Source: an uncultured Kiloniellaceae bacterium (lineage in GTDB: Bacteria > Actinomycetota > Acidimicrobiia > Spongiisociales > UBA11373). Taken from it: a DNA stretch of 64,000 bases. Location: positions 85-64,084 of the forward strand of contig CAXMOL010000067.1 in NCBI GenBank assembly GCA_964194935.1. Reading direction: 5' to 3'. The position numbers and the translations under genes were made by a program. The notes beneath the pieces were generated by a model that was not told the DNA's origin, did not search any database, and saw only the letters and a list, made by a program, of their open reading frames with translations. Below, one piece after another: positions 1-64,000 of this stretch. Every line of letters starts with the position of its first letter. The stretch's first letter is position 1.

Positions 1-50
1 TGACTCGTCGTCTTCGCATCGAGTGGACATCGGGCTCCAAGGTCACCGGG

Positions 51-662
51 TTGTTGGCCGGTCCGGGAGAGGGGCCGACGGGCGTGCTGCTCGCCCATGG
101 TGCCGGAGGAGGGCAACGGCATCCGTTTATGGATGGTCTGCGGCGTCGTCTGGGGGCTGCGGATCTGGCCACGCTCTCATTTGACTATCCATACATGGAG
201 GCGGGTCGACGTGCTCCCGACCGCCTCGACAGGTTGGTTGCGTGTCACGCTGCTGCGTACGAACGGTTGGCTGAGAGGGTCGACACGGTGATCGTGGCCG
301 GCAAGTCGATGGGGGGTCGGGTCGGGGGACACTTCGTGGCCGAGACAGATGCCGACGCGGCGGGCCTGGTGTTCTTTGGCTACCCGCTTGTGCCAATTGG
401 AAAGACAGAGCCTCGCGATGCGTCGCATCTGTTGACATCTCCCATCGCGATGCTGTTCATCCAGGGGGAACGCGATCGGCTCGGACCGCCGGACCTGGTC
501 CGTCGCGTCGCCGATCGCGCCCCGTCAGCATCTCTCGTGGTCGTCGGTGATGCCGACCACGGGTTTTCGGTGCCAAAGAGAACAGGGCTACATCAAAGCG
601 ACATGCTCGATCTACTGACTGACCTGACTGTCGGATTCATCGCCAGCGTGACTGGGCCCTGA
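51..662 (+). CDS. alpha/beta hydrolase (dienelactone-hydrolase-like fold)
   Basis: 203-aa ORF with an LLAHGAGGG oxyanion-type motif, a nucleophile elbow GKSMGG and C-terminal GDADHGF. The frame stays open to position 3, so the true start may lie left of the window. Confidence 0.7.
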   Translation: MLAGPGEGPTGVLLAHGAGGGQRHPFMDGLRRRLGAADLATLSFDYPYMEAGRRAPDRLDRLVACHAAAYERLAERVDTVIVAGKSMGGRVGGHFVAETDADAAGLVFFGYPLVPIGKTEPRDASHLLTSPIAMLFIQGERDRLGPPDLVRRVADRAPSASLVVVGDADHGFSVPKRTGLHQSDMLDLLTDLTVGFIASVTGP

Positions 663-676
663 GTACTGAGTAATCC

Positions 677-1135
677 TCAGATCTTCGGCGGTGGTATGTA
701 TTTCGCTTTGGTGACCCGGCCGTCGGCGAGAGTGAGTTTCCAGATGGCGGCCTTTTGAATCTCCGTCTTGGGATTGATCGGCGCCCCGTGGGCGGCGAGG
801 TGTCCGACGAGGTTGGCGAGGACATCGCCGTGGGAGCAGATCACCGTGCCCTTCTTGGCAGTTCGCAACAGGGCGGCAGCACCTTCGGGAGGTGCCCCTT
901 CGGAGAGTTCAGGAAGGTCGATATATCCCAGCCCGAGTCGGTGGGCGAGCGGTGCGACGGTTTGCACGCATCTCAGGAACGGGCTCGTGAATATCTGTTT
1001 GGCGCCGTTCTTTGCCAGATACTTGCTGAGTGCCTTTGCCTGGAGCACTCCTTTGTGGCTGATGGGCCGCTTGTGGTCGGGACCCGACCAGTTGGACCGG
1101 TTGCCGGCATGGGCGTGGCGGACGATGTAGATCAA
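677..1135 (-). CDS. histidine phosphatase family protein (SixA-like)
   Basis: 152 aa. N-terminal IVRHAHAG (RHG-type catalytic motif) and distal SHGD. The TTG start overlaps the stop of the upstream ppk-Nudix gene (TTGA). Confidence 0.75.
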   Translation of the reverse strand: MIYIVRHAHAGNRSNWSGPDHKRPISHKGVLQAKALSKYLAKNGAKQIFTSPFLRCVQTVAPLAHRLGLGYIDLPELSEGAPPEGAAALLRTAKKGTVICSHGDVLANLVGHLAAHGAPINPKTEIQKAAIWKLTLADGRVTKAKYIPPPKI

Positions 1136-3615
1136 GTCGGCTCCATCGTCGATCGCAGCAGGGCCCGATCTCGCTCGTAGGAGAGAGCGTTGAGCGCTTT
1201 ACGCCGACTCACCCACCGGATTTCGTCAACCTCATCGTTGGGCACGAATTCTCCGCCGAGCTCGTCCATGGCCCAATACCGGACGATCTTGCGAGTTCCC
1301 TTGTTGTCCACGTATTCGACCGTACCCAGTTCGTCGCCGAGCCCGGCCCGCACACCGGTCTCTTCGACCACCTCGCGCAGGGCCGCATCTGCCTCGGTCT
1401 CTCCCGGATCGACCTTGCCCTTGGGGAAAGACCAGTCGTCGTAGTCGGGCCGATGGACAAGGAGAACTCGCGTTCGACCCTTCTCGGTGAGCCGGGTGAC
1501 GATACCTCCGGCAGCGATGACGACATCGGGCGTCTCCAGTGCCAATTCTGGATCGGGATAGGCGCCTTGTGCGCGGGTGAGGGCCAGGGACTGGAAGCGG
1601 AGGTGCGAGTTGAGTCCTGCCTCGGTGGGGATCTTGGACCAGGTTTCGTCGTTCAACTCCCAAGCCAGGCGATCATCGGCAAACACGACTGCCAGCAGTT
1701 CTTCCATTCGCCGCTTGAGCCGCGGATCTTCGACGGGGACCAGCGCCTCCACCCGGCCTTTCAGATTGCGCGGCATCATGTCCGCCGATCCGAATAGATA
1801 TTCGGCGTCGTCCCCAGCTCCGAATTTGAAAATGCGGGAGTGCTCGAGGTAGCGACCGATAACGGAGCGCACGGTGATGTTCTCGGAGAGTTCGGGGACT
1901 CCCGGCCTGATGCAGCAAATGCCTCGAATGGTGAGCTCGATCCTCGTTCCGGCATTGGACGCTGCATACAGCTCGTCGATCACCTCAGGGTCTACGAGGT
2001 GGTTGATCTTGAACATGATTCGGCCTTTGGCACCGAGTTCAGCTTGAGCCTGGATGCGCTCGATGATTCCGTCGCTGAGCCCCTCGGGGGCCACCAGGAG
2101 ACGCCGGTAGTCGGGCTGGTGAGCGAAGCCGGTGAGGACATTGAACAACTCGGACAGATCAGCGCCGATCTCGTCGCGAGCAGTCAGCATTCCGACGTCT
2201 TCATAGAGGCCGGCAGTCTTGGGGTTGTAGTTGCCGGTCCCGATATGGCTGTAGCGGCGCAACCCATCCGGTTCACGTCGGACGACAAGAGCAATCTTGG
2301 CGTGGGTCTTGAGTCCGACGACTCCGTAGACCACGTGGACACCAGCCTCTTCAAGGATGCGCGCCCAAGTGATATTGGCCTCTTCATCGAAGCGAGCCTT
2401 CAATTCGACGAGCACCACCACTTGCTTGCCGGATTGGGCCGCCGAGACAAGCGAGTTCACGATCGCCTCTTCGCCGCCGAGAGCCGGATCGCCGGGATCG
2501 GCGGTCCGGTAGAGGGTCTGCTTTATCGCCAACACCTTTGGATCGCGCGCCGCGGTGGCGATGAACGCCCCGACCGAGGTACGAAACGAGTCGTACGGAA
2601 GATGAATGAGGATGTCGGATTGGGCGATGCGATCGAACACCGACTCCTTCGCTTCGACATCGGCAAGCTCGGGCTGGGTAGTCGGGCTCCACGGAGCTTC
2701 CTTCAATTCCGGCCGATCGAGTCCGTAGACCGTCCATAGCCCGGCCAGATTGAGTAGGCCCCCTTGGCAGTAGACCTCGCGTGAATCGGTGATTCCCATC
2801 TCGGTGATGAGGAGCTCGAGGACCTCATCCGGCATTTTCTGCTCAACCTCGAGCCGAATCAGGCGAGAGAACCGATGCCTTGTTTGCAGCAGCGCCTCCA
2901 TCGCTTCGAGCAGGTCCTCCGCCTCGGCTTCTTCTACGGCCTGATCGGCGCTGCGGGTGACGCGAAATACGTGGTATCCGACCACTTCGAGCCCTGGGAA
3001 TAGCGACCCGAGGTGGGCACCAATAACTTGTTCTACGGGGACGAGCCGCTCGTCGCTGCTCGCCAGGAACCGGGGGAGAAGGGGAGGGACCTTGATGCGA
3101 GCGAACTGGTCGTTGTCGGAATCGGGGTCGCGGACAATGACGGCAAGGTTCATCGACAGGTTCGAGATATACGGGAACGGGTGTGCCGGGTCTACCGCCA
3201 GCGGGGTGAGCACCGGATAGATCTCTTCTGTGAATTGCGCAGAGAGTTCGCTTCGCTCCTCCGAGCGAAGCTCGTCCCACCCCACGACGTCTATGTCGTG
3301 CTCGGCCAGGCTGGGACGGAGTTCTACTTCGAAGACCCGGTTCATCCGACTGTCAATCGCTTCGATGCGGTCACGGACTGCGTCGAGTTGTTCACTCGGC
3401 AGCAAACCGTCGGCCGAGTGCTTCATGACTCCGGTCGCCACTTGCTCACGTAGCCCGGCCACCCGCACCTGGAAGAACTCGTCGAGGTTGTGGGCGACGA
3501 TCGCCATGAACTTGACCCGCTCGAGGATCGGCAGGTTCGGATCCTCGGCGAGTGCTAGGACGCGCTCTTGGAAGTCGAGGACGGAGAGCTCTCGGTTGTG
3601 ATACCTGGGTGCCAT
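1132..3615 (-). CDS. ppk: polyphosphate kinase 1 with C-terminal Nudix hydrolase domain
   Basis: The N-terminus MAPRYHNRELSVLDFQERVL is typical of PPK1. PLD-like motifs RYSHIGTGNYNPKTA and RYLEHSRIFKFG are present. The C-terminal ~135 aa carry the Nudix box GKVDPGETEADAALREVVEETGV. I moved the start to the ATG at 3615; the 88-codon extension in the ORF track looks non-coding. Confidence 0.85.
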   Translation of the reverse strand: MAPRYHNRELSVLDFQERVLALAEDPNLPILERVKFMAIVAHNLDEFFQVRVAGLREQVATGVMKHSADGLLPSEQLDAVRDRIEAIDSRMNRVFEVELRPSLAEHDIDVVGWDELRSEERSELSAQFTEEIYPVLTPLAVDPAHPFPYISNLSMNLAVIVRDPDSDNDQFARIKVPPLLPRFLASSDERLVPVEQVIGAHLGSLFPGLEVVGYHVFRVTRSADQAVEEAEAEDLLEAMEALLQTRHRFSRLIRLEVEQKMPDEVLELLITEMGITDSREVYCQGGLLNLAGLWTVYGLDRPELKEAPWSPTTQPELADVEAKESVFDRIAQSDILIHLPYDSFRTSVGAFIATAARDPKVLAIKQTLYRTADPGDPALGGEEAIVNSLVSAAQSGKQVVVLVELKARFDEEANITWARILEEAGVHVVYGVVGLKTHAKIALVVRREPDGLRRYSHIGTGNYNPKTAGLYEDVGMLTARDEIGADLSELFNVLTGFAHQPDYRRLLVAPEGLSDGIIERIQAQAELGAKGRIMFKINHLVDPEVIDELYAASNAGTRIELTIRGICCIRPGVPELSENITVRSVIGRYLEHSRIFKFGAGDDAEYLFGSADMMPRNLKGRVEALVPVEDPRLKRRMEELLAVVFADDRLAWELNDETWSKIPTEAGLNSHLRFQSLALTRAQGAYPDPELALETPDVVIAAGGIVTRLTEKGRTRVLLVHRPDYDDWSFPKGKVDPGETEADAALREVVEETGVRAGLGDELGTVEYVDNKGTRKIVRYWAMDELGGEFVPNDEVDEIRWVSRRKALNALSYERDRALLRSTMEPT

Positions 3616-3655
3616 GAAAACGCGGTTGGGGAGCGGAATCGTACCGCGCCGGGAC

Positions 3656-4114
3656 TCAGGCCTCGCCGGCGAAATGGCGTTCGAGATCCTCGATCTTCTG
3701 GATTCGCTTTGCGTGTCGTTCTTCGCGGCTGTACTCAGCGGCCATGAAGGTGATCGCAAGTTCTTCAGCGAGGCGGACCCCGACCACCCGAGATCCAAGG
3801 GCCAGCACGTTGGCATCATCGTGCTCCACGGACTGATGTGCTGAGTAGGTGTCGTGCGCCAGTGCGCATCGAATACCACGGACCTTGTTGGCGGCGATCG
3901 AGGCGCCTGCTCCCGATCCGCAAACGATCAATCCCCGTTCGGCCTTGCCTGAAATGACCGCCCGGGAGACTGCGGCGGCGTAATCGGGGTAGTCGACAGG
4001 ATCGTCGGAATGGGTCCCTAGATCGGTCACGGCGTGGCCTGCGGCAGCCAAGGCGCGGGCCAGTAGCTCTTTGAGTTCGAAACCTGCATGATCCGCAGCA
4101 ATAGCCACTCGCAT
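3656..4114 (-). CDS. rpiB: ribose-5-phosphate isomerase B
   Basis: 152 aa with MRVAIAADHAGFELK and GLIVCGSGAGASIAANK, characteristic of RpiB/LacAB. Confidence 0.9.
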   Translation of the reverse strand: MRVAIAADHAGFELKELLARALAAAGHAVTDLGTHSDDPVDYPDYAAAVSRAVISGKAERGLIVCGSGAGASIAANKVRGIRCALAHDTYSAHQSVEHDDANVLALGSRVVGVRLAEELAITFMAAEYSREERHAKRIQKIEDLERHFAGEA

Positions 4115-4172
4115 GAGTCGAGGCTACAGCTCTGCGGTGCGACACGCCCCGGGGTTCGTACAATCCCGGGTT

Positions 4173-5444
4173 ATGGACCAGTTTGTAGTCGAAGGTGGAG
4201 CGCGTCTCGAGGGGTCGGTATCGGTCCGCGGCGCCAAGAACGCTGTGCTCAAGCACCTGGTGGCCACCCTTCTTGCTCCCGGCTCCCACAGGATCGACAA
4301 CGTCCCCGGCATCCTCGATGTGGAGCTCATGGGTCAGGTGCTTGCCTATATCGGCGCGGAGTGCACTTTTGACGGCGCCACGGTATCTATTGAAGTTCCC
4401 GACGAGCTGCGCCCCGAGGCACCGATCCACTTGGTGCGCAGGATGCGGGCATCGATCCTCGTTCTCGGGGCCCTACTGGCGCGGACGGGTGAGGCAAGGG
4501 TGGCTCTACCCGGCGGCGATGACTTCGGCTCCCGGCCGATCGACATTCATGTTGATGGACTGGAGGCGATGGGCGCCGAATTCGAGCTGATCCACGGCGT
4601 ACTCCATGCCTCGGCACCGAACGGTCTCAGCGGTGCTGAGGTCTTTTTCGAGTTTCCATCCGTAGGAGCCACCGAGAATCTGCTGCTCGCCGGAGTCATG
4701 GCAAAGGGAACCACCCGGATCGGCAACGCCGCCCGTGAGCCCGAGATTCAGGATTTGGCCGCTCTGCTTACTGGCATGGGTGCCTCGATCGATGGCGCCG
4801 GCACCTCGACGATTGAAATCGAGGGGGTGCCGCGATTGTCGCCGGCGGTCCACCGAGCCGTCCCGGATCGACTCGCTGCGGGGACATTCTTGGTGGGCGC
4901 CGCCATCACCGGTGGTGAGGTGACCGTCCGCGATTGCGTTCCCGACCATCTCAGGATGGAGCTGCGCAAGCTGGCGGAGGCCGGTTGCGAGTGGGAGGCC
5001 GGCGATGACTGGGTGACCGTGCGCGGTCCTGACCAACCTGCGCCTGTTGACTTCGCAACATTGCCGTATCCCGGATTCCATACCGATATGCATCCGCAAA
5101 TGGTTGCGCTACTGACGCGAGCCTCGGGCACTTCGGTGATCACTGAGAACATCTACTCGGCCCGATTCCGGTACGTGGGGGAGCTGAATCGGATGGGTGC
5201 CGACGTCCAGATAGAAGGACAGCACGTGATCATTCGTGGCATCGACCAGTTGAGTGGTTGTCCCGTCGACGCGTGCGATATTCGCGCTGGTGCCGCATTG
5301 GTCCTTGCCGGCATGGCTGCCGACGGATACACCACCGTATTGAACGTGGAGCACATCGACCGCGGCTACGAGGGATTCGCCAAGAAATTGGCGGGTCTTG
5401 GAGCGACTATCCGGCGCGAGACAGTTGAGAGTTCGGTTACGTAA
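4173..5444 (+). CDS. murA: UDP-N-acetylglucosamine 1-carboxyvinyltransferase (Asp-type active site)
   Basis: Full-length EPSP-synthase-fold protein starting MDQFVVEGGARLEGSVSVRGAKNA. The active-site loop reads LPGGDDFGSRPID. Start chosen at the ATG giving the canonical N-terminus. Confidence 0.9.
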   Translation: MDQFVVEGGARLEGSVSVRGAKNAVLKHLVATLLAPGSHRIDNVPGILDVELMGQVLAYIGAECTFDGATVSIEVPDELRPEAPIHLVRRMRASILVLGALLARTGEARVALPGGDDFGSRPIDIHVDGLEAMGAEFELIHGVLHASAPNGLSGAEVFFEFPSVGATENLLLAGVMAKGTTRIGNAAREPEIQDLAALLTGMGASIDGAGTSTIEIEGVPRLSPAVHRAVPDRLAAGTFLVGAAITGGEVTVRDCVPDHLRMELRKLAEAGCEWEAGDDWVTVRGPDQPAPVDFATLPYPGFHTDMHPQMVALLTRASGTSVITENIYSARFRYVGELNRMGADVQIEGQHVIIRGIDQLSGCPVDACDIRAGAALVLAGMAADGYTTVLNVEHIDRGYEGFAKKLAGLGATIRRETVESSVT

Positions 5445-5495
5445 CGGCCATCACATAGGATGTGGGCCCACGAGTTCCCTCTCCACCGAGGAGCC

Positions 5496-5762
5496 ATGAG
5501 CGACGACATCATGACCACTGAGCCGGCGAGCGACGTCGAGATCGACCTCGCATCGCTGAATGAGACGCTGGAGTACATCCGTCCGGCGCTGCAGGCTGAT
5601 GGTGGAGATCTTGTGCTGCTCGGCGTCGAGTCGGGAACGGTGAACCTTCAATTGGTCGGTGCCTGTGGTGGGTGCCCCATGTCGACGATGACACTTACAG
5701 CTGGAATCGAGCGAATCCTCAAAGACCGTGTGCCCGGGGTCGAGGCGGTAAACGCGCTCTAG
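5496..5762 (+). CDS. NifU-like (Nfu C-terminal domain) Fe-S assembly protein
   Basis: YIRPALQADGGDLVLLGVE...LVGACGGCPMSTMTL contains the CxxC motif of the NifU C-terminal domain. The start is ambiguous (5460 or 5496). Confidence 0.7.
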   Translation: MSDDIMTTEPASDVEIDLASLNETLEYIRPALQADGGDLVLLGVESGTVNLQLVGACGGCPMSTMTLTAGIERILKDRVPGVEAVNAL

Positions 5763-5763
5763 G

Positions 5764-6945
5764 TCACGGTCTTAGGGCCACGACCAGATCGCCGACGTTG
5801 GTCCCTGTTGGTCCAGTGACGATCACGTCCCCGACGGATTCGAGATACGAAGCGCTGTCGTTGTTTCGAAGGTGAGCCGTTGCATCGAGATCAGCAGCTT
5901 GCCCTCGATCGATCGTCGTTCCGTCCACGATCGCTCCTGCGTTGTCGGTTGGACCGTCGATGCCATCGGTTCCAATTGAGCCGACTAGGACGTCGCTCCC
6001 GGCTATCTCCATGGCTGCGGCGAGTGCCGCCTCCTGGTTGCGGCCACCGCGACCGCTGCCGTCGACTCGAACTGTGGTCTCACCGAAACCGATGAGGGCT
6101 CCTCGCGATGGGAGATCTGCTGCGAGCCGTCCGAGGTAGCTTCCGAATTCGGCTGCCAGGCCGCTGATCGGATCGGCCAGCCGCTTTGGCTCCAGACCCA
6201 ACTTGGCAGCTGCGCTCGCCGCCGCTGTCGCAGCGGTTGCACCATCAGCGAGGACTTCGAATAGATCCGAACCGACGCTGGGCCCGCTCCCGATGTTCTC
6301 GGGGCCCGCGGGTGCCACGTCGGAGATGGCAAAGGTCGCTACCAGCGCCGGTCGGGCGGCCGTGGCCAGCCCACCGGCTTTGAGCGCAGATAGTTCCGAG
6401 CGTCGTCGATTGATCTCGACGATGGGGTGTCCTGATGTGAGCAGCGACGACGTGACATGTTGGATTTGTTCCTCGCCGACGCCAGGGGCCGCAACCTCCG
6501 CCAGCGCCGAAGCACCACCCGACAGCAGCACAAGCACCAAGCTCCCCGGCCTGGCCCTTCTGGCCGATTCGAGGAGGCGGTGTCCGGCGGCGAATGATCC
6601 GGGACCAGCGACGGGGTGCTCGCCCACGAGTACTTCGAAACCGGGGAGAGATTCTGGAGCCGGACATACGGCGAGACCATGGGCTCGGTCTCCGAGGGCC
6701 TCGATGGCTCCCCGTGCCATGGCAGCTGCCGCCTTACCGATCGCCAGGATCATTAGTTCGTCATGTTCGGGCAGCGGTGGGCCGGTGTGGAGACGATCAG
6801 CGACCAACTTCGCCGGATCCGTAGCGGTGATGGCAGTTCTCAGGATCCAATCGAGGCGTTCTCGCCAGTTGGGCACGTTGGCACGGTACCGCAGGATCAC
6901 CTCGGTATCCTCGCCAAATGCCCCTTTCGTTCGATCCCAGTGCAC
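5764..6945 (-). CDS. glycerate 2-kinase / hydroxypyruvate reductase family (DUF4147 + MOFRL)
   Basis: 393 aa. LVLVLLSGGASAL and the C-terminal IGTDGIDGPTDNAGA are typical of MOFRL-family glycerate kinases. Confidence 0.7.
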   Translation of the reverse strand: MHWDRTKGAFGEDTEVILRYRANVPNWRERLDWILRTAITATDPAKLVADRLHTGPPLPEHDELMILAIGKAAAAMARGAIEALGDRAHGLAVCPAPESLPGFEVLVGEHPVAGPGSFAAGHRLLESARRARPGSLVLVLLSGGASALAEVAAPGVGEEQIQHVTSSLLTSGHPIVEINRRRSELSALKAGGLATAARPALVATFAISDVAPAGPENIGSGPSVGSDLFEVLADGATAATAAASAAAKLGLEPKRLADPISGLAAEFGSYLGRLAADLPSRGALIGFGETTVRVDGSGRGGRNQEAALAAAMEIAGSDVLVGSIGTDGIDGPTDNAGAIVDGTTIDRGQAADLDATAHLRNNDSASYLESVGDVIVTGPTGTNVGDLVVALRP

Positions 6946-7859
6946 TCGTCCCTGCAGTTGCTGCGGGCGATCGTCGTGCGCTGGCGCGGCTCATCACTCT
7001 GGTGGAGGAAGGGGGAGACGGTTCTGCCGGTGCGCTGTCGGATGCGTATGCAGCAGCGGTACCGGCGCACCGCGTAGGAATCACCGGGGCTCCGGGGTCG
7101 GGTAAGAGCACCCTCACCGATCGCCTCATCGCCCGTGCGCGGGCAGACGGCGAATCGATTGGTGTCCTCGCCGTCGATCCCACCAGTCCGTTCAGCGGGG
7201 GGGCGGTGCTCGGCGACCGAGTCCGGATGCAGGATCACATTCTGGATGAGAGCGTCTACGTTCGGTCGATGGCGAGTCGGGGACATCTGGGCGGGTTGTC
7301 CGCGGCAGCGCCCAAGGCACTCGTTGCCATGGAGACAGCAGGATTCGACCGGATCCTGATCGAGACGGTTGGCGTCGGGCAGGACGAGGTTGAAGTGATG
7401 AGCGCGGCCGACACCGTGCTGGTGGTCGTGACGGCCGGTTGGGGCGATGGAATACAAGCAGCCAAGGCAGGAATCCTGGAGATCGGTGATCTATTCGTCG
7501 TAAACAAGGCCGATCGACCGGGTGTGAGTGACACGAGTGCCGACTTGCGAGCGATGCTCGCTCTCGGTGGTGAATTGGATTGGGAGCCTCCAATAATCGA
7601 GACAATCGCCTCGACAGGAGCCGGCGTGCCCGACGTCTGGGATGCGATCGAACGCCACCGGGCTCATCTCGGAAGCACTGGCTTGGAGGAGGCTCGCCGG
7701 GCTAGGCGGCGCGCTGAGTTGGAGACGGCCCTCACCTCTCGTTTCCGGGACCGCGCAATCGAGGCTCTCAACGCGGGGATCGGTTCAGATCTGGCCGCGG
7801 CAGTCGAAAGCGGCGACCTTGATCCATGGTCGGCGGCGGACCAACTTTCCGACTTCTGA
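6918..7859 (+). CDS. meaB: methylmalonyl-CoA mutase-associated GTPase MeaB/ArgK
   Basis: P-loop GITGAPGSGKSTL, ETVGVGQ and NKAD motifs. No mutase gene is adjacent in this window. Confidence 0.85.
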   Translation: MPLSFDPSALVPAVAAGDRRALARLITLVEEGGDGSAGALSDAYAAAVPAHRVGITGAPGSGKSTLTDRLIARARADGESIGVLAVDPTSPFSGGAVLGDRVRMQDHILDESVYVRSMASRGHLGGLSAAAPKALVAMETAGFDRILIETVGVGQDEVEVMSAADTVLVVVTAGWGDGIQAAKAGILEIGDLFVVNKADRPGVSDTSADLRAMLALGGELDWEPPIIETIASTGAGVPDVWDAIERHRAHLGSTGLEEARRARRRAELETALTSRFRDRAIEALNAGIGSDLAAAVESGDLDPWSAADQLSDF

Positions 7860-7907
7860 CTTGTTCTCAGCGACCAAGATGGTGCCGAGCCGACGTCAGG
7901 AGAACTT

Positions 7908-8681
7908 GTGACCGACACCGTACGATTTGCGATCAAGGGTGCAGTGGGAGTCATCACCCTTGATCGGCCTCCGGTAAACGCGATCTCGGCGGAGGTTGTG
8001 GCTGATCTTGATTCGACCCTCGACGATGCGCAGAACGATGCGGTAAGGGCCGTTGTAGTGACCGGTGGCCGCCACTTTGCGGCCGGGGCAGATATCAAGG
8101 AATTCAAGGCTGCGCTCGACGCCGGCGACGATCCCGCCGCGGTAGGTGTGGAGTTGTCTCGAGTGTTGGTTCGCCTCGAACGTCTGGCGAAGCCCGTGAT
8201 CGCCGCGGTGAGCGGCTTTGCGATGGGTGGTGGACTGGAACTCGCCTTGGCCTGTGACTTCAGGTTCTTTGCCGACGATGCCCGCTGTGGCCAGCCTGAG
8301 ATCGTGCTCGGGTTGTTTCCCGGTGCCGGTGGCACCCAACGGCTGCCTCGCCTCATCGGTCTCGGTGCCGCTCGCGACCTCATCTACAGCGGTCGCCAGG
8401 TGCTGGCAGAGGAAGCTCAAGCGCTCGGGATCGCTGATGAGGTCCACCCGGCGGATCACGTGCTGGATGCTGCGATGACAGCGGCGGCTCGTTACGCCGC
8501 CGGGCCGACCACAGCACTGGGACTGGCAAAGCAAGCGATCAACGATGGCGTGGGCAGCCCTATGGATGAGGGACTGGGCATGGAGGCTGCGGGCTTCAGC
8601 CAAGTGTTCGGGACGCAGGACGCTGTTGAAGGGGTCTCTGCTTTTCTCGAGAAACGCGATCCAGACTTCACCGGGAGCTGA
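7908..8681 (+). CDS. enoyl-CoA hydratase/isomerase family protein
   Basis: 257 aa with the crotonase signature AAVSGFAMGGGLELALACDFR. Confidence 0.85.
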   Translation: MTDTVRFAIKGAVGVITLDRPPVNAISAEVVADLDSTLDDAQNDAVRAVVVTGGRHFAAGADIKEFKAALDAGDDPAAVGVELSRVLVRLERLAKPVIAAVSGFAMGGGLELALACDFRFFADDARCGQPEIVLGLFPGAGGTQRLPRLIGLGAARDLIYSGRQVLAEEAQALGIADEVHPADHVLDAAMTAAARYAAGPTTALGLAKQAINDGVGSPMDEGLGMEAAGFSQVFGTQDAVEGVSAFLEKRDPDFTGS

Positions 8682-9147
8682 GTCGGTCGCTGAGCCGCTG
8701 CAGATTGCCGATCCAGATCCGCCGCAGGATCGGTCGGGCGACAAGTGCACCGAGGTTTGCTCCGAGGTACCAGGGGAATCGGATTTGTTCCGTCCAGGTG
8801 AATCTGGTGGCGTTGGGCCCGATTGGGTCGAGGGTGAACCTCCCCATGCCGACGAAGGGGCCGTGATGCTCGGCCGCCATGACCGCAGGAACACTCCATC
8901 GGGTGAATCGCAGGTGATCGCGCGTCCGGAATGGTCCGACTTTCGTCACCACGACGATCTCGGTCCCGACGCCTCGACGTTGGGCACCCACAAAGGTGAG
9001 CGTCTCGGCGTCTGCCATCCAGGTGATGTGTTGCTCGAGTTGCTCGAGCTCATCCCACACGGTGCTTGGCTCAAACGGAATGTCGAGACTCAAAGTCACC
9101 TTCATTCGCCGGACGCTAGGGCCTTTTCGGTAGCTGACACCTAGCAT
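8668..9147 (-). CDS. SRPBCC (polyketide cyclase/START-like) family protein
   Basis: About 150 aa. The N-terminal pattern MKVTLSLDIPFEPSTVWDELEQ is typical of SRPBCC proteins. The start may instead be at 9105. Confidence 0.55.
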   Translation of the reverse strand: MLGVSYRKGPSVRRMKVTLSLDIPFEPSTVWDELEQLEQHITWMADAETLTFVGAQRRGVGTEIVVVTKVGPFRTRDHLRFTRWSVPAVMAAEHHGPFVGMGRFTLDPIGPNATRFTWTEQIRFPWYLGANLGALVARPILRRIWIGNLQRLSDRLSSR

Positions 9148-9155
9148 CGCCGCAC

Positions 9156-10316
9156 GTGACCAAACGTGCCAAGTTGTGGCTGATCCGCGGTGTGACCATC
9201 GCTCTGCTTGTCGCTGGCGCCCTGGTGGTCGTAGCCAGTTGGATGCAGGCCGGTACCGTCGAATCCAATTGGCTCGCGGTTTCTCACCAGACGCCAGCGG
9301 GCACAGCCGTCGTCGTAGCGGTCGAACCCGATCGTGTAATCCTCAGCGACAACGGGGGAGCCGACGTCGCCGGTGTGTGGGGCCTCGTGTTTGATGGCGG
9401 CCGTGCCGTGGTGGGCGAGGTCGAGTCCGGTTCCGATGAGCAGATCGTGCGCAGCCTTCTCGAAGTGACCGGTGGACTTACTCCGGGTACCGAGGTCTCA
9501 CTCGATGTGGCGGTGTGGGGTGCCGATGCCGTGGGTCGCTTTGGACTAACCACCGATGTCATCAGCGGACCCGATGGACCACTCCCGTTGTGGACCGCAC
9601 CCGGTGTTGATGACACGTGGGTGGTCTTCGTGCACGGCAACGGGGCAGATCAGAGTCAGGCGTTGCGGATGGTCCCGGCGGTGACGGCAGCGGGGTATCC
9701 GGTTGCAATCGCCGGCCTTCGCAATGATGAGGGCGCTGGTCCCTCGCCTAGCGGTAGGCACGGCTTCGGCTACGACGAATGGCGAGACATCCAGGCCGTG
9801 ATCGATTTTGGACTTGGCGCCGGAGCGCTCGACTTCGTTCTCGTGGGATACGGCTCGGGCGGCTCGATCGTCGGCACCTATTTGTACGAGTCTCGTTCTG
9901 CCGACCGAATTCTCGGAGTTGTGCTCGATTCGCCGATGTTGAGCCTGGCGACGGCGATCCAGGATGAATGGACCGACCGGGGTGTCCCCGGTTGGGCGGT
10001 CGGCTGGACCAAAGCCATCGCCTCCATGAGATTCGGGCTCGATCTCGGGGCCATCGACCACGTCGAGCGAGCCAATGAGTGGACGGCCCCTGTCTTGATC
10101 TTGCACGGGCGCGACGATGCGGTGAACCCGTTGGATGCCGCTGCGGCCTTTGCGATAGAGCGAGGCGACGATGCGTTGTTACTGACCTTCCCCGGCGCCG
10201 GTCCCGACGCGCTGTGGAATATTGATCCGACTCGATACGAGGCTGCTTTCATCGGATTTGTGAACGAAGTAGCAGCTGCTGTCAGCGCATTCGAACCAGC
10301 CGATCCGGGACGGTGA
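9156..10316 (+). CDS. membrane-anchored alpha/beta hydrolase
   Basis: N-terminal TM helix (LWLIRGVTIALLVAGALVVVA), VVFVHGNG, nucleophile elbow GYGSGG, distal LHGRDD. Confidence 0.7.
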   Translation: MTKRAKLWLIRGVTIALLVAGALVVVASWMQAGTVESNWLAVSHQTPAGTAVVVAVEPDRVILSDNGGADVAGVWGLVFDGGRAVVGEVESGSDEQIVRSLLEVTGGLTPGTEVSLDVAVWGADAVGRFGLTTDVISGPDGPLPLWTAPGVDDTWVVFVHGNGADQSQALRMVPAVTAAGYPVAIAGLRNDEGAGPSPSGRHGFGYDEWRDIQAVIDFGLGAGALDFVLVGYGSGGSIVGTYLYESRSADRILGVVLDSPMLSLATAIQDEWTDRGVPGWAVGWTKAIASMRFGLDLGAIDHVERANEWTAPVLILHGRDDAVNPLDAAAAFAIERGDDALLLTFPGAGPDALWNIDPTRYEAAFIGFVNEVAAAVSAFEPADPGR

Positions 10317-10353
10317 TGGTTCAACGTTGTGGTTCTGGCAAGCTGTAACCGCC

Positions 10354-11498
10354 ATGTCCGATAACAGCCCGACTCTCTATCTGGATCACGCCGCAACGAC
10401 GCCGATGCGCCCCGAAGCGCGTGATGCCATGGCCCCGTATCTCGGTGACTTGTTCGGCAACCCGTCGGGCCTCCATGCGGTGAGCAGACGCGCCAAGGGT
10501 GCCCTCGAGGATGCCCGCGAGCGAGCCGCATCCTTGCTGGGAGCCGACCACCCGCTCGACATCATCTTTACCGGAGGCGGAACCGAATCGGACAACCTGG
10601 GTGTTGCCGGACCATCGCTCGCCTCGGGCGGCGGCGTGGTCACGACTGCGGTCGAACATGAGGCGGTGCTGGAAACGGCGGCTTTCCTGGGCCGGTTGGG
10701 GCGGGATGTGACGGTGGTTGGCGTCGATGAGGCAGGTGTCGTGGATCCATCAGAACTGGCGAGTGCTGTTGACTCGAATACGGCTGTGGTTTCGGTGATG
10801 GCTGCGAATAACGAAACCGGGGTGCGCCAGCCGGTTTCTGAGATCTCGGCTGCGGCCAGGGCAGTGCATCCAGGCGTGCTCGTCCACACCGATGCGGTTC
10901 AGGCTTTTGTGTCGGAAGAATTCACGATCGCGTCCCTCGGAGCCGACCTGGTGACGCTCGCTTCCCACAAATTTGGCGGACCAAAAGGGGTGGGGTTGCT
11001 TCACGCCAAGCGTCAGATCGAGCTCGAGCCCGTGCTTCATGGAGGAGGACAGGAGACCGGACGGCGATCGGGCACTCACAACGTGGCTGGAATCGTGGGG
11101 ATGGTTGCTGCAATGGAGGCTGCTGCAAAGGACCGGGATCGGTTCCGCGCCGATGTGGGTGCGACCCGCAATGGATTCGAGCAGCGGTTGTCCTCGGCGA
11201 TCCCTGACGTCGTCTTCACCGTTGCGGTGGCGCAGCGGCTGATCCAGCATTCCCACTTCATGATTCCGGGGATCGATGCCGAGACCTTGCTGATCCGGCT
11301 TGATTCTCTCGGTGTGGCGGCGGCCTCCGGCTCTGCCTGCCAAAGCGGTGCCGTCGAGGTCTCCCACGTCTTGTCGGCGATGGGCCTCGACGAACGGGCC
11401 GCCAGGTCGGGTGTGCGAGTCAGCTTCGGGTGGACCTCGCGACCGGCAGATGGAGACCTCGCCGCAGCCGCAGTTGTCGAGTGCGTTGAGGATCTCCG

Positions 11499-11502
<4 letters not shown>
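10354..11502 (+). CDS. cysteine desulfurase (class V aminotransferase, IscS/NifS-like)
   Basis: LYLDHAATTP, SHKFGGPKGVG (PLP lysine) and ASGSACQSG (catalytic Cys loop). Overlaps mnmA by 4 nt. Confidence 0.85.
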
Positions 11503-14593
<3,091 letters not shown>

Positions 14594-14595
14594 AC

Positions 14596-15096
14596 CTAGG
14601 GGTACGTCTTCTCGCCGGCGCGAATCGGGACCGACATCCAGTTCTCGGCAGGTGGCAGTGGGCAGGAGTACCCGTCGTTGTAGGCGCAGTAGGGGTTGTA
14701 GGCCAGGTTGAAGTCGATCTTCACCCTGCCCCCGGTGGCCGGCTCGACATCGATGAAGCGACCGGCGCCGTAGGTCTCTTTGCCGGACGTCGAGTCGCGA
14801 AATGGCAGGAAATAGCCATCGTTATGGTTTGTTCCGTAGAGCGTCAGGGTTACCTCGCCACCCTCGATCTCGAACGAAACCAGCGCCTCGCGGGTGTAGA
14901 CACGCTCCTGGCCGTCGGAAGTCTGCACCCGGACATCCGAACCATCGCCGGGCGTCATTTCCAAATCCAGGTTGAGACTCGGATCTTCCTCGTAATAGTC
15001 GAGGCCTTCGAACCCCGTCGTGTCACCAATTGGAGAATCCGGCGCTGAACCCAGATAGAGGTCCTTCTGTTCTCGGAATTCCTTGAGTGCACTCAT
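14596..15096 (-). CDS. DUF1684 domain protein
   Basis: MSALKEFREQKDLYLGS... and the C-terminal FNLAYNPYCAYNDGYSCPLPP are typical of DUF1684. I moved the start to the ATG at 15096; the upstream extension is low-complexity. Confidence 0.65.
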   Translation of the reverse strand: MSALKEFREQKDLYLGSAPDSPIGDTTGFEGLDYYEEDPSLNLDLEMTPGDGSDVRVQTSDGQERVYTREALVSFEIEGGEVTLTLYGTNHNDGYFLPFRDSTSGKETYGAGRFIDVEPATGGRVKIDFNLAYNPYCAYNDGYSCPLPPAENWMSVPIRAGEKTYP

Positions 15097-15139
15097 GCTT
15101 GCTTGCCAACCTACCTGGAGAGGATCGGATTCCCGACCA

Positions 15140-15544
15140 TCAGACGATTCGAAACGACCACGTGAATTCGCCGGGATCAGGTCCGCCTCCCGAGATTCGG
15201 TCCCAGCGGATAGTGACCGTGTGTTCGCCGGCCCTCCACGCCTCGAAGAGCTTTGCTGGACCCGGCTGCCAGATGTAACGACCAACGGCTGGAGTCACCC
15301 CAACCTCGCTTTGCGGAATCAGGACTCCGTCGACCTCCAGCGATACCGAATAACCGATCGGTAGATCGACTTCGATCGCCGTCTGCAGAACCACGGTGTC
15401 GCCCGGCAGAGGGAAGACCCCTTCGATCGGCGTTGGAAGTGCAACATCGATGCCATTCGGGTTGAGAATCCACACCAAAGCGACGAGCACTACCAGCAAC
15501 GCCGTCGACCCGATGACGATCTGGCGATAACGGCGCGAGTTCAT
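15140..15544 (-). CDS. hypothetical membrane-anchored protein
   Basis: Starts MNSRRYRQIVIGSTALLVVLVALVW (single TM), followed by a beta-rich ~100-aa domain. No family recognised. The longer ORF-track version would overlap dapC. Confidence 0.45.
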   Translation of the reverse strand: MNSRRYRQIVIGSTALLVVLVALVWILNPNGIDVALPTPIEGVFPLPGDTVVLQTAIEVDLPIGYSVSLEVDGVLIPQSEVGVTPAVGRYIWQPGPAKLFEAWRAGEHTVTIRWDRISGGGPDPGEFTWSFRIV

Positions 15545-15595
15545 AGGGGGATCGTAGATCGCGGTGTGGTTGAGACCTCCCGCTACCGTTTGGTC

Positions 15596-16885
15596 ATGCG
15601 CACCAATCCCGTGCTCGACCAGCTTGGGGCCTATCCAATAACCGAAATCCAGGACACCGCGCGACGCATGCGCGATGCCGGCGAGGAGCTGATCGATTTC
15701 TCGATCGGCGACCCGCATGAACCAACGCCGTCGTTTATTCGTGACGCCGTGCGGGCCGCGGTACCCGAGGTCACCCAATACCCGCAGACCGCCGGGTTGG
15801 CGGTGCTGCGTGAGGCAGTGGCCGGATACGCAGACCGCCGCTTCGGGGTGGAAATCGACCCGACGACCCAGGTGATGCCTGTGAGTGGGGCAAAGGAAGC
15901 AATCTTCTCAACTCCTTTCGGGTTCATCGACCCTTCCGGTGAAGACGTTGTCGCCTGGGGTACTCCGACGTATCCGGTGTACGAACGGGGTACTCGTTTT
16001 GCCGGCGCCGTTGCGATGCCAATTGTGCTCAGCGGCGATTTCGTGTTGCGGGTGGGAGACGTTCCCGATAGTGCTTGGGAAAGGCTCCGACTGCTGTGGG
16101 TCTGCACGCCCCACAATCCGACCGGGGCAGTCACTTCGCGCGACGACCTTGCAGCGCTGTATTCCAAGTGCCGTGAGACCGACACGCTGCTGCTATCGGA
16201 CGAGGCATACGGGGATGTGTACGCCGATCAACCCCCGACATCTGTCCTCGAGGTCGCCGACTCGGGGGTGACCGGCGCCCTGGCCTTCTTCTCTTGCTCG
16301 AAGCGCTCGGGAATGACCGGTTATCGCAGCGGCGCAGTTGTCGGTGATCCTGCCGCGATCGCGGTCCTTCGACGTTTGCGTTCCTCTGTCGGCGTCGCCT
16401 CCCCGGAGTTCGTCCAAGAAGCGGCAGCGGCGGCATGGGCCGATGATCTGCATGCCGCGGAGCGGCGTGAGATATTCTCAGCAAAGCGCAGGGTGATGCG
16501 TCAGGGATTTGAGTCTGCGGGTCTCGAGGTCGTTGGCTCGGAGGCCGGTTTGTACCTCTGGCTGAAGGTCGAAGACGACCTTGCAGCGACGAAGCGTCTG
16601 CTCGGTGAAGGAGTGGTGGTGTCGCCGGGGCGGGCGTTCGGTCCGGGTGGTGAGGGGCATGTTCGTCTGGCGCTTGTTCCAACGGTCGATGAGTGCGCTG
16701 CAGCGGTGGAGGTGGTTACTCGTGCCCTGGCCGGTGGCGTTGGTGATGTTGAGGGCGGGGCAGAGGCGTCTCTCGCAAGGACGCAGGACGAAGGCGCACC
16801 CAAAGGTGCGTTCGAGGACGAGGACGCAGCGAGGGGTGTCACTGGGCGGTCTGAACGCGCCAAACGCCGGCGGTCGGGGCACTAA
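15596..16885 (+). CDS. dapC: PLP-dependent aminotransferase, probable N-succinyldiaminopimelate aminotransferase
   Basis: Class I aminotransferase with NPTG and SCSKRSGMTGYRSG (PLP Lys). Sits directly upstream of dapD-dapE. Has a ~50-aa low-complexity C-terminal tail. Confidence 0.7.
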   Translation: MRTNPVLDQLGAYPITEIQDTARRMRDAGEELIDFSIGDPHEPTPSFIRDAVRAAVPEVTQYPQTAGLAVLREAVAGYADRRFGVEIDPTTQVMPVSGAKEAIFSTPFGFIDPSGEDVVAWGTPTYPVYERGTRFAGAVAMPIVLSGDFVLRVGDVPDSAWERLRLLWVCTPHNPTGAVTSRDDLAALYSKCRETDTLLLSDEAYGDVYADQPPTSVLEVADSGVTGALAFFSCSKRSGMTGYRSGAVVGDPAAIAVLRRLRSSVGVASPEFVQEAAAAAWADDLHAAERREIFSAKRRVMRQGFESAGLEVVGSEAGLYLWLKVEDDLAATKRLLGEGVVVSPGRAFGPGGEGHVRLALVPTVDECAAAVEVVTRALAGGVGDVEGGAEASLARTQDEGAPKGAFEDEDAARGVTGRSERAKRRRSGH

Positions 16886-17695
16886 ATGCCTGAGCACCAA
16901 GAACTGATCGACGCGGCTTACGCCGATCTCGACTTGCTTCCGGACGCCGTCGACGCCGTCCACGCCACCATCGCCAGCCTCGATGTCGGCGAGATCCGTG
17001 TCGCCGAGAAGACGGATGGAGAGTGGATAGTCAACGAGTGGATAAAGCGGGCGATCATGCTCTATTTCCGCCTTGCCGATCTGGAGACCTGGAAGGCGGG
17101 ACCACTCGAATTTCACGACAAGATCCCTCCCAAGACTGGCCTGGCTGAGCAAGGGATCCGGGTGGTGCCACCGGGGACGGTTCGCTACGGGGCGTTTTGC
17201 GAGCCGGGGGTTGTCGTCATGCCGGGTTATGTCAACATCGGCGCATACGTCGGAGCAGGGACGATGGTCGACACGTGGGCGACCGTTGGGTCTTGTGCCC
17301 AGATTGGCAAGAACGTCCACCTCAGTGGGGGAGTCGGCATCGGCGGCGTGTTGGAGCCACCTTCGGCTCGCCCGGTGATCGTGGAAGACGGCGCCTTTAT
17401 CGGGAGCCGCTGTATTTTGGTCGAAGGCGTTGTTGTGGAACAGGGTGCGGTCCTCGGGGCCAATGTATCGATCACTGCATCGACTCCGATCATCGACGTA
17501 ACCGGGTCCGAACCGATCGAACATCGCGGCCGGGTGCCGGCGAATTCGGTAGTGCTGCGAGGGTCCCGTCCCAAGGAGTTCCCCGCCGGTACCTACGAAC
17601 TGTCGTGCGCCTTGATTGTCGGTCACCGCAAGGAATCAACCGATGAGAAGACCTCGCTCAACGATGCGCTGCGGGTCTTCGAGGTCCCGGTGTGA
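16886..17695 (+). CDS. dapD: 2,3,4,5-tetrahydropyridine-2,6-dicarboxylate N-succinyltransferase
   Basis: Hexapeptide-repeat protein with MVDTWATVGSCAQIGKNVHLSGGVGIGGVLEP. The ATG abuts the dapC stop. Confidence 0.9.
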   Translation: MPEHQELIDAAYADLDLLPDAVDAVHATIASLDVGEIRVAEKTDGEWIVNEWIKRAIMLYFRLADLETWKAGPLEFHDKIPPKTGLAEQGIRVVPPGTVRYGAFCEPGVVVMPGYVNIGAYVGAGTMVDTWATVGSCAQIGKNVHLSGGVGIGGVLEPPSARPVIVEDGAFIGSRCILVEGVVVEQGAVLGANVSITASTPIIDVTGSEPIEHRGRVPANSVVLRGSRPKEFPAGTYELSCALIVGHRKESTDEKTSLNDALRVFEVPV

Positions 17696-18732
17696 GCCTG
17701 GTCGAGGATCTGGTCTGGCTCGTCGACATCCCATCGGTCACAGGAGATGAGCGTCTTCTGCGTGACGCAATTGCCGACCGGCTCTCGTCGACCGTCGCCA
17801 CCGAGCTAGTCGGCGAATCGTTGGTTGCCGGCCATCAGACCGGCAAGCCTCGCATCGATCTCTATGGCCATCTCGATACGGTGCCGGAGAACGGGAATCT
17901 GCCGGCTCGTGTCGATGGGAAACGTGTCCACGGGCTGGGTACGACCGACATGAAGTCCGGCCTCGCATTGATGCTGGCTGTATTGGAGAGCCCTGCTGTG
18001 GCCGAAGGCCCCTACGACGTCGTGGCTGTCTTCTATGACAGGGAGGAGGGCCCTTCGGCGGAGAACGGCCTAGAGAGTGTGCTCGACCAGGTTGCCCATC
18101 TGGCAGAAGCCGAGTTGGCGGTGGTGATGGAACCGACCGACAACGAGCTCCAACTCGGTTGCCAGGGAACGATGAACGCCACCGTCTCATTCAACGGTTT
18201 GGCCGCACATAGTGCGCGGCCCTGGCTCGGCGAGAATGCGGTGACGAAGGCGGGGGAATGGCTCGCCGAGATGCATCGACGTCGGGCCCGGGACATGGAT
18301 GTCGCCGGCCTCATCTTCAAGGAGACCTTTGTGGTCACGACCGCGTCGGGCGGCGTTGCTCGCAACGTGATCCCGGGATCGTTCACTCTCAACGTAAACC
18401 ACCGTTATCCGCCGGATCGATCTGCAGAGGAGGCTGAGCGAATCTTGGCCGAGGTGTGCGCGGCTGCCGACGAATTCGAGGTGATCGACCGGGCTGCGGC
18501 CGCACCGATCCCGACCGACAATCGACATGTTGCGAGGCTCAAGACTTGCGGTGTTGCCAAGGTCGCCGCCAAGACTGCCTGGACCGACGTTGCTCGCCTG
18601 ACCGAACGGGGCATAGCGGCGGTGAACTTCGGACCGGGAGAGGTTGCTTTGGCGCATCGGGCCGATGAATCGGTGTCGATCACAGCTCTCGATGACGGGT
18701 GGTCGGTTCTGCAGCGGTTCCTTACCAATTAG
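17692..18732 (+). CDS. dapE: succinyl-diaminopimelate desuccinylase (M20 peptidase)
   Basis: M20 motifs (YGHLDTVP, GTTDMKSG). 4-nt overlap with dapD. Confidence 0.8.
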   Translation: MSLVEDLVWLVDIPSVTGDERLLRDAIADRLSSTVATELVGESLVAGHQTGKPRIDLYGHLDTVPENGNLPARVDGKRVHGLGTTDMKSGLALMLAVLESPAVAEGPYDVVAVFYDREEGPSAENGLESVLDQVAHLAEAELAVVMEPTDNELQLGCQGTMNATVSFNGLAAHSARPWLGENAVTKAGEWLAEMHRRRARDMDVAGLIFKETFVVTTASGGVARNVIPGSFTLNVNHRYPPDRSAEEAERILAEVCAAADEFEVIDRAAAAPIPTDNRHVARLKTCGVAKVAAKTAWTDVARLTERGIAAVNFGPGEVALAHRADESVSITALDDGWSVLQRFLTN

Positions 18733-18843
18733 AGACCGGCACCGAGCCGGAGGCTTTCTGGGTTTCGGGGCCGGAAACGCTGATCTCCGAGACACGCCAT
18801 GTGGGATCTGGCCTCGATTCGTCCCCGGGTACCATCGCAGCGC

Positions 18844-19134
18844 ATGCCTGTAGAGATTGACATCGCAAAGGTTGCCCGGCTCGCTCGCCTCGGGCTGTCC
18901 GAGGAAGAGCTCGCCGCCTATGGAGCGCAGCTTCAAGACATCCTCGAGCATGCTGCGCGGGTCCAGGCGTTGCCCACCGAGGGCGTTGCACCCACCTCTC
19001 ACCCGCTGCCGATGGTCAACGCCCACCGCAGCGACGACATCGAGCCAACGCTCGACCGTGAAGAGGTGCTGGCCCAGGCCCCGGATCATACTGAAGGGTT
19101 CTTCCGGGTCCCTGCATTTCTGGAGGACTCGTGA
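18844..19134 (+). CDS. gatC: Asp/Glu-tRNA amidotransferase subunit C
   Basis: IAKVARLARLGLSEEELAAYGAQLQDILEHA is a typical GatC sequence. Start chosen at MPVEID. Confidence 0.85.
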   Translation: MPVEIDIAKVARLARLGLSEEELAAYGAQLQDILEHAARVQALPTEGVAPTSHPLPMVNAHRSDDIEPTLDREEVLAQAPDHTEGFFRVPAFLEDS

Positions 19135-20612
19135 CCGACTCAGCCGATCTCACGATCGGTGAGGCGGGACGGGCTCTGCGCTCCGGCGAGCTTTCCTCTG
19201 TAGAGCTGCTTCAAGCTGTTCGGCGTCGCGCCGCCATGACGGAAGCCGACCTTCATGCGTACCTCACCATCGATGTCGAGGGTGCCGAGGCGGCCGCACG
19301 AAAGGCCGATGAGGACCTTGCCAAGGGCGAAGACCGGGGGCCGTTGCAGGGGATCCCTATCGCCCTAAAGGACAACATGGTGACGCGCGGTGTGGAAACG
19401 ACCGCGGCGTCGCAGATATTGGCCGGATGGCTTCCGCCCTATGACGCGACTGCGGTGACCAAGCTGCACGAAGCCGGTGCGGTCATCGTCGGCAAGACCA
19501 ACCTCGATGAGTTTGCGATGGGCTCATCGACCGAGAACTCGGCGTACGGCGCATCGCGCAACCCATGGGATCCGGAGCGGGTGCCGGGTGGCTCGAGTGG
19601 AGGATCGGCCGCGGCGGTCGCGGTCGGTTCGGCGTTTGCAGCGCTCGGCTCCGACACCGGTGGCTCGATCCGCCAGCCGGCGTCATTGTGTGGGGTCGTC
19701 GGGATGAAACCGACCTACGGGTTGGTGAGCAGGTACGGACTTATCGCATTTGCGTCCTCCCTCGATCAGATAGGGCCGATCACCCGCAATGTCGAGGATG
19801 CCGTCATGGTCCTGGGGGGGATCGCGGGACACGATCCCGAAGATGCCACGTCGTATCGCGGGGAGGTTCCGGACTTCGGGTCGCGACTCGACCAGGGAGT
19901 GGACGGTTTGCGAATCGGAGTGGTGACAGAACTATCCGGCGACGGCATTGAACCTGCAGTAGCGGCGGCTTTTCGCGGCATGCTCGAGCGGCTTGAGGGT
20001 GCCGGAGCTGAGATCAGGGAGCTGTCGCTTCCCAGTACGGCCTACGCGCTGAGCGCCTACTACCTGATCGCCCCAGCTGAATGCTCGGCCAACCTCGCCA
20101 GGTTCGACGGAGTTCGTTTTGGGCTTCGAGTCGACGGCGGCGAGACCGTTGAGGAAATGATGGCGGCCACGCGTGCGGCAGGATTCGGGCCCGAAGTCAC
20201 CAGGCGGATTCTGCTCGGCACCTATGCGTTGTCGGCCGGGTACTACGACGCCTTCTACGGGCAGGCACAGAAGGTCCGCACCCTGGTGATCGAGGACTTC
20301 AAGCAGGCGTATGAGCAGGCTGACGTACTGGTGACTCCCACCAGTCCAACGACGGCATTTACGGTGGGAGAGCGAGCCAACGATCCATTGGCGATGTACC
20401 TCAGTGACATCTGCAACATCCCCAGCAATCTTGCCGGCGATCCGGGGATCTCGGTTCCCATAGGGGTCGACGATGCCGGGTTGCCGATTGGTTTTCAGGT
20501 GCTGGCGCCGGCTCTCGGCGAGCCGCTGTTGTTCCAGGTCGCCAAGGCGGTTGAGGATCTGGCCGGGTTCGACGTCAGGCCGCAGATGGCGAGTTCGGAG
20601 GGGGCGGCGTGA
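19131..20612 (+). CDS. gatA: Asp/Glu-tRNA amidotransferase subunit A
   Basis: Amidase signature GGSSGGSAAAVA...GSDTGGSIRQPA. Overlaps gatC and gatB by 4 nt each. Confidence 0.95.
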   Translation: MTDSADLTIGEAGRALRSGELSSVELLQAVRRRAAMTEADLHAYLTIDVEGAEAAARKADEDLAKGEDRGPLQGIPIALKDNMVTRGVETTAASQILAGWLPPYDATAVTKLHEAGAVIVGKTNLDEFAMGSSTENSAYGASRNPWDPERVPGGSSGGSAAAVAVGSAFAALGSDTGGSIRQPASLCGVVGMKPTYGLVSRYGLIAFASSLDQIGPITRNVEDAVMVLGGIAGHDPEDATSYRGEVPDFGSRLDQGVDGLRIGVVTELSGDGIEPAVAAAFRGMLERLEGAGAEIRELSLPSTAYALSAYYLIAPAECSANLARFDGVRFGLRVDGGETVEEMMAATRAAGFGPEVTRRILLGTYALSAGYYDAFYGQAQKVRTLVIEDFKQAYEQADVLVTPTSPTTAFTVGERANDPLAMYLSDICNIPSNLAGDPGISVPIGVDDAGLPIGFQVLAPALGEPLLFQVAKAVEDLAGFDVRPQMASSEGAA

Positions 20613-22051
20613 ACTGGGAAGTCGTGATCGGCATCGAGACTCACATCGAGCTTCGCACCGACTCCAAGATGTTCTGTGGTTGCCCGGTCGATTTCGGGGC
20701 GGAACCGAACACGAACATTTGCCCTGTGTGCCTGGGCCTCCCCGGAGCACTCCCGGTTCCCAATGAGAAGGCCATCGAATGGACGATGCGTTTTGGACTG
20801 GCACTCGATTGCGATATCACTGAGCATTCGCTGTTCCACCGCAAGAACTACTTCTACGCGGACATGCCGAAGAATTACCAGATCTCGCAGTTCGACTTGC
20901 CGCTTTGTGCCAATGGCCATCTCGATGTGTCAACCGAAGCCGGAGATCGCCGGATCGGGATAACCCGGGTGCACCTGGAAGAAGACACGGGCAAGAGCAC
21001 ACATCTGGGCGAGGGCGGTCGGATCGGGTCGTCGGGAGGCGCCTTGGTCGACTTCAACCGGGCTGGCATCCCGCTCATGGAAGCAGTCAGCGAACCGGAT
21101 ATTCGCACTCCCGAAGAGGCGAGGGCGTATGCACAGGAAGTTCGTGGGATCGCTCTGGCGCTGGACGTTTCCGATGCCCGTCTGGAAGAGGGGAGCATGC
21201 GCTTCGATGCGAACATTTCCCTGCGCGCTCCGGGAGATGAGGAGTTGGGGGTAAAGGTCGAGGTAAAGAACATGAATTCGATGCGAAGTCTGCAACGGGC
21301 CCTTACCTTCGAGATCGAACGCCAGGCGAAGGTCCTCGACGATGGCGGGACCATCGCTCAGGAAACCCGTCATTGGGATGAGGAGGCAGGGCGGACCGAA
21401 TCGGGACGCTCCAAGGAGGAAGCGAGCGACTACCGGTACTTCTCTGAACCCGATTTGGTGCCCCTGGTCGTGACTCCCGAGATCGTTGCCGATCTCCGGT
21501 CTGGTCTTCCCGAGCTGCCAGCACAGGCGAGATCTAGGTTCGAGACGGCCGGCGTGGATGCTGGCGCCGCTCGGGTTCTTGTGGGCGGTGGACTCGGCAG
21601 GTTGTTCGATGACGCTGTGACCTCAGGTGCCTCTGCGGTTCAGGTCGCCAAGTGGCTGACGGGTGAGGTGACGGCCTACCTCAATCGAGAGGGCGTCGAC
21701 TCCGGTGCGCTGCTCCTCGATGGTGGCGCGCTCGCCGAGTTGATCGCGATGGTCGAAGCCGGAGACCTGTCTTCGACGGCAGCCAAGTCGGTGCTCGATG
21801 CGGTTCTGGAGGGAGGCGGTTCACCTCGCAAGGCTGCCGAGGCGCTCGACCTCATCCAGATTCGCGATGAGGGCGCCCTCGCCGAAGCGGTCGCAGCAGT
21901 CGTGGCAGCCCATCCGGAGGAGATAGCCAGGATCGCGGAGGGTGACGGCAAGCTGATCGGCTTCCTCGTGGGCCAGGTGATGCAAGCCACCGGCGGTAAG
22001 GCTGATCCACGTCGTGTCTCCGAGCTCATCAGGGAGAGCGCGTCGGAGTGA
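20609..22051 (+). CDS. gatB: Asp/Glu-tRNA amidotransferase subunit B
   Basis: WEVVIGIETHIEL, CPVCLGLPGALP and NRAGIPLME. Confidence 0.95.
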   Translation: MNWEVVIGIETHIELRTDSKMFCGCPVDFGAEPNTNICPVCLGLPGALPVPNEKAIEWTMRFGLALDCDITEHSLFHRKNYFYADMPKNYQISQFDLPLCANGHLDVSTEAGDRRIGITRVHLEEDTGKSTHLGEGGRIGSSGGALVDFNRAGIPLMEAVSEPDIRTPEEARAYAQEVRGIALALDVSDARLEEGSMRFDANISLRAPGDEELGVKVEVKNMNSMRSLQRALTFEIERQAKVLDDGGTIAQETRHWDEEAGRTESGRSKEEASDYRYFSEPDLVPLVVTPEIVADLRSGLPELPAQARSRFETAGVDAGAARVLVGGGLGRLFDDAVTSGASAVQVAKWLTGEVTAYLNREGVDSGALLLDGGALAELIAMVEAGDLSSTAAKSVLDAVLEGGGSPRKAAEALDLIQIRDEGALAEAVAAVVAAHPEEIARIAEGDGKLIGFLVGQVMQATGGKADPRRVSELIRESASE

Positions 22052-22692
22052 TCGAACGCCCTGTTGCGGTCGTGTTCGATTGTGATGGAGTTCTGGTCGA
22101 CTCCGAGCCACACAGTCGGGCTGCCTGGATGCAGGTGCTCGGCGATCTCGGCCATCCAGCAACAGCGACCGACATCGAGGCGTGTACCGGGCTCGGGTTC
22201 ATTCCCACCCACGAGGCGCTCACGGCTATTGAATCCCTTCCTAACCCGGGCGAGGTGTGGCCGATTCTGCTTGAAGCTCTGGCAGGATCGTTCGATCGCG
22301 GTCTCGAAGTATTTGCCGACGCGGTAGAGCTCTTGGATGCCGTTACCGAGGCCGGCATTGCTGTGGCTGTCGCCTCGGCCTCGCCCCGGCAACGCCTCGA
22401 TTTGACGTTGCGGGTCGCCGACCTGAGGGATCGGTTTGCCGTATCGGTCGCCGGCGATGAGGTCGCAGCGCCAAAACCGAATCCGGATGTCTACCTCATG
22501 GCCCTCGAGCTGCTTGGCAAGATTCCGGGGGGTACCTGGGCAATCGAAGATACGGATGCCGGAGCCTCTGCCGCTCTTGGCGCCGGAATGGACGTGATCG
22601 CAGTGGTGCGCACCCCCGATTCCAGACAACGATTGGACGGCATGGGGGTGACGGTTGTTGACCGTCTTGACCCCGTCCTGCTCGGTCTATGA
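22048..22692 (+). CDS. HAD-superfamily hydrolase (beta-phosphoglucomutase-like subfamily IA)
   Basis: DxD motif VVFDCDGVLVDSE. 214 aa. Confidence 0.75.
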   Translation: MIERPVAVVFDCDGVLVDSEPHSRAAWMQVLGDLGHPATATDIEACTGLGFIPTHEALTAIESLPNPGEVWPILLEALAGSFDRGLEVFADAVELLDAVTEAGIAVAVASASPRQRLDLTLRVADLRDRFAVSVAGDEVAAPKPNPDVYLMALELLGKIPGGTWAIEDTDAGASAALGAGMDVIAVVRTPDSRQRLDGMGVTVVDRLDPVLLGL

Positions 22693-22715
22693 GTCGATCT
22701 CGTAGCATCTAACTC

Positions 22716-23702
22716 GTGCACTACTTCGTCACAGGAGCGACAGGGTTCGTCGGCGGATATGTCACCTCGCAGCTTCTTGGTGCCGGCCACGATGTGACTG
22801 CGCTTGTGCGAACCAAGCAAGACGCACGGGACATCTCCGAATACGGGGTCCGACCCCACGTCGGCTCGGTGACCGACAAGGAGGGAATGCGGAGCGGGGT
22901 ACGAGGAGTCGACGGCGTTTTTCATAGTGCCGGCCACCGGCTCGCTTTCTCGGATCGGCGTCTGATGGAAGCGATAAACGTGCAGGGCACTCGCAACGTG
23001 TTCGAACTGGTGCGCGAACTCGCCATTCCCAAGTGCATATTTACAAGCACGCTCAACGTCTTTTCAGACACGAAGGGTCGCGCGGTCGATGAAGGTCACC
23101 GCTTCAGCGGCAAGCATCTGACCGAATACGACAGGGTCCGAGCCGATGCGCACTTCGGAGTCGCACTACCGATGATGAATGCCGGGGTGCCAATCGTGGC
23201 GTTGCTGCCAGGCATGGTCTACGGACCCGGAGATACCAGCGCGATGGCACGACTCGTCACCCGAGCGATGCTCGGCCGGGTGATCGCTGTCGCCGCTGCA
23301 CCGTCCTACTCCTGGGCGCATGTCATGGATGTCGCTCACGCCCACGTGCTCGCCATGCAGTTCGGTCGACCGGGTGAGGCGTACATAATCGGCGGCCCAT
23401 CGCACACTGTTCGTGAGGCGTTGATCGTGGCTGCCACCGCCGCAGGTAAGAAGCGGGTGCCGATCGCGGTTCCGTCGTGGGTTGCAAAGGGAGCCGCTGC
23501 CGTGGTGGGTCCGGTATCTGCCGTCTTCAGACCGTTGCGGCGTACGGCCGAGCGGCTCCGACTCGCCTCCGGGGTCACCTATTTAGGTGATGATTCGAAG
23601 GCGCGCGAGGAGCTCGGGTTTGATCCGAGATCCTTGGCTGAAGGGATGCCGGACGCCGCCCGAGCCATGCTCGAGGAGATGATCCAGGATTCGGCGGGTT
23701 AG
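22716..23702 (+). CDS. NAD-dependent epimerase/dehydratase (extended SDR)
   Basis: Rossmann motif VTGATGFVGG. 328 aa. Confidence 0.75.
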   Translation: MHYFVTGATGFVGGYVTSQLLGAGHDVTALVRTKQDARDISEYGVRPHVGSVTDKEGMRSGVRGVDGVFHSAGHRLAFSDRRLMEAINVQGTRNVFELVRELAIPKCIFTSTLNVFSDTKGRAVDEGHRFSGKHLTEYDRVRADAHFGVALPMMNAGVPIVALLPGMVYGPGDTSAMARLVTRAMLGRVIAVAAAPSYSWAHVMDVAHAHVLAMQFGRPGEAYIIGGPSHTVREALIVAATAAGKKRVPIAVPSWVAKGAAAVVGPVSAVFRPLRRTAERLRLASGVTYLGDDSKAREELGFDPRSLAEGMPDAARAMLEEMIQDSAG

Positions 23703-23760
23703 GCACGCGCAATAATGCTCACGCTCGCCGCACGGTGAGTCTGTGTTCGGAGGTTTTTTC

Positions 23761-26265
23761 ATGGCGACTGATCGGCTTACCCGCGCTGAGGCAGAGGAGC
23801 GTTTCGAGGCCATCTCGAACATCGAATACTCGTTGCATCTCGATCTCGAAAGAGGCGCCAAATCCTTTAGCGGCGATGTCACGATCTCCTTCGAGCATCG
23901 TGGCGGCGACACATTCATCGAGTGGCTTGGCGGCCACATCGAGCGGATGACGATCAACGGAGTCGAGGTCGCACCGGTTTGGGACGGTGAGCGTATTTCG
24001 CTGCCTGCGGCCGATCTCGAGGCCCAAAACGAGGTCCATGTGGCCTACCAGCGTCCGTTCGATCACACCGGTGAAGGGTTCCATCGGTTTACCGACCCCG
24101 AGGATGGGGCCGAGTACCTGTACACCCAGTTCGAGCCATATTCGGCGCATCGGGTGTTTCCCTGTTTCGACCAGCCCGACCTCAAGGCGACGTATGCGGT
24201 GAGTGTCGCGGCTCCCGCCGAGTGGTCCGTGGTCACCGCTGGTCGGGAGATCGACGTAGAAGAGCTCCCGGGAGAGCGGACCCGTCGGGTCTTTGCCGAA
24301 GAGGGACCGTTTAGCACCTACCTGCTGGCGATCTGTGCCGGCGACTACGTCGGAGTGTTCGACGAACACAACGGGATCCCACTTGGGCTCTACACCCGCA
24401 AGTCGAACGCCGGGTATCTAGATGCGGCCCCGCTGTTCGATCTCACCAAGCGCGGCATCGACTTCTACAGCGCTCTGTTTAGTGAGCCTTATCCCTTCGG
24501 CAAGTACGACCAGCTCTTCGTACCCGAGTTCAACTGGGGGGGAATGGAGAATGTCGCCGCCATCACCTATACGGACACCGTGGTGTTCAAGGAGCCGCCG
24601 ACAGCGGACCAGATCGTCCGTCGGGCGGAGTATTTCATGCACGAACTCGCCCACATGTGGTTCGGCGACTTGGTGACGCTCAAGTGGTGGAACGACCTGT
24701 GGCTGAACGAGTCCTTTGCCTCCTATGTGGCCTATCTGGCGATGGAGGACGAGTACCCCCACATCTGGCAGGACTTCAACTACCGAATGAAGCTGTGGGC
24801 CTATCGCGAGGACCAACGGCCGACGACCCACCGCATCGCAGATGACATCGAAACCACGGATGAGACCTTTCTCAACTTCGATGGGATCACGTATGGCAAG
24901 GGGGCAGCGGTCCTAAAGCAATTGGTGCGGATGATTGGTCGCGATGGGTTTCGCGATGGCTTGCGGACCTACTTCCGTCGTCACCGATACGGCAATGCGA
25001 CCCTCGCCGATTTCCTTGCTGCATTACAGGAGGGCTCGGGTGTCGATTTGGTGGCGTGGGCTGCTCGCTGGCTGCGAACTCCTTCGCTCAACACGTTGTC
25101 GGTCGATTGGGACGAGTCCGATGGGCAGGTGACCGCGATGAAGCTCAAACAGGCCGCACCGGACGACCATCCGCACTTGCGTCCCCACGCTTTGGGCATT
25201 GCTCTTCTCGACGGCGACGGTGAAATGCACGAGGTCGACGCAGTGATCGAAGATGAGGTCGAGGCCTCCGTCGACGCTGCCGAGGGGCTGCCTGCTCCGG
25301 TGTTTGTCTATCCGAACCACGGGGACCACGCCTTTGCCAAGATCGCACTCGATCCTCGTTCTACCGCTTGGGCTCGGGGGAATCTCGGATCGATCAAAGA
25401 ACCCCTGCTGCGCCAGCAGGTGTGGGCATCGCTTTGGGAGATGGTGCGAGACCGGCAGCTGTCATCGTTGGAGTACTTGGGAACGGTTCGGTCGGTTCTT
25501 CCGGATGAGCGTTCGTTGTCGATCGTGCAAATGGTGACTGCTACTTCCCTGGCGGCAGTTGGTCGCTACGTACCCGACCATCGGATTGACAGCGAGGCTT
25601 CGGCTTTGGTCGTAGCCGCTCGAGCTGCAATCGACACGGCTCCGCCCGGGGATCTCAGAGTGTTGTGGGCGAGAGCCCTGACCGGGGTGGCTGTGACGCC
25701 CGCAGATGCAGTAGCTGCTGCGCAGTTGCTAGATGCTCCGCCGGATGGTCTTGCTATCGACCAGAACATGAGGTGGTCGGTGGCAGTTCGTTGGATTGCG
25801 CTCGGTGTCGATGGTGCTGAGGAGCGACTTGCCGCTGAGCGGGAACGCGATGCTTCGGATCGTGGCGATCGGGCCATGGCCCAGGCTGAGGCTGCCACCC
25901 CCGTCGCGGCCACCAAGGAAGAAGTGTGGGACCGACTACACCACAGTGGCTACCCGTCCCTCCATCTGGCCCTGGCCGCTGCTGGCGGGTTCTGGCGGCG
26001 GACCCAGCGAGAAATTGTTGAACCGTTCGTTGCGCGTTTCTTCGACGGGGTAACCGGGTTGTTCGATGATTGGGAGCACGAGGCGGCTAAGAACTATTAC
26101 GCATCCTTCTTTCCCGGCTATCGAGTGGAGACTTCGACTCTGGATTTCATAGAAGAAGTGCTTGGCAACGACTCGATCGGTCCGATGCTGCGGCGTCTGC
26201 TCACCGAGTCGTCCGACGACTTGCAGCGAGCCTTGGCGTGTCGGGCGCTGGCGGCCGCTGGTTGA
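23761..26265 (+). CDS. pepN: aminopeptidase N (M1 family)
   Basis: GGMEN exopeptidase motif and zinc site HELAHMWFGDLVT...WLNESFA. GGAGG Shine-Dalgarno 7 nt upstream of the ATG at 23761. Confidence 0.9.
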   Translation: MATDRLTRAEAEERFEAISNIEYSLHLDLERGAKSFSGDVTISFEHRGGDTFIEWLGGHIERMTINGVEVAPVWDGERISLPAADLEAQNEVHVAYQRPFDHTGEGFHRFTDPEDGAEYLYTQFEPYSAHRVFPCFDQPDLKATYAVSVAAPAEWSVVTAGREIDVEELPGERTRRVFAEEGPFSTYLLAICAGDYVGVFDEHNGIPLGLYTRKSNAGYLDAAPLFDLTKRGIDFYSALFSEPYPFGKYDQLFVPEFNWGGMENVAAITYTDTVVFKEPPTADQIVRRAEYFMHELAHMWFGDLVTLKWWNDLWLNESFASYVAYLAMEDEYPHIWQDFNYRMKLWAYREDQRPTTHRIADDIETTDETFLNFDGITYGKGAAVLKQLVRMIGRDGFRDGLRTYFRRHRYGNATLADFLAALQEGSGVDLVAWAARWLRTPSLNTLSVDWDESDGQVTAMKLKQAAPDDHPHLRPHALGIALLDGDGEMHEVDAVIEDEVEASVDAAEGLPAPVFVYPNHGDHAFAKIALDPRSTAWARGNLGSIKEPLLRQQVWASLWEMVRDRQLSSLEYLGTVRSVLPDERSLSIVQMVTATSLAAVGRYVPDHRIDSEASALVVAARAAIDTAPPGDLRVLWARALTGVAVTPADAVAAAQLLDAPPDGLAIDQNMRWSVAVRWIALGVDGAEERLAAERERDASDRGDRAMAQAEAATPVAATKEEVWDRLHHSGYPSLHLALAAAGGFWRRTQREIVEPFVARFFDGVTGLFDDWEHEAAKNYYASFFPGYRVETSTLDFIEEVLGNDSIGPMLRRLLTESSDDLQRALACRALAAAG

Positions 26266-26268
26266 TGC

Positions 26269-27774
26269 TCAACTCACGCCACAGATCTCACCCAGTGGCG
26301 GGATGCCCAACTGTTCCGACGTCGTCAACGGGTCACCTGACAGCACCCGCGCCACGGTGTCTCGGATGACCGAGACGATTGGGACCCAGTAACCCTGCGG
26401 GTTCTTGGCGACGTAGGCCGTGCCGGTGCCGACCAGTTCGGGGGCGTTCGGCATGAACCGCACTGAGATCATCGATCGGGTGTCGACCGACGTGGCGAGT
26501 TCGATGAAGTCTGGCCACGCAGCCACCGGAATGTCGGTGATGACGCTGGCCTGGATGGCGGGCACCAGGCCAGGTAGCTCCGAGATGAGTGCGACGGGAT
26601 TCATCTGTGCGGCCAATGCTTCCAGTACGCAGCGCTGCCGTCCCATGCGGTTGTAGTCGTCGCTGCCCCGTCGGACCCGGGCGTACGACAACACCTCCTC
26701 GCCATCCATCTCGTAGGTGCCGGGGGCGAACAGCACCGGGATCTCATCGCCGCCGGGACGGGTGTACTGCTCATCCTCCACGAATGAGGTGACTGTGATC
26801 GTGAGTCCGCCGAGGGCGTCGACGATGGACACGAACCCGAGGAGTTCGACGAGGGCGTAGTTGTGGATGTCGATCCCGTAGAGGTACTCCACCAGGTCCA
26901 TCACCGCTCGCGCCCCCGAGTTGTTGCCTCCCGGAAAGAGTTCGGGATGATCCAGGCCGTACTGATAGATCGTGTTGGCCAACTCGGGGTAGCAGTGGCA
27001 CTCCCATTCGTTGTAGGCCGGGTGGTCTTCGGGAAAAGGGAGCTCGATCTGATTGCGGGGCAACTGCAACAGTGCCGCATCTCCAGTGACCGGATCAACC
27101 GAAACCACGATGATTGAGTCGGTTCGCAGCCCGGGCCGGTCCGGTCCGGCGTCGCCGCCGAGCAGCAGCACGTTTATCCGCCGTTCCGCCAGCGGTGCGA
27201 GCGTTGTGGACGTCGTGGTGGGAGCGATCGTTGTCGTCGTGGGCGCGACGGTGCTGGTCGTCGCCGGAGTCGTCGGTGGAGTTGTCGCCACCGTGATCGT
27301 CGTCGTGACTGCTGCCTGACCCGGATCGACCGAGTAGTCGTAGGTGAGCAGGTCATACAGGGCCAGGTTGCGTTGGGCGGCCCAGGCGTGTGGTGCGGCT
27401 ACTGCTATTGCGAAGACAGAAAGTAGGGCCGCAACTGTGAGAAGCCGTTTTCCGGCAAAGCCTCCACCGGCGAGCCAGTACGCATCCAATGCCGCCAGAG
27501 AGCGAAACGCCAGGACCGCCACATTGGCCGCGAGGAGGAGCAGTAGGTATCCGGGATGTTCGAAGAACGGGCGGATTAGGTCGAGTGCGAATGCCTTGCC
27601 GTCGCTGAACAAGAGTGCAATCCCGACGATCGTCACCGGTAGGGCGACGATCAGAGTGAATGCGAGGAGCGCGGCTCCACGCCGCCGATGTCCTGCGAAC
27701 AGATGCCCCAGTCCAGGGATTAGTCCGCTTAGAAAGGCGGCGACCACTGGCGATGCGGGTCCACGCAATCCCAC
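26269..27774 (-). CDS. LytR-CpsA-Psr (LCP) family cell-envelope phosphotransferase
   Basis: Four N-terminal TM helices, a Thr/Pro-rich linker, then INVLLLGGDAGPDRPGLRTDSIIVVSVDP, typical of the LCP catalytic domain. Confidence 0.8.
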   Translation of the reverse strand: MGLRGPASPVVAAFLSGLIPGLGHLFAGHRRRGAALLAFTLIVALPVTIVGIALLFSDGKAFALDLIRPFFEHPGYLLLLLAANVAVLAFRSLAALDAYWLAGGGFAGKRLLTVAALLSVFAIAVAAPHAWAAQRNLALYDLLTYDYSVDPGQAAVTTTITVATTPPTTPATTSTVAPTTTTIAPTTTSTTLAPLAERRINVLLLGGDAGPDRPGLRTDSIIVVSVDPVTGDAALLQLPRNQIELPFPEDHPAYNEWECHCYPELANTIYQYGLDHPELFPGGNNSGARAVMDLVEYLYGIDIHNYALVELLGFVSIVDALGGLTITVTSFVEDEQYTRPGGDEIPVLFAPGTYEMDGEEVLSYARVRRGSDDYNRMGRQRCVLEALAAQMNPVALISELPGLVPAIQASVITDIPVAAWPDFIELATSVDTRSMISVRFMPNAPELVGTGTAYVAKNPQGYWVPIVSVIRDTVARVLSGDPLTTSEQLGIPPLGEICGVS

Positions 27775-27873
27775 GCGATCAGCCTACGTCGCGTTCCAGC
27801 CGATCGCTCGCCGTCTGCTCGTTGACCGATCCTGGTTCGGCGTGACGACCCGTTTTGTGAAGACCGGGCGCAA

Positions 27874-28137
27874 ATGGGAGTGCGGTCTAACCTTCGTCAG
27901 ATGCTGCGACTTCTCATGCAAGTCGACGAGCTTGTCCCCGAGGATGTGCGCGATCGGGCCGACGAGATCATCGACACCGTAAAGGCTGATCCCACTCTGC
28001 TGGCCGTTCTCGTTGCGGTTGGTGTGGCCACCCTCGCACTCTTCGTGTGGGGACTCACCAAGCAGGTATTCAAGGCCACCTTGTTTGCCGGTCTCGCCAG
28101 TGCCGGCGTCTGGTATTGGTACTTCAACGTCAAGTAG
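27874..28137 (+). CDS. small hypothetical membrane protein
   Basis: 87 aa with two predicted hydrophobic helices (LLAVLVAVGVATLALFVWGL; ATLFAGLASAGVWYWYF). No family recognised. Confidence 0.4.
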   Translation: MGVRSNLRQMLRLLMQVDELVPEDVRDRADEIIDTVKADPTLLAVLVAVGVATLALFVWGLTKQVFKATLFAGLASAGVWYWYFNVK

Positions 28138-28140
28138 CGC

Positions 28141-28596
28141 CTACAGGCCGATGGCGACGAGTAGCCAGCCGACCCCCAACCCGTAGAGCCCAGCGATCAC
28201 ATCGTCGAGGGTGATCCCAACCGGCCCGTGCATCCGGTCGGCTGCTGCCACCCCGGGGAGCACCTTGAAGATGTCGGCTGCCCTCGCGACAACGACGGCT
28301 GCCACCCATGGAATCCCACCCAGTCCGACGATGGCGACCAGTGTTCCGGCCGTCTCATCCATGCAGATCCATCCGGGGTCCCCCTCTGCGGCGAATGGTT
28401 TGGCCGACCAGACCGAAGCGATCGTCGCAACCGTGGCCAATGTGAGCGTGATCCACCATTGCGCCCCTACCGCTAGGAGGCCTAATCCGATAGCGGCTCC
28501 CAAGGCTGCCCCAAAGGTTCCAGCTCCGGAGTCGGACCCCCACAGGCGCCGCGGGATCAGCCCGAGTCCGAACGATGAAGCGACAAGTCGATGCAT
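28141..28596 (-). CDS. pgpA: phosphatidylglycerophosphatase A
   Basis: SSFGLGLIP...GAGTFG N-terminus and the DETAG motif, typical of PgpA. Confidence 0.8.
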   Translation of the reverse strand: MHRLVASSFGLGLIPRRLWGSDSGAGTFGAALGAAIGLGLLAVGAQWWITLTLATVATIASVWSAKPFAAEGDPGWICMDETAGTLVAIVGLGGIPWVAAVVVARAADIFKVLPGVAAADRMHGPVGITLDDVIAGLYGLGVGWLLVAIGL

Positions 28597-28629
28597 GGCC
28601 CGCGAGCGTAACTCTCATCACTAGCCTCG

Positions 28630-30558
28630 ATGACCATGCGACCCGAACATCTCACTGCGTATGCCTCGCTGTCCGACCCGCAACTCCATCCCGACGGAGT
28701 GCGTATCGCATTCGTCGTCTCCCGAATGAACTTCGAGGAGGACAGATACGACCAAACGATCTGGGTGTGGGATGGAACCGCACCGACCCAATTCACGCAT
28801 GGACCGGTCGACTTTCGGCCGCGCTGGTCTCCCGAGGGAGATCGACTGGCATTCTTGCGCGCCAGCGGCGAGCCGGGTGAGGGACCGCAGGTAGCGGTCA
28901 TGGCTACGACCGGCGAAGCGCAGCTCGTGACGGAGTTCGACATCAAGGCCGTCGAAGCGGAGTGGTCGCCCGATGGATCTCGTCTCGCCGTAACAGGCGA
29001 AACCTGGAAAGCGGACTGGGCTGATCTCGACGACGAGGAGCGCAACCGCAAGCCGCGCCGCATCGACGGCGCACGCTGGAGATATGACGGTGCCGGTTTC
29101 CTCCACGATCGGGTGCGCTCCATCTACCTGGTCGATCTGGTCGGTGGCGATCCGGTGGCGATCACCAGCGGTCATCTCGATGGAGGGATCATGTGGCGTC
29201 CCGATGGGTCCGCGGTCGGGTTTCTCAGCGCCCGTCATGCTCGTACCGGATTCGACGGGGCCAACCAGGCCTGGCAGATCGGAGTCGAGGGTGGTGAGCC
29301 GGAGGCACTCGTTGCTCCGGGGATGTGGTCAGTGTTGTCCTTCCGCCCCGACGGTGTGCCGCATGTCGTGGGACTGCCCGACGCCGCTGCGTATCCAGGT
29401 GTCTACGCCTTGTATCGGTTGGACAACGGGACTCCGGTCAGGCTCGCAGCCGATTACGACCGCAATCTGTATCCGCCGGCACCTGCGACGTCACCAGACG
29501 GCCCGCAATGGCTGGACGATGGGTCGTGTCGGATCATCTCAGAAGATCGCGGCATCCTCAACGTGGTCGAGGTAGCGGCTGACGGCTCTTGGCATGAGGT
29601 GCTCGGCGGCCGGCGACTGGTGACCGGAATGACGACACGCCCTGACGGAAGCGCGATGGCTCTGGTGTCCACGTCGGTCACCGACCCGGGGGAGTTGTAC
29701 TGGTTCGAGGCTGGTGAGGAGAGCGCCATCACCGCCATCAACGCCGACTTCCGTGATGCCGCAGACCTGGTGGAGCCCGAGTTCTTCACCGTGGAAAACG
29801 ATGGGGTCGAACTCGATGTCTGGGTATTCATGCCCGTCGGCGGTGACAAGGTCCCGACTCTGCTCAACATCCACGGCGGACCGGCGACCCAGTACGGCTG
29901 GGGTTTCTTCGATGAGTTCCAGGTGTTCGCCGGCGCCGGTTACGGCGTTGTCGCGACCAACCCCCGTGGCTCTTCCGGACGCGGTGAAGAATTCGTGAGG
30001 GCTCCGGTGATGCGGTGGGTCGAGGATCGATCTCCGGATCTCGAGGATCTGCTTGCTGCGACGGATGCATCTCTCGAACGTTTCGACCGTCTGGATGGCG
30101 ATCGACTGGGAATCATGGGTGGGTCATACGGTGGCCTGATGTCGGCGAAGATCCTGGGTGTCGACCATCGCTGGAAGAGTGCCGTTCCGGAACGGGGTTT
30201 GTACAACTTCGCATCGTTTGCCGGTACGTCGGACATCGGGTTCTCGTTTCCCGGCAGGTATCTCGGAGACTGGAATTACGACGATTGGTCGGTCTTGTGG
30301 GAGGCCAGCCCGTTGCGCACCGCGCACCGCATCACGGCGCCATGTCTCATCGTGCACTCCGAAAACGATCACCGGTGTCCCATCGAACAGGGCGAGCAAT
30401 TCTTCGGCGTGCTGCTCGACAACGGAATCGAGGCCGAGTTGCTGCGGTTCCCCGGGGAGGGCCACGAACTCTCCCGAGGTGGCAAACCGGTTCATCGCCG
30501 GGAGCGATTCGAGGCGATTCTGGAGTGGCACAACCGCCATCTCGCGGCACCGGCCTAG
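28630..30558 (+). CDS. S9 family serine peptidase (acylaminoacyl/prolyl oligopeptidase-like)
   Basis: N-terminal beta-propeller-like region, C-terminal hydrolase with GGSYGG nucleophile elbow, HSENDHRCP and GEGHEL. Confidence 0.85.
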   Translation: MTMRPEHLTAYASLSDPQLHPDGVRIAFVVSRMNFEEDRYDQTIWVWDGTAPTQFTHGPVDFRPRWSPEGDRLAFLRASGEPGEGPQVAVMATTGEAQLVTEFDIKAVEAEWSPDGSRLAVTGETWKADWADLDDEERNRKPRRIDGARWRYDGAGFLHDRVRSIYLVDLVGGDPVAITSGHLDGGIMWRPDGSAVGFLSARHARTGFDGANQAWQIGVEGGEPEALVAPGMWSVLSFRPDGVPHVVGLPDAAAYPGVYALYRLDNGTPVRLAADYDRNLYPPAPATSPDGPQWLDDGSCRIISEDRGILNVVEVAADGSWHEVLGGRRLVTGMTTRPDGSAMALVSTSVTDPGELYWFEAGEESAITAINADFRDAADLVEPEFFTVENDGVELDVWVFMPVGGDKVPTLLNIHGGPATQYGWGFFDEFQVFAGAGYGVVATNPRGSSGRGEEFVRAPVMRWVEDRSPDLEDLLAATDASLERFDRLDGDRLGIMGGSYGGLMSAKILGVDHRWKSAVPERGLYNFASFAGTSDIGFSFPGRYLGDWNYDDWSVLWEASPLRTAHRITAPCLIVHSENDHRCPIEQGEQFFGVLLDNGIEAELLRFPGEGHELSRGGKPVHRRERFEAILEWHNRHLAAPA

Positions 30559-30579
30559 TCCTCGACTTGTTCCCACCGG

Positions 30580-31047
30580 TTGGTGCGGGGAGGATGTGAA
30601 GTGCGACCGTCAGGAGGGCAAGTGGGTCAGGAGCCGAATATCCACGTTGGGTTCGAGAACTTGCCGCGTGCGGTCCCGGAGCCGGCTGCACCGGCGCGCT
30701 GGTTACCGCAACGGCCAGGTGACTTTGTCTCGCCGGACGAGGTGCCCTGGGGTGGAGTCTTTGGCACCCCGGGACCGGACACCGGATTTGCGTACAAGAT
30801 CGTCAAGAACCTCGATCTGCCCGGAGGAGCGCATCGTCGCTCCGACATCGAGGCGGTCCTCGTCGCTGTGATGTCGGCGCGGTCCTCGTCGATCGGCCGT
30901 GCTCCGACGGCCGCGGATGCCCCGGTGGCGATCGATCTCCTGGAGCTCACCGAAGCTTCGGCAGACTCCTTTGCCGGAATCGCTCACGACCACGTCCGGC
31001 TCGGCGCCGTCGTCGCGGCCATCCCAATGGAGCGCCTCACCTCATGA
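30580..31047 (+). CDS. hypothetical protein
   Basis: 155-aa ORF with a 4-nt overlap to the downstream FAH gene. No recognisable motif. The start codon is uncertain (several in-frame GTG). Confidence 0.4.
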   Translation: MVRGGCEVRPSGGQVGQEPNIHVGFENLPRAVPEPAAPARWLPQRPGDFVSPDEVPWGGVFGTPGPDTGFAYKIVKNLDLPGGAHRRSDIEAVLVAVMSARSSSIGRAPTAADAPVAIDLLELTEASADSFAGIAHDHVRLGAVVAAIPMERLTS

Positions 31048-31808
31048 AGATCGTGCGTGTAAAGCTCAAGGATGATGAGATCGCATACGGAGCGGTCGAA
31101 CCAGAGGGGGTTCGAGTCCACCTTGGATCACCATTCGTGGCCTGGGAGCCGACGGAGTCCGTGCTGTCGTTCGACGAGGTCCAGCTCTTGGCCCCGGTCT
31201 TTCCGACCAAGATTGTGGGCATCGGTCGTAACTACGCCGAGCATGCTGCGGAGCAGGACGCCGCGGTACCCGACGAGCCGGTGATCTTCTTAAAGCCGTC
31301 GACTGCGGTGATCGGCCCCGGTCAGCCGATCGTTCTTCCACCCGAGGCGAGCATTGTTCACCACGAGGCCGAATTGGCGATCGTTGTCGGGAAGGTGAGC
31401 CGCAAGGTAAAGGCCGAAGACGCCTCGGCTCACATCATCGGTTACACCGCGGCCAATGATGTCTCGGCCCGCGACCTCCAGGCCAAGGATGGCCAGTGGA
31501 TACGGGCCAAAGGATTCGACACCTTCTGCCCTCTTGGACCTGCGCTTGAAACGGAGCTGGACCCTGTCGGGTTGTCGATCACCTGTGCGGTAAACGGTGA
31601 TATCAAACAGGACGGCAACACCGAAGACATGGTGTTTGGAGTTGCCGAGATCTTCGAGTTCGTAAGCCGAGTGATGACGCTGCTTCCGGGCGATGTGATC
31701 CTGACCGGTACTCCTGCCGGAGTCGGGCCGTTGATGGCCGGCGACTTTGTCGAGGTGTCGATCGAACGGATCGGCAGCCTGACCAATCCGGTAGTTGTCG
31801 GATCATGA
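31044..31808 (+). CDS. fumarylacetoacetate hydrolase (FAH) family protein
   Basis: KIVGIGRNYAEHA, EAELAIVVGK and GDVILTGTPAGVG. Confidence 0.85.
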   Translation: MKIVRVKLKDDEIAYGAVEPEGVRVHLGSPFVAWEPTESVLSFDEVQLLAPVFPTKIVGIGRNYAEHAAEQDAAVPDEPVIFLKPSTAVIGPGQPIVLPPEASIVHHEAELAIVVGKVSRKVKAEDASAHIIGYTAANDVSARDLQAKDGQWIRAKGFDTFCPLGPALETELDPVGLSITCAVNGDIKQDGNTEDMVFGVAEIFEFVSRVMTLLPGDVILTGTPAGVGPLMAGDFVEVSIERIGSLTNPVVVGS

Positions 31809-33247
31809 GCGTTCGGGTCAGGTTCGCTCCATCACCAACCGGCTACCTCCATGTTGGAGGCGGCCGTACCGCGCTCTACAACTGGCTCTTCGTGCGTCAT
31901 CACGGTGGTGAATTCATCCTGCGATCCGACGACACGGATGTTGAACGATCGACCGACGAGTTCCGCGCCGACATCCTCGACAGCCTGCGCTGGCTCGGAA
32001 TCGACTGGGACGAGGGCGTTGAAGTGGGCGGCCCACAAGGCACCTATCGGCAAAGCGACCGGTTCGAGCGCTACGCCGAGGTTGCAGCGGGATTCGTGGC
32101 TGCCGGTGTCGGCTACTACGACGGCGCCACTGCCGAAGATCTGCAAGCCATCCGCGACGAGGCAACGGCCTCTGGTTCTTCGCCGGTCTATGACGGCCGC
32201 CATCGACTGTCGGTGGCCGAGGCGCAGGAACGGATCGCCGCCGGATCACCGCCGCCGATCAGGTTCGGCATAAGCCGGCCGGGAACGACGCGGTTCGATG
32301 ACGCGGTCCGGGGCGAGGTGGTGTTCGAGCATGCCAACGTCGATGACTTCGTGATTCTCCGTAGCGACGGTTCTCCGACCTACCACCTGGCGTCGACCGT
32401 CGACGACGTCGACTACGCCGTCACCCACGTCGTTCGCGGTGAGGACATTCTGTCTTCCACGCCCAAGCACATCCTGATCACTGAGGCGATGGGGGTGGAG
32501 CCGCCGATATACGCCCACCTGTCACTTCTGCATGGCCCTGATGGCAAGAAGCTCTCCAAGCGCCATGGGGACACGGCGATCCGGGCCTATCGCGATGCGG
32601 GCTTCCTGCCGGAAGCGGTGGTCAACTTTCTGGCGATCCTCGGTTGGTCTCCCGGAGACGATGAAGAAATCGTCTCGCTCGACGAGATGGTGCAGCGGTT
32701 CGAGTTGAGCGCCGTTTCCAAGAATCCGGCTGTTTTCGACACGACAAAGCTCGAGTGGATGAACGGCATGTACATCCGTGAGATGGGTGCTGAGGATTTT
32801 GCGTCCCAACTCGGGGCGCTGGTCGGAACCGATCTCGGGCGTGAGTTGTCGGCTGGCGAAATTCAGGCTCTCGTCGACCTGGCGCCTCTCGTGCAAGAGC
32901 GCGCCAAATTGTTGACCGAGGTTGCCCCCCAGGTGAGGTTCTTGTTCGTCGATGAAGTCGAATACGACGAGGCCTCTTGGTCCAAGGCAATGAAGGCGCC
33001 CGCAGCCGCGACTGCATTGCGTGGTGCCGCGGTGGCGATGGCGGATGTCGAGTGGACCCATGACGGTGTAGAAGCGGCGCTGCGGGCCATGCTCGACGAA
33101 CTGGGATTGTCGGCCAGCAAGGGCCTCCAACCGCTACGGGTGGCGCTCACCGGATCCTCAGTGAGTCCGCCACTGTTCGAATCGATTGTCGCCGTCGGTC
33201 GGGAGTCGACCGTGGCCAGGTTCGAGGCTGCATTGGCCCGACTCTGA
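31805..33247 (+). CDS. gltX: glutamate--tRNA ligase
   Basis: RFAPSPTGYLHVGG (HIGH) and KLSKRHG (KMSKS). Confidence 0.95.
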   Translation: MSVRVRFAPSPTGYLHVGGGRTALYNWLFVRHHGGEFILRSDDTDVERSTDEFRADILDSLRWLGIDWDEGVEVGGPQGTYRQSDRFERYAEVAAGFVAAGVGYYDGATAEDLQAIRDEATASGSSPVYDGRHRLSVAEAQERIAAGSPPPIRFGISRPGTTRFDDAVRGEVVFEHANVDDFVILRSDGSPTYHLASTVDDVDYAVTHVVRGEDILSSTPKHILITEAMGVEPPIYAHLSLLHGPDGKKLSKRHGDTAIRAYRDAGFLPEAVVNFLAILGWSPGDDEEIVSLDEMVQRFELSAVSKNPAVFDTTKLEWMNGMYIREMGAEDFASQLGALVGTDLGRELSAGEIQALVDLAPLVQERAKLLTEVAPQVRFLFVDEVEYDEASWSKAMKAPAAATALRGAAVAMADVEWTHDGVEAALRAMLDELGLSASKGLQPLRVALTGSSVSPPLFESIVAVGRESTVARFEAALARL

Positions 33248-33322
33248 GCCCAATGATGCTCGGCGTGAGCCGTCGCTCTCGTCTTGCCAGTTGAGACCCC
33301 GTCGCTACCATTCACCGGCCCT

Positions 33323-33394
33323 TCGGGGGTGGTGTAATTGGCAACACAGCGGGTTCTGGTCCCGTCGTTGAGGGTTCGAGTCCTTCCCCCCGAG
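33323..33394 (+). tRNA. tRNA-Gln (anticodon CTG)
   Basis: Hand-folded cloverleaf: acceptor TCGGGGG/CCCCCGA, anticodon stem GCGGG/CCCGT with loop TTCTGGT, T-arm GAGGG-TTCGAGT-CCTTC. 72 nt, CCA not encoded. Confidence 0.85.
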
Positions 33395-33419
33395 CGAAGG
33401 TGGTATGAATACCGCCCTC

Positions 33420-33492
33420 GGCCCCGTCGTCTAGCGGCCTAGGACGCTGGCCTCTCAAGCCAGTAACGCCGGTTCAAATCCGGTCGGGGCTA
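33420..33492 (+). tRNA. tRNA-Glu (anticodon CTC)
   Basis: Hand-folded: acceptor GGCCCCG/CGGGGCT, anticodon stem CTGGC/GCCAG with loop CTCTCAA, T-loop TTCAAAT. 73 nt, CCA not encoded. Confidence 0.85.
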
Positions 33493-33594
33493 CGTTGTCG
33501 AGAAGTCGCTCGTCATGATTCGCCGGGTTGCTGTTCACCACCGGGCACATGTTGAGAGCGGGATCGACCCGGTAGAGTCACCGAACTCTGCGCT

Positions 33595-33631
33595 GAGGGG
33601 ACTATGACCGCGAGGGGACTATGACCGCGAG
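33595..33631 (+). repeat. perfect 17-bp tandem duplication (gaggggactatgaccgc x2 plus 3 nt) spanning the RBS and start codon
   Basis: Read directly: copy 1 is 33595..33611, copy 2 is 33612..33628, and the next 3 nt also match. It creates two ATGs (33604 and 33621) in different frames. Confidence 0.9.
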
Positions 33632-35903
33632 ACGAATCATCCGCTGGCTGGTTATGGCCGTACTTGTTGCCCTGGTCACCCCTATCGCCCTGGCCCAGTT
33701 GGACCTCGCCATTACTGGACACGTGCGTGAGCACGGTTGGAATGACGAGCAGGTAGACGCACTCACCAACAACGCTTGGATCGTCGACGGCCAAACCCAG
33801 ATGTACGGGTTCGGCGACGACCCGATGAGTCAACCTGGCGTTTCTGAAGAGGAGGCGGCGGGGACCATCCCATTCGCCATTGGAGCCGAGTACGTACTGT
33901 TCACCGACGAGCGCTTCCTACCGCCCGCTGTCTCGGGTACGACCGTCATGCCCGATGGCAAGGTCGTGATTCCGTATGGTGCTGGGCCGATGGAACTCAA
34001 TGTCGAGTACCTCTGGGTGTGGGCGGAGTTCAAGGGCGACATCAATTACTTGCAGCCTGGCGCCGGCTACAACATCGGCTGGCCGATCATGGCCCGCGGC
34101 GCAACCGGCTGGTCGTCCCCGTTCCTAGGGGACTCGTGGACCGGTGGCAGCCATATCCCGCACTTCTTCAACGACCCGAATCAAAGTGATCCGGAGTCGG
34201 CCTGGACTGCCGGAGTGTCGATCGTCAACGACAACGGTGGACTCGACGGCTACCAGGGACCGGGCGGAGTGGCCTGGTTCCACGGGAATCAAGCAGGCAT
34301 GTACATCCCCGCGGATCTGTTTATGCAGACCTCCGAGCAGCACATCGAGTCCTACGGGTTCGCTGCCGATTACACCATGGGCGCCCAGTCCCAGTTCGAT
34401 CCGAGTGCGCCGCGCACGGTGACGGTGTTTCCGGGCAACTTTACGGCCGAAGGCCGCCAAGGCGGGCTCGAGCCATTCGACCAGACAGGTCGGTTCCGGA
34501 TCAATGTCGGCTTCGAGCCCTACTCCGACATCGTCGACGCCAGTCTGATGTACGACGCAGAGGACCGGTTGTGGGCTGCCCTGACGCCGCTGCGGCGTTG
34601 GCCGGCCGAGGATCCCACCGGTCACTTCCTTGACGCGTTCTTCTCGATGGGCCTCATATCGGGCATCTCCTATGGCGACATGTCGGGGCCTCTGGTTATC
34701 AACGAATTTCACGACGGCGTCCACAACACTCTCGGATTCAATGACTCGGTGGAGTTCACTCCGTCGCTGGGGTATGTGCTCAATGACGGGTCGCTGAGGA
34801 TTCGACTCGACTACAGCTTTAGACAGCTCGAGTCCGACACCGACAAGGTGACGTTGTTCACATCGGGCGCCTTCTGGCGCGATGGGTCGGACGAAAACGG
34901 AAGACAGCAAGTGGACGCCGAGTGGGAGTTCGACGTGTCGGAGATCCCCATGCTCGACTTCGGCTCACCAGGTGGCCTCTTCGTGACATATGACCTCTTT
35001 AATGATGAACAGGTGGCGCCGCCGGCAGGAAGCGGCGACCCGGAACCGGAGGGATCGACCGACGACGCCGCAGCCGTGACTGACACCACCGGTCCGATTG
35101 GATCTTCCGATGAAGACGAACCGATCGAAGACCTGGGGCTTGGCCTGATCACAGTTGACCTCGGCGACGACACCTGGGACGGGTGGGGTTGGGGCCTCGC
35201 CGGGCTGCTCACGGTGGCGCTCATCGGACCCATCTTTCTGTGGTTCAAGCCACTCGATTGGTGGACCTGTTGGCTGCCGTGGTTCATCGGAATCTTTGTC
35301 TGGACGCCGTTCCTCTTGGCGTGCTTGTGGTGGGGTAGCCCATCGTGGTGGTGGGTCCCGCTGTTGGCCTGGTACCCGATCATCGGTGGGTACACGTGGT
35401 ATTGGGCCCGTAACCGCGACTGGTGGCAGGACGAGTACATCTACTACGTGGGCGGCTATCTCGGCGTTCTCGCGGTGGCGACTGTCGTGGTTGGATCCCC
35501 CGAGTGGGGATTGCTCCTGCCGTTGTACTGGGTGCCGTGGGTCGGCTTCTACGTCTGGTTCCGCGGCCAGCATCAGCCGTGGTGGGAACAGTGGATGTGG
35601 GGCGGGACGGCCGTCTACGTGGGATGGAACTTCATTTGGGTCGCCGCGCTCACTCCATGGTGGGCCTGGTGGCTCCCAGTGGCGACGGTCGGATTCGTCG
35701 GGTGGTGGTTCCCGCGACGCGGCTACGAATGGTCGGCGCTCTGGCTGGAGCCCAAGTGGTGCTGGACGCTCCCGTTCGTCCTTCTTCCGTTCTTCCTGTG
35801 GTGGATTCCGGTGTGGGGAGCCTGGTGGTTGATCGTCTTGCTGTTGTTGCTGCTTCTGCTCGTGGGGAGTTTCGGATACCAACGGCGCAGCGAGGACTGG
35901 TAG
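33621..35903 (+). CDS. hypothetical secreted/membrane protein with an extremely Trp-rich polytopic C-terminal region
   Basis: Uninterrupted 760-aa ORF. Signal-like N-terminus MTARRIIRWLVMAVLVALVTPIALAQ, a ~480-aa domain of no recognised family, an acidic linker, then ~255 aa of hydrophobic segments packed with W (WW, WWW and PWW motifs) ending in an L8 run. Confidence 0.7.
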   Translation: MTARRIIRWLVMAVLVALVTPIALAQLDLAITGHVREHGWNDEQVDALTNNAWIVDGQTQMYGFGDDPMSQPGVSEEEAAGTIPFAIGAEYVLFTDERFLPPAVSGTTVMPDGKVVIPYGAGPMELNVEYLWVWAEFKGDINYLQPGAGYNIGWPIMARGATGWSSPFLGDSWTGGSHIPHFFNDPNQSDPESAWTAGVSIVNDNGGLDGYQGPGGVAWFHGNQAGMYIPADLFMQTSEQHIESYGFAADYTMGAQSQFDPSAPRTVTVFPGNFTAEGRQGGLEPFDQTGRFRINVGFEPYSDIVDASLMYDAEDRLWAALTPLRRWPAEDPTGHFLDAFFSMGLISGISYGDMSGPLVINEFHDGVHNTLGFNDSVEFTPSLGYVLNDGSLRIRLDYSFRQLESDTDKVTLFTSGAFWRDGSDENGRQQVDAEWEFDVSEIPMLDFGSPGGLFVTYDLFNDEQVAPPAGSGDPEPEGSTDDAAAVTDTTGPIGSSDEDEPIEDLGLGLITVDLGDDTWDGWGWGLAGLLTVALIGPIFLWFKPLDWWTCWLPWFIGIFVWTPFLLACLWWGSPSWWWVPLLAWYPIIGGYTWYWARNRDWWQDEYIYYVGGYLGVLAVATVVVGSPEWGLLLPLYWVPWVGFYVWFRGQHQPWWEQWMWGGTAVYVGWNFIWVAALTPWWAWWLPVATVGFVGWWFPRRGYEWSALWLEPKWCWTLPFVLLPFFLWWIPVWGAWWLIVLLLLLLLLVGSFGYQRRSEDW

Positions 35904-35963
35904 CCACCCGCTCAGTTGTCAGGTTCTTGCCGGATCGCTGGATACCGGCAGCCTGAGACGCTC

Positions 35964-36698
35964 CTAGGTCCCGCCGTATACCGGGATCATCGCCCCATTT
36001 ATCACGGACGACTCTTCAGAGGCCAGGAAGTCGATCACTGCCGCGATCTCGCCCGGTGTGGGCCAGTCCACATAGTTTGCGAACGGGACAACCTGACGGA
36101 AGGCCGGAGTATCGATGAGCGCAGGCAGGACCACATTCGAGGTCACGTTGGCGTCGGAGACCTCTTCCGCAATGGACCTCGCCAGGGCTATAACCCCGGC
36201 CTTGGCGACGTTGTACATGGCCTGGCCTGTGGGGGGGTCGATCGCCGAGCGGCTTCCCACCATGACGATGCGACCCCATTGCGCGGCGCGCAGGTGGGGA
36301 AGTGCCGCCCGCGCCGCGTAGAAGGAAGGCCGGAGGTTCAGGTCGACCATTCGCTCGAACCGGAGGTCGTCGGTCTCTTCTACGTCGCGGCCCCCGGACC
36401 ATCCACCAACAAGGCACGCGAGGACGTTTAGCCCCCCAAAGGTCTCGACCACTTCCTGCACGAAGGCATTTACCGCCTCTGGGTCGGTGCAGTCGACGCG
36501 CTTGAGGATGAGCCTGTCTTCTGGGAGACGGAGGAACTCTTCTACCTCATTGGCCTCTTCGGGGACGAGATAGCTGAGCGCGATCCGAAAGCCACGCTCT
36601 GCCAAGCGAGCCGCTACTTCTCTTCCCAGCCCACCGGTTCCTCCAGTGAGCACTGCAACAGGGTCTGACACGTTGTTCCTCGAGAGCTCCGGGGTCAT
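35964..36698 (-). CDS. short-chain dehydrogenase/reductase (SDR)
   Basis: TGGTGGLG cofactor motif and the YNVAKAG catalytic YxxxK. Confidence 0.8.
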   Translation of the reverse strand: MTPELSRNNVSDPVAVLTGGTGGLGREVAARLAERGFRIALSYLVPEEANEVEEFLRLPEDRLILKRVDCTDPEAVNAFVQEVVETFGGLNVLACLVGGWSGGRDVEETDDLRFERMVDLNLRPSFYAARAALPHLRAAQWGRIVMVGSRSAIDPPTGQAMYNVAKAGVIALARSIAEEVSDANVTSNVVLPALIDTPAFRQVVPFANYVDWPTPGEIAAVIDFLASEESSVINGAMIPVYGGT

Positions 36699-36754
36699 GG
36701 TACAAGCCGCGTTGCTAGTCTCGGTGTTGGGAGCGAAATCCCTCTGGAGGATGT

Positions 36755-37975
36755 ATGGCGGAGATCACACTTGAGCAACTGGGCAAGATCTACGACGACG
36801 GGACCCGTGCGGTCGGAGACGTAAACCTCACGATCACAGACGGCGAGTTCCTGGTGCTCGTTGGCCCATCCGGTTGTGGCAAGTCGACGATCCTGCGGAT
36901 GATCGCCGGGCTCGAGGACATCTCCGAAGGCAAGATGATGATCGGTGACGTTGTCGTAAACGATGTCACTTCAAAGGATCGCGATATCGCGATGGTCTTC
37001 CAGAACTATGCCTTGTACCCCCATATGTCCGTGTTCGACAACATGGCTTTCGGGCTGAAGCTCCGCAAGATGGACAAGGGCGAGATCGAGCGCAGGGTCA
37101 ACGAGGCTGCACAGGTGCTCGAGATCACCGATTTGTTGGACCGTAAGCCAAAAGCGCTTTCAGGTGGCCAACGGCAGAGGGTCGCGATGGGACGGGCCAT
37201 CGTGCGCGAACCAAGCGCCTTTTTGATGGACGAGCCGCTCTCCAATCTGGATGCCAAGCTGCGAGTGCAGATGCGTACAGAGTTGGGGCGGCTCCATGCC
37301 CGTCTGGCTACTACAACCGTATACGTCACCCACGATCAGGTGGAGGCGATGACTTTGGGCCATCGGGTTGCGGTGCTCAAGCCCGTCAGCAAGCAGCGGC
37401 CCGACAACCTGCAACAGGTGGCTCCTCCCGCAGAGCTATTCCACAACCCCCGGAATTTGTTCGTGGCCGGGTTCATCGGAAGTCCGTCGATGAATATGGT
37501 CAGCGGTCGCCTGGAGGGCTCGGCTGGTTCGGTAACTGCTGTCTTCGGTAACCATCGGATCGAGGTCCTCCAGAGGGCCATTGATCGGCATTCAGGGATC
37601 GAATCCTTCATGAACAAGGAACTGGTCATAGGTATTCGTCCTGGCGACTTTGAGCATGCCAGCGTTGCCGGCGACGGTGCCGGGCGAACGATGACTGTCA
37701 CTGCCGATGTGACCGAGGTGCTCGGATCGGAGACGTTTATCCATTACGAGGTCGACATTCCTCCTGTGGTGACGCCTGATATCGAGGAACTACTCGCCGA
37801 CACCGGGGCCGATGTTTCATCACTCGGATCGACCTCCAAGTTTGCATCGCGAATCTCCTCGGATGTCCCCGTCGCTGCCGGTGACAGTGTCGACTTGGTG
37901 GTGGACACCGCCAAACTCCACTTCTTCGACCCGGCGACCGGTGGCCGCATCGGTTTCCGCGAGGGCAATTACTAG
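36755..37975 (+). CDS. ABC transporter ATP-binding protein, sugar-import type (MalK/UgpC/MsiK-like)
   Basis: Walker A GPSGCGKST, signature LSGGQRQR, Walker B FLMDEPLSNLD, plus a C-terminal regulatory domain. No permease or binding-protein gene is adjacent. Confidence 0.85.
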   Translation: MAEITLEQLGKIYDDGTRAVGDVNLTITDGEFLVLVGPSGCGKSTILRMIAGLEDISEGKMMIGDVVVNDVTSKDRDIAMVFQNYALYPHMSVFDNMAFGLKLRKMDKGEIERRVNEAAQVLEITDLLDRKPKALSGGQRQRVAMGRAIVREPSAFLMDEPLSNLDAKLRVQMRTELGRLHARLATTTVYVTHDQVEAMTLGHRVAVLKPVSKQRPDNLQQVAPPAELFHNPRNLFVAGFIGSPSMNMVSGRLEGSAGSVTAVFGNHRIEVLQRAIDRHSGIESFMNKELVIGIRPGDFEHASVAGDGAGRTMTVTADVTEVLGSETFIHYEVDIPPVVTPDIEELLADTGADVSSLGSTSKFASRISSDVPVAAGDSVDLVVDTAKLHFFDPATGGRIGFREGNY

Positions 37976-38107
37976 GAGTACTCAGTACTCAGTGACAAGC
38001 TACGGGGCGAACGGCTCGACCTTGACTCCGACCGGTTCCAGTCCAGCGATGAGGTCCTGAGCCGAGGATTGCTACTGCTGCCATCAGTTCAGATCAGGGA
38101 GATCGGG

Positions 38108-38692
38108 TCAGGACAAATGAGGAACCAGCCAGCGTCCGCTCGGTATACCAACCGCCGCAGTCAGATCGGCTGGAGTATCCAACTCGACAATGGTCTCGAC
38201 CCCGGTGAGCACCTCGAACGGTTGGGGAATCACCGCCAGGTGGCGGTGGAACGATCCAGGCCCATAGGAGAACTCCACTCGACCCGTAGAACCGAGCAGG
38301 TTGGTACCGCCGTCGCGAGAGGGCGCTATCACCGCGCGGCATTCGGTGATGATCCGGCGTGCCCGGTGCATCGTGGCGACATCGAGCAGCGGTAGATCGC
38401 CGTGAACGATGATCCACGGGGTGCCATCGGTAGGGAGACCGGCGGCACACGCTGCATTTAGGCCCTGCATGGGATCTGTGACCACCGAGGCCTCGTGTTC
38501 GGCTGCCCACTCCGCGACGCTCGAATCGCGAGTGACGATCGTCAGGTCGAACCCTCCGTCGCTGCAGGCGACCACTACGTGGTCGGCGACCGCCCTGGCC
38601 AGCGACGATCGCTGGTGTGGCGCAAGGCTCGGCGCAAGGCGGCCTTTGGCGACATCGAAGCCCTTTAGGGGTATGACTGCGGTGGGGTTCAT
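38108..38692 (-). CDS. cofC: 2-phospho-L-lactate (or PEP) guanylyltransferase, F420 biosynthesis
   Basis: AVIPLKGFDVAKGRL N-terminus and HGDLPLL, characteristic of CofC/FbiD. 194 aa. Confidence 0.75.
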   Translation of the reverse strand: MNPTAVIPLKGFDVAKGRLAPSLAPHQRSSLARAVADHVVVACSDGGFDLTIVTRDSSVAEWAAEHEASVVTDPMQGLNAACAAGLPTDGTPWIIVHGDLPLLDVATMHRARRIITECRAVIAPSRDGGTNLLGSTGRVEFSYGPGSFHRHLAVIPQPFEVLTGVETIVELDTPADLTAAVGIPSGRWLVPHLS

Positions 38693-38724
38693 GAAGGCAG
38701 GTCAGACTAGGGGCGACCGGTACA

Positions 38725-40167
38725 GTGGCCCTCGTGCTGCGCCGGACGAAGATCATCGCGACCCTGGGACCCGCAAGCGCTGATCAGGCGACGATCTCGC
38801 GGATGGTCGAGGCCGGTATGGACGTGGCCAGGCTCAATTTCTCTCATGGGACGTTTGAATCTCACGCCGCACTGATCACCGCGGTCCGCGCCGCCTCCGA
38901 GGAACACGGTCGAGCGATTGCCATCATGCAGGACATCCAGGGGCCGCGTATCAGGGTTGGCACCTTCAGTGGGGGTGTTGTCGAGATCGAGACCGATTCG
39001 GAGATTCGACTTGTAGAGGGGCAGGGCGAAGGCGACGCCGGACTCGTGTGCGTCCAGCACCTGGACAAGGTCGAGCTCGAGGTTGGAGCGCTGATGCTGC
39101 TGAGCGACGGCCTCATTCGCCTCGAAATCACATCGGCCGAGGGCGACTCGGCAACAGCAAGGGTCGTTGAGGGAGGGACGCTCAGCAATCACAAGGGTGT
39201 GGCGTTTCCCGGCGCCCCGTTGGATCTGCCGGCGATCACAGAAAAGGATGTGGCCGATCTGGCCTTTGGCGTGGAGCAGGGTGTCGACATCGTGGCAGCG
39301 TCGTTTGTCACCACCGGCGATGACATCAAACTCGTGAAGTCACTGGTCGGGGACACTCCGGTGATAGCCAAGATTGAGCGAGTCGCCGCCTACGAGAACC
39401 TCGACGACATCTTGGCGAATGCAGATGGAGCGATGGTCGCCCGCGGCGATCTCGGAATCGAGCTCGGGATTGCGCCTCTGCCTCGGGCGCAAAAAGACAT
39501 CATCTTTCGGACCAATAAGGCGTCCGCGGTATCGATCACTGCAACAGAAATGCTGGAGTCGATGACCTCGTCTCCACGGCCAACTCGCGCCGAGGTGACC
39601 GACGTCGCCAACGCGGTACTCGATGGAACCGATGCGGTGATGTTGTCTGCCGAAACCGCAACCGGGAAGTATCCGGTACGTGCCGTGCGAACCATGGCAG
39701 CAGTGTGCGTCGAGGCCGAGGCGAGCCCCGACTACCCGGCGTCGACCGCGATCGCGTCCGATGCCGAGCCCAGTTTTGCGTCGGCGATTGCTCAGGCAGC
39801 TTCGGATGCCGCAACCAGTCTCGGGCTCGAGTTGATTGTCGCGTTTACTGAAAGCGGATCGACTGCTCGCCTCGTCGCCGACTTTCGCCCCGAAGCCGCG
39901 ATCATCGCCTTCACGCCGCAGGAGTCGACCTTCAACCAACTCGCCGTGGTGTGGGGGGGCACGCCACTGCGTTTTCCGACTCTGGAATCGACCGACGAAA
40001 TGATCGAGGAGGCAGAGCGTCAACTCCTTGAGCGGGGAATGGTGAAAGCGGGTGGTTGGATGGCGATGGCGGCTGGGATCCCTCCCAACCAGCAAGCTTC
40101 CACGAACCTGCTCAAACTCCACGTCGTTGGCTCTGGTTCGGACGGGCTACCCGGGTCGCCGGTCTAG
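38725..40167 (+). CDS. pyk: pyruvate kinase
   Basis: RRTKIIATLGPAS, MDVARLNFSHG and MVARGDLGIE. Confidence 0.95.
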   Translation: MALVLRRTKIIATLGPASADQATISRMVEAGMDVARLNFSHGTFESHAALITAVRAASEEHGRAIAIMQDIQGPRIRVGTFSGGVVEIETDSEIRLVEGQGEGDAGLVCVQHLDKVELEVGALMLLSDGLIRLEITSAEGDSATARVVEGGTLSNHKGVAFPGAPLDLPAITEKDVADLAFGVEQGVDIVAASFVTTGDDIKLVKSLVGDTPVIAKIERVAAYENLDDILANADGAMVARGDLGIELGIAPLPRAQKDIIFRTNKASAVSITATEMLESMTSSPRPTRAEVTDVANAVLDGTDAVMLSAETATGKYPVRAVRTMAAVCVEAEASPDYPASTAIASDAEPSFASAIAQAASDAATSLGLELIVAFTESGSTARLVADFRPEAAIIAFTPQESTFNQLAVVWGGTPLRFPTLESTDEMIEEAERQLLERGMVKAGGWMAMAAGIPPNQQASTNLLKLHVVGSGSDGLPGSPV

Positions 40168-40232
40168 TGGTCGGCGCGATGGCGTCCATCCAGGGTCTTC
40201 TAGGATGAACCGGCTCGAGGAGGACTGAAGAC

Positions 40233-40529
40233 ATGGGCCAGCCAATCACTGTTTCTGCAGCGACGGTCGATGGGGATATCGCGGTCTTCGACACGGACCG
40301 CAGCATCACGGGTCAGGACGGTGCGACCTTCGGATCCGCCCAGGATGCCGTGGATGCTGGCTCGATTCCCGGCGAGCTGGCAGGGCGCTTGTTTGACGCT
40401 GACGATGCTGTTGGCCACGTCTTTATCGCATCGAATCAGGTCGTCGTGGGGCGCACCGGAGGCTGGGATGATGCCGCGCTGGCGGCGTCGACCGCGATAA
40501 TCACCGACTTCTTTGTGTTCTACGACTGA
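40233..40529 (+). CDS. hypothetical protein (weak resemblance to the Nfu/NifU N-terminal scaffold fold)
   Basis: 98-aa ORF with good GC3 bias. Only a loose pattern match, with no diagnostic motif. Confidence 0.4.
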   Translation: MGQPITVSAATVDGDIAVFDTDRSITGQDGATFGSAQDAVDAGSIPGELAGRLFDADDAVGHVFIASNQVVVGRTGGWDDAALAASTAIITDFFVFYD

Positions 40530-40533
40530 GCGG

Positions 40534-42558
40534 TTATAGCTTGCCGAGCCTGATCGTGACCGTCGTGCCCGGATCGACCCACGTGCCCGGTCCCGGACTC
40601 TGCGATCTCACAGTGCCCACTTGGAGCGGATCGACGACCGGGAAGGAATCCCCGAAGTCCCTCTTGAGTCCCAGGGCGAGGAGTGCGGCCGTCGCCTCTC
40701 CCTCGGGGAAGCCACCGACAAGGGGGACCTGAACCGGGCACTCCACCGCTGCGTCGTACTGGATGTGATCTTCTGGCAGTTCGCACGGGTGGACCTCGTA
40801 GATGATGGAGTGGGGGGCGTATCTCCAAGTCCAGACCTGCACATCGTCTGTGCCGTCGGGATAGGTGATCGTCCGGGTGTCGGTGGCCGTGTAGCCCTGT
40901 GCTCCCTCGTCGGTGAGCTCCTTGTCGCCGGGGTGGAGCTCATCGTTGGGGCTGAGGTATTCCTCGGGTTCGGTATAGGCATAGGGGGCCGAGATGGCGC
41001 CGGCGACCTCGATTCCGCCGTCGTCGCCGAACATCTTCACCGTGACCCTGGTGTCGGTCGCCTCGGTCTTGATGTAGATGGCGTTTTCAGTGTTGTTTCT
41101 AAATACGAGGTTGGGCTCGGGGAACCCGAGAGTCGCTTCCCTCACCACCGGGTACCTCGAAAACTGCAAGGTATGCGGCTTGTGGAACACGTCCTCGAGT
41201 CCTGACCAATACACGGCGTTGTACAGCGTGGTGGTGAATTGGCTGACGCCACCTCCGACGTTGGCCGGGTGGTCGCAGCAGTACACGACCGGTCCGATGA
41301 TCGCTCCGGCCTCGCGATAGCCGTCCTCGAGAGTCCGCTTGCCCACGTGTTCGTTGAGGTTGAACTCTTCGCCGGGCATCACGATCGCGCCGTCTACCTC
41401 TTCGGCGATTCTCTTGATGTTGATGATCCTGTTTTGGTTCTTCTCGTCGCCGCAGCATGAGTAGTAGGTCTCGGCCGAGTACAACAGGTCTCGAATTCCG
41501 AGGGCCGCGGCATCGTCGGTGGTGAAATCCGGTTCTCTTCCGTCGAGGATGGGGAGAGGCCCGGTCCGGGTGACCGAGGTCGCTGCGTTGTAGACGGCTT
41601 CTGGAAGGTTTCCGTCGTCGATCAGAATCGCGTTGTAGCCGGTGAGAACCAGGGGTACGTCGTCGGGCCGGATGACGACAACGGCGTCGATCGGTTCGGC
41701 TTCTATCGCCGCGCGAATCGGGTCGAGCCAGCGGGCCAGTGGGCCGAGCTGAAAGAACAGCTCGATTTCGGGCTCGAGGGCGGTTCCGATCTGGCGGCTC
41801 GACACCGCATTGGCCAGGACAGATGGCGGGAATGTCACCGAGATCTCAGGAAGGATTCGACCCAGTGTTACCGGTTGTGAAATGAGTTCTTCGGCGCGCT
41901 TGACGGTGAGATCTACCTGCTCGTCGGTGACGATAGGCACCCGGAATTCAGTCACAGCTTGGACGATCCCGCGATTGGAACCGAGAACCTGGGCTTCGAT
42001 GAGATCGGCCGTTGCCTCGAAATCCAATCCTGTTCCTGGCTCAGGGTATATGGGGGTGACCGTGGTGCCGGAAAAGACGATCCCGCCATCTGTGGGTGGC
42101 GTTGTGATTGCCTGCGTTTCCCAAGTCTTCAGCAGCAGGAGGAGCGTCTGGCGGTCGTAGCTCGATTCGAAGGAGACTTCGAGAGGACCGCCGCCGAAGT
42201 GACTAAGCCACCAACCCAACTCGGTTACAAAGCCGCCATCACGACCGTGGGCAAGAGCTTCTTCGAGGATGGCCTCTTCGTTTATCCGATAGCTGAGCTC
42301 ACTCGGGAGCAACGTAAAGGTCGTTTCATCGATCACAACGTCGATGGGTTCGGCTGCCAGACGTGTCTCGATTCTGGAGATCACTGCCTGTGCGGCCTGC
42401 ACCTCGAGCCCACCCAGGTCGACACCAGCGACGGTGACCTGGCCCAGAATCTCGCCGTCATTGCTGGCGCGGTCCATCGCAAAGACCACCGACACCCATG
42501 TCAGCAAGACGATGGGAACGGCGACAACAAGTATTGCGATTCGAAGGTTTCGAGACAT
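40534..42558 (-). CDS. VanW-domain protein with N-terminal TM anchor and C-terminal PASTA domain
   Basis: TM anchor MSRNLRIAILVVAVPIVLLTW. VanW-like core (PGEEFNLNEHVGKRT...GGGVSQFTTTLYNA). The C-terminal ~60 aa match the PASTA pattern (GTVRSQSPGPGTWVDPGTTVTIRLG). Confidence 0.75.
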   Translation of the reverse strand: MSRNLRIAILVVAVPIVLLTWVSVVFAMDRASNDGEILGQVTVAGVDLGGLEVQAAQAVISRIETRLAAEPIDVVIDETTFTLLPSELSYRINEEAILEEALAHGRDGGFVTELGWWLSHFGGGPLEVSFESSYDRQTLLLLLKTWETQAITTPPTDGGIVFSGTTVTPIYPEPGTGLDFEATADLIEAQVLGSNRGIVQAVTEFRVPIVTDEQVDLTVKRAEELISQPVTLGRILPEISVTFPPSVLANAVSSRQIGTALEPEIELFFQLGPLARWLDPIRAAIEAEPIDAVVVIRPDDVPLVLTGYNAILIDDGNLPEAVYNAATSVTRTGPLPILDGREPDFTTDDAAALGIRDLLYSAETYYSCCGDEKNQNRIINIKRIAEEVDGAIVMPGEEFNLNEHVGKRTLEDGYREAGAIIGPVVYCCDHPANVGGGVSQFTTTLYNAVYWSGLEDVFHKPHTLQFSRYPVVREATLGFPEPNLVFRNNTENAIYIKTEATDTRVTVKMFGDDGGIEVAGAISAPYAYTEPEEYLSPNDELHPGDKELTDEGAQGYTATDTRTITYPDGTDDVQVWTWRYAPHSIIYEVHPCELPEDHIQYDAAVECPVQVPLVGGFPEGEATAALLALGLKRDFGDSFPVVDPLQVGTVRSQSPGPGTWVDPGTTVTIRLGKL

Positions 42559-42643
42559 CAAACTCAGTGGGGCGGGATGCGAGATTGTACCTGGGACCGC
42601 GGAATGTGGACTCAATTGGCGGGTCGTCCCTACCATCGTCGCA

Positions 42644-43423
42644 ATGTCGCTCGATCCTCCATTTCAGTTTCCGGAGGTTGCTCCGGGCGAGGACCTGGTG
42701 CTCTCGGCTTCGACCTTTGTGACGTTTGAGCAGTGCCCTGAGCAAGCCGCCGGTCGGATGCGCGGAAGCTACGGACCGGAATCTCGCAGTTCGTTCGTCG
42801 GTGGCTTAGCTCACCGTATTTTTGCTCGGCATCTGACGTCAGGGCCTATTGCTGATTTCGGTGCCGCCTGTCGCGAGGAGATCGGGGGGAGCATGAACCC
42901 CAAATTGGCTGCTCTTGGTCTTAAGCCGAGCCAACTGGCCGGTGTAATCGAAGATGTCTCCGGGTTGTACGACAGGTTCAAGACTCTGCAGGCAGATGGA
43001 TTTGTCGGAGCCGAGGTTGCACTGGAGTCAGACCCGGCGCCCGGAGTCGTTCTGCGGGGTTCGGTGGACGCGGTATTCGATGACGAGGGTGGCGTCCGGT
43101 TGGTCGATTGGAAGACCGGAAATCTGGGCGACCCCGAATCGCAGTTGGCCTTCTACGCATTGCTATGGGCCATGGAGAAGGGCGAGATCCCGGCTTTGCT
43201 CGAGGCGGTTTCGATCAAGACGGGTGAGCGGAGCGAGTCAGTTCCCTCTCGGGAGCTCGTCGACGACACCGCCACCCGAGCGGCTCAAGCTATCGATGCA
43301 CTCCGCATCTCGTGGGGTTCGGCCGATTCGTTGGAACGGGTGGCCGGACCATGGTGTCGATGGTGCCCGCTGCTCGACGAGTGCTCCGAGGGTCGAGCAG
43401 CTGTTGCGCTGCTCGAAGGTTGA
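42644..43423 (+). CDS. PD-(D/E)XK nuclease, Cas4/RecB-exonuclease-like with Fe-S cysteines
   Basis: N-terminal Cys (FEQCPEQ), GSVDAV, LVDWKTG (DxK), QLAFY (QxxxY) and C-terminal CRWCPLLDEC (C-x2-C-x5-C). Start moved to the ATG at 42644 to avoid overlapping the VanW gene. Confidence 0.75.
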   Translation: MSLDPPFQFPEVAPGEDLVLSASTFVTFEQCPEQAAGRMRGSYGPESRSSFVGGLAHRIFARHLTSGPIADFGAACREEIGGSMNPKLAALGLKPSQLAGVIEDVSGLYDRFKTLQADGFVGAEVALESDPAPGVVLRGSVDAVFDDEGGVRLVDWKTGNLGDPESQLAFYALLWAMEKGEIPALLEAVSIKTGERSESVPSRELVDDTATRAAQAIDALRISWGSADSLERVAGPWCRWCPLLDECSEGRAAVALLEG

Positions 43424-44137
43424 TCAGGCTATTGCCGCAAATGGATCGCCCGACGGTGCGGCTCGAATCAGCTCCGGGGTCGAGATGTCGATGGCCGAAT
43501 CGTCTTCGAATCCGATAGCGAGGAGACTGGCCAGAGCTGCGGCGGCGTCTGGATCGAATTGGGTGCCGGCGCAGCGACGGATCTCGGCAATTGCCAATTC
43601 AGACGCGAGAGCCCGATCGTATGGCCGATCCGAGGTCATCGCGTCGTAGGCGTCGGCGACTTGGACGATGCGCACGGTGATGGGGAGGGTCCTGGCGGCG
43701 ATTCCGTGTGGATACCCCGAGCCATCTAGTCGCTCATGATGCGAGAGAACTGCAGCAGCCACGTCGCGGTGAACGAGGCCGGCAACCAATCGGTGCCCTT
43801 TTTCGGGATGGGTGCGAATCTGGGTCCATTCGCCGCGGTTCAGACCTGCTGGTTTCCAGAGGACCGCTTCGGCCACGCCGAGCTTGCCTATGTCGTGGAG
43901 TTGAGCCCCCAAGTAGGTCCGATCGATCGTTGCGGTGTCGAGACCCAATTCCATGGCGATGGCCGCTGCAACGTGGGCCGCGCGCTGGCCGTGACCTGCC
44001 AGATCCGAGTCGCGCAATCGGACCACATCAATAAGTCGGGCCACCAGCAGTGATGCGGCATCGCCAGCCAGAACATCCCCGCTGGCGGGGCCAGCCGCGC
44101 GGGTGGAGGGGTCGGAGAGGGGAGTGGGTCTATCCAT
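43424..44137 (-). CDS. HD-GYP domain protein (putative cyclic-nucleotide phosphodiesterase)
   Basis: HDIGKLGV and HHERLDGSGYPHG motifs, with no receiver or other sensor domain. The start could be 44137 or 44263; I prefer 44137 because it does not overlap. Confidence 0.75.
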   Translation of the reverse strand: MDRPTPLSDPSTRAAGPASGDVLAGDAASLLVARLIDVVRLRDSDLAGHGQRAAHVAAAIAMELGLDTATIDRTYLGAQLHDIGKLGVAEAVLWKPAGLNRGEWTQIRTHPEKGHRLVAGLVHRDVAAAVLSHHERLDGSGYPHGIAARTLPITVRIVQVADAYDAMTSDRPYDRALASELAIAEIRRCAGTQFDPDAAAALASLLAIGFEDDSAIDISTPELIRAAPSGDPFAAIA

Positions 44138-44139
44138 AA

Positions 44140-44161
44140 GCGGATGCCTGGCGGCATCCGC
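44140..44161 (-). other. intercistronic 9-bp perfect hairpin (GCGGATGCC-GCCA-GGCATCCGC on the minus strand)
   Basis: Read directly. It fills most of the 31-nt gap between the 464-aa gene and the HD-GYP gene and ends 2 nt before the ATG at 44137. Confidence 0.6.
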
Positions 44162-44168
44162 AGCCAGG

Positions 44169-45563
44169 TTACGAGCGGACGCCCTCCGAGCCGCGGCTTT
44201 CCGTCTCGCCCGCGACGCTCCGACACAGCAGACGGTCCAGGTCATCGACCTGACCGAGGACATCGGAGCGGAGGACGCCCAGATTCTCGTGCAGCTTGTC
44301 GAGTGATGTCTTTATGCCGGTGACGGTACGGCGGGCGCCACTGAGCGTCTCGGCTCCATGGCGGATGCGATCGATTCGGTCGGTTACTGCCGCCGTGTCG
44401 AACGCGGCGGTTCCGGCAGCCGAGACAGCGACCGAAGCTGCCGCCCATTGCATCGCTATGGCCGTCATTGCTCCGTCATCCTCGTCGACAACAAGGACCC
44501 GGTCGCCGTAGACATTGAAGTGACCCACCTCGGTTGGGAATGCGTCGCGTCCGGCGATGCACACCGCTGCGTCTGCCGCTCGATTGGTCATGGCATTGTC
44601 GAGTTCGTGGAGTATTCCGCCGCTTCCTGCCAGTGAGATGGTGGCGTGTCTTTTGGCCTCGACGACGATCCGGCGCCCGTCGCTGAGGGTGACGACGAAG
44701 TCGCCGACCTTCGAGGCGGCGGCGAGGTTGCCGGTGGTATTGGTGGTCCGCTCGACGATGCACCCTTTGATGGAGGCTGCCCAACGTCTGAGGTTTGCCT
44801 CGACGACGTCTTCAAACTCTGTGCCGTGGGCGGTGCCGCGTTCTGCTTCGGCGATCCGTGCGGCGTCGGCGGCGCGCTCGCCGGTGATGTCGCGGCGCAG
44901 TACTTCGAATTGCTCGTCGATCGATCGGCTCAGCTTGGCGAATGCAGAATCTCCTGCGTCGATGTCGAGCGCTTCGGAGAGACGCGTTTCAAGTGCCCCT
45001 TCTGGTCCTACCAATTCCTGGAGGCGTTGGACCAGGAGCGTCGCGGTGCTTCCCTCGACTCCAGGATCGAGACGAGCCAGAAAATCTTCGCGCCAGTTGG
45101 TGAACTCTGTGAGTGTTCGAGCCATGATCGATGAGCGCTGTTCAGGATCGAATTGCCTTCCGAGGCTCGACCGGCTGTCGTCGATAATCGAGCGGACGCT
45201 CGTCTCGGCTTCGCTGGTGACCGACTCGAGGAGGCTGCGAACCCTGGCGTCCACCGCAGTGAGGTCGAGTCCTACCCCCATGGAAACCACGCCTTGCGCT
45301 CCGACGCTCAGCATCCGCAACAACAGGTCGATCCGGTCGGCATCCGCGGCCGTCGACAGCATTCCGACAACGGCGGGGTCGGTGACCACGAGACCCTCGA
45401 TGACGACTCGATCGCCATCGAGGTTGACCGCACCGGGGTACTCGATTCGATGTTCGTGCTTCTGCCCGTTCTGCTCCTGGGTCTGTTGCCCATTCTGCTG
45501 CTTGGTCTGTTGCCCATTCTGCTGCTTGGTCGGGGCTCGCATGACATGGATTCCGCTGGTCAT
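44169..45563 (-). CDS. hypothetical protein: Q/N-rich repeat N-terminus, long helical region, restriction-endonuclease-like (E...D...ExK) core
   Basis: 464-aa ORF. TKQQNGQQ x2 plus TQEQNGQK at the N-terminus. Candidate PD-(D/E)XK arrangement EFEDVVE ... VGDFVVTLSDGRRIVVEAKRH. The overall layout is reminiscent of RmuC, but no family is confirmed. Confidence 0.6.
   Translation of the reverse strand: MTSGIHVMRAPTKQQNGQQTKQQNGQQTQEQNGQKHEHRIEYPGAVNLDGDRVVIEGLVVTDPAVVGMLSTAADADRIDLLLRMLSVGAQGVVSMGVGLDLTAVDARVRSLLESVTSEAETSVRSIIDDSRSSLGRQFDPEQRSSIMARTLTEFTNWREDFLARLDPGVEGSTATLLVQRLQELVGPEGALETRLSEALDIDAGDSAFAKLSRSIDEQFEVLRRDITGERAADAARIAEAERGTAHGTEFEDVVEANLRRWAASIKGCIVERTTNTTGNLAAASKVGDFVVTLSDGRRIVVEAKRHATISLAGSGGILHELDNAMTNRAADAAVCIAGRDAFPTEVGHFNVYGDRVLVVDEDDGAMTAIAMQWAAASVAVSAAGTAAFDTAAVTDRIDRIRHGAETLSGARRTVTGIKTSLDKLHENLGVLRSDVLGQVDDLDRLLCRSVAGETESRGSEGVRS
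45467..45538. repeat. 24-bp tandem repeat, two perfect copies plus one degenerate
   Basis: gtctgttgcccattctgctgcttg at 45491..45514 and 45515..45538, with a diverged copy at about 45467..45490. It encodes the TKQQNGQQ repeats on the minus strand. Confidence 0.85.
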
Positions 45564-45653
45564 GTCTGCAACCTACGGTGGGGGTGTGACAGATCTGCAC
45601 GCCGGCATAGCCCGAATCGGCGTGACCGCGGGGTGCGTGGCACAATCGGGGCA

Positions 45654-47093
45654 ATGATCGACCACGCTCCGTCACCAGATCGGTTGCAGCAGCTTGCTTT
45701 GACCTTGGATCGGATCGATCTCAAGACTGCTGGGGCGCTGGCAGAGGTTCGTCGGCGCCGAGCTGCAGTTGCCGCCGGGCAGTATCTGGCCCCGCGTCTC
45801 TCCGAGCCGTCCGACACCATCGTTGTTGCCGTTGTTGGCCCCAGCGGTGGGGGAAAGTCGACGATCGTCAATTCGATAGCCCGACGTCACATCAGCGATG
45901 TGGGCTCGCTGCGACCCACGACCACCGAACCGGTGGCCTGGACGGACGGAGCAGTCCCGCTGACGCTCGACGCACTTCGCTCGAGGATCCCGGGTGGCCT
46001 GATCGACTCGTTGCGTCCGCCTCCCGAGGGCGTAGTGGTGGTGGACACGCCTCCTCCCGACGTCGTGGATGCCGCTGGTGATTCGATCGTCAACCAGATT
46101 CTCGAGGTCGCCGACGCCGTGATATTCGTGGCCGGTGTTACCCGATATGCCGACTCAGACGCCTTTGCCCTTCTCGAACTGGCGGCAGCCCGTCGGCTTC
46201 CGACGGTCATGGTGCTCAATCGACTGACCGGCTCACCGGAGCAGCATCAGGTAATAGCAACCGACTTTGTGGCGAAGCTGGCGGCGCGCCGCTTGGTTCC
46301 TCGTGCTGATCCAGAACTTGTCGCGACCATTGCCGAGGGGAGCATCTCTCCCGGGGGTGGGCTGACGACCGAGGCTGTAGCCAGGGTCACGAAGGATCTC
46401 GAAGCCTTGGCCGATCCGCAATCGCGTCCCGACATCATTGACACGGTCGTGCAGGGCTCGCTGGTTCGACTTCGGGACGATCTCGCTGCGATCCGGGGGT
46501 ACGTGATCGACTCGGCAGTTCGTCGGGTGGAGCTGCTCGATCCGATGCGTTCTATCTACCGGGGCGAAGCTCGTCGGCTGATAGCGGAGGTGCGAAGCGG
46601 CAAGTTCTCGACTTTGCCGGCAGACGACCTGGTCGATGTGCTCGCCTCCGCGGCGACTCGCAGGGCCGGTCTGGCTGCTCGGGCATGCGCCGAGATGTGG
46701 CATGAGTCTGCCCCCGAGATGGTCGAGGGGTCTCCCGACCTGTTTGGGCATGGCGTCGACACGCTCGAAGCAGCTCGTGAGAGGCTCGCCTTCTGGCTGG
46801 CCGAGATCGACGATTTGCCGGGACGGATGTCCGGCAAGCGCTGGGGGCGCCGCAAGCGTCGCCGTCTTGCGCAGGCGCTGCGGATCTCATCGATTGACCC
46901 CCGTTACGTTCCGAAGCGGAAGGTGGCGCGTCGGATCGAGAAGATTCCGGGAATTGTGGACTCGGCGAGGGAGCGATTGGCAGACGAGCTTCGGGGGATA
47001 CTGGCCACCGACGAGCTGCGGTTCGCCGAAAGGCTCGGACCGGCTGTCACCGGAACAACCCTCAGCGATCTTTCGACAGGGGCCTTGACATGA
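45654..47093 (+). CDS. P-loop GTPase, dynamin/HSR1-like, with long helical C-terminal region
   Basis: G1 VVGPSGGGKST, G3-like VVVDTPP, degenerate G4 VLNRL, then ~270 aa predicted helical. Start set at the ATG at 45654 (MIDHAPSP); the ORF-track extension overlaps the divergent gene. Confidence 0.7.
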   Translation: MIDHAPSPDRLQQLALTLDRIDLKTAGALAEVRRRRAAVAAGQYLAPRLSEPSDTIVVAVVGPSGGGKSTIVNSIARRHISDVGSLRPTTTEPVAWTDGAVPLTLDALRSRIPGGLIDSLRPPPEGVVVVDTPPPDVVDAAGDSIVNQILEVADAVIFVAGVTRYADSDAFALLELAAARRLPTVMVLNRLTGSPEQHQVIATDFVAKLAARRLVPRADPELVATIAEGSISPGGGLTTEAVARVTKDLEALADPQSRPDIIDTVVQGSLVRLRDDLAAIRGYVIDSAVRRVELLDPMRSIYRGEARRLIAEVRSGKFSTLPADDLVDVLASAATRRAGLAARACAEMWHESAPEMVEGSPDLFGHGVDTLEAARERLAFWLAEIDDLPGRMSGKRWGRRKRRRLAQALRISSIDPRYVPKRKVARRIEKIPGIVDSARERLADELRGILATDELRFAERLGPAVTGTTLSDLSTGALT

Positions 47094-48286
47094 GCGACAT
47101 CATCACCGTCGTTGAGGGACTCGACTTTGTTGTCAGCCTCGCCGAAGGCCACGTTCATCCTGAGGATCTCGATAGCGCTCGATCCGCCGCGAGTGCAGCC
47201 CGCTCAAGGGCTGGCCATCTCGGCTCGACCATGGTGCTGGCGTTGGTAGGTGGTACCGGGTCGGGAAAGTCCAGCCTGCTCAACGCTTTTGCCGGAGAGC
47301 AGATAGCGTCCACCAGTCCCATCCGTCCGCATACATCTGAACCGCTGGCTTGGGTCCCCGCCGCTGCCGAGCCATCACTTCGGGTGCTGCTTGATCGGTT
47401 GGGCGTCGAGGAACGGGTTTCTCATGAGCTATTTGCCGAGCTTGCGATCCTCGACATGACCGATATCGACAGCATCGCCACAGAGCATCGCGAACGGGTA
47501 GAGCGGCTGATGCCTGAGGTGGACGTTGTGGTGTGGGTGCTGGACCCCGTCAAGTACTCGGATCCATCCTTGCATCGAGCGCTTATCGCACCGCTTGCTG
47601 GTTCGTCGGACCGGGTCATCTTTGTGCTGAACAAGGTCGACAGTCTGGATGAGGAGAGCCTCGATGTCGTCGTCGATCACCTCGGTCGACTTCTCGCTGA
47701 AGACGGTTTCTCGCATCCGGTCATCTTTGAGGTCGCTGCGGATCCGCCCGATTCCGAACCGCGCGGCATGGATGCGTTGACAGCTCACCTGAGTGCTCGC
47801 CTCGATGAGAAGCAGGTGCACGTCGGCAAGATCATCGACGACGCCCGACGTGCTGCTCGGGCTGTGGCCGGAGCAGCCGGCGTAAGCAGATCAGGTTCCC
47901 TTGACTTCGAGGAGCGATGGCTTTCAGTCCGGGAGGCGATCGTCACCGACTTGGTTGCAAGAGGGGGCCCGGCCACGTTCGAGGAAGCGCTGCGCCTCCT
48001 CGGTTTGTTCATCCTGGGCCTATCGACCGACGCTGGTGGCGTGTTCGGGCAGCGAATCCGCCAGACCTTCCGAGAGGAATTGATCGAGGCAGAGTTGGCG
48101 AGTGCGATGCGAGGGGCCGAGACGAGTCCCGTTCCCGGATCGGCAATGGATGAAGGTTTGCAGGAGCGATTTGGGGTGCCCCTGCGCAAGCTGCTGTGGG
48201 AGCGGGCTTCGCTTGCTGCCGTTATCGCCGGCCTGGCTGTCGATGCGATGATGGTCGATGAGAGTCTTGGCCGAACATCTCGATGA
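47090..48286 (+). CDS. P-loop GTPase, dynamin/HSR1-like (second of pair)
   Basis: G1 LVGGTGSGKSS, G4 VLNKVD. ATGA overlap with the preceding GTPase gene. Confidence 0.7.
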   Translation: MSDIITVVEGLDFVVSLAEGHVHPEDLDSARSAASAARSRAGHLGSTMVLALVGGTGSGKSSLLNAFAGEQIASTSPIRPHTSEPLAWVPAAAEPSLRVLLDRLGVEERVSHELFAELAILDMTDIDSIATEHRERVERLMPEVDVVVWVLDPVKYSDPSLHRALIAPLAGSSDRVIFVLNKVDSLDEESLDVVVDHLGRLLAEDGFSHPVIFEVAADPPDSEPRGMDALTAHLSARLDEKQVHVGKIIDDARRAARAVAGAAGVSRSGSLDFEERWLSVREAIVTDLVARGGPATFEEALRLLGLFILGLSTDAGGVFGQRIRQTFREELIEAELASAMRGAETSPVPGSAMDEGLQERFGVPLRKLLWERASLAAVIAGLAVDAMMVDESLGRTSR

Positions 48287-48368
48287 CGAGTTGGGCGGAC
48301 TGGCCGACCCGGCGACGGGTCACCTCGCAGAACGACGTGAGGTGGCGCCACAGTTGGCGTAGTCGGTT

Positions 48369-49280
48369 CTAGACCGCCACCACCAGAAGTTCCCGGTCTT
48401 CGGCCCCAAAGGTGATCTCGGAGGCCCTGGCCAGGAGTTCACCATCGGCCTCCACCCACGATGGCGGATCCGAGCTGATTTCGATCCTGTCGAAGCCCTC
48501 CCAGATCTCGACTCCCGGCACCCGTGCCATGTCGCGCCGGATCGCACTCCGAGTGAACAAACTGAGCAGTCGAGGTGTCGTCACCCGAGAAATGACGGCT
48601 GCGACCGGCTTTGGACCGGACGCCAGACTCAGCGGTATACGACCTAGATAGGTGAATTGGTCGTGAATCTGAAGCTGGACGGCGACCGCATCTGCGGTGC
48701 GGGTGCCGTCACTGACACGAAGTGTCGGTATGCGGTCACGGAACGCCCTTGCGACTCTGGTGGTGCTGCGGGCGTAGTGCAGCGCTCCGAAGCCGACTTT
48801 TCCGAGAGGGCGACGTTCGGATTCCTTGATGACTTCGGCGTCAAACCCCACTCCAGCAGCAAAAGTGGCGATGTGGTCCCGGCTGGGGGAGCCTCCCCGC
48901 CCTTCCCGGATCGCGAGTGCGGGCATGGCCTTGGCGTCCGTGGTCGCAGCGATAGCCTCCGCAGCTTGGCGCGGCTTTCGTGGGAAGCCGGCGATTCGGC
49001 CAAAGACGTTCGTGGTTCCGGCCGGGATCACCCCGAGGGCGGCATTGGTGCCGATGATGGCATTGGCGACCTCGTGGACCACTCCATCGCCACCCATCGC
49101 AACCACGACATCGAACCCTTCGGCGGCGGCGGCGGCTGATTCGGTACGCGCTTGTGCCGGCCCATTCGGCCAGATGGCGGTCACGTGGAAGCCCGCTTCG
49201 AGTATCTCGGCCACATCTCGATGTAGTGACGCGGTGAATCCAGATGCCGCAGGGTTGGCAACAAGGAGGAGTCGGCGCAT
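48369..49280 (-). CDS. diacylglycerol/lipid kinase family protein (YegS/DAGK catalytic domain)
   Basis: MRRLLLVANPAASG and AMGGDGVVHEV (GGDG). Start moved to 49280; the 150-codon upstream extension is Arg/Pro-rich and non-coding in appearance. Confidence 0.8.
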   Translation of the reverse strand: MRRLLLVANPAASGFTASLHRDVAEILEAGFHVTAIWPNGPAQARTESAAAAAEGFDVVVAMGGDGVVHEVANAIIGTNAALGVIPAGTTNVFGRIAGFPRKPRQAAEAIAATTDAKAMPALAIREGRGGSPSRDHIATFAAGVGFDAEVIKESERRPLGKVGFGALHYARSTTRVARAFRDRIPTLRVSDGTRTADAVAVQLQIHDQFTYLGRIPLSLASGPKPVAAVISRVTTPRLLSLFTRSAIRRDMARVPGVEIWEGFDRIEISSDPPSWVEADGELLARASEITFGAEDRELLVVAV

Positions 49281-49333
49281 CGACCGAGCGTACCGATGGT
49301 CAGGAGGCTTTGGGCCGCCGATAATCTTGTGCC

Positions 49334-49957
49334 ATGAGCAGGTACCGCGATCGTGTCGACGCCGGACGCTCGTTGGGAGGATTGCTTGCTCATCTACATG
49401 ACTCCGACCCGCTGGTTCTCGGAATCCCTCGCGGTGGAGTCGTTGTCGCTTCCGAGGTGGCCGCAGTACTCGACGGAGAGATCGGATTCGTGCTGGCGGC
49501 GAAGGTCGGTGCCCCTTGGAGTCGCGAGTTGGCGATCGGAGCGGTTGCCCCCGATGGAGTCGCCATGCTCGACGAGGACTCGATCGGCAGGATGCGTCTC
49601 GACCCGGCAGACGTAGACGCTGAGGTGGCCCGATCGCTAGAGGAGCTTGGCCGTCGCCGGGAAGTGTTCGGATCTGCACCCCCGGCGGTACGGGATCGGG
49701 TTGTGGTCGTGGTCGACGACGGAGTGGCAACGGGCGCCACGTTGCGTGCCGCTCTCGGGTATGTGCGTCGTCTCGGGCCGAGGCGGCTGGTGTGCGCCAT
49801 TCCGGTGGGCCCTCCGGCGACTATCGACCTGATCGCGTACGAGGTCGATGACATGGTTTGTCCGATGCAACCAGATCGACTTCGGGCCGTGGGGGAGTGG
49901 TATGACAACTTCACTCAGACGACCGACGCCGAAGTAATTCGCTTGCTCGGCCTCTGA
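49334..49957 (+). CDS. phosphoribosyltransferase family protein
   Basis: PRPP-binding loop VVVVVDDGVATGATLRAAL. 207 aa. Confidence 0.75.
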   Translation: MSRYRDRVDAGRSLGGLLAHLHDSDPLVLGIPRGGVVVASEVAAVLDGEIGFVLAAKVGAPWSRELAIGAVAPDGVAMLDEDSIGRMRLDPADVDAEVARSLEELGRRREVFGSAPPAVRDRVVVVVDDGVATGATLRAALGYVRRLGPRRLVCAIPVGPPATIDLIAYEVDDMVCPMQPDRLRAVGEWYDNFTQTTDAEVIRLLGL

Positions 49958-49997
49958 TCGAGCGTTTCTGTCACACCCCCGTCGTACGGTTCGAGGC

Positions 49998-50153
49998 ATG
50001 AAGAGAATCTCAGTTGATCCCCGGATTAGTGCCCCGATTGGCGCAATGAACAAGGCTCTGGCCGTGCTGGAGACCCTCGACAGCGTCGTCGTCGAACGCT
50101 GCGCCGAACAGAGCTGTGAGGTGTGCGCTCAGGAGCTCGAAGTCGCCGCCTGA
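49998..50153 (+). CDS. possible small ORF (51 aa) with a C-x5-C-x2-C motif
   Basis: Hand-translated: MKRISVDPRISAPIGAMNKALAVLETLDSVVVERCAEQSCEVCAQELEVAA. Good GC3 in the second half. It is below the ORF-track size cut-off and has no recognisable family. Confidence 0.25.
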   Translation: MKRISVDPRISAPIGAMNKALAVLETLDSVVVERCAEQSCEVCAQELEVAA

Positions 50154-50205
50154 GACACCGTTGTGCAGTTCTGACCGCTGGTAGCGTCGCCCAAGTGATT
50201 CGACC

Positions 50206-51498
50206 GTGACCCCGACCGTGACTTCGACCTGGCGACCGACTCGGCTCTCGATCGCGTCGTGGGCGATCTACGACCTGGCAAACACCATCTTTGCGCTCGG
50301 CGTCGGATCCCTCTACTTCGCCGAGTGGCTCACCGACAACGTCGACGGACTTCCGTCATTCCTGCAGCGATTCGATGAACCGGCCGACTTGGCGCTGGCG
50401 TTGGCGCTGGACACCGCGATGGTGGTTGTAATCGTGCTCGGGCCGTGGATCGGCGCTCGAAGCGACCACCGTGGCAAGCGCGTCCCCTACCTACTCCCGA
50501 CCACGTTGTTGGCGGTCATTCCGACGTTCTTCATTGCCACCGTGGGTGTGACACCGTCGATCGGGCTGTTCATCATCGCCCTCATCGGGTTCAATCTCGG
50601 TTCGGTGGTGTATGACGCGATCCTCCCCGACGTGTCGACCCCCGAAAACGTCGGCGTCGTGTCGGGGATCGGAATCGGTGTCGGCTACATCGGCTCGTTC
50701 ATCGCGGTTCTGCTGGGCATCTTCCTGCTCGATGAATACGGCGAGCCGGCGGTGTTCAAGGCGATTGCAGTGCTGTTCCTCCTGTTTGCTATTCCCACGT
50801 TCCTGTTCGTAAAGGAGAGACCTCGTCAACGCGAGGACGGCCCTTCGCCTTCGCTTCGAGCCAGCTTGCGCAGCCTCGCTGAGGCTTGGAGAAAGGCGCG
50901 TGGCTACGAAGGCGTCGCCCGGTTCCTGGTGGGGCGGTTCCTGTATACCGACGCGGTAAACACCCTCATCGGGGGTTTTCTCACCATCTATGTCATCGAG
51001 GAGCTCGGGTTCAGCGACTCCCAGGTTCAGGGGCTATTGGGAGTGGCGATCGTTGGAGCCATCATCGGGGGTATCGGTGGCGGTCGGTTGGTGGACCGCA
51101 AGGGACCGCGCTGGACCCTGCACCGGGTCTTGTGGGCGTGGATGCTCGCGATGGGACTCGGCATCGCAGCCGGGGTGGCCGAATTGAGTTGGCTCGCCTG
51201 GGTGCTCGGAGTGTTGGGCGGCCTGGCATTGGGCGCTACCTGGGCGGCGGACCGGGTCTATATGCAACGGATTTCGCCGCCGAGATACCTTGGTGAGTTC
51301 TACGGGCTGTACGCCACGGTGGGGCGATTCGCGACCATTCTCGGCCCGCTGATGTGGGGAGTGATCGTGACCATCATCGGCCTGCCACGCGAGGTGGCGA
51401 TGGGGGCCCTGCTCGGGTTCATCGTGCTCTCTCGGTACGTGCTCGAAGGGGTCGATGACCGCCCCCGCGACTGGAGCCACGCCGACCTGAGTCGTTAG
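50206..51498 (+). CDS. MFS transporter (UMF1/Atg22-like)
   Basis: 430 aa with about 12 hydrophobic segments and an N-terminal SWAIYDLANTIF motif typical of the UMF1 family. Confidence 0.7.
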   Translation: MTPTVTSTWRPTRLSIASWAIYDLANTIFALGVGSLYFAEWLTDNVDGLPSFLQRFDEPADLALALALDTAMVVVIVLGPWIGARSDHRGKRVPYLLPTTLLAVIPTFFIATVGVTPSIGLFIIALIGFNLGSVVYDAILPDVSTPENVGVVSGIGIGVGYIGSFIAVLLGIFLLDEYGEPAVFKAIAVLFLLFAIPTFLFVKERPRQREDGPSPSLRASLRSLAEAWRKARGYEGVARFLVGRFLYTDAVNTLIGGFLTIYVIEELGFSDSQVQGLLGVAIVGAIIGGIGGGRLVDRKGPRWTLHRVLWAWMLAMGLGIAAGVAELSWLAWVLGVLGGLALGATWAADRVYMQRISPPRYLGEFYGLYATVGRFATILGPLMWGVIVTIIGLPREVAMGALLGFIVLSRYVLEGVDDRPRDWSHADLSR

Positions 51499-51587
51499 AG
51501 GCCCCTGTCAGGTCTCGCACCTTGGTTCCGTCGGGATTCGTCGACCGTCGATTAGCGTGCGTGGTACCTCGTTGAGGAGAGGTGACG

Positions 51588-52829
51588 ATGAGACAAATCA
51601 TCGGGCGGCAGGCAGTGTCTGCTGTATCGCTCGCCGTGCTGCTTGCCGCTTGCGGAGGCGTCGCAGCTCCCGTAACGACGGCTTTAGACCCTGATGTGAC
51701 GACCGTGTCGACCGAGGCCGTGGTCGACGAGACCACGTCCTCGACCTCGACCTCGACCTCCACCTCCACGACCCTGCCGCCGGTTGGCCCTCCGCTTGCG
51801 GTCCAGGGCGATACCAACGAGACGGTCGAGGCTTTCCAGTATCTGCTCAACTGCAACGGCCACGGAGACCTCACCGTGGATGGGGCTTTTGGTCCGGCGA
51901 CTCTCGCTGCCGTCGAAGCCGCTCAAACGAGTCTGGGGCGAACGGTCAACGGAGCACCCGATGCCGAACTGATGGCGGACCTGTCGCGTTCCTGTTCAGT
52001 AAACCGCCGCCTGTCGGGCGACGGTGATGGTGTGATCACCGTCGTAGGCAATGCCGCACCGGACGACCCCGAGGTGTTCTCGGTGGCCCTGCTGGCGGAC
52101 AGCACGCTGGGTGTGACGGTGACTCTTGGGTTGGGCCATCTGGTGACGATCCGTGGTGCGGATGGCTCCGTGATCCCACCGACCAGCGAGACGATCTGGG
52201 AAGTCGCCAGCACCCAGGACTACCTCATCGAGGTCACTTCGCCCTCCGGGCCAGTGATGTTTGCGCTCGCCGTCGACGTGACCGCGGGCGTCCAACAGAC
52301 CGGCGACTGGATACTTGCCACCGACAGCATCACATACCGGGGCACCAAGTTGTCGCTGGGAGACGACGCCCAGACCGTGATCGATGCGGTTATTGGGTTC
52401 TTGGGCCACGGCATTAGAGGCTCGTACCTGGAGTTCGATACCGATTGGTACTCGATCACCGATCCGCAAGATTTGGGACTCCGCGGGGTCTTTATCGAGG
52501 GATTTGCGCTGCTCTTCTTCGGTCCCGATCCCGTTCACCCTGCCGAGCCCGAGACGTTCGAACGGTGGCGGTTCGAGGGTCCGTCCGATGATGGTGCCGG
52601 GGTGGCTCGACCCGATGACTACGCGACGACGAGCGAAGGCATCACCGTCGGGGACACCCTGGTGGACTTGATGGCTGCCTATGGAAGCGACGTAGACGCG
52701 GGCAGCAACAGCGATGAGCATTACTACCGGTTCTCCAACTCGGGCGGGGAGATGTGCTTCTACTTCGGCGCATCTGCACCATCGAACTCGTCAGCCATCA
52801 TCGAGATCGCGTCCGAGTGCCGCCCATGA
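51588..52829 (+). CDS. lipoprotein with peptidoglycan-binding domain (PG_binding_1)
   Basis: Lipobox LLAACGG, a Ser/Thr linker, then VEAFQYLLNCNGHGDLTVDGAFGPATLAAVEAAQ. GAGGAG Shine-Dalgarno 8 nt upstream of the ATG at 51588. Confidence 0.7.
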   Translation: MRQIIGRQAVSAVSLAVLLAACGGVAAPVTTALDPDVTTVSTEAVVDETTSSTSTSTSTSTTLPPVGPPLAVQGDTNETVEAFQYLLNCNGHGDLTVDGAFGPATLAAVEAAQTSLGRTVNGAPDAELMADLSRSCSVNRRLSGDGDGVITVVGNAAPDDPEVFSVALLADSTLGVTVTLGLGHLVTIRGADGSVIPPTSETIWEVASTQDYLIEVTSPSGPVMFALAVDVTAGVQQTGDWILATDSITYRGTKLSLGDDAQTVIDAVIGFLGHGIRGSYLEFDTDWYSITDPQDLGLRGVFIEGFALLFFGPDPVHPAEPETFERWRFEGPSDDGAGVARPDDYATTSEGITVGDTLVDLMAAYGSDVDAGSNSDEHYYRFSNSGGEMCFYFGASAPSNSSAIIEIASECRP

Positions 52830-52847
52830 CCGACGCTCGACGGCGCC

Positions 52848-54047
52848 CTACTTCCTGACGAACTGAGCCACGGTCTCGATGTGGAAGGTCTGGGGGAACA
52901 GATCCACCGGCGTGGCTAGTTCGAGTTGGTACCCGGCGTCGTCCAAGTGGCGCGCATCCCTCGCCAGAGACGCGGGATCACAAGACACGTAGGCGATCGA
53001 GCGGGGTTTTCCCGCGGTTACTGCCGCCACTCCGGCGGCGCGTAGTCCCTCGCGAGGAGGGTCTACAACGGCGGTATCCCAGCGTTCGCCGATGGCTGCA
53101 TCCTCGACCGCACCCTTTACCAACCGGTGGTCGATGTCGGCTTGCGCCAGGTTGTGGCGCAGATCGAAGACAGCGAGCCCGTTCGACTCCACGGCGATCA
53201 CCGCGGATGCTCTTCTTCCAACCGTTACGGAGAAGAGCCCTCCGCCCGCATAGGCATCGAGCAGCGTCTCGCCCGACTGCGGCTCTAGGGCCGCGGCGAC
53301 GAGAGCCACGAGAGTCTCTGCTCCTGCGATGTTGCTCTGGAAGAAGGCGTCGCCGGTGATCCGCAGCTCGGCGCCGGCGACCGTCTCGCTGATATCTCCG
53401 CTGCCGATCGCGGCATGGACCCCGCTGCGATCCCGTCGGGAGACTCCGCAACCCCAGGCCTCGGCACCATCAGGGACGGGGCCTCTGATGACTGCTAGTA
53501 CCGAGCCGGTCGTCGTCGACATACGCAGAGTGACGGCACGTGCTTCGCCCAGATCGGTGAGGCTGTCGTACACACGAGCCAAAACGGGATCGAGCAGCAG
53601 ACACTCGGAGATGGGCACGAGGGTGTGGCTTCGACGCTCCGTAAGCGCCGGGGCTCCATCGAGCACCGAGAAGTCCATTCGGTTCCGGTAGCCATATTCG
53701 GGCCCAGGTGCGACGGCGGGCGCTATCGGCGGGTCGTCGAGTCCACCGAGATGGGCGAGTTGGCTGGCCACGATCGACTGCTTCCATTCCAGTTGAGTGG
53801 GGTAATCGGCAAACTGCCATTGACAGCCGCCGCACCGGGCAAAATGGGGGCACGGGGGAGCGACCCGAAGAGGCGAAGGCTGAAGCACTTCCTGCAGCGT
53901 CACCCGGGCCCATGCTCCCTTGTCCTGCACCACATCGCCGCGCACGAGTTCTCCCGGCATCGCCCCATCGACGAAGTGGGCTTTGCCGTCGATGCGTCCG
54001 ATGGCGGCGCCACCGTGGGCCATGTCGGAGGGAGTGAATTCGATCAT
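52848..54047 (-). CDS. 23S rRNA/tRNA (uracil-5-)-methyltransferase, RumA/TrmA family
   Basis: N-terminal TRAM-like region, Fe-S cysteines (CPHFARCGGCQWQ), SAM motif LDAYAGGGLF and the catalytic YVSCDP. Confidence 0.8.
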   Translation of the reverse strand: MIEFTPSDMAHGGAAIGRIDGKAHFVDGAMPGELVRGDVVQDKGAWARVTLQEVLQPSPLRVAPPCPHFARCGGCQWQFADYPTQLEWKQSIVASQLAHLGGLDDPPIAPAVAPGPEYGYRNRMDFSVLDGAPALTERRSHTLVPISECLLLDPVLARVYDSLTDLGEARAVTLRMSTTTGSVLAVIRGPVPDGAEAWGCGVSRRDRSGVHAAIGSGDISETVAGAELRITGDAFFQSNIAGAETLVALVAAALEPQSGETLLDAYAGGGLFSVTVGRRASAVIAVESNGLAVFDLRHNLAQADIDHRLVKGAVEDAAIGERWDTAVVDPPREGLRAAGVAAVTAGKPRSIAYVSCDPASLARDARHLDDAGYQLELATPVDLFPQTFHIETVAQFVRK

Positions 54048-54249
54048 CAGACCAGCGTATGCGGCCCACCCATTTCTGTCGCATCGGCGATCAGCGGTTT
54101 CGTATCTGTACACCATGTCGCACGGGCATTGCACGAACGGGCCGTGTGGTGGTTCGAATCATTGACGGGCGACCCAATGCGGTACCTGCCGGGACGAACA
54201 GAGATGGGTGACAGGGTTAGCCGATCACATATGCCAACCCGGGGCCCGG

Positions 54250-55938
54250 CTATTGGTGTTCTTCAATCACCTCGAGAAAAGCCTTCCCATACCTCTCCAG
54301 CTTTACCGGTCCCACACCCGGCACCGCCAGCAGTCCCGCCGCGGTGGTCGGGCGGAGTTCTGTCATCGCCAGCAGCGTGGCGTCGCTGAACACGACGTAT
54401 GCGGGTACCGAACGTTCGTCGGCGATGCCGCGACGAAGCGCCTTAAGAGTTTCGAACAGTGGCGTGTCCCGCAGATCGTCACCCGAGTCGGATGCTGATT
54501 GACCGCTCCGCCGCCCCGGACTCCCAACCTGGCTGACTGTTCCGGCAAGGATGTCTTCGCCGGTGCATATGTGGCACGATTCGCCGCAGTCGTCGATTTT
54601 CTCGCCGAAATATGCGGCCACGGTGCGGTGTCGACACGCTGAGCGATCGGCCCAATCAAACATCACTCTCGTTTGATGACGATGCCGAGCCTCGGTCTCT
54701 TCGCGGGCCGTCATCCGCTCCATGCTGATCACGTCGGCCCAGGAGTAGAACAACACGCAGTCGCTTGTGACCCCGTCCCGGCCGGCGCGACCGATCTCCT
54801 GGTAGTAGCCCTCTACAGACTTGGGCATGTCGCGATGGATGACGTATCGGACGTTTGACTTGTCGATCCCCATCCCAAAGGCCACGGTGGCGCAGATCAC
54901 GTCTACGTCGTCACGGATGAAGGCGTCCTGCACCGCAGTGCGTTCTTCTGCCTGCATACCCGCGTGGTACGCCATCGCCCTGATTCCCAGGTCGCGTAGG
55001 TACTTCGCAGTCGATTCGGCTGATGCCCGTGACAGCGTGTAGACGATTCCGCTCTCACCTTGTCGCGCCAGGCAAAGGCGTCCGATCGACTCCCGCACCT
55101 GAATCCGACGCCCGTTGTGCTCGCCCTTCTTGAGGACGTGAATCTTGAGGTTGGGCCGGAAGAACGAACCCCGGAACCGAACTGCGTCCGATAGACCCAG
55201 TTGGGCTTCGATGTCATCGGTCACTTCCGCTGTAGCGGTGGCCGTGAGCGCCAGCACCGGTACCCCGAAGCGAGCCTTCAGGCCACGAAGATTGCGGTAC
55301 GCGGGACGAAAGTCGTGGCCCCATTGGCTGATGCAGTGCGCTTCGTCGACGGCGATCAAGCGAAGGTCAACGCCTTCGAGCGCCGACCCGACGCTGGCCT
55401 CCAGCCCTTCGGGCGCGGCGTAAACGAGTTCGTACCCACCCTGTCGCATCCGGGTGATCCGCTCATTGCGTTCTGTGGGGTCCAGACTCGAATTGAGAAA
55501 CGTTGCTCGCATTCCGATCTCGCTCAGGCCGTCCACCTGATCTTTCATAAGCGCGATGAGCGGTGACACGACGAGCGTCGTACCTCCCAGAATCTTGGCT
55601 GTCAGTTGGTAGGTGAGCGATTTGCCAGCACCGGTGGGCATGATTCCTACGCAGTCCTGACCCGAGACGATCGCATCGATGATCTCGCGTTGCCCCGGCC
55701 GGAACGATGGGAACCCGAATACTCCTTGGAGAACTCCATCGACTGCTTCGAGCCGGGCGGCGACTATCTCGACGGCGAGCTCACGCAGTGCCGCCACGTC
55801 GGAGCCGACAAACCGTTCTGGTTCGCGGCGCCATGCGCGGCGCAGACCGTCGAGCATGCCACCGGCCAGGGCTGTATCGCCGGCGGCGATAAGGGACCGA
55901 AGCTGCTCGATCCCACTCGACACGGCGATCTCGGGCAT
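54250..55938 (-). CDS. recQ: ATP-dependent DNA helicase RecQ
   Basis: [23 protein letters not shown], Zn-binding cysteines (CRH...CGESCHIC) and a C-terminal HRDC domain. Confidence 0.9.
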
Positions 55939-56047
55939 GCCGGGACGGTAGTGGGGCAGTCCGACAGTATTCGGGCATCGTCAAGGGTGTGTGCCTGGAG
56001 ACCACTACCGAAGGCACCCGGCGGGGTGATCAGGCAGGACGCCGACC

Positions 56048-56515
56048 TCAGACGTAGGAGAGGGTCGTCTCGATTTCTATCTGTGGCGAGATGCTCCTCG
56101 CCACCGGACACCACTCGGCGTGACGCGAGTGAACTCGCTCGACCGTTTCCTTCTGATCCTCTTCTACTCCCGAGAGGCGATAGGCCACCGAGATCTTGCG
56201 GACGATGAGCACTTTGCCGTCGAGATGGACTTCACCGACCGTCTCCGAGACGAGTGGCCCGTCCGTTGCATTGATACCGCGCGCCTCCAGCGCGCCCCGA
56301 AGGGTCCCGGTCAGTCACCCGGCCGCCGCCGCGATCAAATAGTCGATCGTGGTCGTGGTCGGGGGATAGGCGTCTTCATCGATCCCGTAGTGCTCGGCGA
56401 TCTCGGCGTGGACTCCGAATGTGATCGGACCCTCGTGGCCCGGTAGGTAAGCCCGACGCATCGGACCGCCATACGGTTCGACTCTCACATGGGACAAGTA
56501 GACAGGCTCGCTCAT
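56048..56515 (-). CDS. OsmC/Ohr-family peroxiredoxin-like protein interrupted by an in-frame TGA at the catalytic Cys position (candidate selenocysteine, or pseudogene)
   Basis: The N-terminal 66 codons end ...TTIDYLIAAAAG-TGA. The same frame continues LTGTLRGALEARG...HAEWCPVARS... for 88 more codons to the TGA at 56048. Two-Cys spacing (position 67 and Cys136) matches the OsmC/Ohr layout. Confidence 0.6.
56279..56295 (-). promoter_or_regulatory. hairpin GCGCGC-UGGAG-GCGCGC, 19 nt downstream of the in-frame UGA (SECIS-like candidate)
   Basis: Read directly from the minus strand. 6-bp G/C stem with a 5-nt apical loop containing GG. The loop begins 25 nt after the UGA. Confidence 0.4.
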
Positions 56516-56601
56516 GGCACCTCCTACCGCCGCAGGCTATCGAGGGCTCGGGAGCAATGTAGAGACGCGATACTGGCCGTAGCATCACGACTAGGAGCCC
56601 C

Positions 56602-58149
56602 ATGTTCGAGCCCTATCGCCCCGAGCCGTATTCGGACTTCGCCGTCCCCGCCAACAAGGCCGCCTACGAATTGGCCCTTGCGGGGGTCTCCGAGCGCTTT
56701 GGCGCCTCCTACCCGCTGACCATCAATGGCGAGACGGTCGAGACTGGCAACTCCATCGAGAGCCTCAATCCATCGAAGCCGGATGAGGTGATCGGAGTAT
56801 CGGCTTCGGCCGGAATCGAGGAGGCAGAAAAGGCGCTGGAGGCGGCGTGGGGAGCGTTCGGGGGTTGGTCGGCACAAACGGCTGAGTTCCGTGCCCGGAT
56901 CGGGATGCGTCTCGCAGCCATCATGCGATCCCAGAAGTACGAGCTCGCTGCAATCCAAACGTTCGAAGCGGGCAAGAACTGGACAGAGGCCGAAGCCGAC
57001 GTTGCCGAAGCGATCGACTTCGTCGATTACTACGCCCGTCAGGCGATCCGTCTCGCTCAACCTGTCGAGGTGACGTACTGGCCGGGCGAGGAGAACGAGT
57101 CGCTTCTTGTCCCGATCGGTGCGGGTGTGGCGATCCCCCCATGGAATTTCCCACTGGCGATCCTCGTCGGTATGGCGATCGGACCCGTGCTTGCCGGAAA
57201 CACAGTGGTTCTGAAGCCGGCCTCCAACACTCCAGTGATCGGAGCGCGCTGGATGGAAATGGTTGCAGAAGCCGGGATGCCTGCCGGAGTCATCAACTAT
57301 CTACCCGGACCGGGCTCTGAAATAGGCGACTACCTGGTGGATCATCCCCGAACCCGATTTGTGAACTTCACCGGCTCCAAGGAGGTGGGGCTACGCATCG
57401 CCGAGCGTTCCGCCGTGGTCCATGACGGACAGAAGTGGATGAAGAGGGCGTTCATGGAGATGGGCGGCAAGGACGCGTTGATCATCGACGAGACCGCCGA
57501 TCTGGATAGCGCGGTGGCAGACGCCGTCGGAAGCGCCTTCGGGTTCCAGGGCCAAAAATGCTCGGCCATGTCGCGGCTGATCCTCGTGGATGATGTCTAC
57601 GACAGGGTTCTCGACGGTGTGGTCGCGGGAGCTGCGGCGTTAAAGGTGGGACCCGCGGTCGAGAACCATCCGGTGGGGCCGGTCATTTCGGCGGCGCAGC
57701 ATCGGTCGATCATGGATGAAATCGCCAAGGGCCGCGAAGAAGCCGACCTGGTGGTCGGTGGAGAGGCCATCGATGGCGGGTATTACATCCAGCCGACGGT
57801 CTTCGCCGGCGTAGCTCGTGATGCTCGGTTGGCCCAGCACGAGATATTCGGACCGGTGCTGTCGGTCATAAAAGCGACGGACTTCGACGATGCCCTCGAA
57901 ATTGCCAATGGAACTGAATTTGGCCTCACCGGTGGCGTGTACTCGACGGATCGCAGCCGTATCGAGCGGGCCCGGCGTGAGTTCCACGTTGGCAATCTCT
58001 ACATCAATCGCAAGATCACCGGCGCTCTTGTCGGTATTCAGCCCTTTGGTGGATTCAATATGTCGGGCTCCAACGCAAAAGCCGGTGGGCCCGACTATCT
58101 GCGCTTGTTCATGGAGATGAAGACGGTTGCGGAGCGGCTGCCGAGCTGA
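56602..58149 (+). CDS. pruA: L-glutamate gamma-semialdehyde (1-pyrroline-5-carboxylate) dehydrogenase
   Basis: Aldehyde dehydrogenase with FMEMGGKDA and GFQGQKCSA (catalytic Cys). The N-terminus and 515-aa length are typical of the RocA/PruA type. Confidence 0.8.
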   Translation: MFEPYRPEPYSDFAVPANKAAYELALAGVSERFGASYPLTINGETVETGNSIESLNPSKPDEVIGVSASAGIEEAEKALEAAWGAFGGWSAQTAEFRARIGMRLAAIMRSQKYELAAIQTFEAGKNWTEAEADVAEAIDFVDYYARQAIRLAQPVEVTYWPGEENESLLVPIGAGVAIPPWNFPLAILVGMAIGPVLAGNTVVLKPASNTPVIGARWMEMVAEAGMPAGVINYLPGPGSEIGDYLVDHPRTRFVNFTGSKEVGLRIAERSAVVHDGQKWMKRAFMEMGGKDALIIDETADLDSAVADAVGSAFGFQGQKCSAMSRLILVDDVYDRVLDGVVAGAAALKVGPAVENHPVGPVISAAQHRSIMDEIAKGREEADLVVGGEAIDGGYYIQPTVFAGVARDARLAQHEIFGPVLSVIKATDFDDALEIANGTEFGLTGGVYSTDRSRIERARREFHVGNLYINRKITGALVGIQPFGGFNMSGSNAKAGGPDYLRLFMEMKTVAERLPS

Positions 58150-58154
58150 GTCGG

Positions 58155-58181
58155 CCAACAGCAAGATGATGCTGCTGTTGG
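58155..58181 (+). terminator. stem-loop after pruA (CCAACAGCA-9 nt-TGCTGTTGG)
   Basis: 9-bp perfect stem starting 6 nt after the pruA stop. There is no U-tract, so its terminator function is uncertain. Confidence 0.4.
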
Positions 58182-58324
58182 GGCTGAATCCGCGCATTCG
58201 CCCAGCTAGGCGCGATGAGACTGCTAGAGTTCTTCTCGTATCAACTCGTGGGGTTTCCCCGTCTTCTTATTTGGAAACGGCGCTTCACGGTGAGATGTAG
58301 ACAGTTACGATTGGAAAAGGTGAG

Positions 58325-58570
58325 ATGAATCTTTACGTGGGGAACCTTCCCTTCAGCACGAACTCCGGCGACCTGGAGCAGTTGTTTGGCGAGCATGGCT
58401 CGGTGACCTCGGCACAGGTGATCATGGATCGAGAGACCGGCCGTTCCCGCGGCTTCGGGTTCGTAGAAATGGGCAGCGACGACGAGGGTCGCGCCGCCAT
58501 TCAGGCGCTTGATGGCACCGACAACGGTGGCCGCAACCTGAAGGTCAACGAGGCCAAGCCCCGCAACTAG
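58325..58570 (+). CDS. RRM-type RNA-binding protein
   Basis: 81 aa. RNP2 LYVGNL and RNP1 RGFGFVEM. Confidence 0.9.
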   Translation: MNLYVGNLPFSTNSGDLEQLFGEHGSVTSAQVIMDRETGRSRGFGFVEMGSDDEGRAAIQALDGTDNGGRNLKVNEAKPRN

Positions 58571-58588
58571 CGGGTCTTACTAGTAGTT

Positions 58589-58616
58589 GTGAAGGCGCCC
58601 TTCGGGGCGCCTTCAC
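58589..58616. terminator. bidirectional terminator hairpin (12-bp stem, TTCG loop)
   Basis: GTGAAGGCGCCC-TTCG-GGGCGCCTTCAC sits between the convergent rbp and hemolysin-III genes. Confidence 0.7.
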
Positions 58617-58646
58617 TGCGTTCGGATGTACTTCCGAGGTTGGGTG

Positions 58647-59318
58647 CTAAATACCGAACCTGAGGACGTAGCCGGAAATGGCTGCGAAATGGAGGCTTGC
58701 TGCGGCCACCACCAGGATGTGGAACACCTCGTGATACGAGAACGTCCGTGGCCATAGCCGAGGACGGTTGGTGACGAGAAGCACCATCCCAACCGTATAG
58801 AACAATCCGCCCAAGCCGATGAGGAGCAGTGCCGTCCACGGAAGGCGGTTGCTCAGTGGCCACAACAGCAGCATTGCCAGCCAACCTTGCGTTGTTTGTA
58901 GTGCAATCGACAGATTTGGGGACGGAGTGCGGCGCACCGTCTTCTCGAGTGCACCGATTGCCACGATGCCCCACTGGATCACCAGGGTGGCGACTCGAAT
59001 CCAGCCGTCGAGGACAATTGCGGCCAGAGGCGTAAAGGTGCCAGCGATAAGAACGTAGATCATGACGTGATCGAGGCGCTGCATCCGACGCTTGTGCGCC
59101 TCCCGCCACGGGACCGAGTGGTACAACGACGACACCGTAAAGAGACCCACCAGGCTCAGTCCGAACACCACGAATGAGAGCCGGCGCCAACCACCCCCGG
59201 GTGCGATAGCAAACAGAATGACGGCGCCGATCAGGGCGGCGACCGCAGCGGAGCCGTGAAGAAGTCCGCGAACCGGATTTGTCATCTTTCCCAAGCGGAC
59301 ACGTTCGTGTGGTTCCAC
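58647..59318 (-). CDS. hemolysin III / PAQR family membrane protein
   Basis: Seven hydrophobic segments. Motifs SSLYHS, HVMIYVLIAGTFTP and HEVFH. Confidence 0.8.
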   Translation of the reverse strand: MEPHERVRLGKMTNPVRGLLHGSAAVAALIGAVILFAIAPGGGWRRLSFVVFGLSLVGLFTVSSLYHSVPWREAHKRRMQRLDHVMIYVLIAGTFTPLAAIVLDGWIRVATLVIQWGIVAIGALEKTVRRTPSPNLSIALQTTQGWLAMLLLWPLSNRLPWTALLLIGLGGLFYTVGMVLLVTNRPRLWPRTFSYHEVFHILVVAAASLHFAAISGYVLRFGI

Positions 59319-59347
59319 CGGGGCACCGTACCCGCTTCGGCCCGATA

Positions 59348-60361
<1,014 letters not shown>

Positions 60362-60608
60362 CGTGCAAGGCTACCGGCCCGGCAACCATCAGAGCCATTC
60401 GGCCGTCCCCCGGCGGATAGACCGCCGCGGCTGCTTGCGCTTCGCCGCTCCCGTCACCGGCGCTTGGGACCTTCGACCCTGTCGGCTTGGGGCGTCGCTT
60501 GTGAGATTGGTCATGAGCCGGGAGGGATCGCTGATCGTCGAATGCCGATCCGGAACCCAATGAAGATGCAGGCCGGTGGTCGGGTGTCGACTACTTGGAG
60601 AGTCTGAG

Positions 60609-61520
60609 GTGAAGGCACGTCTTCTGGCCGTGGCGATCGTTGCATCGTTCTTTGCGGCTTGCGGCGGTTCTACCACCGCCCAACCACCGTTTATCGATCT
60701 TGGCGATCGGGTTCGCCTGCCGACCGAGGGAATCGACGAGGTGGCCCCGCTTCGCATAGCGGTGGCAGCAATTCTTTCGCCGGAGGGCAACATCGAAAGC
60801 TATGGAGCTCTGTCGGACTACATCGGTATCAAGTTGAATCGCCCGGTCGAGATCGTGCAGCGTCGCACCTACCAGGAGATCAACGATCTGTTGGAGGCAG
60901 GTCATGTCGACGTCGGTTTCGTGTGTACAAGTGCCTATGTCCTGGGACACGATGAGTTCGGACTCCGTCTTCTCGCCGCGCCGCAGATAGCAGGCGAGAC
61001 GGTCTACTACTCCAAGTTGATTGTCGCTGCCGACAGTGAGGCCGAGAGCATGGCCGACCTGAGGGGCGCAACCTTTGCTTTCAGCGACCCCATCAGTACG
61101 AGTGGACTGGCCTATCCGACACTTCTGGTCGAGGAACTTGGTGAGACCCCTGAGACATTCTTCGGCCGGACCTTCTTCACATATAGCCACGAGGGGGCCA
61201 TCGACGCGGTGGTCGGTGAACTCGCCGACGCCGCCAACGTCGACAGCCTGGTGCTCGACTTCGTGCTGGCTCGAAACCCCGATCTTCCCATCAAGGTGAT
61301 CGACCGTTCGCCTGCCTTCAAGATCCCGCCTGCGGTGGCGTCTCCGAGCCTGTCGCCTCGTCAAGCAGCAGAGATACAGGGTCTCCTCTTGTCGATCGTG
61401 GCGGACCCGGAGGCTGCTTCGGTACTTGCGGCGCTCGGCATTGATCGGTTCGTCGCAGTGGAAGACACCGAATACGACGGTGTCCGCGATCTGATCTACC
61501 GCGATGGTGCCACGCCATGA
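60609..61520 (+). CDS. PhnD-like (phosphonate-binding-type) periplasmic substrate-binding lipoprotein
   Basis: Lipobox FFAACGG. PBP pattern FVCTSAYV...KLIVAADS...GATFAFSDPISTSG...YSHEGAIDAV. ATGA overlap with the downstream kinase. The GTG start at 60609 has a GGAG 8 nt upstream. Confidence 0.65.
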   Translation: MKARLLAVAIVASFFAACGGSTTAQPPFIDLGDRVRLPTEGIDEVAPLRIAVAAILSPEGNIESYGALSDYIGIKLNRPVEIVQRRTYQEINDLLEAGHVDVGFVCTSAYVLGHDEFGLRLLAAPQIAGETVYYSKLIVAADSEAESMADLRGATFAFSDPISTSGLAYPTLLVEELGETPETFFGRTFFTYSHEGAIDAVVGELADAANVDSLVLDFVLARNPDLPIKVIDRSPAFKIPPAVASPSLSPRQAAEIQGLLLSIVADPEAASVLAALGIDRFVAVEDTEYDGVRDLIYRDGATP

Positions 61521-62932
61521 ACGAAGGCCCTCCCAGTCGTTTCGACTGGCTTTCCGATCGCACCAGACAGATCCTCGGTGCCGTCAGCGTGCGGACCAAG
61601 ATCCTCGGCATCGTTCTTGCCCTCACGTTGGCGCTGGGGCTCGGTGTGACCTGGCAGGTGAGGACATCAACTCACGGAGTACTCCTCGAAGAACTCGATC
61701 TTCGTGGAATCGCCGTCGCCAGCGATCTGGCGGCGAGCAGCGTCGACCCGATTCTGCTGGATGACACGTTTGCGCTCCATCAGTTGCTGACTCAGACCGT
61801 GAAGAATCACCCGGATGTCGTGTATGCATTCGTGACCGACCTCGAGGGTGATGTGGTGGCCCACACCTTCGGGTTGGATGGCTTTCCGGCCCAGCTCGTC
61901 GACATCGAAACCATCGGTGAGCCCTTCGTCTACGACAGCGATGTCGGTCGGATCCGCGACTTTGCGGAGCCGGTATTGGCAGGCCGGGTCGGGACGGCTC
62001 GTGTCGGTCTGTCTGAAGTAAGGCTCAGCACGTTGGTGGCGGGAATCACCACTCAAATGCTGCTCACGACCCTTGCCGTGGCGGTTGCCGGTATCGCCTC
62101 CGCGGTGTTTCTCACATGGCTCCTCACGCGGCCGATTCTGGATCTCGTTGAGACCACGCGCCGGGTCGGAGCCGGAGATTTAGGGGCAAGAGCCCGCCCT
62201 TGGGCACGGGATGAGATAGGCGTTTTGGCCGAAGCTTTCAATGACATGGTCGAAGATCTCGACGAGAGTCGAGCAACCATCGAAACCAAGGAAGCTGCCA
62301 GGACGCGCCTGTTGGAACAGCTCATCACCGTCCAGGAGGAGGAGCGCAAGCGGATAGCCCGCCAGCTTCACGATGGCGTCGGCCAGTCCCTCAACTCGTT
62401 GGTTCTGGGGCTTTCGACCTTGATGCAGGGCGATGATTCGGTCAACGCGTCGGCCGAGGCGACGCAGCTTCGGGATGTCACGCTCGAGACCCTCGATGGA
62501 GTGCGGCAACTCAGTCGGGAGCTGCGTCCCAGCGTCCTCGACGATCTGGGACTGGCTGAGGCGCTCGAGCACTACGCGGTGGAGGTTGCCGGCCTCTATC
62601 CGGACCTGCTGGTGGATACCCAGTTGGACCTGGACACTCGGCTTTCTCCCGCGGTAGAGATCGCGGTCTACCGCATGGTTCAGGAGAGCATGACGAATGC
62701 GGCCAGGCATAGCGGTGCGCAGACGCTGAGTGTCGTCGTGGCGCAGCGCGCCGGCAGAACGCAAGCAATTATCGAAGACAACGGTATCGGCTTCGATGTC
62801 GAGGCCATGCGACGAAGCGGCAAGAGCGTCGGCATCCATGGGATAACGGAACGCGCCGACCTGGTGGGTGGGGATGTGCGCTTTGAGAGCGGTGCAGGCG
62901 GAACAACAGTGTTTATCGAGGTTCCAGAATGA
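61517..62932 (+). CDS. sensor histidine kinase (2 TM, periplasmic domain, HAMP, HisKA_3, HATPase_c)
   Basis: HAMP (RPILDLVETTRRVGAGDL...DEIGVLAEAFNDM), H-box ARQLHDGVGQSL and N-box MVQESMTNAARHS. Confidence 0.85.
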   Translation: MNEGPPSRFDWLSDRTRQILGAVSVRTKILGIVLALTLALGLGVTWQVRTSTHGVLLEELDLRGIAVASDLAASSVDPILLDDTFALHQLLTQTVKNHPDVVYAFVTDLEGDVVAHTFGLDGFPAQLVDIETIGEPFVYDSDVGRIRDFAEPVLAGRVGTARVGLSEVRLSTLVAGITTQMLLTTLAVAVAGIASAVFLTWLLTRPILDLVETTRRVGAGDLGARARPWARDEIGVLAEAFNDMVEDLDESRATIETKEAARTRLLEQLITVQEEERKRIARQLHDGVGQSLNSLVLGLSTLMQGDDSVNASAEATQLRDVTLETLDGVRQLSRELRPSVLDDLGLAEALEHYAVEVAGLYPDLLVDTQLDLDTRLSPAVEIAVYRMVQESMTNAARHSGAQTLSVVVAQRAGRTQAIIEDNGIGFDVEAMRRSGKSVGIHGITERADLVGGDVRFESGAGGTTVFIEVPE

Positions 62933-63594
62933 AAAACCCTATTCGCATAGTTCTTGCTGATGACCACACCGTGTTGCGTGCCGGTCTGAAGTCGCTACTC
63001 AGCGCCGAGAGCGATTTGGAGGTGGTTGGTGAGGCGGGTGACGGCATCGATTGCGTCGCACTAGCCGCCGAACTGCAACCGGACGTAATCGTGCTCGACA
63101 TCAACATGCCTACCTGTGGCGGGTTGGAGGCACTGCCGGCGATCCGCGAACGCGCACCTGAATGCCGGGTGCTGGTGCTCACGATGCACGACGACCCCGG
63201 ATATCTGCGTACCGTTCTGCGGTCCGGTGGCTCAGGCTTCTTGCTCAAGCAATCTGCCGCCGATGAACTCCTATCCGCCATTCGCTCGGTGGCCGAAGGC
63301 GGCCTTTACGTAAGTCCTCGCCACGCCCGGGTGCTGCTGGACCAGGCCGCCGCCGACACCGCGCGACGGAGGCCAGACGATGAAAACCATGTGCGCTATC
63401 GGTCTCTGAGCGACCGTGAGACCGAGATTTTCAAACTCACTGCGCTTGGCCACTCGAATGCGGAGATGGCAGAGATTCTCGCCCTGAGCGTCAAGACCGT
63501 GGAGACCTACAAGTCCAGGATGATGAAGAAGCTCAACCTGGACGGCCGGGCATCGTTGGTCCGGTTGGCGCTCGAGCTGGACGTGTTGCACTAG
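62929..63594 (+). CDS. response regulator, NarL/LuxR family
   Basis: Receiver (IVLADDH...VIVLDINMP) plus a C-terminal GerE HTH (LSDRETEIFKLTALGHSNAEMAEILALSVKTVETYKSR). Confidence 0.9.
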   Translation: MKNPIRIVLADDHTVLRAGLKSLLSAESDLEVVGEAGDGIDCVALAAELQPDVIVLDINMPTCGGLEALPAIRERAPECRVLVLTMHDDPGYLRTVLRSGGSGFLLKQSAADELLSAIRSVAEGGLYVSPRHARVLLDQAAADTARRRPDDENHVRYRSLSDRETEIFKLTALGHSNAEMAEILALSVKTVETYKSRMMKKLNLDGRASLVRLALELDVLH

Positions 63595-63697
63595 CTCGCG
63601 CCGTGTAGGGGGAAACCCCGACACTCCTCTCCGGACGGCACCAGGGAACTCACCTACATGAACGGGACCTTCATCTCTGCGCGGTAATCCCATAGTT

Positions 63698-63713
63698 TGT
63701 GATTCTTCTCACA
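63698..63713. promoter_or_regulatory. perfect CRP/FNR-family type palindrome TGTGA-N6-TCACA
   Basis: tgtgattcttctcaca read directly, in a locally AT-rich patch about 170 nt upstream of the Tat-signal gene start. Confidence 0.5.
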
Positions 63714-63746
63714 AGCATGAATGAATCGCCGCTGTCGGATATCAGG

Positions 63747-63773
63747 ACCTGGGTCACCCTCGGGGACCCAGGT
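63747..63773. promoter_or_regulatory. 9-bp perfect inverted repeat ACCTGGGTC-N9-GACCCAGGT
   Basis: Read directly. It lies between the CRP-like site and the downstream start codon, and could be an operator for the adjacent regulator or a 5'-UTR hairpin. Confidence 0.45.
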
Positions 63774-63883
63774 TGCGACCCGTCGGCGATTACTTGCGTT
63801 GGGGGTGCGGCGCCTGCTCGGAGCGCAGCACCCCTATTTCTTCTGAAACCCCGATCGAGTCCCAGTACCAGGAGGTCGTACAC

Positions 63884-64000
63884 GTGAAGGTTACGAGGCG
63901 TCGTTTTGTCCAGGGATCGGCTGCGGCTGGTGCCGCGGTTGCTGGCCGCAAGTTCCTTTTTGGTGATCTCGAATCGGTCGTTTCGAGAGCCGCACCCGGG
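63884..64000 (+). CDS. Tat-signal protein, probable molybdopterin oxidoreductase catalytic subunit (5' fragment, runs off the window)
   Basis: GTG start with GGAGG 8 nt upstream. Hand-translated VKVTRRRFVQGSAAAGAAVAGRKFLF shows a twin-arginine motif. Only 39 codons are visible, so the family assignment is an inference. Confidence 0.55.
   Translation, partial: MKVTRRRFVQGSAAAGAAVAGRKFLFGDLESVVSRAAPG

Follow-up and report, generated by a model that had tools for sequence, protein, structure and literature searches.

The locus and its reading frame

The window analysed here, i.e. the whole 64-kb stretch of DNA, carries on its forward strand a complete gene whose product comprises, as laid out in Table 1, a signal peptide, an ectodomain of two subdomains, a stalk and a Trp-rich membrane module. 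Translation gave the ORF 33621..35903 (+) of 760 aa exactly as an earlier note had described it, and an identical protein is on record, unnamed, in NCBI and Logan. GC3 is 0.84 in frame versus 0.54 and 0.52 in the two other frames, dN/dS against two homologues is 0.08-0.31, and in more than 25 homologues both the frame and the placement of Trp are preserved; frame-shifted relatives, which the earlier note had named as a finding that would speak against it, are not what these homologues show. The gene is real, conserved and under purifying selection. Constraint is strongest in the Trp-rich part, with a dN/dS of 0.077 against an 81%-identical orthologue (L001) and 0.21 against a second homologue (L002); the ectodomain lies above this (0.14 against the same orthologue), and the stalk is the least constrained segment (0.34 to 0.78). 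The 17-bp tandem duplication at the start of the gene covers a Shine-Dalgarno-like site and the start codon; its upstream copy creates an out-of-frame 6-codon mini-ORF (33604-33624, MTARGL*), the TGA of which overlaps the real ATG.

Table 1. Features of the Trp-rich protein gene, with positions counted from the first letter of the window.
Feature	Positions	Strand	Basis
Perfect 17-bp tandem duplication (GAGGGGACTATGACCGC twice)	33595..33628	+	read directly from sequence
Complete gene; ATG start, 760 codons and TAG stop	33621..35903	+	ORF list
Sec-type signal peptide, aa 1-25 (MTARRIIR / WLVMAVLVALVTPI / ALA, then QL)	33621..33695	+	read from sequence
Ectodomain N-subdomain, ~aa 26-297, beta-rich	33696..34511	+	jackhmmer, alignment A5, AlphaFold2
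Ectodomain C-subdomain, ~aa 298-470, beta-sandwich-like	34512..35030	+	jackhmmer, alignment A5, AlphaFold2
Acidic low-complexity stalk, ~aa 471-517 (DPEPEGSTDD...SSDEDEPIEDLG...)	35031..35171	+	sequence, alignments A1 and A5
TM0, aa 518-540, outside to inside	35172..35240	+	AlphaFold2 helix 14-36 of modelled segment
Seven-helix Trp-capped core H1-H7, aa 546-728, begins DWWTCWLPWF	35256..35804	+	alignment A3 (22 units), AlphaFold2
H8, aa 735-759 (AWWLIVLLLLLLLLVG...)	35823..35897	+	alignments A2 and A3

Tryptophan content

Residues 506-760 contain 45 Trp (17.6%), so that the hand count of about 45 in the last ~255 residues given in the earlier note proves exact, and all six Trp-rich peptides quoted there, including DWWTCWLPWF, QPWWEQWMWGG, TPWWAWWLP and GWWFPRRGYEW, are present in the translation. 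The preceding 505 residues hold 14 Trp (2.8%), for a total of 59 in the protein. A survey of per-protein Trp fraction had been proposed as a check; run within the window, it gives a mean of 1.7% for the 36 other likely genes, none of the other genes in the window exceeds 11 Trp in any 255-aa stretch, and the binomial probability of finding at least 45 Trp in 255 residues at the background rate is ~2e-31. Members of the family described below carry 13-24% Trp across more than 200 residues, some tenfold more than is usual and far more than TSPO, the textbook Trp-rich membrane protein.

Signal peptide, ectodomain and stalk

The three regions of a Sec signal peptide, n, h and an AxA-type c, can be recognised by inspection in the N-terminus MTARRIIRWLVMAVLVALVTPIALA, which QL follows, and the relatives have comparable N-termini with R-rich n-regions, hydrophobic cores and AxA sites, bearing out the signal-like N-terminus noticed earlier. 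Beyond it lies the ectodomain, for which AlphaFold2 returned a model from alignment A5 with a pLDDT of 90.6. Its N-subdomain, the conserved motifs of which include TQMYGFGDDP and GDSWTGGSH, occurs only in long-form relatives; these align over the whole ectodomain in local jackhmmer searches, whereas short forms align only from ~aa 298. The C-subdomain is common to all ectodomain-bearing members and has W318, S342, H364, G390, P450 and D458 as invariant residues. The stalk, which the earlier note had correctly described as an acidic linker, is Thr/Pro-rich in most relatives but acidic, and not Thr-rich, in the window protein. A signal peptide and a soluble domain recognised by inspection, together with a topology that is predicted to place this domain outside (see below), are the marks of a Sec-exported, membrane-anchored surface protein.

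The membrane module

The AlphaFold2 model of the Trp-rich segment (pLDDT 88.6, pTM 0.83) contains nine helices, within the estimate of 8 to 9 made from the sequence earlier. The repeat unit of the family consists of TM0 and seven helices and is predicted to start and end outside. H8 of the window protein is the counterpart of the TM0 that opens the second unit in tandem relatives, and the window protein ends in ...EDW-TAG at the point where two-unit relatives go on E-E-W-W-T-C-W; since it has one unit plus one extra helix, its C-terminus is expected to be cytoplasmic. Hairpins H2-H3 and H4-H5 are homologous to each other (hhalign probability 97%), and the unit appears to have arisen at least partly via duplication of a two-helix hairpin. 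In TM0 the window protein reads TWDGWGW where most relatives carry C-W-x-C-W; the column at aa 523 is 84% Cys in the family and Gly here, and the motif is also missing from the clade of the window protein and from one further member (P0008), which keep the rest of the module.

Over 22 units the inner loops carry on average 1.4-2.8 Lys plus Arg and the outer loops, only 2-7 residues in length, carry 0-0.27; the window protein itself has 9 such residues in its inside loops and 0 in its outside loops. On the positive-inside rule, applied to the 22 units, the soluble domain is predicted to be outside, and the ectodomain presumably sits outside the cell. The nine-helix model and the charge pattern agree with the earlier suggestion in which the Trp-rich region, a polytopic membrane module, tethers an extracytoplasmic domain.

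The Trp residues are not spread evenly over this module. Of the 45, 39 fall within the six terminal residues of a predicted helix (25) or in adjoining loops (14), on both faces of the membrane, and 6 are mid-helix; nearly every helix opens and closes with a Trp cluster (WW-x-x-LP ... WW), and H3, a Gly/Ala/Val-rich helix, has no Trp at all. The conservation of these positions, examined as the earlier note had advised, proves to be the highest in the module: across the 22 units, which share 30-60% mutual identity, Trp accounts for 76% of the residues in Trp columns and aromatic residues for 85%, versus 38% identity elsewhere, and in 24 of these 42 columns the Trp share is 80% or more. Ten positions of the unit, about nine of them Trp, are invariant in alignment A3 (W548, W554, P563, W576, W577, W584, W595, W637, W673 and K712). 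Column conservation over the same units reveals no conserved charged or polar residue inside the membrane and no conserved membrane His or Met that could ligate a cofactor; the conserved non-hydrophobic columns comprise prolines, a single Gly, cysteines located where helices end, and three basic residues of the cytoplasmic loops (K712, R648 and R597). Among the three roles that had been suggested for the module, i.e. an interfacial aromatic belt, a pore, or a platform for carbohydrate or lipid binding, the first is the best fit to the placement and conservation of Trp; the other two find no positive evidence, given the short outer loops and the lack of conserved polar or charged membrane residues.

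Family extent and gene neighborhood

Profile searches, which had been recommended to find whether the Trp-rich region is a conserved family, confirm that it is: an exhaustive HMMER hmmsearch found 24 clusters among 1.84 billion representative proteins, and 12 loci were found in 185,579 species genomes, all in Acidimicrobiia or Actinomycetota MAGs, with P0001 recovered at 1e-145 and P0002 at 1e-122 in local phmmer searches. The family is restricted to uncultured Acidimicrobiia-type MAGs. The window unit scores 417 bits against the family profile and has the whole of the family signature: a TM0 followed by seven helices, [DE]WW[TS]CWLPWF as its start motif, and the ten invariant residues. Units are single or double, occurring in tandem in many relatives, and soluble domains are placed either ahead of TM0 or, in two-unit proteins, behind the final helix, two sites that are predicted to lie outside; in one case, a distant member adjoins an LPXTG protein and a sortase.

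Examination of the gene neighborhood, another check proposed at the outset, reveals the order uvrA, methyltransferase, family gene, uvrC at at least 10 loci; the window copy lies elsewhere, beside gltX and without an abutting methyltransferase. In most genomes the methyltransferase directly next to the gene is a generic class I SAM enzyme that falls below every NCBIfam cut-off; as the window lacks it, it offers no functional clue. None of the neighborhoods examined shows a link to trp genes. The conserved chromosomal position in a poorly known, uncultured actinobacterial class indicates that the protein is probably a vertically inherited envelope component.

Relationship to known proteins

Searches of Pfam, NCBIfam and PDB sequences returned no match for the window protein, 10 relatives, or any of the units and ectodomains; none of the 22 units has a Pfam match at E <= 5, profile A3 matches no PDB chain at E <= 10, and the C-subdomain taken by itself has no Pfam or PDB match. 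The two AlphaFold2 models, which are confident for both halves, were compared by Foldseek with PDB and BFVD, as the earlier note had proposed, and neither has a convincing neighbor. For the ectodomain the matches are generic beta-sandwiches (lectin-like, arrestin, Ig and phage tail) with TM-scores of 0.1-0.2; for the membrane model the best match in PDB is a SWEET sugar transporter, which at E = 2.3 and a TM-score of 0.3 is not significant. Family members are named only 'hypothetical protein' in all sources examined, and our literature search found no description of such a family. Two statements made from the sequence alone, that the N-terminal domain cannot be assigned to a family and that no described family has the composition of the C-terminal region, therefore hold against Pfam, NCBIfam, PDB sequences and Foldseek comparison with PDB.

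Some known systems are nevertheless instructive for comparison. Surface proteins that are anchored at the C-terminus and have a glycosylatable Thr-rich stalk, e.g. haloarchaeal S-layer glycoproteins, are held by a single helix or a lipid; the family shares their order of signal peptide, large beta-rich ectodomain, Thr/Pro-rich or acidic stalk and C-terminal membrane anchor, but it is anchored by 9-16 helices, and no part of the protein is more conserved than these. TSPO has five helices in ~160 aa, a Trp fraction under 10% and no ectodomain. Like the window protein, TspO/TSPO is a bacterial Trp-rich helical membrane protein, one called 'tryptophan-rich sensory protein' for its high Trp content (PMC8243069); the window protein differs in its ectodomain, its nine helices and its much higher Trp fraction, and no TSPO match appears in Pfam, in the search of PDB sequences with A3 (assumed to include the solved TSPO chains) or among the Foldseek matches. 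Trp prefers the boundary between membrane and water, and the standard model for anchoring at this boundary is the Trp-flanked WALP helix; in WALP peptides and gramicidin A a hydrophobic span has Trp pairs at both ends that lie at the lipid-water interface and fix the position of the helix (PMC2841270). Helices of the window protein such as PWWAWWLPVATVGFVGWWF and WLPWFIGIFVWTPFLLACLWWG are of the same design, but the former are synthetic or non-ribosomal single spans and the latter belong to a genetically encoded 8- to 16-helix bundle; the resemblance would be one of way of working, not of homology. Most relatives also resemble DsbB, VKOR and DsbD/CcdA in having CxxC where a TM helix meets the extracytoplasmic side; the window protein lacks it, a quinone-site or second Cys-pair signature as in these proteins is not identifiable in it, and neither sequence nor fold matches them.

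Interpretation and alternatives

The best explanation, to which we attach an evenly balanced degree of belief, is that these proteins constitute a new envelope-protein family, in which a Trp-belted polytopic platform displays extracytoplasmic domains. A Sec-type signal peptide would direct the export of the two-subdomain, beta-rich ectodomain, which the stalk, acidic here and Thr/Pro-rich in relatives, would join to the polytopic helical bundle. The Trp clusters would form two very dense aromatic belts, one at each membrane interface, around the Trp-free H3, giving strong interfacial anchoring and a fixed hydrophobic thickness around the protein; the bundle would then sit rigidly at a constant depth in the bilayer, much as a natural assembly of WALP-like helices, and serve as the platform that holds the extracytoplasmic domains on a wall-spanning stalk. 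The occurrence of units once or twice, with a variable position of the soluble domain, is a modularity consistent with a platform; the anchoring role itself, and any ligand that the ectodomain may have, are matters of inference. Eight to sixteen helices far exceed what anchoring needs, and the ectodomain has no recognisable fold relative, both of which speak against the platform reading. Conservation is also higher in the membrane part than in the ectodomain, which is unusual for a mere anchor and suggests that the membrane part has an activity of its own. A bolder proposal, which we put forward tentatively and consider rather less probable than not, is that the Trp-capped hairpin bundle represents a new membrane-protein fold and superfamily, with a function that rests on the Trp belts: it might be a mechanically extreme, thickness-defining and lipid-organising membrane clamp that carries a wall-spanning surface structure or, less likely, an aromatic (Trp/Tyr) conduit for charge or for a hydrophobic ligand.

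It is unlikely that the Trp-rich bundle acts as a transporter, channel or scramblase, with the ectodomain capturing outside the wall a substrate that is hydrophobic, aromatic or a carbohydrate. The low dN/dS of the membrane part, the most constrained part of the protein, would fit such a role, and the internal hairpin repeat, with the whole unit doubled in many relatives, is reminiscent of pseudo-dimeric transporters; aromatic residues line the sugar pathways of some channels, and the top Foldseek match is a sugar transporter. That match is, however, insignificant, no Pfam transporter family appears even at the permissive threshold, and the scarcity of mid-helix Trp, the very short outer loops and the restriction of conserved non-hydrophobic residues to Pro, one Gly, helix-end Cys and cytoplasmic-loop Lys and Arg all argue against it. 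Distinctly improbable is a redox device, in which a Trp/Tyr chain and the CxxC at the outer end of TM0 would relay electrons or holes to an ectodomain with one invariant His, either through the membrane or along it. The C-W-x-C-W motif of most relatives, the further conserved Cys at helix ends, the extreme density of Trp and Tyr, the invariant His364 of the C-subdomain and a weak Foldseek likeness of the ectodomain to the haem-binding beta-sandwich subunit 2ivf_C can be cited in its favor; but this likeness is not significant (probability 0.60, E = 0.035), the CxxC is dispensed with by the window protein, its clade and P0008 while the module is otherwise kept, the membrane offers no conserved His or Met ligand, the Trp cluster at the interfaces with no evident chain through the bilayer, and the Pfam DsbB, VKOR, DsbD and cytochrome families are unmatched.

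Very little credence is due to a compositional reading, in which the protein is a Trp-demanding gauge of translation or a Trp sink, a role that has been proposed for the 'Up-Trp' proteins of Chlamydia. Trp has a single codon, so 59 TGG would make translation unusually dependent on charged tRNA-Trp, and the concept has a precedent in published work (PMC3937554); yet the Trp positions are conserved and not just their number, they track the helix ends, the whole segment is predicted to fold with confidence, and the neighborhoods hold no linked trp genes. That the Trp richness is an artefact of a wrong frame, a pseudogene or a low-complexity repeat can be practically discounted: the Pro-rich 305-aa ORF antisense to the Trp-rich region (34965-35882) might be taken to suggest it, but such an ORF is expected since TGG reads as CCA, and the in-frame GC3, a dN/dS well under 1, the homologues that keep frame and Trp positions, and the confident AlphaFold2 model all stand against it. 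A number of other candidates were considered and rejected. A UV screen, an idea prompted by the uvrA and uvrC neighbors, fails because these genes form a conserved housekeeping order and the window copy lies by gltX; moreover, cells this small cannot screen themselves from UV. A GT-C glycosyltransferase or exosortase-like enzyme is contradicted by outer loops that are too short, conserved Lys and Cys on the cytoplasmic side and negative Pfam searches, and a signalling receptor by the lack of a cytoplasmic domain. Membership of TspO/MBR (PF03073) fails for want of a profile match and with nine helices instead of a five-helix bundle, a known secondary transporter or channel for want of conserved membrane polar or charged residues, a pore lining, or a sequence or fold relationship, and a DsbB/VKOR/DsbD-type oxidoreductase because TWDGWGW leaves the window protein without a redox CxxC at the extracytoplasmic face.

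The Trp excess in this family is positional, conserved and under strong purifying selection, and by sequence neither half of the protein has a known relative, nor does either model have a convincing structural neighbor. If the Trp-capped bundle is indeed a new fold, it would be a kind of membrane module without a described counterpart. The family provides a natural test bed for the long-standing view that helices are anchored, and their depth is set, by interfacial Trp belts, a view so far explored chiefly in synthetic WALP peptides and in single-residue mutants; the function of the family, once worked out, would add to the knowledge of the cell surface of Acidimicrobiia.

Composition and reading frame

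In the ORF listing of the window the tryptophan-rich protein corresponds to one ORF of 760 aa (33621..35903, + strand). Its last 255 residues contain 45 Trp (17.6%) as counted in the translation, exactly the hand count of about 45 in the earlier note, whose signal-like N-terminus, acidic linker and quoted peptides are all found there as well. The first 505 residues hold 14 Trp (2.8%), for 59 in the whole protein; the 36 other likely genes of the 64-kb window average 1.7% Trp and have no 255-residue stretch with more than 11, and the binomial probability of a 45-Trp count at the background rate is roughly 2e-31.

GC at the third codon position is 0.84 in the annotated frame versus 0.54 and 0.52 in the other frames. 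Comparison with L001, the locus of an 81%-identical orthologue, gives dN/dS values of 0.14 (ectodomain), 0.34 (linker) and 0.077 (Trp-rich part); with L002, that of a 50%-identical homologue, they are 0.31, 0.78 and 0.21 in the same order. The Trp-rich part is lowest in both comparisons and is therefore the most strongly constrained segment of the protein. Both the GC3 and the low dN/dS, bearing on a point the earlier note had marked for checking, back the annotated frame, which is judged genuine from these sequence measures; an artefactual gene is excluded. A long Pro-rich antisense ORF (34965-35882) is the expected mirror of the TGG codons and not a gene.

A perfect 17-bp tandem duplication at 33595-33628 (GAGGGGACTATGACCGC twice) spans the ribosome-binding site and start codon. 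Its upstream copy gives an out-of-frame 6-codon mini-ORF (ATG 33604, MTARGL, TGA 33622-33624) whose stop overlaps the true ATG as ATGA; the duplication may reflect neutral slippage or serve as a small translational-coupling element. In the L001 orthologue the signal-peptide coding sequence is in frame (L001 9950-10010, …LIATRIRRWLVLAFLVGLAVPTAFA…) with no ATG, GTG or TTG upstream of it, and the public gene call begins at an internal GTG, leaving the signal peptide off; either translation starts at a rare codon (CTG or ATC) or the gene call is wrong.

A rare, lineage-restricted family

A word-indexed search with the whole protein returned only two relatives, and the ectodomain query a third. 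With the C-terminal part alone it gave zero matches, yet it also missed two known positives (local phmmer 1e-145 and 1e-122), and this negative was therefore discarded. An exhaustive hmmsearch of 1.84 billion representative proteins with A2, a profile of four module copies, found 24 proteins at E <= 1e-3, among them a eukaryote-like repeat protein that is a spurious hit; the stricter cut-off of E <= 1e-10 leaves 19. A scan for one conserved peptide pattern in one genome per species (185,579 species) confirmed 12 loci, every one in a MAG labelled Acidimicrobiia, Acidimicrobiaceae or Actinomycetota. The homolog search proposed earlier thus yields a conserved family that is real, rare and restricted to a lineage.

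Members are named "hypothetical protein" at most in every source. Searches of Pfam, NCBIfam and PDB sequences were negative for the window protein, as the earlier note's "no described family" implied, and for ten relatives; so were lenient-threshold searches with each of 22 membrane units and 14 ectodomains, and the membrane and ectodomain family profiles matched no PDB sequence.

Membrane region

The AlphaFold2 model of the membrane region is confident (pLDDT 88.6, pTM 0.83) and has nine helices, at the upper end of the eight to nine expected beforehand.

Features of the membrane region and of the upstream genomic context
Feature	Position	Location	Source
TM0	aa 518-540		AlphaFold2 model
H1	aa 551-572		AlphaFold2 model
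H2	aa 578-596		AlphaFold2 model
H3	aa 606-624		AlphaFold2 model
H4	aa 629-647		AlphaFold2 model
H5	aa 658-676		AlphaFold2 model
H6	aa 679-700		AlphaFold2 model
H7	aa 711-727		AlphaFold2 model
H8	aa 735-759		AlphaFold2 model
gltX	31805-33247	upstream of both tRNAs	
tRNA-Gln(CTG) and tRNA-Glu(CTC)	33323-33395 and 33420-33493	directly downstream of gltX	Rfam

TM0 and seven helices make up a repeat unit of ~213 aa that starts, after TM0, with [DE]WW[TS]CWLPWF. Many relatives have two tandem units, the final one closing after H7; in the window protein a single unit is followed by H8, the counterpart in the alignment of a second unit's TM0. Hairpins H2-H3 and H4-H5 are mutually homologous (hhalign probability 97%, E = 1e-10); the remaining pairs score weakly, and biased composition inflates such scores. 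The window gene ends at 35898-35903 with ...GAC TGG TAG (protein ...E-D-W, stop), exactly where two-unit relatives go on with a second TGG (E-E-W-W-T-C-W), which suggests, rather than proves, a truncated form of a two-unit ancestor; the TAG may be a TGG-to-TAG change. The convergent dehydrogenase gene lies only 60 bp from the stop, and there is no visible trace of a second unit.

Predicted helices hold 25 of the 45 Trp in their terminal six residues and only 6 in mid-helix; 14 more are in short loops adjoining helix ends, and H3 (YIYYVGGYLGVLAVATVVV) has none. In the alignment of 22 units, the columns with a Trp in the window protein have 76% Trp and 85% aromatic residues, versus a mean identity of 38% for all non-Trp columns, so the Trp positions, whose conservation had been left to be checked, are indeed conserved: 24 of these 42 columns reach 80% Trp or more, and the ten invariant positions comprise nine Trp and K712. 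Family-wide, units are 13-24% Trp. Beyond these, conservation at non-hydrophobic positions is limited to eleven prolines (typically in W-x-x-L-P near helix starts), one glycine, cysteines at helix ends and the basic residues K712, R648 and R597, which all lie in cytoplasmic loops; no conserved polar residue is found in the membrane interior of the 22 units. Inner loops average 1.4-2.8 Lys+Arg and outer loops, 2-7 residues long, 0-0.27. From this clean positive-inside pattern the ectodomain is predicted outside and the window protein's C-terminus inside. In a few distant members that lack the family ectodomain, unrelated soluble domains precede TM0 or follow the second unit, both positions predicted to be outside.

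Ectodomain and stalk

The ectodomains of the family are all homologous (alignment A5), with W318, S342, H364, G390, P450 and D458 invariant; long forms, including the window's, have two subdomains, and short forms only the C-terminal one (the equivalent of window aa ~298-470). AlphaFold2 models the ectodomain with confidence (pLDDT 90.6, pTM 0.88) as a mostly beta structure. Foldseek, which the earlier note had suggested for both halves, places neither in a characterised family: for the ectodomain, PDB and BFVD give nothing beyond generic beta-sandwich resemblance, and the best PDB hit of the membrane region (E = 2.3, TM-score 0.3) is no match. A low-complexity stalk follows the ectodomain, Thr/Pro-rich in most members and acidic in the window's clade. 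Relatives P0002 and P0006 have an additional Thr/Gly-rich domain of ~100 aa (aa ~30-125) before the family ectodomain, not recognised by Pfam and probably Ig-like.

Genomic context

In the window, gltX precedes the gene, as do two tRNA genes that are the only Rfam matches in the 64 kb, and a convergent short-chain dehydrogenase and an ABC ATPase follow; L001 is syntenic. At least 10 other genomes have the gene flanked by uvrA plus a small SAM methyltransferase on one side and by uvrC-rapZ-yvcK-pgk-tpi on the other, a conserved actinobacterial housekeeping order that fits a vertically inherited chromosomal gene and not a mobile element. The ~230-aa class I methyltransferase abuts or overlaps the start of the gene in most genomes (L003-L011, L014 and the contig of P0003). 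It is generic, scoring above cut-off for no specific NCBIfam family, and the window lacks it. The neighbourhood comparison envisaged earlier delivered a conserved order and, in the neighbourhoods examined, no functional clue.

The distant member P0009 (two Trp-rich units, unrelated N- and C-terminal soluble domains) adjoins an LPLTG-motif (LPXTG) surface protein, a sortase and another unassigned exported protein; this stretch, L015 8001-13802, is a cell-surface gene cluster. The window itself has a VanW/PG_binding_4/PASTA protein at 40534-42636 (-) and a LytR_cpsA_psr protein at 26269-27774 (-), envelope genes typical of Actinomycetota, and an Rv2993c-like FAA hydrolase at 31044-31808. All three speak for the taxonomic assignment of the window, which is based on synteny and on the distribution of the family.

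Proposed role

The family joins an exported beta-rich domain, a stalk and a polytopic helical unit in which conserved Trp clusters cap the helices at either end. Trp prefers the interface of membrane and water, and anchoring at that interface has its standard model in Trp-flanked WALP helices (PMC2841270); window helices such as PWWAWWLPVATVGFVGWWF are natural WALP-like spans. We propose that the membrane unit would be a rigid platform that bears a double aromatic belt and is locked at its depth in the membrane; it would present extracytoplasmic domains on a wall-spanning stalk. Among the options in the earlier note, the helix-end Trp favour the aromatic-belt anchor, and the pore loses ground with the lack of conserved intramembrane polar residues.

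Transport or scrambling by the bundle is disfavoured for that same lack and because the Trp are interfacial. A redox device using Trp/Tyr and the CxxC motif of most relatives is disfavoured for the window protein because its clade has lost the motif. A purely compositional role as a Trp gauge, of the kind proposed for Chlamydia (PMC3937554), is contradicted by conservation that is positional. The main weakness of the platform reading is that the membrane part outdoes the ectodomain in conservation and far exceeds the size an anchor needs; for these reasons it may have an activity of its own.

TSPO is the Trp-rich membrane protein of the literature (PMC8243069). Membership is rejected, with no profile match, no fold match and a helix number that differs from the nine of the window model. 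In overall architecture the family resembles surface glycoproteins that have Thr-rich stalks and are anchored C-terminally; their anchors are single spans or lipids, but that of the family is polytopic. Less likely than not, yet a serious possibility, is that the module will turn out to be a categorically new kind of membrane device. Because the TSPO tests fail and the architecture resembles that of anchored surface glycoproteins, we class the protein as a new family's extreme variant of a known principle, the anchoring of surface proteins by aromatic belts.

Follow-up and report, generated by a model that had tools for sequence, protein, structure and literature searches.

The five genes (here a to e) found at positions 42644 to 48286 of the window, by which we mean the whole 64,000-nucleotide stretch of Acidimicrobiia DNA that was analyzed, are best explained, with moderate confidence, as a composite of separately transcribed units held by class-wide synteny: a nuclease gene behind a DNA damage-type promoter (c), with a small signaling phosphodiesterase gene (b) next to it, a Cas4/AddB-like exonuclease (a), and a putative membrane-acting GTPase pair (d and e). 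What is new here is the damage-type promoter before c.

Five Genes in a Core-Genome Setting

An ORF and coordinate check placed all five genes where the sequence-only reading had put them, and its gene and domain calls were borne out by Pfam matches, motifs, conservation and structure models. The stop codons of a and b adjoin (43423/43424), the stop of d overlaps the start of e by 4 nt, and c and d diverge from a gap that is indeed 90 bp long (45564-45653), with the ATG of d at 45654. The locus is bordered by pyruvate kinase and a VanW-PASTA protein at one end and by a lipid kinase of the DAGK type at its other end, the ordinary flanks already described. The window also encodes GatAB, LigA, GltX and PPK, which together with pyruvate kinase make up a core-genome setting, and GC3 is ordinary for all five genes, with no composition anomaly.

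Gene c Encodes a Predicted PD-(D/E)XK Nuclease

Gene c (44169..45563, minus strand) encodes a coiled-coil protein of 464 aa in which an N-terminal beta-hairpin and a helical region are followed by a PD-(D/E)XK core (E251, D288, E302-x-K304) and a 60-residue C-terminal helix. E251, G287-D288 and E302-x-K304 were invariant among 31 homologs, and a Foldseek search with the core of the AlphaFold model (pLDDT 77.6) gave as best PDB matches exclusively PD-(D/E)XK nucleases, namely EndoMS, McrC, Hjc, EcoO109I and Can2. From the invariant E...D...ExK motif and the fold match, c is read as a PD-(D/E)XK nuclease, which would be a dimer-prone coiled-coil enzyme. The nuclease-like core and the helical region described earlier thus stood, and the Q/N repeats were also confirmed, but they are confined to the closest relatives of c.

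Searches of Pfam, NCBIfam, PADLOC and PHROGs returned no match for c, nor did c itself match DUF2130 or RmuC. A profile search retrieved 2119 representative relatives, one of which (P0251, 4e-47 to the c profile) also passes the Pfam threshold for DUF2130, and c therefore appears, as judged by sequence, to belong to a large family that has neither a Pfam model nor a name and is distantly linked to DUF2130. Like DUF2130 (PF09903) and RmuC (PF02646) proteins, c has helical or coiled-coil regions around a PD-(D/E)XK core, and an RmuC gene of another lineage has the same promoter motif as c, whereas the N-terminal beta-hairpin and the DP-rich helical region are peculiar to c's own family. To our knowledge, none of the DUF2130, RmuC and c families has a defined biochemical mechanism.

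A Damage-Type Promoter Precedes Gene c

The promoter of c, TGTCACAC-N8-TAGGTT (45570..45591, minus strand), is leaderless, lies 6 nt before the ATG and has RecA-NDp/PafBC-type geometry. Its motif matched exactly twice in the window (0.01 expected), and TGTCACA(C/G)-N8-TAnnnT-N6/7-ATG precedes c in almost all loci. The mycobacterial consensus for RecA-NDp, the promoter type of a LexA-independent damage response, is tTGTCRgtg-8nt-TAnnnT (PMC5656591); the c promoter shares with it an 8-mer that starts with TGTCR, the 8-nt spacer and the TAnnnT -10 element, and the published geometry and core equal those found here (PMC5656591; PMC6789036). Two differences are that the last three bases of the 8-mer are CAC or CAG where mycobacteria have gtg, and that the transcripts here are leaderless.

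TGTC[AG]-N11-TAnnnT occurs just three times in the window, each time with an ATG 6-7 nt downstream; the genes concerned are c, one for a RecQ helicase and a Cys-rich ORF of 51 aa. Across Acidimicrobiia loci totaling 1.02 Mb, the motif was counted 72 times, 66 of them 6-7 nt 5' of a start codon. The commonest other target in these loci was a tiny Cys-rich protein.

The content of the regulon was checked by a metagenome scan that yielded 120 stretches, whose 80 downstream ORFs with a length of 100 aa or more were tallied by Pfam; the stretches have no taxonomic assignment, and this content describes Actinobacteria-like contigs in general and not this genome. DUF222 was found 18 times, HNH 9, LAGLIDADG 7, RadA-type domains 4-5, UvrC, RecA and PDDEXK_1 twice each, and UvrB, RadC, RmuC and ComM once each, with the motif lying directly upstream of recA, uvrB, uvrC, radA, radC, rmuC, comM and many DUF222/HNH genes. 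Targets of the same kinds (recA, uvrB/C, radA, DUF222-HNH and others) belong to the mycobacterial RecA-NDp/PafBC regulon.

Because the damage-type motif stands before c, before recQ and before metagenomic repair genes, we read c as a DNA-damage-inducible nuclease, presumably under a PafBC-type regulator. It would be transcribed as a leaderless mRNA from an actinobacterial LexA-independent damage-type promoter (RecA-NDp, bound by PafBC in mycobacteria); DNA damage would induce it alongside recQ, recA, uvrBC, radA and similar genes, and the induced protein would act on damaged or branched DNA by cutting or processing it. We know of no report of c-type genes as members of the RecA-NDp/PafBC regulon. 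The motif could instead serve another regulator or sigma factor, c being either a housekeeping nuclease made constitutively or a structural protein without catalytic function, as the divergent 3' half of the 8-mer and the frequent Cys-rich target would allow; we consider this quite unlikely, given that the same motif variant precedes the repair genes listed above, in metagenomes and, for recQ, in the window, and that no variation is seen in the catalytic residues of c.

Genes d and e Form a Coupled Pair of Short Dynamin-Like GTPases

Gene d (45654..47093, plus strand; 479 aa) and gene e (47090..48286, plus strand; 398 aa) encode the first and the second member of a dynamin-like GTPase pair. 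The G1 motif of d is GPSGGGKST and its G4 is degenerate (NRLT), while e has GGTGSGKSS and NKVD at these positions. Both proteins exceed the Pfam cut-offs of Dynamin_N and MMR_HSR1, though chiefly over the P-loop, and their GTPase domains are paralogous (hhalign 97.8%). The model of e (pLDDT 87.2), which consists of the GTPase domain and one helical bundle, matched in Foldseek the C. jejuni DLP1/2 pair, BDLP, mitofusin, EHD and IniA (entries 5owv, 2j69 and 6j72 among them) with E-values of 1e-7 to 1e-9. Sequence and model together identify d and e as short bacterial dynamin-like GTPases whose genes are translationally coupled, which agrees with the coupled P-loop GTPases seen before.

The pair was compared with C. 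jejuni DLP1/DLP2, Nostoc BDLP, M. smegmatis IniA/IniC and Streptomyces DynA/DynB, with which it shares the dynamin-type GTPase and helical bundle fold. Bacterial DLP genes are mostly paired in operons, according to PMC6104087, and d and e are likewise two paralogs coupled in one operon; the likeness to DynAB and IniAC is one of fold and pairing. In contrast to the ~600-700 aa of those proteins, d and e are far shorter, e has a single bundle, the G4 of d is degenerate, and neither a hydrophobic paddle nor a transmembrane segment was found in either protein (maximum KD19 ≤1.65). By analogy with such pairs, tethering or remodeling of the cytoplasmic membrane is the probable role of d and e; given the lack of a paddle and of a transmembrane segment, and the single bundle of e, membrane binding is an assumption.

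Upstream of d, the extended -10-like element TGGCACAAT (45638..45646, plus strand) lies 7 nt before the ATG in a leaderless arrangement, and from it the coupled, heterotypic pair would be expressed as a unit of its own. Many loci keep the pattern TG(C/T)CACAATC-N5-7-start before d, among them those of a clade in which d no longer faces c.

Genes a and b Encode a Predicted Stand-Alone Nuclease and a Stand-Alone HD-GYP Protein

Gene a (42644..43423, plus strand; 259 aa) encodes a stand-alone Cas4/AddB-type PD-(D/E)XK nuclease with a four-Cys (Fe-S) signature. It matched Pfam PDDEXK_1 (9.4e-15) and a PHROG exonuclease (1.2e-15), and C31, C238, C241, C247, D142, D155 and K157 were invariant in 43 orthologs. 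It shares with Cas4/AddB-type Fe-S exonucleases the PDDEXK_1 domain and the C...CxxCx5C, D...DxK and QxxxY motifs and differs from them in standing alone, neither CRISPR-cas genes nor a helicase partner being found among the neighboring genes that were inspected. Gene a has a leaderless promoter of its own, with the -10 hexamer TACCAT 7 nt 5' of the ATG; TACCAT/TACGAT is kept upstream of a across loci, and no TGTC element was found there in the loci compared, L039 excepted. Gene a would thus be a second unit, a Cas4/AddB-like Fe-S exonuclease under a plain leaderless promoter.

Gene b (43424..44137, minus strand) encodes a stand-alone HD-GYP phosphodiesterase domain protein that matched Pfam HD_5 (1.4e-28) and an NCBIfam c-di-GMP phosphodiesterase region (2e-30) and contains the motifs HDIGK and HHERLDGSGYP. 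Its ORF is open to 44263 (43424-44263, minus strand), the likely start being M43 at 44137, which gives 237 aa as compared with 219-227 aa in orthologs. Between the stop codon of c and the start codon of b we read a perfect 9-bp hairpin, GCGGATGCC-GCCA-GGCATCCGC (44140..44161, minus strand), a candidate terminator, attenuator or processing site, behind which b would trail c in one sub-clade.

As the sequence-only reading had noted, no named system matches the locus. An anti-phage defense locus, with an Eleos/LeoA-like dynamin pair, nucleases and a nucleotide-signal phosphodiesterase, is highly improbable. PADLOC gave a weak LeoA match of e (5.6e-6) and DruK matches of a (2e-12), relatives of c on haloarchaeal plasmids lie among helicases, nucleases and AAA/VWA/MBL and SNF2 genes, and B. 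subtilis DynA contributes to phage defense, as stated in PMC12998192. However, the DruK match reflects generic PDDEXK_1 similarity, and c and d gave no PADLOC match of note; dynamin-like GTPases are also part of Eleos (LeoA/LeoBC), but LeoBC scores were near noise (0.03). The locus occupies one fixed core-genome position class-wide, with housekeeping flanks, apparently vertical inheritance, no defense context and unremarkable composition; no phage relatives of c were found, and its promoter is of the DNA-damage type.

Synteny, Membership and Separability of the Units

The order pyruvate kinase - small ORF - VanW - a - ... - c - d - e - DAGK/MFS recurs in at least 60 Acidimicrobiia loci. Because this synteny spans the whole neighborhood, housekeeping genes included, adjacency alone carries no functional signal; the locus would sit in the core, housekeeping part of the Acidimicrobiia chromosome, where its units would stay together through synteny across the class. 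Membership varies: gene a is present in 41 of 54 loci, gene b is restricted to 14 of the 54 c-bearing loci, and c is missing from L065 and L066, in which a, b, d and e are retained.

The adjacency of c and d/e is constant in all c-bearing loci that could be assessed (50/50), even after local rearrangement, and it may reflect a functional tie of some kind. A stronger version, in which c, d and e are one machine whose dynamin-like pair recruits, regulates or powers the nuclease, with a and b as accessories, appears unlikely. Its analogies would be a GTPase-coupled nuclease such as McrBC, or a DNA-membrane link of the kind suggested for the E. coli DLP CrfC, and besides an adjacency that has persisted through two local inversions in one clade it can draw on the short, divergent c-d gaps and on McrC, the partner of a GTPase, among the structural matches of c. 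Yet d and e belong to the TRAFAC dynamin-type GTPases whereas McrB is AAA+, pyruvate kinase, VanW and the rest of the neighborhood are equally syntenic, and d/e persist in the two loci that lack c. No GTPase genes neighbor the full-length c homologs of three haloarchaeal plasmids and of another bacterial contig, and Nonomuraea has a coupled pair, with no c nearby, whose first gene matched best the d HMM (2.6e-100) and the second the e HMM (5e-63).

The single functional unit that the sequence-only reading had proposed, with one control region in common, was consequently not supported; the data agree better with its fallback, in which conserved actinobacterial genes are simply juxtaposed. Within the 90-bp gap, two leaderless promoters of different kinds stand back to back, of the RecA-NDp type for c and of the TGnCACAAT extended -10-like type for d. 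Separate inversions of c and of d/e mark the L025/27/31/42/55 clade, and each has kept its own promoter element there.

Gene content and conservation of the locus

The ORF table and the translations placed five genes at the locus (42644-48286): gene a (42644-43423, + strand, 259 aa), gene b (43424-44263, - strand, with its start codon probably at 44137), gene c (44169-45563, - strand, 464 aa), gene d (45654-47093, + strand, 479 aa) and gene e (47090-48286, + strand, 398 aa). As the sequence-only reading had described, a and b abut stop-to-stop and c and d diverge over 90 bp; the overlap between d and e is 4 nt. The locus is flanked by genes for a pyruvate kinase, a VanW-PASTA protein, a DAGK-type kinase and an MFS transporter, and the remainder of the window consists of housekeeping genes (GatAB, LigA, GltX, PPK and others). 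A polyphosphate kinase of 915 aa with a fused C-terminal NUDIX domain is encoded at 1132-3879 (- strand). Composition was unremarkable, and horizontal acquisition of the five genes was rejected because their GC and GC3 resembled those of the neighbours.

The proteins of the window were mapped onto loci that encode c, 56 of them from genomes and several from metagenomes, and all from Acidimicrobiia. The order pyruvate kinase, small ORF, VanW, a, a variable position, c, d, e and, further on, DAGK/MFS was kept, including the housekeeping genes. All 50 loci that could be assessed had c adjoining d/e, divergently in 45 and rearranged in 5. Gene a was present in 41 of 54 loci and gene b in 14 of 54; b was restricted to the sub-clade closest to the window, and elsewhere its place was taken by a PIG-L or epimerase gene. 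Of three loci reached through homologs of e on long contigs, two (L065 and L066) kept pyruvate kinase, VanW, a, b, d and e without c, and b directly faced d. As a gene neighbourhood, the locus is conserved in its order across the class, but the housekeeping genes are equally conserved and the membership of a, b and c varies.

PADLOC returned a weak and partial match of e to LeoA (5.6e-6) and none for c, and supported no named system. Eleos (LeoA plus LeoBC) was rejected, since e matched LeoBC at 0.03 and d gave no match. McrBC-type restriction was also discarded, because d and e belong to the dynamin/Era-like TRAFAC GTPases, not to the AAA+ proteins like McrB. That the locus is a defence island is highly improbable, given its fixed position within the core genome, the lack of a significant PADLOC match and its normal composition.

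Gene c and gene d carry separate promoter elements

On the - strand at 45570-45591, the sequence TGTCACAC-CCCCACCG-TAGGTT lies 6 nt 5′ of the ATG of c. Across the aligned loci this element was conserved as TGTCACA(C/G)-N8-TA(C/G)(G/A)(T/G)T, followed by 6-7 nt and ATG. The element upstream of d is different (TG(C/T)CACAATC, 5-7 nt before the start, extended -10-like), and it remains with d in a clade where d no longer faces c. In that clade (L025, L027, L031, L042 and L055) the arrangement is a(+) c(+) e(-) d(-) instead of the usual a(+) c(-) d(+) e(+); separate inversions affected c and the d-e pair, each of which kept its own promoter element, so that the divergent region is split. The proposal of a shared control region in the 90-bp gap is thus not supported, since c and d have different conserved elements that come apart in one clade.

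The LexA-independent DNA-damage promoter of mycobacteria (RecA-NDp) reads tTGTCRgtg-8nt-TAnnnT (PMC5656591), and PafBC acts through it (PMC6789036; PMC8223512). The element of c is like RecA-NDp in its TGTCR core, spacing and -10, and differs in the 3′ half of the box. Neither a LexA box (GAAC-N4-GTTC) nor the strict mycobacterial box (TGTC.GTG-N8-TA...T) was found in the c-d intergenic regions, and a generic sigma-70 promoter scan of the locus returned nothing.

The exact c-type element occurred twice in the window, against 0.01 expected. With the relaxed pattern TGTCR-N11-TAnnnT three sites were found in the window, all 6-7 nt 5′ of a start codon, belonging to c, to a Cys-rich ORF of 51 aa and to RecQ. 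The Cys-rich ORF (49998-50153, or 49969-50153 with its promoter, + strand; MKRISVDP...VERCAEQSCEVCAQELEVAA) lies behind TGTCACAC-N8-TACGGT-N7-ATG and had no match in Pfam or PHROG; similar ORFs of 44-63 aa ('...VERCP..C..C') with the motif were also seen among the metagenome matches and, in 12 further loci, next to the MFS gene. The RecQ helicase gene (54250-55938, with promoter to 55966, - strand; DEAD, Helicase_C, RecQ_Zn_bind and HRDC domains) is preceded by TGTCGGAC-N8-TACCGT-N6-ATG. Acidimicrobiia loci totalling 1.02 Mb contained 72 matches to the motif, of which 66 stood directly before ORFs: about 50 loci had it ahead of c, 12 ahead of the small Cys protein and one (L039) ahead of gene a.

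The motif precedes DNA repair genes in metagenomes

Metagenome contigs were scanned for TGTCACACCC-N6-TASGKT-N6/7-ATG, which gave 120 stretches. The ORFs directly behind the motif included RecA, UvrB, UvrC, RadA, RadC, SbcD-like, ComM and RmuC, together with Cas4-like nucleases, many DUF222/HNH proteins, LAGLIDADG endonucleases and three c orthologs. Among these metagenome matches (L069-L188), DUF222/HNH proteins accounted for 18 of 80 and LAGLIDADG homing endonucleases for 7 of 80, leaderless and directly behind the motif. A phage-type integrase and a DNA methylase were also among the genes found there.

From the repair genes behind it, we conclude that the c-type motif probably marks an actinobacterial damage regulon, with c as a predicted member; that the motif is unrelated to damage seems quite unlikely. 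Damage induction of c under a PafBC-type regulator is a prediction from sequence, and the substrate of c is likewise something that we infer. In Acidimicrobiia the c family would be part of the LexA-independent DNA-damage response. More generally, this mostly uncultured class appears to use a RecA-NDp-type promoter, in the form of a TGTCACAC variant from which leaderless mRNAs are transcribed, and this promoter could provide a simple sequence readout of the damage regulon of the class.

Gene c encodes a divergent coiled-coil PD-(D/E)XK protein

Searches of Pfam, NCBIfam, PADLOC, PHROGs and PDB sequences with gene c returned nothing useful beyond coiled-coil noise (no Pfam match at E<=0.1), and tblastn against phage genomes gave no match. 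A first homology search with c yielded 79 clusters, all of them hypothetical proteins from Acidimicrobiia MAGs. In an alignment of 31 homologs, E251, G287-D288 and E302-x-K304 were invariant, as was N327-R328. The AlphaFold model of c (pLDDT 77.6) comprises a small beta-hairpin (residues 46-60), helices up to residue 264, an alpha/beta core (269-360) and a terminal helix of 60 residues, with strands and helices in the order expected of an alpha-beta-beta-beta-alpha-beta core. The top Foldseek matches in the PDB were solely PD-(D/E)XK nucleases (EndoMS/NucS 5gke, McrC 6ut7_G, Hjc 2wj0, EcoO109I, Can2 and DdmD), with probabilities up to 0.99 and weak E values, from 0.01 upward, over the core of about 100 residues. 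The nuclease-like core (E...D...ExK) noticed in the sequence alone was upheld by the invariant motif and by the similarity of the fold to solved members.

A profile search of 1.84 billion representatives recovered a family of 2119 proteins at E<=1e-3, 238 of them at E<=1e-30. One distant relative, P0251, passed the threshold of Pfam DUF2130 (PF09903; 33.3 bits vs 26.7), and another, P0305, matched weakly. Gene c itself fell below the DUF2130 gathering threshold and has no Pfam match, so its relationship to DUF2130 would be transitive only, through P0251. On the strength of the P0251 match, sequence comparison places c at a divergent position within the coiled-coil PD-(D/E)XK group, alongside DUF2130 and, by architecture, RmuC; the RmuC encoded behind the c-type motif was not recovered with the c HMM. 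The family, with 2119 representative clusters, occurs in Acidimicrobiia, on haloarchaeal plasmids and in other bacteria, and can now be characterised as one of coiled-coil PD-(D/E)XK nucleases.

The Q/N repeats pointed out earlier in c are a real tandem DNA repeat but seem not to be a feature of the family, as they are missing in more distant orthologs. The Q/N-rich stretch (residues 14-35, window about 45470-45535, - strand) contains two copies of ggtctgttgcccattctgctgctt in tandem. Its length is not constant among the closest relatives, and it resembles a hypervariable low-complexity insertion.

Full-length c homologs were present on three haloarchaeal plasmids (hhalign 99.8%, 2e-27), none with a GTPase nearby. 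Their neighbours were an AddAB-like nuclease/helicase pair and ExoVII on a Halosegnis marinus plasmid (L061, NZ_CP119803), UvrD, AAA, VWA, MBL, DEAD and SNF2 proteins on Haloferax lucentense pSVX82-3 (L064), and small hypothetical genes on a Salinigranum marinum plasmid (L062). These homologs imply inter-domain spread of the c family and a nucleic-acid-processing context. The distant relative P0240 is flanked by trigger factor, ClpP, ClpX and Lon genes, with no GTPase; a homology search seeded with it returned only itself.

Genes a and b

Gene a matched Pfam PDDEXK_1 (9.4e-15). Its cysteines C31, C238, C241 and C247 (C...CxxCx5C) were 100% conserved in 43 orthologs, among which D142, D155 and K157 were also invariant; because of this conservation, its assignment as a Cas4-type Fe-S nuclease was kept, as Cas4/AddB-type. 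Gene a has its own TACCAT/TACGAT -10, 6-7 nt 5′ of the start codon, and generally lacks a TGTC box upstream; only in L039 is it preceded by such a box, of the canonical form TGTCGGTG. Leaderless transcription seems to apply to genes a, c and d, and probably to VanW too, each having its -10 hexamer 6-7 nt 5′ of the start. In the window (42560-42643) and in the a/VanW intergenic regions of the loci, a conserved (A/G)TTGTAC upstream of a can be read on the other strand as the TACAAT -10 of VanW, which is transcribed divergently.

Gene b matched Pfam HD_5 (1.4e-28) as well as HD. The complete HD...HH...GYP signature, with metal ligands HD...H...HH...D, agreed with its earlier designation as an HD-GYP protein, and the motifs LHDIGK, THPEKG, SHHERLDGSGYP and VADAYD are readable in the translation. 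A perfect, GC-rich hairpin of 9 bp with a 4-nt loop (44140-44161, - strand) takes up the greater part of the 31 nt separating the stop codon of c from the start of b, and may be a terminator lacking a U-tract or an attenuator. No Shine-Dalgarno sequence was visible for b.

Genes d and e form a short dynamin-like pair

The assignment of d and e as GTPases held, since Pfam Dynamin_N and MMR_HSR1 matched both. Sequence and profile searches against the PDB gave P-loop-level matches only (Era, Der and ABC proteins), and a structure was therefore needed to place them. In the model of e (pLDDT 87.2, pTM 0.75), the GTPase domain (45-225) is clasped by helices 4-38 and 227-392, which form one bundle; a second (trunk) bundle is absent. 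Foldseek matched e in the PDB with Campylobacter DLP1/DLP2 (5owv), the Nostoc bacterial dynamin-like protein (2j69), MFN1/2, EHDs and mycobacterial IniA (6j72), at E values of 6e-9 to 2.5e-7. The GTPase domains of d and e are paralogous (hhalign 97.8%), and d was placed as dynamin-like from sequence and this paralogy only; its G4 motif is degenerate (NRLT, vs NKVD in e).

With bacterial dynamin-like proteins d/e have in common a dynamin-type GTPase and a clasping helical bundle, the latter shown in the e model, but they differ in having neither a membrane-binding paddle nor a transmembrane segment: no hydrophobic segment was found in d or e, and no 19-residue Kyte-Doolittle mean exceeded 1.65. 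By analogy with those proteins, d/e might act on membranes. Operon pairing of such genes is described as the rule in bacteria (PMC6104087). In Nonomuraea gerenzanensis a coupled GTPase pair follows a two-component system, the first gene matching the d HMM (2.6e-100) and the second the e HMM (5e-63), with no c-like gene beside it. This pair without c suggests that d/e are older than the split of these actinobacterial classes and independent of c. A minimal paired dynamin-like GTPase (about 400-480 aa) is present in Acidimicrobiia, with a d-type/e-type pair also in Nonomuraea (Actinomycetes), and might serve as a small and convenient model of bacterial dynamin pairs.

The sequence-only reading had suggested that all five genes form one functional unit, with a chance juxtaposition of conserved genes as an equal possibility. 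The single unit is not supported: c was lost where d/e were retained, the c and d promoters are separable, and the parts occur independently in other lineages. For the same reasons it is unlikely that c and d/e make up a single machine, for which their unbroken adjacency is the strongest point. A more specific proposal, that a damage-induced c nuclease is positioned or gated by a heterodimeric dynamin-like GTPase, would explain the invariable adjacency by physical partnership; we regard it as rather improbable. If true, it would represent an undescribed type of GTPase-nuclease machine, through which Acidimicrobiia would couple DNA repair or the processing of the nucleoid to the membrane or septum.

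The locus would be best explained as a composite of separately promoted genes kept together by lineage-wide synteny, in which c would be a damage-inducible nuclease trailed by b in one sub-clade, a would be a Cas4-like exonuclease and d/e an old dynamin-like pair. With the candidate new five-gene system removed, three smaller and mildly new points remain: the assignment of c to a large PD-(D/E)XK family lacking a Pfam model and to a predicted damage regulon, the putative TGTCACAC-type RecA-NDp promoter with leaderless genes in Acidimicrobiia, and the unusual shortness of the dynamin-like pair.

In the c-less lineage L066 (6545-8013), d is split into ORFs of 377 aa and 98 aa, which could reflect a frameshift, early decay or an assembly error.

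Follow-up and report, generated by a model that had tools for sequence, protein, structure and literature searches.

Does the TGA that ends a short open reading frame on the minus strand of the DNA analyzed here stop a small protein, or does it stand for an amino acid within a larger one? The analyzed stretch (here referred to as the window) is 64,000 nucleotides long. The listed ORF comprises 66 codons and ends with ...AAAG-TGA at 56317..56315. Past this TGA the same frame stays open for another 88 codons up to the TGA at 56050..56048, giving a product of 155 residues. The original prediction had described this arrangement, including a WCPV motif 69 residues after the first TGA, and the sequence contains it exactly at these positions. 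The features of the gene and its surroundings are as follows.

56048..56515, minus strand: candidate OsmC-like selenoprotein CDS, 155 codons plus TGA stop, with putative selenocysteine (Sec, U) at codon 67; one-frame translation with a single internal TGA
56520..56525, minus strand: Shine-Dalgarno-like AGGAGG, read directly from the sequence
56515, minus strand: ATG start codon, with the AGGAGG 4 nt upstream
56315..56317, minus strand: in-frame TGA, putative selenocysteine U67, in the motif AAAG-U-LTGT; from the column comparison with relatives
56312..56314, minus strand: codon +1, CTG (Leu68), directly after the putative Sec-UGA and giving a UGA-C context
56279..56295, minus strand: candidate bacterial SECIS (bSECIS) core hairpin GCGCGCU-GGA-GGCGCGC, within codons 74-79 (G-A-L-E-A-R); from the MFE fold
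56108..56110, minus strand: TGT codon of Cys136 in the WCPVARS motif, presumed resolving Cys, 69 residues after the TGA
56048..56050, minus strand: terminal TGA (codon 156), ordinary stop of the same gene
56602..58149: L-glutamate gamma-semialdehyde dehydrogenase gene, divergent neighbour
54250..55938: recQ, neighbour
52848..54134: rlmD, neighbour
58325..58570: gene of an RRM RNA-binding protein, neighbour

The neighbouring genes have housekeeping roles and say nothing about the function of this one. Scans for sigma-70 promoters and intrinsic terminators around the gene found nothing.

In public records the locus appears as a 66-aa 'hypothetical protein', sometimes accompanied by a separate OsmC fragment. 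In the related loci L002 and L003, for example, PGAP calls an 88-aa 'OsmC family protein' that abuts the 66-aa ORF. The best NCBIfam equivalog score for the protein was 22 bits against a cutoff of 166 and thus no match. PGAP splits the gene because NCBIfam holds no model that covers this subfamily.

The in-frame TGA among related loci

The column of codon 67 was compared between the window and 102 related loci (103 sequences). Scans of GTDB species representatives and metagenomes had added 96 of these loci. Two alignments were used, a diverse one without a conserved seed (A1) and a tighter one (A2), the latter for the locus scans.

TGA was present at this column in 100 of the 103 sequences, namely in the window and 99 loci (L001-L018 and L022-L102), and three sequences had TGC, coding for Cys. 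Further TGA codons were found in L105-L108, which are near-identical strain variants of the window. Protein identity to the window ranged from 35 to 87% across L001-L102. The Sec forms originated from MAGs of Acidimicrobiia and other Actinomycetota, from contigs of marine, sediment and soil metagenomes and from one Bryobacterales chromosome. The TGC loci (L019-L021) belong to the cultured actinomycetes Spongiactinospora, Actinomadura and Streptomyces, and two more proteins with Cys at the column (P0010 and P0012) came from a protein search. The original prediction had suggested asking of the orthologs whether Cys and TGA forms coexist at this position, and they do. The motif that follows is U-L-T-G-T or U-M-T-G-T in the window and its relatives.

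The protein search yielded 15 relatives in total: two were the Cys proteins, seven were full-length proteins with W at the TGA column and six were C-terminal fragments. The fragments were 85-88 aa in size and started just past the TGA, where PGAP calls them next to the abutting upstream 66-aa ORF. The W-containing proteins (P0001-P0004, P0006, P0008 and P0009) include several JGI or ENA calls. Four of the seven (P0001-P0004) were checked at the DNA level; in each the W was a TGA, mistranslated by the gene caller on a short contig.

The exact N-terminal ORF of the window was found on at least 23 independent metagenome contigs. Four of them were read (L105-L108, 91-97% nucleotide identity) and all four carried the TGA, while their differences were almost only synonymous. 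Since the TGA recurs on independent contigs, in four of four read, a sequencing error is excluded, which answers the doubt about the base call raised with the original prediction. TAA, TAG or a second lesion was found in none of the sequences compared.

Protein family and selection on the two halves of the gene

The product matched the Pfam family OsmC (PF02566) at residues 55-150, scoring 45 bits (E = 1.5e-11) where the gathering threshold is 27.5. An AlphaFold2 model reached a pLDDT of 84.3 and a pTM of 0.78. A Foldseek search of the PDB gave 55 matches with E <= 0.001; the best 50 of these 55 were all Ohr, OsmC or OsmC-like proteins, with no branch clearly preferred. TM values stayed at about 0.5, since the model is a monomer and the matched structures are domain-swapped dimers.

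At the sequence level the match to characterised OsmC and Ohr proteins was weak, with E about 0.01 and 12-21% identity in structural alignments. The family profile aligned weakly (E 0.0099) to the OsmC of T. thermophilus (1UKK). Here, U67 fell on the Cys of AHAGCFSMAL and C136 of WCPVARS on the Cys of GCPVSRAL, so that the TGA column corresponds to the first catalytic Cys of 1UKK, as had been predicted for the family. In the alignment to 2OPL the U column was paired with the Cys of SGCLT. Other PDB profile matches were Ta0195 (2ONF, E 0.0009) and YhfA (1ML8, E 0.14). In OsmC of E. coli and in Ohr the first Cys is the peroxidatic and the second one the resolving residue. Judged from this textbook assignment and the weak 1UKK alignment, U67 presumably occupies the peroxidatic position, and by analogy with OsmC and Ohr the protein may have hydroperoxide reductase activity.

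In comparison with close relatives omega was 0.03-0.07 upstream of the TGA and 0.12-0.20 downstream of it. The corresponding dS was about 0.6-3.6 overall and 0.6-1.2 for the downstream 88 codons. C136 and P137 were invariant in alignment A1, and alignment A2 contained invariant residues on both sides of the UGA. As judged from these sequence comparisons both halves of the gene are under purifying selection, including the downstream 88 codons for which the original prediction had left this to be checked.

The hairpin downstream of the TGA

The original prediction had also pointed to a hairpin with the sequence GCGCGC-UGGAG-GCGCGC at 56295..56279, starting 19 nt after the UGA, and both the sequence and the MFE fold agree with it. 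The fold consists of a 7-bp stem (six G-C pairs and one U.G pair) and a 3-nt GGA loop 26 nt past the UGA. The stem is a perfect GCGCGC palindrome, and the loop comprises 5 nt if the U.G pair is open. Published bSECIS rules (PMC13188914, Fig. 2) allow a loop of 3-9 nt with G in the first two loop positions, a stem of 4-16 bp, a spacing of 16-37 nt from the UGA and an MFE <= -7.5 kcal/mol. The hairpin lies within all of these limits: its stem has 7 bp, its loop reads GGA, its spacing is 26 nt and its energy -11.2 kcal/mol.

Taken alone this is weak evidence, because the window contains 1680 UGA trinucleotides, of which 7.9% pass the same rules and 1.8% have a hairpin at least as stable. The folding of the 71-nt context was no better than that of dinucleotide shuffles (z = 0.25), a test that does not discriminate in a sequence of 62% GC. 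The signal from the single sequence is only moderately above chance, suggestive and not decisive. No SECIS or tRNA-Sec model was matched in Rfam, either over the whole window at gathering thresholds or in a permissive scan of 55900-56700; this result is uninformative since Rfam covers bacterial SECIS elements poorly.

The comparison of relatives, with the TGA column and the hairpin codons described below, lifts the signal far above chance. Third-position entropy was determined column by column over 90 distinct Sec-form segments, with the following values.

Flanking four-fold sites, same amino acids and sequences: 1.2-1.9 bits
Hairpin codon +7 (GGC): 0.44 bits
Hairpin codon +8 (GCG): 0.26 bits
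Hairpin codon +9 (CTG): 0.30 bits
Hairpin codon +11 (GCG): 0.18 bits

The hairpin codons that did vary kept the pairing. The GAR codon had 45 A and 42 G opposite U, preserving U-A or U.G pairs, and the CGY codon had 62 C and 26 T opposite G, preserving G-C or G.U pairs. Over 84 distinct sequences 98.6% of 588 cells were paired, and in slid registers this value fell to 16-71%. All one-sided changes in the stem among the 84 Sec forms were of the G-C/G.U or U-A/U.G type. Double-sided compensatory substitutions were looked for in the same 84 forms and none was found, because the stem is nearly invariant. This near-invariance across about 100 homologs in turn reflects a double constraint by the RNA structure and by the G-A-L-E-A-R peptide. 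RNAalifold settled on another, shorter register of the GCGCGC repeat.

A similar freezing was observed directly after the UGA. Codon +1 was CTG in 85 of the 87 Sec forms with Leu at this position (third-position entropy 0.18 bits), compared with 1.24-1.64 bits in other Leu CTN columns.

Variant hairpins were present in the outliers. The divergent marine U-M-T-G-T subgroup (L077, L094 and L098) carried a register-shifted hairpin in the same place, in which the synonymous Ala variants GCG, GCU and GCC each pair. In the Bryobacterales homolog (L022), whose stem of 8 bp is unrelated, the loop is GGC and the distance to the UGA 20 nt.

Two Cys-form sequences that keep the L-E-A-R-G peptide served as controls. 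The first one (L109), which retains GALEAR, had drifted at codons +1, +7, +11 and +12, had CTC at codon +1 and had lost two of the seven pairs. This drift fits the expectation of a constraint tied to UGA decoding. The second one (L111) calls for caution since it kept a 6-bp hairpin with a GGA loop through a compensatory exchange of C-G to G-C; this hairpin may be a fossil SECIS.

The freezing of synonymous sites and the variant hairpins in the outliers thus indicate that the hairpin is under selection at the RNA level, in addition to lying within the published bSECIS limits. The support for the structure comes from these two lines, since double compensation is absent and the hairpin overlaps a conserved peptide.

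Decoding of the TGA and comparison with known selenoproteins

Based on our analysis a single gene at 56515..56048 (minus strand) very probably encodes a 155-residue selenoprotein of the OsmC/Ohr superfamily, with Sec in place of the first, presumably peroxidatic Cys and with the UGA decoded via SelB and the hairpin. The Sec-containing OsmC-like protein proposed in the original prediction thereby gains support from the conserved TGA (100 of 103 sequences), from purifying selection and from the frozen hairpin codons. We infer the dependence on SelB and tRNA-Sec, the actual incorporation of selenium and the peroxidase chemistry. According to this model the UGA at codon 67 would be decoded by Sec-tRNA(Sec), brought in by SelB once it has bound the stem-loop (GCGCGCU-GGA-GGCGCGC) that lies 26 nt further on. 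Codon 156 is a UGA without such a hairpin and would lead to normal termination. The product would be a hydroperoxide reductase of the thiol(selenol)-dependent type. If it works as OsmC and Ohr do, attack of U67 on the peroxide would yield a selenenic acid, which Cys136 of the WCPV motif would resolve to a selenenylsulfide that a cellular reductant could then reduce.

The original prediction had named as its alternative a one-nucleotide pseudogene, with TGC or TGT changed to TGA. On this view, which may be extended to an error of sequencing, an ordinary OsmC gene is truncated and its downstream 88 codons are decaying. That gene callers end at the TGA, leaving the public 66-aa 'hypothetical protein' and at times an OsmC fragment, would suit such a lesion. 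However, the same TGA recurs in 100 of 103 loci at 35-87% protein identity and in all four contigs read among the at least 23 independent ones that carry the N-terminal ORF. Furthermore, no sequence has a second lesion, downstream omega stays at 0.12-0.20 with dS near or above 1, and C136 and P137 do not vary. The conservation of the TGA, the lesion-free sequences and the low omega rule out a pseudogene or a base-call error, to which we assign a negligible probability. The same public records, with the 88-aa PGAP call abutting the 66-aa ORF in L002 and L003, could be taken at face value: one small gene for 66 aa, and a second one for an OsmC fragment of 88 aa that starts at the CTG after the TGA. 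Against this, the Pfam match (55-150) and the predicted fold cross the junction, with helix 54-65 and the catalytic residue at the break. The Cys-form homologs are single 155-aa proteins, the frame and the abutment are kept in all loci, and no Shine-Dalgarno sequence precedes the CTG. We therefore consider two genes very improbable.

If the TGA is read through, it could in principle be so throughout the genome, with TGA reassigned as a Trp or Gly codon (code 4 or 25), and the W in seven database proteins (P0001-P0004, P0006, P0008 and P0009) at first sight speaks for this. However, the W is TGA in the DNA of P0001-P0004, and under table 11 these loci give no translation that corresponds to the query. 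Among 24 long high-GC3 ORFs in the window 13 stop at TGA, as does the present gene itself (56050..56048), and the 64 kb contain no other credible in-frame TGA. Acidimicrobiia and other Actinomycetota use the standard code. Reassignment is therefore scarcely credible: because TGA is an ordinary stop in the window and in the same gene, the recoding is site-specific and the code is unchanged. Less remote, yet still improbable, is a programmed readthrough independent of SelB and of selenium, in which a near-cognate tRNA (Trp, Cys or Arg) would read the UGA with the help of the hairpin and the UGA-C context. This would fit the freezing of codon +1 as CTG, since UGA-C is a weak termination context in E. 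coli, and the failure to find genes of the Sec machinery within the window and the related flanks. On the other hand, the position is that of the catalytic Cys of the family, and Cys is the sole sense alternative seen there, which is the signature of a Sec/Cys exchange; Trp or Arg would inactivate the enzyme. Moreover, the hairpin has features of the SelB type (two G opening a small loop, correct spacing), the family has already been catalogued as selenoprotein and the class is known to carry selABCD. Decoding as Sec is thus the reading we prefer.

At three further places in the window (44051+, 21821- and 28197-) an in-frame TGA junction was considered as an additional recoding site and rejected as an off-frame artefact; these junctions are rich in Arg, Ser and Pro, with high GC3 on both sides.

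The genes for Sec decoding were searched in the window and in its relatives. ARAGORN found no tRNA-Sec in the window and 16 loci. A tblastn search of the window and all loci with SelA, SelB and SelD of E. coli gave only generic matches of the BipA-type GTPase. Altogether, selA, selB, selD and tRNA-Sec were found neither within the 64-kb window nor within about 0.6 Mb of related flanks. A second selenoprotein of the same population was looked for in the window and the strain variants and none was found; a NiFe-hydrogenase/Hdr-like cluster in L105 and L108 was rejected as a candidate because it has Cys (DPCFGCATH) and not Sec. All 84 complete genomes of Actinomarinales are reported to contain selA, selB, selC and selD (preprint, bioRxiv 10.64898/2026.04.03.716425). 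This order belongs to the same class, Acidimicrobiia, as the present organism but represents a different lineage of low GC, compared with 62% GC in the window. We infer that the organism decodes Sec from the signature seen among relatives, from the listing of OsmC-like selenoproteins in the literature and from the Actinomarinales preprint. For this uncultured bacterium with 62% GC, whose closest similarity is to MAGs of Acidimicrobiia, a selenocysteine-decoding trait is thereby implied.

OsmC-like selenoproteins and the bSECIS are already established and no new kind of biology is involved here. The present gene is a further, misannotated OsmC-like selenoprotein, of a kind known since 2005. Modestly new are the near-total predominance of Sec in the subfamily, the very clean and doubly constrained SECIS, which is fused to G-A-L-E-A-R, the freezing of codon +1 as CTG and the absence of a curated NCBIfam model. 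The annotation can be corrected: the 'hypothetical protein' and the uncalled or fragmentary ORF form one 155-residue selenoenzyme. The approximately 100 homologs are an unusually clean natural data set in which a bacterial SECIS is visible as frozen synonymous sites in a conserved peptide. They should be useful for training selenoprotein predictors and for a curated HMM, so that pipelines no longer split the family.

Compared with OsmC (E. coli, T. thermophilus) and Ohr (Xylella, Pseudomonas, Chromobacterium) the protein has the same predicted fold. As in the two-Cys members both catalytic positions are kept: U67 takes the first one, which lies on a helix, and C136 the second, which belongs to a C-P motif. 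It differs by Sec in place of the first Cys, by an identity of only 12-21% and by a subfamily-specific N-terminus of about 55 residues (VYxSxVxVE...PITFGVHxEIAEHYG). With the canonical bSECIS elements (fdhF and fdnG of E. coli; bSECISearch consensus) the hairpin shares its form as a stem-loop inside the CDS, a small loop with G-G, the 26-nt spacing and a stability below -7.5 kcal/mol. It has no sequence resemblance to the E. coli elements and consists of a GCGCGC palindrome stem with a 3-nt loop.

The original prediction was correct in stating that OsmC-like proteins are among the selenoproteins of marine metagenomes. Zhang, Fomenko and Gladyshev described them in 2005 as a new selenoprotein family with three sequences from the Sargasso Sea, assigned to COG1765, with the motif UxxT and a predicted SECIS (PMC1088965). 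The GOS survey of 2008 counted five Sec forms against 161 Cys homologs (PMC2398784). The family is still listed in reviews of 2022 and 2026 as PF02566/COG1765 with the motif UxxT, and PMC13188914 lists OsmC-like proteins among selenoproteins as well.

The published proteins and the present gene have in common the PF02566 superfamily, an in-frame UGA at the first conserved Cys, a nearby downstream bSECIS whose small apical loop contains G, the origin from marine or environmental metagenomes and the existence of Cys homologs. The comparison of the present subfamily with the exemplars AACY01145085, MBR72571.1 and MCS5647933.1 was one of descriptions. The published motif is UxxT, whereas the present U-L-T-G-T places Gly at +3 between two Thr (+2 and +4) and thus deviates from it. 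The published assignment is COG1765/YhfA, whereas the present profile is not clearly nearer to YhfA than to OsmC or Ta0195. Cys forms far outnumber Sec forms in the published marine surveys, whereas almost all detected members of the present subfamily are Sec forms. We would tentatively suggest, as a possibility that we rate below even, that these sequences represent a subfamily distinct from the COG1765/UxxT proteins of 2005-2008. It would be characterized by U-[LM]-T-G-T, the N-terminal segment of about 55 residues, an occurrence mainly in Acidimicrobiia and other Actinomycetota, an almost obligate use of Sec (about 97% of detected members), a SECIS fused to G-A-L-E-A-R and a frozen UGA-CUG, and it would lack an NCBIfam model and hence be systematically split in GenBank.

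Codon following the Sec-UGA

The codon directly after the Sec-UGA (codon +1) was compared at the same column in the window and the related loci L001-L102:

56312..56314 of the window, (-) strand: codon +1

CTG was found at this position in 85 of the 87 Sec forms, placing the UGA in a UGA-C context. The entropy of its third position was 0.18 bits, versus 1.2-1.6 bits at other Leu CTN columns. Codon +1 lies outside the hairpin, yet is nearly invariant. The Cys form of locus L109 carried CTC here. The conservation of CTG may be linked to RF2 competition or to SelB decoding.

Sec and Cys forms in related loci

Two homologs are described here:

L022 10001..10435: Bryobacterales homolog, chromosome OZ252029.1
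L111 676..1143: Cys-form homolog P0010, on a contig of 70% GC

The Acidobacteriota homolog in L022, with an identity of 35%, has TGA at the catalytic column too. Located 20 nt 3' of this UGA is an 8-bp hairpin of unrelated sequence, CUGUCAGG-GGC-CCUGGCAG. Since L022 combines the TGA with a hairpin of its own, the Sec form is present outside Actinomycetota.

The Cys form in L111 retained a 6-bp hairpin with a GGA loop at the SECIS position, kept by a compensatory exchange of C-G to G-C (codon +8 from GCG to GGG, codon +11 from GCG to GCC). This hairpin may be a fossil SECIS left by a recent Sec-to-Cys conversion.

In L109 (10713..14700) genes for a phage-type integrase and for a primase-helicase (D5_N/DUF5906) directly follow the Cys-form OsmC-like gene, and this adjacency suggests that a mobile element was inserted beside it.

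Gene neighbourhood and tRNAs

33323..33493 of the window, (+) strand: tRNA-Gln(CTG) and tRNA-Glu(CTC) pair
L105 10724..19774 and L108 6112..15164: cluster of ~9 kb in strain variants (97% nucleotide identity over the OsmC gene)

A tRNA-Sec was not found in the 64-kb window, where the listed pair were the sole tRNAs. In L105 and L108, as some strains of the same population, the ~9-kb cluster separates the OsmC gene from recQ; it was not present in the window, L106 or L107. It encodes the small and large subunits of a NiFe hydrogenase, an MvhD/FlpD-like protein, HdrA-like and CCG-domain proteins as well as HycI, HypA and HypC. The large subunit ends in DPCFGCATH in both variants, with Cys and no Sec at this C-terminus.

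Tryptophan in public protein calls

Trp was written for the in-frame TGA in the database proteins P0001-P0004, P0006, P0008 and P0009 (JGI and ENA calls on short contigs); the DNA loci behind P0001-P0004 are L001 and L004-L006. Apparently an alternative genetic code was applied in gene calling to contigs of insufficient length to judge, which leaves public protein databases with false 'W' residues at a catalytic position.
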